Notes under the pieces: model-generated
The model's database searches: none
The model's input: the letters and a program-made list of their open reading frames with translations, nothing else
Told to the model about the DNA's origin: nothing
Part shown: positions 1 to 20,000 of the stretch, piece after piece
Layout of the letters: every line of letters starts with the position of its first letter
Numbering within the stretch: the stretch's first letter is position 1
Made by a program: the position numbers and the translations under genes
IMG/VR virus record: IMGVR_UViG_3300032309_002680
Direction: 5' to 3' (one strand)
DNA: 20,000 nucleotides
Origin: an uncultured virus (IMG/VR IMGVR_UViG_3300032309_002680)
Lineage: Duplodnaviria > Heunggongvirae > Uroviricota > Caudoviricetes

Positions 1-17
1 AAGAAGGCGGAGCATAA

Positions 18-221
18 ATGACAACAGTAGTTAAGGTTGATCTATCCTTTACTAGAAACCTAGGAAATTTTGAAAGCATTAAAATTGGAATAGGCGTAGA
101 AGACAATGTGCGTAATGGAGAAAATGTAGATACTGCCACTGAGCGTGTTTATAAATTTGTCGAAGAAAAGCTTATTGAAAAAACTCAAGAAATAGAGAAA
201 GAATTAAAAAATGGAAAATGA
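18..221 (+). CDS. Phage hypothetical protein, 67 aa
   Basis: ORF with upstream SD-like AAGGCGGAG; overlaps the next gene by 11 nt; TRNLGNFES motif familiar from small phage proteins. Confidence 0.75.
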   Translation: MTTVVKVDLSFTRNLGNFESIKIGIGVEDNVRNGENVDTATERVYKFVEEKLIEKTQEIEKELKNGK

Positions 222-558
222 TCTAGCCATTTCCCAGGCTGAAAAAAATAAACAGCCCTACATAATGCTATGGAAATACGAAAAGCTTTACGAGGAAAAG
301 TACGGCAAAAAACCAGTGTTGAATAAATTTAGAGATAAGATGGCGATGAAGGACGTTATTGAAAGCGTTGGCTTTGATAGAGGAATGACCCTTTTAGAAT
401 ATTATTTTAAACTAATAAAGCATGGACATCCTTTAATATTTTTCTTATACAATTTTGACAAAATTGATTCTGCACAAAAAGAATTAGAAAAAGATAAGGC
501 AAAAAGAAAAATTTTAAGAGAACAAACTAAAAAACTAGTAGAGGAAGTAGACGAATGA
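211..558 (+). CDS. Hypothetical protein upstream of the helicase (possible helicase loader or replication accessory)
   Basis: 115 aa ORF with ATGA overlap into the helicase start at 555. Function is guessed from position only. Confidence 0.7.
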   Translation: MENDLAISQAEKNKQPYIMLWKYEKLYEEKYGKKPVLNKFRDKMAMKDVIESVGFDRGMTLLEYYFKLIKHGHPLIFFLYNFDKIDSAQKELEKDKAKRKILREQTKKLVEEVDE

Positions 559-1793
559 ATACCGAAGCAACACTAATATCCGCAGTGTGTCAAAATAAAG
601 ACATTAGTACTCTGCTTGCAGATAACGTAGATGATCTTTTTACGTCACATAGGGATATTTGGGAGGGCTTAAAGTCTTACTATTATAAGTTTAAGGCTGT
701 GCCAGAGGCTAGTGTTCTTCAGGAAAAGTTTCATGACTTTGACCCAGATATTAATGTAAAGGCTGAAACTGGATATTACCTAGATAAATTAAAAAATGAA
801 TACTTGTCTTCACAATTAAAAAACATACTTCTTCAATCTGGATCTGCTTTAAAGCAAGATGCTGCCTCAAGAGTACTTGCAGATATGCAAAGCAAATTGG
901 CAAACCTTTCAAGGTTTACAAATAATGTAAGAGACTTAGACGTTATAGATTTAGACTCTGCAACAAGGCACTTCTCTTCAGTAAAAGACAGAGCTTCTGT
1001 AATGGGAGGAAGCCCAGGAATATTAACTGGATTCAAAGCAATAGATGCTGCATACCCAACTGGTATGGCACCAGGACATTTAATTGTTGCTATTGGTTGG
1101 CCAGGAAAAGGAAAGACATGGTTTACTTCTTATCTTGCATGTAAAGCCTGGGAGCAAGGATTTAAGCCAATGATTGTTTCTTTGGAAATGTCTCCAGAAA
1201 ATATGCGTGATCGTATTTATACAATGCTTGGGTCTGGATTATTTAAATCTAGCGATCTTTCTCGAGGAGATATTAATATTGATGATTTTAAATCTTGGGG
1301 TACTAAAAGATTTGAAGGAAAGAATAGTTTTGTTTTAGTTTCTAATGAAGGAAACACAGAAGTAACTCCAGCAACTGTTCAAGGAAAGATAGATCAGCAC
1401 AAGCCAGATTTAGTTATTTTAGACTATCATCAATTGTTTAATGATAATAAGAGAAGTCATTCTGAGGTAGAAAGAAACAGAAATATTTCTAGAGAGTTTA
1501 AATTGCTTGCAGTTTCAAACAACATCCCAGTTATAGATATTACAGCGGCAACAGCCGATGACGTATCTGATCAAGATGATCCGCCAATGATGAGTCAAGT
1601 AGCTTGGTCTAAAGCGATAGAATATGATGCTGATATGGCAATGGCTATTCACAAGCATCCTGGAACAAACTTGATTGAAGTTGTTTCTAGAAAGAATAGA
1701 CACGGGCACGAGTTTGCTTTCCACTTAGACTGGGATATAAACAGAGGAATAATTAAAGAATTATATGATTATGCACCAGCACAAAACAATTAA
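555..1793 (+). CDS. dnaB: DnaB-like replicative helicase (SF4)
   Basis: Walker A GWPGKGKT, SLEM motif, Walker B LVILDY, IEYDAD and KNRHG motifs; SD GAGGA upstream. Confidence 0.93.
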   Translation: MNTEATLISAVCQNKDISTLLADNVDDLFTSHRDIWEGLKSYYYKFKAVPEASVLQEKFHDFDPDINVKAETGYYLDKLKNEYLSSQLKNILLQSGSALKQDAASRVLADMQSKLANLSRFTNNVRDLDVIDLDSATRHFSSVKDRASVMGGSPGILTGFKAIDAAYPTGMAPGHLIVAIGWPGKGKTWFTSYLACKAWEQGFKPMIVSLEMSPENMRDRIYTMLGSGLFKSSDLSRGDINIDDFKSWGTKRFEGKNSFVLVSNEGNTEVTPATVQGKIDQHKPDLVILDYHQLFNDNKRSHSEVERNRNISREFKLLAVSNNIPVIDITAATADDVSDQDDPPMMSQVAWSKAIEYDADMAMAIHKHPGTNLIEVVSRKNRHGHEFAFHLDWDINRGIIKELYDYAPAQNN

Positions 1794-2064
1794 AAAATTT
1801 CAAATTGAAGTTTTTTTCAAAGAAGATTCTGATATGATTCGTATAAAAAATCAATACGAAAATATTTTGACTCATGATATGAGATCAAAAGGATATGCCA
1901 GGGTACTTGACATAGACACAGCATTTTCGGTAGAATTTACAGGTGAAACATGGAAGTTCTTAATGACCTTACATGGTATATATGTAGGAAGGAGGAAGGC
2001 ATGGGAATCGTCAGGGATAACGCAAGGAAAAGTAATTCCACGCAGTATGCACCAAACCATATAA
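1765..2064 (+). CDS. Phage hypothetical protein between helicase and primase, about 99 aa (start 1765 or 1771)
   Basis: Fills the helicase-primase gap and overlaps both neighbours. Confidence 0.7.
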   Translation: MIMHQHKTIKKFQIEVFFKEDSDMIRIKNQYENILTHDMRSKGYARVLDIDTAFSVEFTGETWKFLMTLHGIYVGRRKAWESSGITQGKVIPRSMHQTI

Positions 2065-2999
2065 AGTCTGTTGTTAAAGAAATTGGACTAAGGATAATTA
2101 GTGAGTCTAATCATAATTTAGTTTTGTATTGTCCATTTCATAACAATACTCATACGCCTTGCTTTTATATTAGCGAAGAAAATGGAGCATGGATATGCTT
2201 CAACCCAGCATGTGCGGAATCTGGAAACATTATTCAATTAGTTAAAAGAATTTGTAATAAAAATGATTTTGAAGCTATAAGATTGGTTTCAAACAAAGAG
2301 AGTGAGTCCTTAGATAATTTTGATATTCTTTTAAGCCAAGCCTTAGAAGATAAGCCAGAGTTTGTTGAGTTTGATTCCAAGAAATTAGATGAGCTTTATT
2401 TGGGACTAACTCTTAGTAAAGAAGCAAGAGATTATTTTGAGACAAGAGGGATAAATTCAGAGTCTATGAATTATTTCAGACTGGGTTACTCTGAATCTCA
2501 AAACATGGTAGTTGTTCCAGTACACAGCCCAGACGGACTTCCAGTAGGAATAGTTGGAAGATCTATAGTTGAAAAAAAATTTAAAAATAGTACCAACCTT
2601 CCCAAGAACCAAACATTGTTTAATATACACAGGGCAAAGAAAATTGGTAGCCACGTAATCATTGTTGAATCTAGTTTTGATGCTATCAGGGTACATCAGG
2701 CTGGATTCCCAAATGTTGTTGCCACTCTAGGGGGTCACCTATCAAGCAACAATCTTAATTTGTTAAATAGATACTTTACAAAAATTACTATAATGACAGA
2801 CGCAGATTCAGCTGGCAGAGAACTTGGATTATCTATTTCTTCTAGTTTAAAAAATAAAGATATTCTTTGGGCTTCTTGTGAATATGGTAAAGTTTATCAA
2901 AATAATGCGAAAGACGCAGGAGATTTATCAGAAAAAGAAATTAAGGAATGCATAATAAATTCAGTGTCCGATGTGGAATACAAATCCTGGACATTATGA
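2001..2999 (+). CDS. dnaG: DNA primase (CHC2 zinc finger + Toprim)
   Basis: CPFH...C..C zinc-binding motif (YCPFHNN...WICFNPAC), Toprim IIVESSFDA and MTDADSAG, KDAGD. Start moved from 1950 to ATG 2001, which follows AGGAGG at 1990-1995. Confidence 0.92.
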   Translation: MGIVRDNARKSNSTQYAPNHIKSVVKEIGLRIISESNHNLVLYCPFHNNTHTPCFYISEENGAWICFNPACAESGNIIQLVKRICNKNDFEAIRLVSNKESESLDNFDILLSQALEDKPEFVEFDSKKLDELYLGLTLSKEARDYFETRGINSESMNYFRLGYSESQNMVVVPVHSPDGLPVGIVGRSIVEKKFKNSTNLPKNQTLFNIHRAKKIGSHVIIVESSFDAIRVHQAGFPNVVATLGGHLSSNNLNLLNRYFTKITIMTDADSAGRELGLSISSSLKNKDILWASCEYGKVYQNNAKDAGDLSEKEIKECIINSVSDVEYKSWTL

Positions 3000-3005
3000 T
3001 ACAAT
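2997..3005 (+). promoter_or_regulatory. Extended -10 promoter (TGaTACAAT) for the SSB gene
   Basis: TGnTAnAAT overlaps the primase stop codon, about 45 nt before the SSB ATG; SD AAGGAG at 3040-3045. Confidence 0.6.
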
Positions 3006-3050
3006 GGTAAAACAGATGGATCTATACCATCAACTACAAAAGGAGAAGAA

Positions 3051-3719
3051 ATGAGCATAGTAAAAGGTCTAAAAGACCTAAATAAAGCACTAGACAAGCC
3101 TGTATATTCAGGCGGAGAAGAAAATAAAGGTCGTTGGTTAAAAATTGAAGATGGAGAAAGCGTTAAGATTAGATTTCTTCAAGAGTTGGATGCAGATTCA
3201 CCCAACTACAATGACAAACTCGGATGTGGATTTATTGCCTTAGAACATACCAATCCAAAAGATTATCGAAGAAAAGCTCTAGACACCATGGAGTCAGAAG
3301 GACGCGACTGGGCGCAAGAACAACATCGCAAAGATCCAAAGGCTGGATGGAAAGCTAGAACCCGTATTTATATCAATGTATTAGTTGATGACGGAAAGAA
3401 TGATCCATATGTTGCAATATTGTCTCAGGGAACAAGTGGAAAAACAATTACTCCTACATTAATCGAATACGCTGGTGAAATGGGAAGTATTACAAATTTA
3501 AATTGGCGAATTAAAAGAAATGGTAGCAAGACAGACACAAGCTACACAATTATTCCTTTGGCCAAAGATGAAACACCTTTTGATTTTTCAAAATTAGAAC
3601 TATTTGATCTTGAAAAAACTGCTGTAAGGAGTGTTCCATACGCAGAACAAGAGTCTTTCTACATGGGAGAGTCCTCACAAGAACTAGCAGTTGCCTCAAC
3701 TGGTAGCGTAGAGTGGTAA
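3051..3719 (+). CDS. Single-stranded DNA-binding protein, T4 gp32-like
   Basis: WLKIEDGESVKIRFL, YINVLV and IKRNG..DTSYTI motifs typical of phage gp32-like SSBs; acidic tail ending in W; strong SD; lies between primase and polymerase. Confidence 0.75.
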   Translation: MSIVKGLKDLNKALDKPVYSGGEENKGRWLKIEDGESVKIRFLQELDADSPNYNDKLGCGFIALEHTNPKDYRRKALDTMESEGRDWAQEQHRKDPKAGWKARTRIYINVLVDDGKNDPYVAILSQGTSGKTITPTLIEYAGEMGSITNLNWRIKRNGSKTDTSYTIIPLAKDETPFDFSKLELFDLEKTAVRSVPYAEQESFYMGESSQELAVASTGSVEW

Positions 3720-3729
3720 ATTAAATATG

Positions 3730-3763
3730 CTGGGGGTGGCTCTTGCCACCCCTAGTTTTATTT
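3730..3763 (+). terminator. Rho-independent terminator after the SSB gene
   Basis: 11-bp stem CTGGGGGTGGC / GCCACCCCTAG (one G-U pair), loop TCTT, followed by TTTTATTT. Confidence 0.85.
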
Positions 3764-3771
3764 AGTAAAAT
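3743..3771 (+). promoter_or_regulatory. Sigma70-type promoter TTGCCA-N17-TAAAAT, probably giving a leaderless transcript at ATG 3778
   Basis: -35 at 3743-3748 (inside the terminator hairpin), 17-nt spacer, -10 at 3766-3771, ATG 6 nt later, no SD. Confidence 0.65.
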
Positions 3772-3777
3772 ATAATT

Positions 3778-3984
3778 ATGACTACATACGATATACCAGA
3801 TCCATTTCAAGAATTTGTGTATAATAAATATAAAAATTATGTAGGAGCAGTGTACAACATTTTTGCCAGAGAGTGGCATGTAAAGTGTGGCTGCTGCAAG
3901 AAAGATATATACGCACCAACTAAAAAAACATTAACTAGTACCAGGCTGTATCACACCAGAAACGAATGTCAAGGCGGTTATTAA
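3778..3984 (+). CDS. Small putative zinc-binding protein, 68 aa
   Basis: CGCC...H...C residues; TAATG stop/start coupling with dnaE at 3982-3986. Confidence 0.7.
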   Translation: MTTYDIPDPFQEFVYNKYKNYVGAVYNIFAREWHVKCGCCKKDIYAPTKKTLTSTRLYHTRNECQGGY

Positions 3985-6900
3985 TGAGTTTTACACATCT
4001 ACACGTTCATTCATATTATTCTTTAATGGACGGGCTTAATTCTCCAAAAGAGTTATGCCAAGCAGCAATAGACGCTGGCCAAACATCTATAGCAATTACA
4101 GATCATGGAACATTGTCATCCCACAGAGAAATGCAAATTGCTGCAAAAGAATTAGGCATTAAGCCAATTCTTGGAGTAGAAGCTTACATATCCCCAACAG
4201 ATAGATTTGATAAATCGTCTGCAACAGACAAAAGCATACAAGCATACAACCACATTATCCTGCTGGCTAAAAATAAAAACGGATTAAAGAATATTAACTC
4301 ATTACAAGAGATAGCTTGGAATGAAGGGTTTTACCATAAGCCTAGAATTGATATGGAGATACTAAAAGAATATGCAAAAGATATTATTGTTCTTTCTGGA
4401 TGCCTTAATGGACTTATTAGTAAGTGCATTGAAAAAGAAGAGTTTGAGGAAGCGGAAAATATACTTAAAGATTTTAAGAAAACTTTTGGCGAAGATTTTT
4501 ACATTGAGGTACAATCTCACAATCCAAAAGAAATAAATAGCAAGTTGCTAGAATTAGCAGACAAACTAGGGATTAAGCCAGTAGCAACTGGAGATGCCCA
4601 TTACGCAAAGGGCGAAGATAAGACTTTAGAAGAAGCAATGCTTATTCTATCTACATCTCCTAAATCAGATAAGGAATCAGACTTTGAGGTTTCGAGGGGA
4701 ATGGGAAATGTACTAGACAGACTTAATTACCTATATCCAGACAGAAGAATATCATTCCAAGACTATAATTTATTTATTCAGACTAGAGAAGAAATTGAAT
4801 CCGACTTTAACAAATGTGACATTAAACGAGTAGACATTTATGAAAATACTATGGAGATAGCGGAAAAAATTGGAGAATACGATTTTAACAGGGGTCTAGA
4901 CCTACTCCCTATCCCAAAGACCAATGCCGACCAAAAGCTGTCTGATATGGCCTTTGAGGGCCTAGAAAGGCTACGCCTAAGAGAGAACTGGCTAGGAAAT
5001 GACGTATATGACCAAAGGCTTATAGAAGAGCTTGAGATTATTAAAGATAAAAATTTCTCCTCTTATTTTCTAGTTGTTGCAGATATGATTAATTGGGCTA
5101 AAGAAAATGACATAATGGTTGGCCCAGGACGTGGTTCGGCAGCAGGATCATTAGTTTGTTATGCCTTGGGAATTACAGATGTCGATCCAATTGAGTACGA
5201 CCTTTTGTTCTTTAGATTTATTAACCCAGACCGTAACGATTTTCCAGATATTGATACTGATTTTGAAGATCGTCGACGCAAAGAAGTAAAAGATTATCTT
5301 AAGAAGAAATTCAAACACGTTGCGTCCATATCAACTTTTACTTATTTTAAAGACAAGGGAGTCGTAAGAGATGCTGCTCGTGTATTTATGGTTCCACTGT
5401 CTGATGTAAATAGGGCAATGAAGCAAGTTGATACATTTGAAGATTTTATGGATTCGCCTAATACAAAAGAATTTAGAATGAAGTATCCAGAAGTTTTATG
5501 GCTTGCAGAAAAGTTACGTGGAAAAATTAGAAGTGTTGGTGTTCACGCTGCTGGAGTAGTTGTGGCAAAAGAAGATTTAAGAAATTTTGCTCCAATAGAA
5601 TCTAGAGAAGATCCTCAAGATAAAGTTTCGGGCAGAATACCAGTAGTTGCATACGACATGGATACGGTTGCTGATATTGGATTAATTAAAGTAGATGCTC
5701 TTGGTCTAAAAACTCTTTCTGTTATTTCTGATACTATTAAAGCAATTAAAGAAAGATCTGGCAAAGAAATTAAATTGTCTCAATTAGACTTTAAAGATCC
5801 AAAGGTTTATAAAAATTTAAGCGAGGGTTATACTAAAGGAGTGTTTCAAGCAGAAGCAGTGCCTTACACAAACTTGTTAATAAAAATGGGAGTAGATAAA
5901 TTTGAAGACTTGGCTGCCTCCAACGCTTTAGTGAGACCAGGAGCTATGAATACAGTAGGAGTTTCTTACGTAGCAAGAAAACGTGGGCAAGAACCTACGC
6001 AATATGTTCATGAAATAATGCGTCCTTTTACAGAAAACACATATGGTGTTATCATATATCAAGAGCAAGTCATGCAGGCTTGCGTACACCTAGGTGGTAT
6101 GTCTTGGTCAGAAGCTGATAAGGTTCGCAAGATTATCGGAAAGAAAAAAGATGCAAAAGAATTCGACCAGTTCAAGGATCAGTTTGTTGCTGGGGCTTCA
6201 AAACACATTTCTGAGAAAAAGGCCCAGTCTTTATGGAGTGACTTTGAGGCTCATGCTGGCTACTCTTTTAATCGTAGTCATGCTGTTGCTTATTCCATGC
6301 TTACTTATTATACGGCTTGGCTTAAAACTTATTACCCTCTTGAGTTTATGTTCTCGGTTCTTAAAAACGAAAATGATAAAGATGCTAAAACGGGCTACCT
6401 TATTGAAGCAAAAAGATTAAACCTTAAGATACTTCTTCCAGACATAAACAATTCAAATGTTTATTTTTCATTAAAAGAAGATGCAATGCAATTTGGATTA
6501 GCAGATATAAAGTTTATATCTGACAGTATAGCTAACAAAATTATAGAGAGAAGGCCTTATGCCAATTATTCCGATTTCATTCAAAAAGCCTCTGCGAAAG
6601 GTAGCGGGATTAATAGTAGGGCTGTATCTGCTCTTAATGCTATTGGTGGTGCTTCTTTTGAGGACAATCCCAGAACTGGTAAGGAAAAAGAAAACTACTA
6701 CGAATACCTAAGCATTCCTACCTTTACAGTAGATTTGCCACCAAGAATTAAATCACAGGCAAGACCAATTTCAGAATTTGAAGACCTAGGATCTTTCCCT
6801 TTGTTTGGAATGGTTAAGAGCATTAAGAGGGGAACAGGTTGGTCACGAATTGAAATTGTAGACGAGACTGGTACCGTAGGTTTATTCCATACAGAGCAAA

Positions 6901-7262
6901 CTCAAATTGAAACTGGACAGATGTATTTTATACTAGTTGGAGATAATAGAATTGCAAGGTATATTAAGGTTTCTGAAATAGACCCAAATGGAACAGATCT
7001 GTTTGTCGATTATTTATATAGAAAAGAATATGACATGGAAGAAGATGAGCAAATGGTAGTTAATTTTAGTCCATACAAAACTAAAGCTGGAAAAACTATG
7101 GCGCATATTGTCATGACAGACAAGAATAAGAATTTAACTAGAGCAATTGCATTTCCAACAATGTATTCAAAAGTTTTAGGCAAAATGCGTGAAGGAATGA
7201 AAAGTAAGCCAGTTCTATCAAAACTAGATGATGGAACCTTAATGATAAAGGAGATAAAATGA
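3984..7262 (+). CDS. dnaE: DNA polymerase III alpha subunit (C family, DnaE-type)
   Basis: PHP motifs HLHVHS, ITDHG and TGDAHY; GRGSAAGS; catalytic PDIDTD; HAAGVV; KVDALGL; GYSFNRSHA; C-terminal OB folds. Start set at ATG 3984 (TAATG overlap). No intein apparent. Confidence 0.97.
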   Translation: MSFTHLHVHSYYSLMDGLNSPKELCQAAIDAGQTSIAITDHGTLSSHREMQIAAKELGIKPILGVEAYISPTDRFDKSSATDKSIQAYNHIILLAKNKNGLKNINSLQEIAWNEGFYHKPRIDMEILKEYAKDIIVLSGCLNGLISKCIEKEEFEEAENILKDFKKTFGEDFYIEVQSHNPKEINSKLLELADKLGIKPVATGDAHYAKGEDKTLEEAMLILSTSPKSDKESDFEVSRGMGNVLDRLNYLYPDRRISFQDYNLFIQTREEIESDFNKCDIKRVDIYENTMEIAEKIGEYDFNRGLDLLPIPKTNADQKLSDMAFEGLERLRLRENWLGNDVYDQRLIEELEIIKDKNFSSYFLVVADMINWAKENDIMVGPGRGSAAGSLVCYALGITDVDPIEYDLLFFRFINPDRNDFPDIDTDFEDRRRKEVKDYLKKKFKHVASISTFTYFKDKGVVRDAARVFMVPLSDVNRAMKQVDTFEDFMDSPNTKEFRMKYPEVLWLAEKLRGKIRSVGVHAAGVVVAKEDLRNFAPIESREDPQDKVSGRIPVVAYDMDTVADIGLIKVDALGLKTLSVISDTIKAIKERSGKEIKLSQLDFKDPKVYKNLSEGYTKGVFQAEAVPYTNLLIKMGVDKFEDLAASNALVRPGAMNTVGVSYVARKRGQEPTQYVHEIMRPFTENTYGVIIYQEQVMQACVHLGGMSWSEADKVRKIIGKKKDAKEFDQFKDQFVAGASKHISEKKAQSLWSDFEAHAGYSFNRSHAVAYSMLTYYTAWLKTYYPLEFMFSVLKNENDKDAKTGYLIEAKRLNLKILLPDINNSNVYFSLKEDAMQFGLADIKFISDSIANKIIERRPYANYSDFIQKASAKGSGINSRAVSALNAIGGASFEDNPRTGKEKENYYEYLSIPTFTVDLPPRIKSQARPISEFEDLGSFPLFGMVKSIKRGTGWSRIEIVDETGTVGLFHTEQTQIETGQMYFILVGDNRIARYIKVSEIDPNGTDLFVDYLYRKEYDMEEDEQMVVNFSPYKTKAGKTMAHIVMTDKNKNLTRAIAFPTMYSKVLGKMREGMKSKPVLSKLDDGTLMIKEIK

Positions 7263-7489
7263 CAGACAGCGCCTCAGAGATATTTAAAGCAATGAGTTCT
7301 TCAAAGATACTCGTAGCAATATTAAAAACTCAAAAAGAGGTTTTAGTCCCTATTGATATATTTTTTGGATTAGGGGATGAAGAGAATTTAAAGGTAGAGT
7401 TCGATGATGTTTCAAGAAATTTTGTATTTAAGTTGTCGGAAAATTCTGGCGAAAAAAATGCTATAATGGAAGAAACAGAGAAAGAATAA
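7259..7489 (+). CDS. Phage hypothetical protein, 76 aa
   Basis: ATGA overlap with dnaE; SD AAGGAG upstream. Confidence 0.75.
   Translation: MTDSASEIFKAMSSSKILVAILKTQKEVLVPIDIFFGLGDEENLKVEFDDVSRNFVFKLSENSGEKNAIMEETEKE
7459..7467 (+). promoter_or_regulatory. Extended -10 promoter (TGcTATAAT) for recA, embedded in the upstream gene's 3' end
   Basis: Perfect TGnTATAAT about 25 nt before the recA ATG; AGAAAG SD-like element follows. Confidence 0.6.
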
Positions 7490-7491
7490 AA

Positions 7492-8496
7492 ATGACAATT
7501 TTAATGGAAGAGATTTTAGCAAAACTGGATTCAAAAACAAGAGACAGAGTTCAGTCTGCAGTAGATGTTAAAATCATAAAACAAAAAACTCCAAGCATTG
7601 GTTTAAACTTAGCACTCAACGGTGGACTTGGACATGGAAGACAGGCCTTGGTATGGGGAAATAAGTCTTCTGGTAAATCTTCCTTTTGTTTGCAAATGAT
7701 TGCTCTTGCTCAAAAAGAAGGAAAAACTTGCGCTTGGATTGACGCAGAGCATTCTTACTCTCCAGAGTGGGCAGAAAAATTAGGTGTTGACTCATCAAAA
7801 CTAATATACTCGCCAGCTAAAACTATTAATGACATGGTGGACGTTGCAACAAAACTTATGTCTGCAGATATAGATATTATTGTAGTTGATTCAATATCAG
7901 CTTTGTTGCCTGCAATATATTTTGAAAAAGATGGCGACGAGTTAAAAGATTTACAAGATACAAAACAGATAGGCGCAGAAGCAAAGGATATGACCCACGC
8001 AGTCAAAATGTTAAACTATGCAAACAAAAACACATTATTGGTTCTCATTTCACAGCAAAGAAACCAGTTTGGATCTATGCACGCCTCCCATATTCCAACA
8101 GGGGGAATGGCGGTCAAGTTCTTTTCTTCTACGGTCATTAAGCTTTGGTCCTCAGAAGCTGAGGCTAATGCTATCAAGGCAGGTATTAAAGTTGGCGATA
8201 AAATTATTGAACAGAGAGTTGGAAGGCCAGTCAATTGGATTGTCGATTACAACAAACTCGGCCCCCCTAATTTATCAGGACAGTACGACTTCTATTACCA
8301 AGGAGATCATTTAGGAGTTGACGATATTGGAGAAACTTTAGACGTAGCAGAAATGTGCGGATTAGTTGAAAAAGGTGGCGCTTGGTACACAGTTAACTCA
8401 GAAAGATTGCAGGGTAGAGCTAAAGCCGTACAGTATCTAAAGGATAATCCAAAAGTTGTTGAAAAACTTAAGAAAGATATAGATGCTAAGATTTAA
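7492..8496 (+). CDS. recA: RecA/UvsX-like recombinase
   Basis: TPSIGLNLALNGG, Walker A GNKSSGKS, WIDAEH, Walker B IIVVDS, TGGMAVKFFSS, KGGAWY. Confidence 0.95.
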   Translation: MTILMEEILAKLDSKTRDRVQSAVDVKIIKQKTPSIGLNLALNGGLGHGRQALVWGNKSSGKSSFCLQMIALAQKEGKTCAWIDAEHSYSPEWAEKLGVDSSKLIYSPAKTINDMVDVATKLMSADIDIIVVDSISALLPAIYFEKDGDELKDLQDTKQIGAEAKDMTHAVKMLNYANKNTLLVLISQQRNQFGSMHASHIPTGGMAVKFFSSTVIKLWSSEAEANAIKAGIKVGDKIIEQRVGRPVNWIVDYNKLGPPNLSGQYDFYYQGDHLGVDDIGETLDVAEMCGLVEKGGAWYTVNSERLQGRAKAVQYLKDNPKVVEKLKKDIDAKI

Positions 8497-9397
8497 TGAC
8501 ATTGAAAATGTAAAGGCATATAAGTTAATGGATGGAGCAATCCTGTACCAAAATGTTTTAAAAGATACTGAATCAATACTGTCATTTTTTAAAGAAGCAG
8601 AATTATACAAAGAAGATGTGTACGTAATGAAAAAATTTCATAATTGGGGGCAGTACGGAGTAATGACTGAAATTGACTCAACCAGCTACCATGGATTTAC
8701 CCCAGAATATTTTGATCCAAATGATCAAGAGCAAGTAAAACAAAAATCGGTTTTTGAAAAACTTGAAGATGCTTACAATTTTGTTAAAAAAGATTTTATG
8801 ATTAAATATGGAAATAAAGATATTTGGCCAAGTCATTATAGCAAAGTCGATCTTTTTAATGAATCTGAAAATACAAGAATTGCATTTTTGAAATATGATT
8901 TAGAGCTGGCAAAAAAAGCCGAACTACAAAAAATTAATTTTAGTGCTTTTCATAGCGATTTTTTTGAACAAGACATGGACACCCCTGGATATAAATTAAT
9001 TTTTACTGTTATGATATATTTAAATGATGAATACGATGGAGGGGAAATATGTTTTTGGGATGGAAAAAAAATAGTAGGATACAAACCAAAATCTGGGGAC
9101 ATTTTTGTTTTCCCTTCTTGTGAGCCATTTTATCACGGAGTTTTAAATATTAATAAATCTGATCGGTACGCAATTAGAATGAACTACACCGCAATTACAG
9201 AAGGGTCAGAAGAATTTAAAAATGGAACCTTTACACCATCATTAAATTATACTAACTATAAAGTAGGATACAGATGGATAAAAGATGGAAATAAGTTTTA
9301 CTCTAGCCCAGAAGCAGAAAAGCAAATTTCTACTTCCCCCCCATTAATTTTAAATTTAGATCAAATGGAAAGAGTGTTAATTGATGCCAAACATTAA
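8483..9397 (+). CDS. 2OG-Fe(II) oxygenase, prolyl-4-hydroxylase-like
   Basis: HxD (FHSD), TVMIYLNDEYDGGEICF, PKSGDIFVFPS, distal His (YHGV) and Arg (DRY). Confidence 0.88.
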   Translation: MLRFNDIENVKAYKLMDGAILYQNVLKDTESILSFFKEAELYKEDVYVMKKFHNWGQYGVMTEIDSTSYHGFTPEYFDPNDQEQVKQKSVFEKLEDAYNFVKKDFMIKYGNKDIWPSHYSKVDLFNESENTRIAFLKYDLELAKKAELQKINFSAFHSDFFEQDMDTPGYKLIFTVMIYLNDEYDGGEICFWDGKKIVGYKPKSGDIFVFPSCEPFYHGVLNINKSDRYAIRMNYTAITEGSEEFKNGTFTPSLNYTNYKVGYRWIKDGNKFYSSPEAEKQISTSPPLILNLDQMERVLIDAKH

Positions 9398-9575
9398 TGA
9401 ATTTTTTGATAAAAAAGAAATATTACAGCAATCTGCTTTAGAAGAAATTATTGGCACAAAGCCTTGCCATAAATGCGAAAAGAATGCAGAAAAAGCTTTT
9501 TGGGATCCATCAACCTTTACTCTTTCTTGGACATGCCCAGACGGGCACAATTCTCAGCACTTGGTGAACAGATAA
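9384..9575 (+). CDS. Small zinc-ribbon protein, 63 aa
   Basis: CHKC...CPDGH; ATG 9384 preferred over TTG 9381; TAATG coupling to the next gene. Confidence 0.75.
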   Translation: MPNINEFFDKKEILQQSALEEIIGTKPCHKCEKNAEKAFWDPSTFTLSWTCPDGHNSQHLVNR

Positions 9576-9886
9576 TGTCAGAAAAATCAGAAGCAAAAAG
9601 AGATGGTGCAAAGCAGCAAAAAAATAGTGGACGTGGGGATTACCAAAAAGGGGATGCTCAATGGGGCAATTTTGTGGTAGATTATAAAGAATATGAAAAA
9701 ACAATTTCTGTTTCCAAAGATATGTGGGCTAAGATATGCACAGATACATTTAAGGTAAATAGAGACAAGCACCCAGTACTTAAACTTGTTCTGGGATCTT
9801 CTGGCAATAAAGTAAGGCTTGCAGTAATTGAATGGTCATTGTTAGAACAACTAATAGAATCTGGAGAAGCTCATGGGATCAAATAA
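9575..9886 (+). CDS. Holliday junction resolvase-like PD-(D/E)xK nuclease (Hjc-type), 103 aa
   Basis: N-terminal E (SEKSE), NSGRG, KGD, VVDYKE. Start reassigned to ATG 9575 (TAATG overlap) rather than 9473. Confidence 0.7.
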   Translation: MSEKSEAKRDGAKQQKNSGRGDYQKGDAQWGNFVVDYKEYEKTISVSKDMWAKICTDTFKVNRDKHPVLKLVLGSSGNKVRLAVIEWSLLEQLIESGEAHGIK

Positions 9887-10010
9887 CAAAATTCCTTTTA
9901 ATCCTACTGTTATTAAAAACGGTAGAATTATTAGAATTAGAAAAGACGGAACAATAAAGGCCGATCTTGGGCCAGTTAAATCAAATAAAAAGAAGATTAA
10001 GCATGTCTGA
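9873..10010 (+). CDS. Small basic protein, 45 aa, not in ORF track: MGSNNKIPFNPTVIKNGRIIRIRKDGTIKADLGPVKSNKKKIKHV
   Basis: Translated manually; GGAG SD at 9863-9866; overlaps both neighbours and fills the gap exactly. Confidence 0.75.
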   Translation: MGSNNKIPFNPTVIKNGRIIRIRKDGTIKADLGPVKSNKKKIKHV

Positions 10011-10341
10011 GGATAAAAATACTCTTGAGTTAATTAGCTCAATTACAGAATTTAATGACCTTCATGAATACATGAGCGATGAACAGCTAGACAAGGCTTT
10101 GTCAATTGTGGTAAAATTATTAATGAATCCAGATGTGCCTTCTGCCAAAGCACCATATTTGATTATAGAGCTTCAAGCAATGTCAACTAAGTTTTCAATG
10201 ATGGCTTCAGTTTATTCCACTATTGCAAAGGATAAGGCAGGCTCAGTTAATAATAATAAAAAGAACATTTATTATTCAGCAAAAGAGTCTATAGACAAAT
10301 TGGTAGATGCACTTAAATATGTAGTGAGGTATAATTCATGA
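10003..10341 (+). CDS. Phage hypothetical helical protein, 112 aa
   Basis: Start reassigned to ATG 10003 (MSEDKNTLE), which overlaps the upstream small ORF by 8 nt. Confidence 0.75.
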   Translation: MSEDKNTLELISSITEFNDLHEYMSDEQLDKALSIVVKLLMNPDVPSAKAPYLIIELQAMSTKFSMMASVYSTIAKDKAGSVNNNKKNIYYSAKESIDKLVDALKYVVRYNS

Positions 10342-10472
10342 AAAAGGCTTGGGCTTTAATTACGATATCCGCAACAGCGATCCTTTCAGGTTTAGCGTTA
10401 TCTAAATTTTTAAAATGGGTTGGGCAAGAAGAAGTTTTTGACTTTGACCTAAGTGATGATGTGGTAGACTAA
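10338..10472 (+). CDS. Small membrane protein, 44 aa, not in ORF track: MKKAWALITISATAILSGLALSKFLKWVGQEEVFDFDLSDDVVD
   Basis: ATGA overlap with the upstream stop; one hydrophobic N-terminal helix and an acidic tail. Confidence 0.65.
   Translation: MKKAWALITISATAILSGLALSKFLKWVGQEEVFDFDLSDDVVD
10462..10470 (+). promoter_or_regulatory. Extended -10 promoter (TGgTAGACT), probably leaderless for 10476
   Basis: TGnTAGACT ends 5 nt before ATG 10476; no SD. Confidence 0.55.
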
Positions 10473-10475
10473 TAT

Positions 10476-11672
10476 ATGAAAACATTTTTGGCACAAGAGA
10501 AGTATCCAAAATATAAAAATATGATTAACAGCCAGACACATGTACCAGGACAAGATTTCTACCCAGTTTTAATTAAAAATCTTTTAACTGCCGATGAGTT
10601 AAAGGACCTTCAAGACATTTATGATAATTTTCCAGCAGATCAAATTAAAGTTCAGACCTACTCTGCTCACGCTAGTATTTATCCTACCCTTAAAAATAAA
10701 GAAGATATTATAAAAAGAGTTGAAAAATTAGCAAGCGAGGCTGTTGGAGAAGAGCTGGTAGTGCTAGATATTGAGGGGGCAAGGTATAGCAGAGAGTTTG
10801 GTTGGGAAGCAAAATTAGGTCCGCACTATGACGCAAGGCCAGTAGAAATGTATGTTTTAGATTTTCATGTTAAATCTAATGAAGATTGGAAATTAATTTT
10901 TGAATGTGATGAGTTTACCTTTGGAGACAATGAAGGATTACTGTTTAGCGGAACTGGAACAGTTCACTGGAGAGACCCCATACGAATTAGAGATGATTCA
11001 AGAATCGATTTGCTATTTTTCTGGTTGCAACACAAAAATCCTAGACCAATTTCTGATCAACATTCAAAAAATATGAAAGAAAGAGAAAAATTCTTTTTGT
11101 CAAACATTAATCCAGTCAGGCCATTATCAAAAGATCAGTGGTGGAAACCAATTAAGATATCAGAAGCTGCTGAAAAACATCCACATTATCAAAAAATAAG
11201 CGCAGAAATTTTCAATCCAATTATTCAAAATGAAATTTATATGCACCCTATTTTTAATCAAGAAAAAGAAATGATTTATTCATCTTGTAAAATAAAAAAT
11301 AATGAAATTGTCTCTGTTAATTTAGACGAAAATATGACAAAAAAGATTTCAGAAAAGATGTTGCACATATATACGGAATCTTCTATTAAATTTTTTGATA
11401 GTTGTGTAATTAGATTGTCTAATATAGATGATAGTTTAAGCAAAATATTTCATAAAGAAATAGAAGACGGTCAAGATTTTGTATCTATAATGTTTCCCAT
11501 GTCAGAAGATGGTGAAATAAAGCTTGATATTGATGGCAAGGAATTTGTAATTAAACATGCATATTGTGTTACATTTTCTCAAAATAAACAAAACGTAATT
11601 GTAAAAAGCATAAATTCTCCAATAGATTTACTTGTTTGCAGTTTTAAAATAAACAAAAGGGATAATCAGTAA
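10476..11672 (+). CDS. 2OG-Fe(II) oxygenase-fold protein with a tandem, degenerate second domain
   Basis: N-domain has HxD (GPHYD), distal His (VHWR) and a DSBH beta-strand pattern. The C-terminal half repeats these segments but lacks the distal His. Confidence 0.65.
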   Translation: MKTFLAQEKYPKYKNMINSQTHVPGQDFYPVLIKNLLTADELKDLQDIYDNFPADQIKVQTYSAHASIYPTLKNKEDIIKRVEKLASEAVGEELVVLDIEGARYSREFGWEAKLGPHYDARPVEMYVLDFHVKSNEDWKLIFECDEFTFGDNEGLLFSGTGTVHWRDPIRIRDDSRIDLLFFWLQHKNPRPISDQHSKNMKEREKFFLSNINPVRPLSKDQWWKPIKISEAAEKHPHYQKISAEIFNPIIQNEIYMHPIFNQEKEMIYSSCKIKNNEIVSVNLDENMTKKISEKMLHIYTESSIKFFDSCVIRLSNIDDSLSKIFHKEIEDGQDFVSIMFPMSEDGEIKLDIDGKEFVIKHAYCVTFSQNKQNVIVKSINSPIDLLVCSFKINKRDNQ

Positions 11673-11674
11673 TA

Positions 11675-12460
11675 ATGGGTAGAGATATTGTAAAGAACCT
11701 TAAATTCAAAAAACATACTGGTAAGCACTTCGATCCAGAAAAATTTGCTCAATTACTTGATGAGGCATATCGTAATACAAAAAGAGCAGATGGAGAGATG
11801 ACAAAAAAATCATTTAGTCCAAGCTCTCTAGGTTACGGGCATGGAACCTGTCCAAGATATTGGTATATGGCTTTTTCTGGTGCTATGTTTATTGATGATA
11901 ACGATGCAGTTGCGGTTGCCAATATGTCACAAGGAACACAGGCACACGAAAGACTTCAAAAGCTAATATCCACAATGCCTGAGTGGAAGGCCGAAGAAGA
12001 AGAAATTGTAAATGAGTATCCCCCAATTAGAGGATTTATAGATTTAATAATGGAATATGATGGCGAGACAGTCATTGGTGAAATTAAAACAGCAAAGCAA
12101 GAAGTCTGGGACGGAAGGCAATCAGAGATGAAGCCAACTCCAAACCATCTTTTACAGCTATTGACTTACATGAAACTTAAAAAAGCTAAAGAAGGATTTT
12201 TTCTATATGAGAATAAAAACACTCAGGAGCTTATAGTAATTCCAATTTCCATGAATGAAAAAAATACTGAAATTATTGAAGAAACATTTTTGTGGATGTG
12301 TGAAGTTTGGGATAACTTTAAAGATGGAGATCTTCCTATGAAACCAGCGGGAGCAACAAAATCCAAAATGCCTTGTACTTATTGCCCTGTAAAAAAGGAA
12401 TGCTACTCAGGACTAGTAGGAACAGTTCAAATAGAGTCCTATAAGGTTCCTAAATTATGA
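11675..12460 (+). CDS. Cas4-like PD-(D/E)xK exonuclease with 4-Cys Fe-S cluster (phage recombination nuclease)
   Basis: CPRYWY, GTQAH, GFIDLI...GEIKT, QLLTY, CTYCPVKKEC. Confidence 0.88.
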   Translation: MGRDIVKNLKFKKHTGKHFDPEKFAQLLDEAYRNTKRADGEMTKKSFSPSSLGYGHGTCPRYWYMAFSGAMFIDDNDAVAVANMSQGTQAHERLQKLISTMPEWKAEEEEIVNEYPPIRGFIDLIMEYDGETVIGEIKTAKQEVWDGRQSEMKPTPNHLLQLLTYMKLKKAKEGFFLYENKNTQELIVIPISMNEKNTEIIEETFLWMCEVWDNFKDGDLPMKPAGATKSKMPCTYCPVKKECYSGLVGTVQIESYKVPKL

Positions 12461-12735
12461 TATGCCAAAACAAAGAATGCTCAAAAGAATTTGAGCCAAA
12501 AACTCATAATCAAAAGTATCATAGCGATGAGTGTTGCAGAATGGCTACCAATAAAAGGATTATGGAGAAGTATTACGAGAAAAAATCTATAAAAAATGGT
12601 CTTGCTAGAAATTGCACAAAATGTAAAACTAAGCTAAGTAGATACAACAACTCAGATATTTGCTCTGTTTGTGAAAAAAATATTATAGAGCATAGCAAAA
12701 AAACAATATGGAACTTGCTAAATGAACTTAGCTAG
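12457..12735 (+). CDS. Cys-rich zinc-finger hypothetical protein, 92 aa
   Basis: C....C, H...C, CTKC and CSVC motifs; ATGA overlap with the upstream gene. Confidence 0.75.
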   Translation: MICQNKECSKEFEPKTHNQKYHSDECCRMATNKRIMEKYYEKKSIKNGLARNCTKCKTKLSRYNNSDICSVCEKNIIEHSKKTIWNLLNELS

Positions 12736-13288
12736 TTTAGTAAAATCAAAAGCAAATAGAGTACTTGGCATCGATGCCTCAACTACATCTATAGCCTTTT
12801 GTTTAATGGAAAACTCAGTTCCAATTAAATGGGGGAAAATAAATTTAGCAGGACAAGATATTTATGAAAAAATATACAATGCTAAAGTTAGAATGAATTT
12901 AATGTTAAAAGAATTAAAGAGTGATTATATTGCCGTTGAGGGGGCGATACTTGTCAGATCACCAGATGCTGTGATAAAATTATCTTATGTCTATGGGGTT
13001 GTTATTGCTGAGCTTATGTCTACTGGCGCTAAGGTTATTACTATTAGCCCATCCTCGTGGCAGGCATTCATTGGAAACAAGAATCCAACAAAAGATGAAA
13101 AATCTATTATAAGATTAGAAAATCCTGGGTACGCAGAGTCTTGGTATAAAAATCAATTAAGAAATATGCGTAAGCAAAGAACTGTAGATTATTTTAATAA
13201 TAAGTATAAACTAGAAATTAATGATTTTGACGTAGCTGATTCTTTTGGCATTGCGTACTACGCCAATAATGTATTGACAAAAAGATAG
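12722..13288 (+). CDS. RuvC-like Holliday junction resolvase
   Basis: VLGIDASTTS, IAVEG and DVADSFGIA carry the RNase H-fold catalytic acidic residues. Confidence 0.85.
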   Translation: MNLASLVKSKANRVLGIDASTTSIAFCLMENSVPIKWGKINLAGQDIYEKIYNAKVRMNLMLKELKSDYIAVEGAILVRSPDAVIKLSYVYGVVIAELMSTGAKVITISPSSWQAFIGNKNPTKDEKSIIRLENPGYAESWYKNQLRNMRKQRTVDYFNNKYKLEINDFDVADSFGIAYYANNVLTKR

Positions 13289-13302
13289 GTTTTATCTATA
13301 AT
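13274..13302 (+). promoter_or_regulatory. Consensus sigma70 promoter TTGACA-N17-TATAAT
   Basis: -35 at 13274-13279 and -10 at 13297-13302, exact consensus with 17-nt spacing; the -10 overlaps ATG 13301. Confidence 0.7.
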
Positions 13303-13447
13303 GAAACTATACCAAAGTCAAGAATGGCTATACCGAAGATACGTAGTTCAAAAAAAAAGTGTTACACAGATTGCTATTGAGTGTAAAACCTCTGCTATGA
13401 CCATACAGAGATATTTAACTAAATTCGAGTTGATTAAGAGGAGATAA
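13301..13447 (+). CDS. Small HTH DNA-binding protein, 48 aa, not in ORF track: MKLYQSQEWLYRRYVVQKKSVTQIAIECKTSAMTIQRYLTKFELIKRR
   Basis: Translated manually; SVTQIAIECKTSAMTIQRYL is a classic HTH pattern; TAATG coupling with the next gene. Confidence 0.8.
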   Translation: MKLYQSQEWLYRRYVVQKKSVTQIAIECKTSAMTIQRYLTKFELIKRR

Positions 13448-13770
13448 TGCTAAAGCCAGTATTTGAAGATGTAAAAGATTTTGCATGTACCGATCTATAC
13501 CTTAAATCAGTAGGGGCTCCAGCAGGAAATAAAATATGGGAAGCCTGTCATGAAATTGCCAGTATGTTAATTGAAAAGAATATATCTTATGGCAACTCAG
13601 CGTTAGAGCCTGCAAGAATATTTTCAACGGCGGATTCAAAAGAGCAATTAAAGGTCAGAATTGATGATAAATTAAATAGAGTAAGAAACAATAAAGGTTT
13701 TGCTGGGGATAATGACATAGATGATTTAATTGGATACTTGATATTATATAAAATAGCTAATTCTAATTGA
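13447..13770 (+). CDS. Nucleotide-modification-associated domain 1 (Nmad1/DUF1599-like, all-alpha) protein
   Basis: KNISYGNS, RIDDKLNR and DDLIGYLIL motifs; SD GAGGAG upstream. Confidence 0.7.
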   Translation: MLKPVFEDVKDFACTDLYLKSVGAPAGNKIWEACHEIASMLIEKNISYGNSALEPARIFSTADSKEQLKVRIDDKLNRVRNNKGFAGDNDIDDLIGYLILYKIANSN

Positions 13771-13795
13771 CATTTCAGTCAACTAAAAGTATACT
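13767..13795 (+). promoter_or_regulatory. Promoter TTGACA-N17-TATACT for the terminase operon, with an inverted repeat over the -35
   Basis: -35 at 13767-13772, -10 at 13790-13795, ATG 13804 8 nt later with no SD; TTGAC-N6-GTCAA palindrome at 13767-13782. Confidence 0.7.
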
Positions 13796-13803
13796 TATGA
13801 CAT

Positions 13804-14340
13804 ATGGAAATTGAATTATCTGATCATTTTGATCGAATGAATAAAGTAGTTGAAGAACTTTTAAAAGGAAGTAATCCTACTCAAATATCTTCATTGACTG
13901 GCTTTAAAAGAGCTGAGGTCGTTGAGTATATAGATGAGTGGAAGTCTATTGTTAAAAATGACTCTACTTCTAGAGATAGAGCAAAAGAAGCTGTTTCTGG
14001 CGCAGACCAACATTATGCAATGCTTATTAAAGAAGCTTGGAAAACTGTAGATGATGCAGATCAGCAAGGTCAATTAAACGTAAAGGCTACTGCGTTAAAA
14101 TTAATTGCTGACATAGAGACAAAAAGAATTGCAATGTTGCAACAAATTGGATTACTAGATAATCAAGAAATTGCAGATCAAATTGCAGAAACAGAAAGAA
14201 AGCAAGATGTTTTAGTTTCAATATTAAGGGATGTTGCGAAGGACTACCCAGATATAAGAAGAGAAATTATGAAAAGACTTTCGCAAATAACTGGAGTGGT
14301 TGAACCTATAGAGATAATAGAGTCCAAGAATGTCATTTGA
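13804..14340 (+). CDS. HTH-containing helical protein, putative terminase small subunit
   Basis: N-terminal HTH (NPTQISSLTGFKRAEVVEYI), coiled-coil body, 11-nt overlap with the terL start. Confidence 0.6.
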   Translation: MEIELSDHFDRMNKVVEELLKGSNPTQISSLTGFKRAEVVEYIDEWKSIVKNDSTSRDRAKEAVSGADQHYAMLIKEAWKTVDDADQQGQLNVKATALKLIADIETKRIAMLQQIGLLDNQEIADQIAETERKQDVLVSILRDVAKDYPDIRREIMKRLSQITGVVEPIEIIESKNVI

Positions 14341-16129
14341 TTTTTCTGATATCATTGACATGCTTGATGGCGAAGAGTTTGACGAAAAGCCAGTATCGCT
14401 AAGAGATTTTGTAACTGATGAAAAATATCTAGGTCTACCAGAACTTTCAGAATATCAATACACATTAATTGAAAAAAGCTCACAGGTGTATAAAGAGTCT
14501 ACTTTAATAAAACTTTTTGGAGAAGAAGAAGGACATAGAATGTTTAAGCAAACTGCCAACGAGGTAGTTGCTCAGCTAGGAAAAGGATCTGGAAAAGACT
14601 ACTGCTCAACAATTGCAGTTTCGTATATTGTATATCTATTGCTTTGCTTAAAAGACCCCGCGTCTTATTACGGAAAACCTCCTGGCGATTCGATAGACAT
14701 TATCAATATTGCCATTAACGCCCAGCAAGCAAGCAACGTATTCTTTAAAGGGTTTAGAACTAGAATTGACAAGTCCCCATGGTTTGTTGGAAAATACTCT
14801 GAAAAAGCTTCTGAAATAAAATTTAATAAAAATATAACCGTACACTCTGGACACTCTGAGCGTGAGGCTTGGGAAGGCTATAACGTAATAGTAGTTATCC
14901 TAGATGAGATATCTGGATTTAGTGTTGAAAATACTACTGGGCATGAGCAGGCAAAAACAGGAAGCCTTATTTATGAAATGTATCGTGCTTCCGTAGACTC
15001 TAGATTTCCAGACTATGGCAAGGTAATTTTGCTATCTTTTCCAAGATATAAAAATGACTACATCCAGCAAAGATATGATGATGTTGTGGCAGACAAAGAA
15101 GTTGTAGTTAGATCTCATAGATTTAAATTAGAAAAAGATCTACCAGATGGAACTGCGGGTAATGAATTTGATATAGAGTGGGAAGAAGATAATATTATTT
15201 CTTATAAGTACCCAGGAATGTACGCACTTCGAAGGCCAACATGGGAAGTTAATCCTACAAGAAGTATAGAGGATTTCAAAATAGCTTTTTACAAGAACGC
15301 ACCAGATGCTCTTGGAAGATTTGCATGTATGCCTTCAGAAGCAATAGATGCATTTTTTAAATCAAGAGAAAAAATTGAAAAATCATTTAGTAATTTAGGA
15401 GTAGCTGTAGATCAATTTGGAAGATTTGAAGATTGGTTTGCACCAGATCCAGATAAAGAATATTTTATTCATGTTGACCTTGCTCAAAAGCACGATCATT
15501 GTGCTGTTGCAATGTCTCACGTTCAAAAATGGGTTAACATAAAAGTAACAGATACATATTCTCAGCCTGCACCAATAGTTGAAGTAGATGCCGTAAGATT
15601 TTGGACGCCAACTCCAGATAAATCAGTAGACTTTACTGAGGTTAAGGATTACATATTGTCTTTAAAAACTAAAGGATTTAAAATTAGGTTATGCACTTTT
15701 GATAGATGGAATTCTCACGACATGATGCAACAATTAAAGCAGTATGGAATAAACACAGAATTGTTATCTGTTGCTAAAAAACATTATGACGACATGGCAA
15801 TGGTGGTCTTAGAAGAAAGATTAAAAGGACCGCACATTCCTTTACTTATAGATGAATTGTTACAGCTAAGAATTATGAGGGATAAGGTAGACCATCCAAG
15901 AAAAGGATCAAAAGATTTAGCAGATGCTGTTTGTGGTTCAATATTTAATGCTATATCTCATACAAGGTTTGATACAAATCAAGAAATAAAAATACATAAC
16001 TACGAGTCAATGAGTTATGATAATGATTTTGGAGTTGCAAAAGAAGAAGAGTACGTTCAAAATATGATAAGAGCTCCCCGAATACCACAAGAGCTCAAGG
16101 AAGCAATGGATAGGATGATGATAATATGA
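14330..16129 (+). CDS. terL: Terminase large subunit
   Basis: Walker A GKGSGKD, Walker B VVILDE, coupling motif LLSFPR, nuclease motifs HVDLA..HD, TFDRW and KDLADA. Confidence 0.92.
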   Translation: MSFDFSDIIDMLDGEEFDEKPVSLRDFVTDEKYLGLPELSEYQYTLIEKSSQVYKESTLIKLFGEEEGHRMFKQTANEVVAQLGKGSGKDYCSTIAVSYIVYLLLCLKDPASYYGKPPGDSIDIINIAINAQQASNVFFKGFRTRIDKSPWFVGKYSEKASEIKFNKNITVHSGHSEREAWEGYNVIVVILDEISGFSVENTTGHEQAKTGSLIYEMYRASVDSRFPDYGKVILLSFPRYKNDYIQQRYDDVVADKEVVVRSHRFKLEKDLPDGTAGNEFDIEWEEDNIISYKYPGMYALRRPTWEVNPTRSIEDFKIAFYKNAPDALGRFACMPSEAIDAFFKSREKIEKSFSNLGVAVDQFGRFEDWFAPDPDKEYFIHVDLAQKHDHCAVAMSHVQKWVNIKVTDTYSQPAPIVEVDAVRFWTPTPDKSVDFTEVKDYILSLKTKGFKIRLCTFDRWNSHDMMQQLKQYGINTELLSVAKKHYDDMAMVVLEERLKGPHIPLLIDELLQLRIMRDKVDHPRKGSKDLADAVCGSIFNAISHTRFDTNQEIKIHNYESMSYDNDFGVAKEEEYVQNMIRAPRIPQELKEAMDRMMII

Positions 16130-16365
16130 GCATGTATCAAGAAAAAGCAAAAGAATGTATATGTTGTGGAAAGCATGTTCCGCTTCCTATTGTTCTTAAA
16201 GACTACAATGGTGTAAAAGTTTGTCCAACAACTTATTACAATATAAAAGAATATTCCCGTATCTGGACCAGTATTGGATCAAGACCTACTGGAGGTATCA
16301 GAAAGCATTTTTCGGAATATGTACAATCTTTAGTTGAAATAGAAAAAAGCAATGAATCTTTTTGA
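16126..16365 (+). CDS. Hypothetical protein with Cys motifs, 79 aa
   Basis: CICC...VCP; ATGA overlap with terL. Confidence 0.7.
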   Translation: MSMYQEKAKECICCGKHVPLPIVLKDYNGVKVCPTTYYNIKEYSRIWTSIGSRPTGGIRKHFSEYVQSLVEIEKSNESF

Positions 16366-16681
16366 AGAAGATGACTCTGCTTTGTTTAAACACTATGTAG
16401 AAATTGGTGCAATAGATTTTGTTGGAGTAGAAAAAAATGGAGAAGCTATTTATAAAGTAAATGAAATTGCTAAAGATATTGCTCCAGAATTATGGAAAGC
16501 TCATACAGATTACATTGATGAAACATTAATTGGGCTATACAAAGAAAATTTAATTTCTGTTTCCTATAACGAAAATCTAGAAGCTACTTTTAGCGCAACT
16601 CCAGAAGGCCTAAAGCGTTTAAAAAAACACTATGGAATTGTTCCAGAAAGAGATCCTAAAGATGATAATTCTTGGGGTTAA
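16352..16681 (+). CDS. Phage hypothetical protein, 109 aa
   Basis: Overlaps both neighbours; no recognised motif. Confidence 0.7.
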   Translation: MNLFEEDDSALFKHYVEIGAIDFVGVEKNGEAIYKVNEIAKDIAPELWKAHTDYIDETLIGLYKENLISVSYNENLEATFSATPEGLKRLKKHYGIVPERDPKDDNSWG

Positions 16682-18083
16682 CGAAACCTCACACGATGCT
16701 TCTGTTTCTTTAATAGAAAATGGAAAAATTATTTTTGCAGGACACGCAGAAAGATATAGCAAGCAGAAGAATGATTGGTATATCAATAATAGTTTAGTTA
16801 ATGATGCTTTGTCATATGGGGCACCTGATGCTATAGCCTACTACGAAAAACCCCTTCTAAAGGCCTCTAGGCTATTTATAAAGGGTGGCGTAGGGGATTG
16901 GAAGCCTAAGTTTAACATAGAGGGTATACGAAGAAAATCATTTAGCCATCATTACTCACACGCATGTGCTGGATATTATACAAGTAGGTTTTCTGACTCA
17001 GCAATTGTAGTTCTAGATTCAATTGGTGAATACAATACTTCTACTATTTGGGTAGGAGAAGGTGAAAAAATAAAATTAAAGTTTAAGCAAAATTACCCAG
17101 TAAGTTTTGGATTGTTCTACTCAGCCTTTACTCAGCTGGTCGGACTTATGCCAAATCAAGAAGAGTATATTATGATGGGGATGGCTGCTTATGGAGATTG
17201 GACAAAATATTATAAGCAGATAGATAATTATTTTCCTAGATATGACAAGCAAAAGTATAATTTTCACAAAGGAATTACTGACTGGGGATGGGTTTCAGAG
17301 CAAGATAAGTTTAATATTGCAGCAGCAGTTCAAGTAGTTTATGAACAAAGGCTTATAGATTTTATGAGGTACGCAAAAGATTTAACAAAAAAGAACAATT
17401 TGGTTTTTATGGGAGGGTGTGCACTTAACTGCTCAGCAAATACTAAGTTATGGGAAATATTTAATGACGTATGGATAATGCCAAACCCAGGAGATTCTGG
17501 AAGTTCTTTGGGCGCAGCAGCAGCACTTTACGGAAAACATTTAGATTGGCAGACTCCATACCTAGGGTACGATTTAGGCGGGGAGTACCCAGTAAATAAA
17601 ATAATTAAAGGTTTAGCTGACAATAAAATAGTTGCAGTTGCCTCTGGAAGAGCAGAGTTTGGCCCAAGGGCTTTGGGAAACAGAAGCATACTTGCAGATC
17701 CAAGAGATCCAGAAATAAAAAACAAAGTAAATTTAATAAAAAAAAGAGAATCATTTAGGCCTTTTGCACCAGTCGTAATGGAAGAGCATGCAAGCAAATG
17801 GTTTGATATTAATTTTAGTTCTCCTTATATGCAGTACGCCGTCAAATGTTTAAAGCCAGACATAATACCATCTGTTGTACATGCTGACGGTACTTCGAGA
17901 GTTCAAACAATTAATAAAAATCAGCACCCAGGACTGTATGAAGTACTAAAGCAATGGTTTGATTTAACTGGAGTACCAGTTTTGTTAAACACCAGCTTAA
18001 ATGTTAAGGGACAGCCTTTAATTAATGACGAAAAAGACATCCTGGAGTGGGAAAATTATTACCAACATCAAATAATTTCATAA
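16662..18083 (+). CDS. O-carbamoyltransferase, NodU/CmcH/TobZ family, compact 473 aa
   Basis: MIILG..HDAS, HHYSHA, VVLD..GE, GLFYS, MGMAAYG, GGCALN, PGDSG, GRAEFGPRALGNRSILADP, KKRESFRPFAP, HADGTSRVQT, LLNTSLN. Start set at ATG 16662. Confidence 0.95.
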   Translation: MIILGVNETSHDASVSLIENGKIIFAGHAERYSKQKNDWYINNSLVNDALSYGAPDAIAYYEKPLLKASRLFIKGGVGDWKPKFNIEGIRRKSFSHHYSHACAGYYTSRFSDSAIVVLDSIGEYNTSTIWVGEGEKIKLKFKQNYPVSFGLFYSAFTQLVGLMPNQEEYIMMGMAAYGDWTKYYKQIDNYFPRYDKQKYNFHKGITDWGWVSEQDKFNIAAAVQVVYEQRLIDFMRYAKDLTKKNNLVFMGGCALNCSANTKLWEIFNDVWIMPNPGDSGSSLGAAAALYGKHLDWQTPYLGYDLGGEYPVNKIIKGLADNKIVAVASGRAEFGPRALGNRSILADPRDPEIKNKVNLIKKRESFRPFAPVVMEEHASKWFDINFSSPYMQYAVKCLKPDIIPSVVHADGTSRVQTINKNQHPGLYEVLKQWFDLTGVPVLLNTSLNVKGQPLINDEKDILEWENYYQHQIIS

Positions 18084-18092
18084 TGGTATAAT
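18084..18092 (+). promoter_or_regulatory. Extended -10 promoter (TGgTATAAT), leaderless or near-leaderless for 18101
   Basis: Starts immediately after the carbamoyltransferase stop; ATG 8 nt after the -10; no SD. Confidence 0.7.
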
Positions 18093-18100
18093 GTGTATAT

Positions 18101-18559
18101 ATGCTAATACATAGAGGTAAGTGGATCAAGCAATCTGAAGACGTTACATGCGCCATGCTTTGGAAAGAGTGGTCTGGCAATTTTCCAGATGACAGATTGG
18201 TTTTGTTAGCCAAGGAAAGAATTGCAGATTACACCAGAAAAGACTGGGACTCAATGGTTGAAGAAGCCCACGAATTAAACTCATACCTTGCAGAGTGCAT
18301 TAATAACAATATTCCAGTAGAAGATCCTAGGGCAGAGCATGGATTTGATTTGTTTGCTGATCATTATGTTAAATGGTTTTTTCCGATAGATGAAGAATAT
18401 CTATTAAAGCTTAGCTTAGAAACTCAAGTAAATAAAAAGTATGCTTTATTTTTTGAAAAGCAAGCCCCAGGACTTAGCCAATACCTTTTAAAATTAATTA
18501 AAGCACATTCCCATAAAAGAAAAGATGGATTAAATAGTTTGTCGACAAATAAAATATGA
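18101..18559 (+). CDS. Stand-alone TipAS-like (antibiotic-recognition) domain protein
   Basis: ERIADYTRKDW, LAECI..NIPVEDPRA and FEKQAPGLSQYL match the remembered TipAS pattern (R.A.YTKEDW, G.P.DS..A, D...PGLA.Y). No MerR HTH is present. Confidence 0.68.
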   Translation: MLIHRGKWIKQSEDVTCAMLWKEWSGNFPDDRLVLLAKERIADYTRKDWDSMVEEAHELNSYLAECINNNIPVEDPRAEHGFDLFADHYVKWFFPIDEEYLLKLSLETQVNKKYALFFEKQAPGLSQYLLKLIKAHSHKRKDGLNSLSTNKI

Positions 18560-19197
18560 AAGAAAGCTTTTCTCCAAAACCTGTTAATATTGATAATATT
18601 ACAAAACAAATAGGTACAGGTATCGACAACATAAAAGTCTTTGAAAATTATTTAACTGATAAAGAATCTGAAACTGCAATGTCAATTATTTCAAGGTATA
18701 AGGTAAAAGAAGGAGTAAATCATTCTTACCCAATACATACCTTAGAAGAATATACACCTTCGCAAGAAGAACTATTATTTACCAACATAATGAGAAAAAA
18801 ACTTATTCATAAAGTAACCCTAGAATACAAAATGAAATTTGTACAAGATAAACCTTTTCTGTATATAGTTCATCCAACTGGAACCTACATAGATCCGCAT
18901 ACAGATATATTAGACATAGATGAGCCAGACTATGAAAACGATACTTACGAATCTCAAATAGAAAAATATCCATACTTGTGGAGTGGACATTTATCTGTCC
19001 TTGCATATTTAAATGACGACTACGAGGGAGGAGAGCTTTACTTCCCAGACTTTAATTACAGCATTAGACCTAAAAAAAATATGCTAATTCTTTTTCCAGG
19101 TAATACACATTACGTTCATGGTGTTTCAGAGATTACTTCTGGAACTAGGTACACTATTTCTCAATGGACTCAATTCTCAGAATTTAATAAGAAATAA
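18556..19197 (+). CDS. 2OG-Fe(II) oxygenase, prolyl-4-hydroxylase-like
   Basis: HxD (PHTD), SVLAYLNDDYEGGELYF, PKKNMLILFPG, VHGVSEITSGTRYTISQW; ATGA overlap with the TipAS-like gene. Confidence 0.92.
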   Translation: MKESFSPKPVNIDNITKQIGTGIDNIKVFENYLTDKESETAMSIISRYKVKEGVNHSYPIHTLEEYTPSQEELLFTNIMRKKLIHKVTLEYKMKFVQDKPFLYIVHPTGTYIDPHTDILDIDEPDYENDTYESQIEKYPYLWSGHLSVLAYLNDDYEGGELYFPDFNYSIRPKKNMLILFPGNTHYVHGVSEITSGTRYTISQWTQFSEFNKK

Positions 19198-19202
19198 AGA
19201 CT

Positions 19203-20000
19203 ATGAAGTTTCATTGGATGCACAGGTTTGACTTTGGAGATTCAGAAACTGAATTAGTTCAAATGGCAAGAGATTTAGAAAGAGCAAAAGCTTATTCTGT
19301 TTTATTAACATATTCTATAATTTCAACAGACTATGTTCCCTTTTTGCAAAGCATGATAAGAGTATCAAAACACCTTAAGTTTATGATGGCGTTTAGGGCT
19401 TACACAATGAGTCCAGAATATGCAATTAGATTTTTTAATACAATGAATGTTCACTATAAAAATAGGGTAACATTTAATTTAGTTGCTGGAAAAATGCTTG
19501 AAGATGAACAAAAAGAAGTAATTGATATGTATAATTTTGACGAGTCTTTAATAAATACTGTCGAAAAAAGAATAGAGCTTGCAGATAAGTGGGCAGATAA
19601 ATTTTTTAATAAGATAGGTGATCAAGCGCCAGTTTCTTATACAATTGCAAATTCTCCAATGACAATTGACTTGGCTAATAAATGGACAGACTATGCTATT
19701 ATCAATGATAGTGGATTAGAAAAATCATTTTTAAAAGAATCAATTAATAAATTAAAAAATACTAAGATAGTATTAATTATTGACCCTTTAATTAGGGAAA
19801 CAAAAGAAGAACTTGATCAAGATATAGCATATTACTATCAGGAGTGGACCCCTAATAAATCTGAAAAACCTTATGTTTTAGAAAAAAGAGAGCATTTAAT
19901 ACGTGGAAGCATGGAAGAGGTTAAGCAGAAAATTAGAGATATATCTAAAGAATACGGGATAGATGACTTTATGATAGTAACCAGCCAAAAAAATATATCC
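19203..20000 (+). CDS. Luciferase-like (LLM class, SsuD-like) flavin-dependent monooxygenase, 3'-truncated by the window and absent from the ORF track
   Basis: Open from ATG 19203 to the window end (266 codons): MKFHWM...AYSVLLTY...LKFMMAFRAYTMSPEYAIR...RVTFNLVAG...LIRGSMEEVKQKIRDISKEYGIDDFMI. These match SsuD/LLM segments (LKFLVALRP..SP, GR..FNLVTG, LVG..E.V....G.D.F). Confidence 0.78.
   Translation, partial: MKFHWMHRFDFGDSETELVQMARDLERAKAYSVLLTYSIISTDYVPFLQSMIRVSKHLKFMMAFRAYTMSPEYAIRFFNTMNVHYKNRVTFNLVAGKMLEDEQKEVIDMYNFDESLINTVEKRIELADKWADKFFNKIGDQAPVSYTIANSPMTIDLANKWTDYAIINDSGLEKSFLKESINKLKNTKIVLIIDPLIRETKEELDQDIAYYYQEWTPNKSEKPYVLEKREHLIRGSMEEVKQKIRDISKEYGIDDFMIVTSQKNIS

Follow-up and report, generated by a model that had tools for sequence, protein, structure and literature searches.

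The locus and its virus

The window, a 20,000-nt stretch from an uncultured virus, carries genes for replication, recombination and packaging. After the terminase gene we found a carbamoyltransferase gene, a promoter and three closely spaced open reading frames (ORFs):

14330..16129, + strand: terminase large subunit; left anchor of a variable accessory region and lineage marker in our comparisons
16632..18083, + strand: NodU-like carbamoyltransferase (stop codon 18081-18083); an independently assorting accessory gene that forms no fixed unit with the three ORFs
18084..18092, + strand: extended −10 promoter TGnTATAAT, TGGTATAAT, directly after the carbamoyltransferase stop and 8 nt before the ATG of ORF1
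18101..18559, + strand: ORF1, stand-alone protein of 152 aa with a predicted TipAS fold and no MerR HTH (Pfam, model, alignment)
18556..19197, + strand: ORF2, 2OG-Fe(II) oxygenase (PF13640) of 213 aa; the genome encodes several paralogues
19203..20000, + strand: ORF3, luciferase-like flavin monooxygenase of compact size (SsuD/MsuD-like); the window contains 266 of its 278 aa, the gene running off the end

ORF1 and ORF2 overlap by ATGA and a gap of 5 nt separates ORF2 from ORF3. The promoter and the tight coupling of the three genes are thus as a preliminary description of this DNA had placed them.

A complete relative, G001 (110,973 bases, with terminal repeats), has a terminase 99% identical to that of the window and served as whole-genome stand-in for its virus. 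WhiB is encoded by G001, by 22 of 30 related records and by all eight near-complete ones; passages of two studies describe whiB as a mark of freshwater actinophages (PMC6802176; PMC10202952). The terminase is about 62% identical to those of Streptomyces phages such as Francob and Gilson, and GC content is about 34% (30-38%). Nine lake metatranscriptome runs shared words with the region, 5-24% of the words each, and contigs from four such runs cover it in part, although assembled contigs say nothing about transcription, its start sites or operon structure. The virus is a whiB-bearing freshwater actinophage of about 111 kb. WhiB, the kinship of the terminase and the lake-run word matches indicate that its host is an actinobacterium, probably living in fresh water. 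Streptomyces was considered as host and rejected in view of GC content and terminase distance.

Elsewhere in the window, near-perfect −35/−10 promoters (12 and 11 of 12) at 13274-13302 and 13767-13795 precede genes of 107 and 178 aa that lie before the terminase. A strong terminator-like hairpin of 12 pairs (3729-3766) follows a 222-aa gene and is itself followed by a promoter-like site. The 398-aa gene at 10476-11672, the N-terminal part of which is weakly oxygenase-like (PHROG 2954), is missing from L007 (L007:1545-1573). This relative is otherwise 99% identical to the window, marking the gene as a recent single-gene gain or loss.

Within the window the extended −10 motif is no more frequent than expected by chance (3 found, 2.0 expected; at least 3 in 65 of 200 shuffles), and no −35 match for the element at 18084-18092 is among the 60 of 65 sites listed. 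We consider the promoter real because it is conserved across TipAS loci. TGnTATA(A/C)T precedes the TipAS start in all 23 rows compared (the window plus 22 loci, several of them near-identical), with a gap of 6 nt in 15 and of 8 nt in 8 rows, and is kept even where the upstream gene is a tRNA. Among 20 distant TipAS loci, 9 also have TATA(A/C)T 6-7 nt ahead of the given start. Set against 1536 distinct starts, the extended motif showed a sharp peak at a gap of 6 nt (56 starts, compared with at most 11 at any other gap), and in G001 it lies 6-7 nt before 8 genes. The motif appears to be the ordinary, genome-wide extended −10 promoter of this phage and would give rise to leaderless or near-leaderless transcripts, a reading that draws on established actinobacterial biology.

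The promoter belongs to the TipAS gene and travels with it; it is not a cassette promoter. Downstream sequence could be followed in relative L013, where ORF3 ends at 278 aa and a second promoter-like motif lies directly 3’ of it, ahead of an Hsp20 gene. With this second motif, transcription of the three genes as one unit is plausible. Close spacing behind a promoter is not enough to define a module in these phages: many accessory genes have a leaderless promoter of their own and are shuffled singly. The Hsp20 gene in this position next to the monooxygenase occurs as two alleles of about 48% identity, which alternate within one terminase cluster (L007:10021 versus L013:10063). Further downstream of the three ORFs, L013 (11259-13907) encodes a protein of 882 aa that looks secreted and contains eleven copies of an acidic five-residue repeat; the protein varies in length among relatives.

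Predicted folds and conserved residues

ORF1 scored 38.4 bits against the TipAS family PF07739 (cut-off 23.8). A Foldseek search with the model of ORF1 (pLDDT 75) returned TipAS (PDB 2MBZ) as its sole match (E 7e-4, TM 0.74), and VIA superimposed both with Z 13.1 and an rmsd of 3.2 over 132 residues. The structural matches after TipAS were AlbA (Z 8.1) and then globins (Z about 5). A profile comparison with TipAS gave E 4e-10. Judged by its model, ORF1 has the TipAS fold, which bears out the earlier assignment of this 152-aa protein as TipAS-like.

TipAS of Streptomyces lividans and the TipA class (SkgA, Mta, Lmo0526) share this fold with ORF1 over nearly the whole chain, and TipAS of S. lividans is likewise a short stand-alone protein product. 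The two systems differ in genetic setting: TipA has a long isoform with a MerR HTH, whereas ORF1 is viral, has its own gene and promoter and lacks the HTH. The MerR HTH (PF13411) was found in none of five TipAS-bearing records searched. They also differ at the binding site. Passages of PMC7762955 describe capture of thiopeptides by TipA through an active cysteine, with contacts at F123, Y131, V135 and W139. In ORF1 both TipAS cysteine positions are replaced (I96 and K103), leaving it without the cysteine for covalent capture, and none of 40 members has a cysteine at either column; the conserved Cys17 sits elsewhere. We take the active cysteine of TipA to be Cys214. The TipA lid residues Y131/V135/W139 align to L20/W24/F28 of ORF1, position 28 being variable, and the viral lid is rebuilt as a Cys/Trp helix unlike that of cellular members. 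The parallel to thiopeptide binding drawn in the preliminary description is probably lost with these cysteines and most of the lid residues.

Residues conserved in ORF1 are C17 (33 of 36 members), W21 (35 of 37), W24, D48, W49, M52, H88, W92 and F93 (40 of 40), with D48, M52 and H88 present in 39 of 40 members each. Four pairs within the ORF1 family gave dN/dS values of 0.05-0.20, indicating purifying selection. The sequences point to a functional viral family, the ligand of which is probably not a thiopeptide. The albicidin sponge AlbAS is also built from TipAS-type units like ORF1, but as a tandem of two within a MerR regulator, whereas ORF1 is a single unit. AlbAS sequesters albicidin non-covalently (passages of PMC6078987), which shows that the fold does not need a covalent cysteine to act.

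The calls of ORF2 as 2OG oxygenase and of ORF3 as luciferase-like monooxygenase were likewise upheld. ORF2 scored 43.9 bits against PF13640 (cut-off 27) and its catalytic residues are intact: H115, D117 and H188 of the HxD...H triad, and R198, the 2OG-binding arginine, with residue roles as established for the family. Of 30 records, 28 contained PF13640 proteins; G001 had 4 matches and other records had up to 14. For ORF3 the support is structural, though its score against PF00296 (17.7 bits) lies below the cut-off of 27.9. Its model (pLDDT 90) matched SsuD in Foldseek with E 3.6e-13 and TM 0.71, and also MsuD and SfnG; the best sequence-profile matches of the ORF3 family were SsuD (E 5e-9) and MsuD. 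By this model ORF3 has the TIM-barrel fold of luciferase-like monooxygenases (PF00296, FMNH2-dependent), in common with SsuD, MsuD and SfnG. It differs from these enzymes in its length of 278 aa, its low identity (14-17%) and scores far below NCBIfam cut-offs, and it is not an SsuD equivalog (TIGR03565, 21.7 bits against a cut-off of 518). The best matches belong to FMNH2 enzymes, which share its strand motif, and a match to an F420 enzyme was obtained as well (E 1e-10). The nearest Atlas clusters of ORF3 are viral. Flavin reductases (PF01613, PF03358) were each found in 0 of 5 monooxygenase-bearing records; with no phage reductase partner among the records searched, ORF3 would depend on a reductase of the host.

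Two tandem luciferase-like monooxygenase genes occur in a distant phage (L082:189-1747), and G023, G048 and G072 also have two each. Monooxygenases with a fused C-terminal 2OG domain (466-487 aa) were seen at L085:1599-2999, L363:1310 and L364:1628 and in G031-G036, G038, G043 and G048, preceded by a 2OG gene and a gene of 83-89 aa.

ORF2 and ORF3 add new members to known families, and the accessory island around them is likewise of a familiar kind. T4-like cyanophages contain multi-copy 2OG oxygenases and sporadic carbamoyltransferases, according to passages of PMC3037559. As here, the same families occur there sporadically and in several copies per genome; the phages studied here differ in being whiB-bearing actinophages related to Francob, Gilson and their kin.

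Distribution and assortment of the genes

A profile search over 1.84 billion representatives yielded 57 matches to the TipAS family, 38 of them at E 1e-10 or better and mostly stand-alone proteins of 120-140 aa. In a tree of 55 rows, one long branch (99/95) split 41 rows from 14 cellular-type matches; these 41 were labelled phage by type, the contig context being known for part of them. PF07739 matched all 40 aligned members at E 0.1, and PHROGs matched none of the 40. A tblastn search of 50,697 GenBank phage records found no relative of ORF1 or ORF3, and pattern scans of GTDB genomes, which reach close relatives, turned up none in cells for either the TipAS clade or the monooxygenase. A BFVD search gave no match at E 0.001, and a single-protein scan with P0105 gave a 9-residue match only. 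The Streptomyces anti-phage metabolites invoked in the preliminary description showed no tie to these genes of a freshwater phage, considering its GC content, the distance of its terminase and the lack of ORF1 and ORF3 relatives among the GenBank phages.

Databases already name such proteins TipAS automatically. In the main text of open papers we found no description of a stand-alone viral TipAS clade, and the lone phage paper names a host gene; passages of PMC13250531 and PMC11098121 name no phage-encoded sponge. With about 40 diverse members, the stand-alone viral TipAS clade is widespread in lake-phage lineages and is worth following up. The proteins are small, probably soluble and easily expressed, have a known ligand-binding fold and evolve under purifying selection. 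A carbamoyltransferase gene is followed at L192:4256-5342 by a tandem pair of TipAS-like genes, both very divergent (family-profile scores of 49.6 and 33 bits).

We then compared the neighborhoods of the genes in related viruses, most of the records being fragments. The 120 TipAS matches in fetched loci, many of them repeated, fell into 17 clusters at 62% identity. The oxygenases lie directly downstream of TipAS in one of these 17 clusters, that of the window; neither was there in 14, and two ended at a contig edge. A second count used 124 loci, in 29 terminase clusters, in which the sequence between the terminase and an anchor gene (Hsp20, nuclease or lysin) is visible. Genes beyond this interval escape the count (the contig behind L273/L349 is an example), and its loci had been selected by way of different genes. 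The trio occupied the region after the terminase in 1 of the 29 clusters; TipAS without monooxygenase occurred in five (two of which are one contig) and monooxygenase without TipAS in seven. Co-inheritance of the three genes was therefore not found: they assort independently, an outcome that the preliminary description had itself named as refuting its proposal.

Single loci illustrate this assortment. In L025-L034 the TipAS gene lies between tRNAs and a CHAP lysin gene. Close orthologues of the monooxygenase (67-87%) are placed after an unrelated 320-aa gene in L056-L072, and in L075 the monooxygenase has a promoter-like motif of its own. The same is true of the oxygenase orthologue in L084 (59%), which occurs without TipAS or monooxygenase. 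Among records at least 90% complete, the monooxygenase was present in two of four with TipAS and in four of seven without. Alleles are swapped gene by gene even within the window's cluster: TipAS and oxygenase are 75% and 100% identical to those of the window in L016, and 97% and 85% in L013. Since the genes move separately in related viruses, the trio is probably not one drug-destroying unit.

Some association was nevertheless seen. All 34 loci of the window's terminase cluster have the trio (with contigs repeated among them), and it recurs at 78-87% identity in L037/L038, contigs without a terminase. TipAS and oxygenase genes overlap again in L024 and L043, the terminases of which are 78-79% identical. 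Another lineage has a monooxygenase-2OG fusion at most about 5.7 kb from the TipAS gene, an arrangement shown by 8 of 20 distant TipAS loci, and some monooxygenase was detected in 11 of 18 distant-TipAS records; the members G077 and G092 of the fusion lineage are without TipAS. A weak functional connection may exist, most of all for TipAS with the oxygenase.

A link between TipAS and monooxygenase in a set of 50 records (3 with both, 8 with monooxygenase only, 39 with neither, p 0.008) was rejected, as the three records had been preselected for TipAS and belong to one lineage. The remaining 47 records contained TipAS in none and monooxygenase in eight.

Possible functions of the three genes

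The explanation we favor, with a probability of about 0.6, is that three separately mobile accessory genes share one promoter and encode a sponge, a hydroxylase and a flavin monooxygenase that work separately. In the window’s phage and its close kin the three genes would have gathered in the variable region after the terminase behind a host-type leaderless promoter, and they would probably be co-transcribed while serving separate functions. The modelled fold and the known family members suggest that ORF1 is a soluble sponge or carrier binding a hydrophobic small molecule non-covalently. ORF2, its catalytic residues in place, would be a hydroxylase from the multi-copy PF13640 family, perhaps acting on a protein or the envelope. 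ORF3, with its modelled SsuD-like fold, is likely to be an FMNH2-dependent enzyme fed by a host flavin reductase.

A context scan of 54 proteins, 45 of them from G001, gave the surroundings of this set. G001 scatters a P450, a catalase, a sulfotransferase, two methyltransferases, two dehydrogenases, an Asp/Asn-hydroxylase-like protein and DUF6065 proteins over several regions. The cytochrome P450 (244 bits) lies at 71450-72889 of G001 (L240:14450-15889) and the catalase at 95271-96266; P450 was present in 6 of 86 records (G001, G002, G006, G034, G035 and G036). The multiple PF13640 copies and the dispersed tailoring genes suggest that ORF2 and ORF3 are members of a large interchangeable set. 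Together with the P450, catalase, methyltransferases, sulfotransferase, dehydrogenases and carbamoyltransferase, the trio probably forms part of a dispersed tailoring and redox repertoire likely to reshape the surface or the redox state of the infected cell.

As to the ligand of ORF1, freshwater actinophages might have domesticated a TipA-class drug-sensing domain as a stand-alone sponge. It could hold heme, a scarce cofactor (through His88/Met52 and Cys17), for phage heme enzymes in heme-auxotrophic hosts, or else an environmental antibacterial or anti-phage compound, countering chemical defence. We offer this as a tentative idea that we consider unlikely. Were ORF1 to bind heme or an antibacterial compound, it would be a novel type of small-molecule sponge in phages, and phage biology would be linked to the heme dependence of dominant freshwater bacteria.

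It seems unlikely to us that the TipAS-fold protein binds heme or another tetrapyrrole and hoards or delivers it in a heme-auxotrophic host, for the phage P450 and catalase. The rank of globins next after TipAS and AlbA would fit such a role, but Z values of about 5 are common among helical proteins. The near-invariant His88 and Met52 and the conserved Cys17 could serve as ligands, and His88 may resemble the proximal position of globins; His88 is, however, also present in 12 of 14 cellular TipA-class matches and may therefore be structural. Both heme enzymes are encoded by G001, yet catalase was found in 1 of 19 records only. P450 was present in 5 of 23 TipAS-bearing versus 1 of 63 TipAS-free records (Fisher p 0.005), a link that was looked for in retrospect, comes from fragmentary records and reduces to about three lineages versus one. 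Heme binding by ORF1 would be compatible with independent assortment of the trio. A preprint describes acI actinobacteria as heme auxotrophs (bioRxiv 10.1101/2021.01.11.426183), a connection that would presume an acI host.

A protein partner in place of a small molecule, for instance a host regulator titrated by the viral TipAS fold with the Trp/Phe residues as interface, is an improbable alternative. It would agree with the rebuilt Cys/Trp lid helix, with the single long-branch clade apart from the cellular matches and with a promoter of its own in many contexts; no candidate partner emerged, and TipAS and AlbA, its relatives of solved structure, have small molecules as ligands (passages of PMC7762955 and PMC6078987).

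That the trio is a joint module binding and oxidising an antibiotic or anti-phage metabolite, as proposed in the preliminary description, is very unlikely: its single promoter, its translational coupling, its persistence down to about 80% identity, the monooxygenase-2OG fusion of the other lineage and the sequestration of antibiotics by TipA-class domains (passages of PMC7762955) are outweighed by the independent assortment of the genes, the missing TipA cysteines and replaced lid residues, the absence from the GenBank phage records searched, Streptomyces phages included, and the multiple copies of the oxygenase family across these genomes. What stood of this proposal were the family calls, the promoter and a plausible joint transcript; joint inheritance did not. 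A predicted complex of ORF1 with the oxygenase, heme and iron included, scored 0.00 without contacts and counts neither way.

In TipAS-bearing relatives (L027:10132-11491) a 2-hydroxyacid-dehydrogenase NAD-binding domain adjoins an APS-kinase-like gene, and sulfation-related genes recur there.
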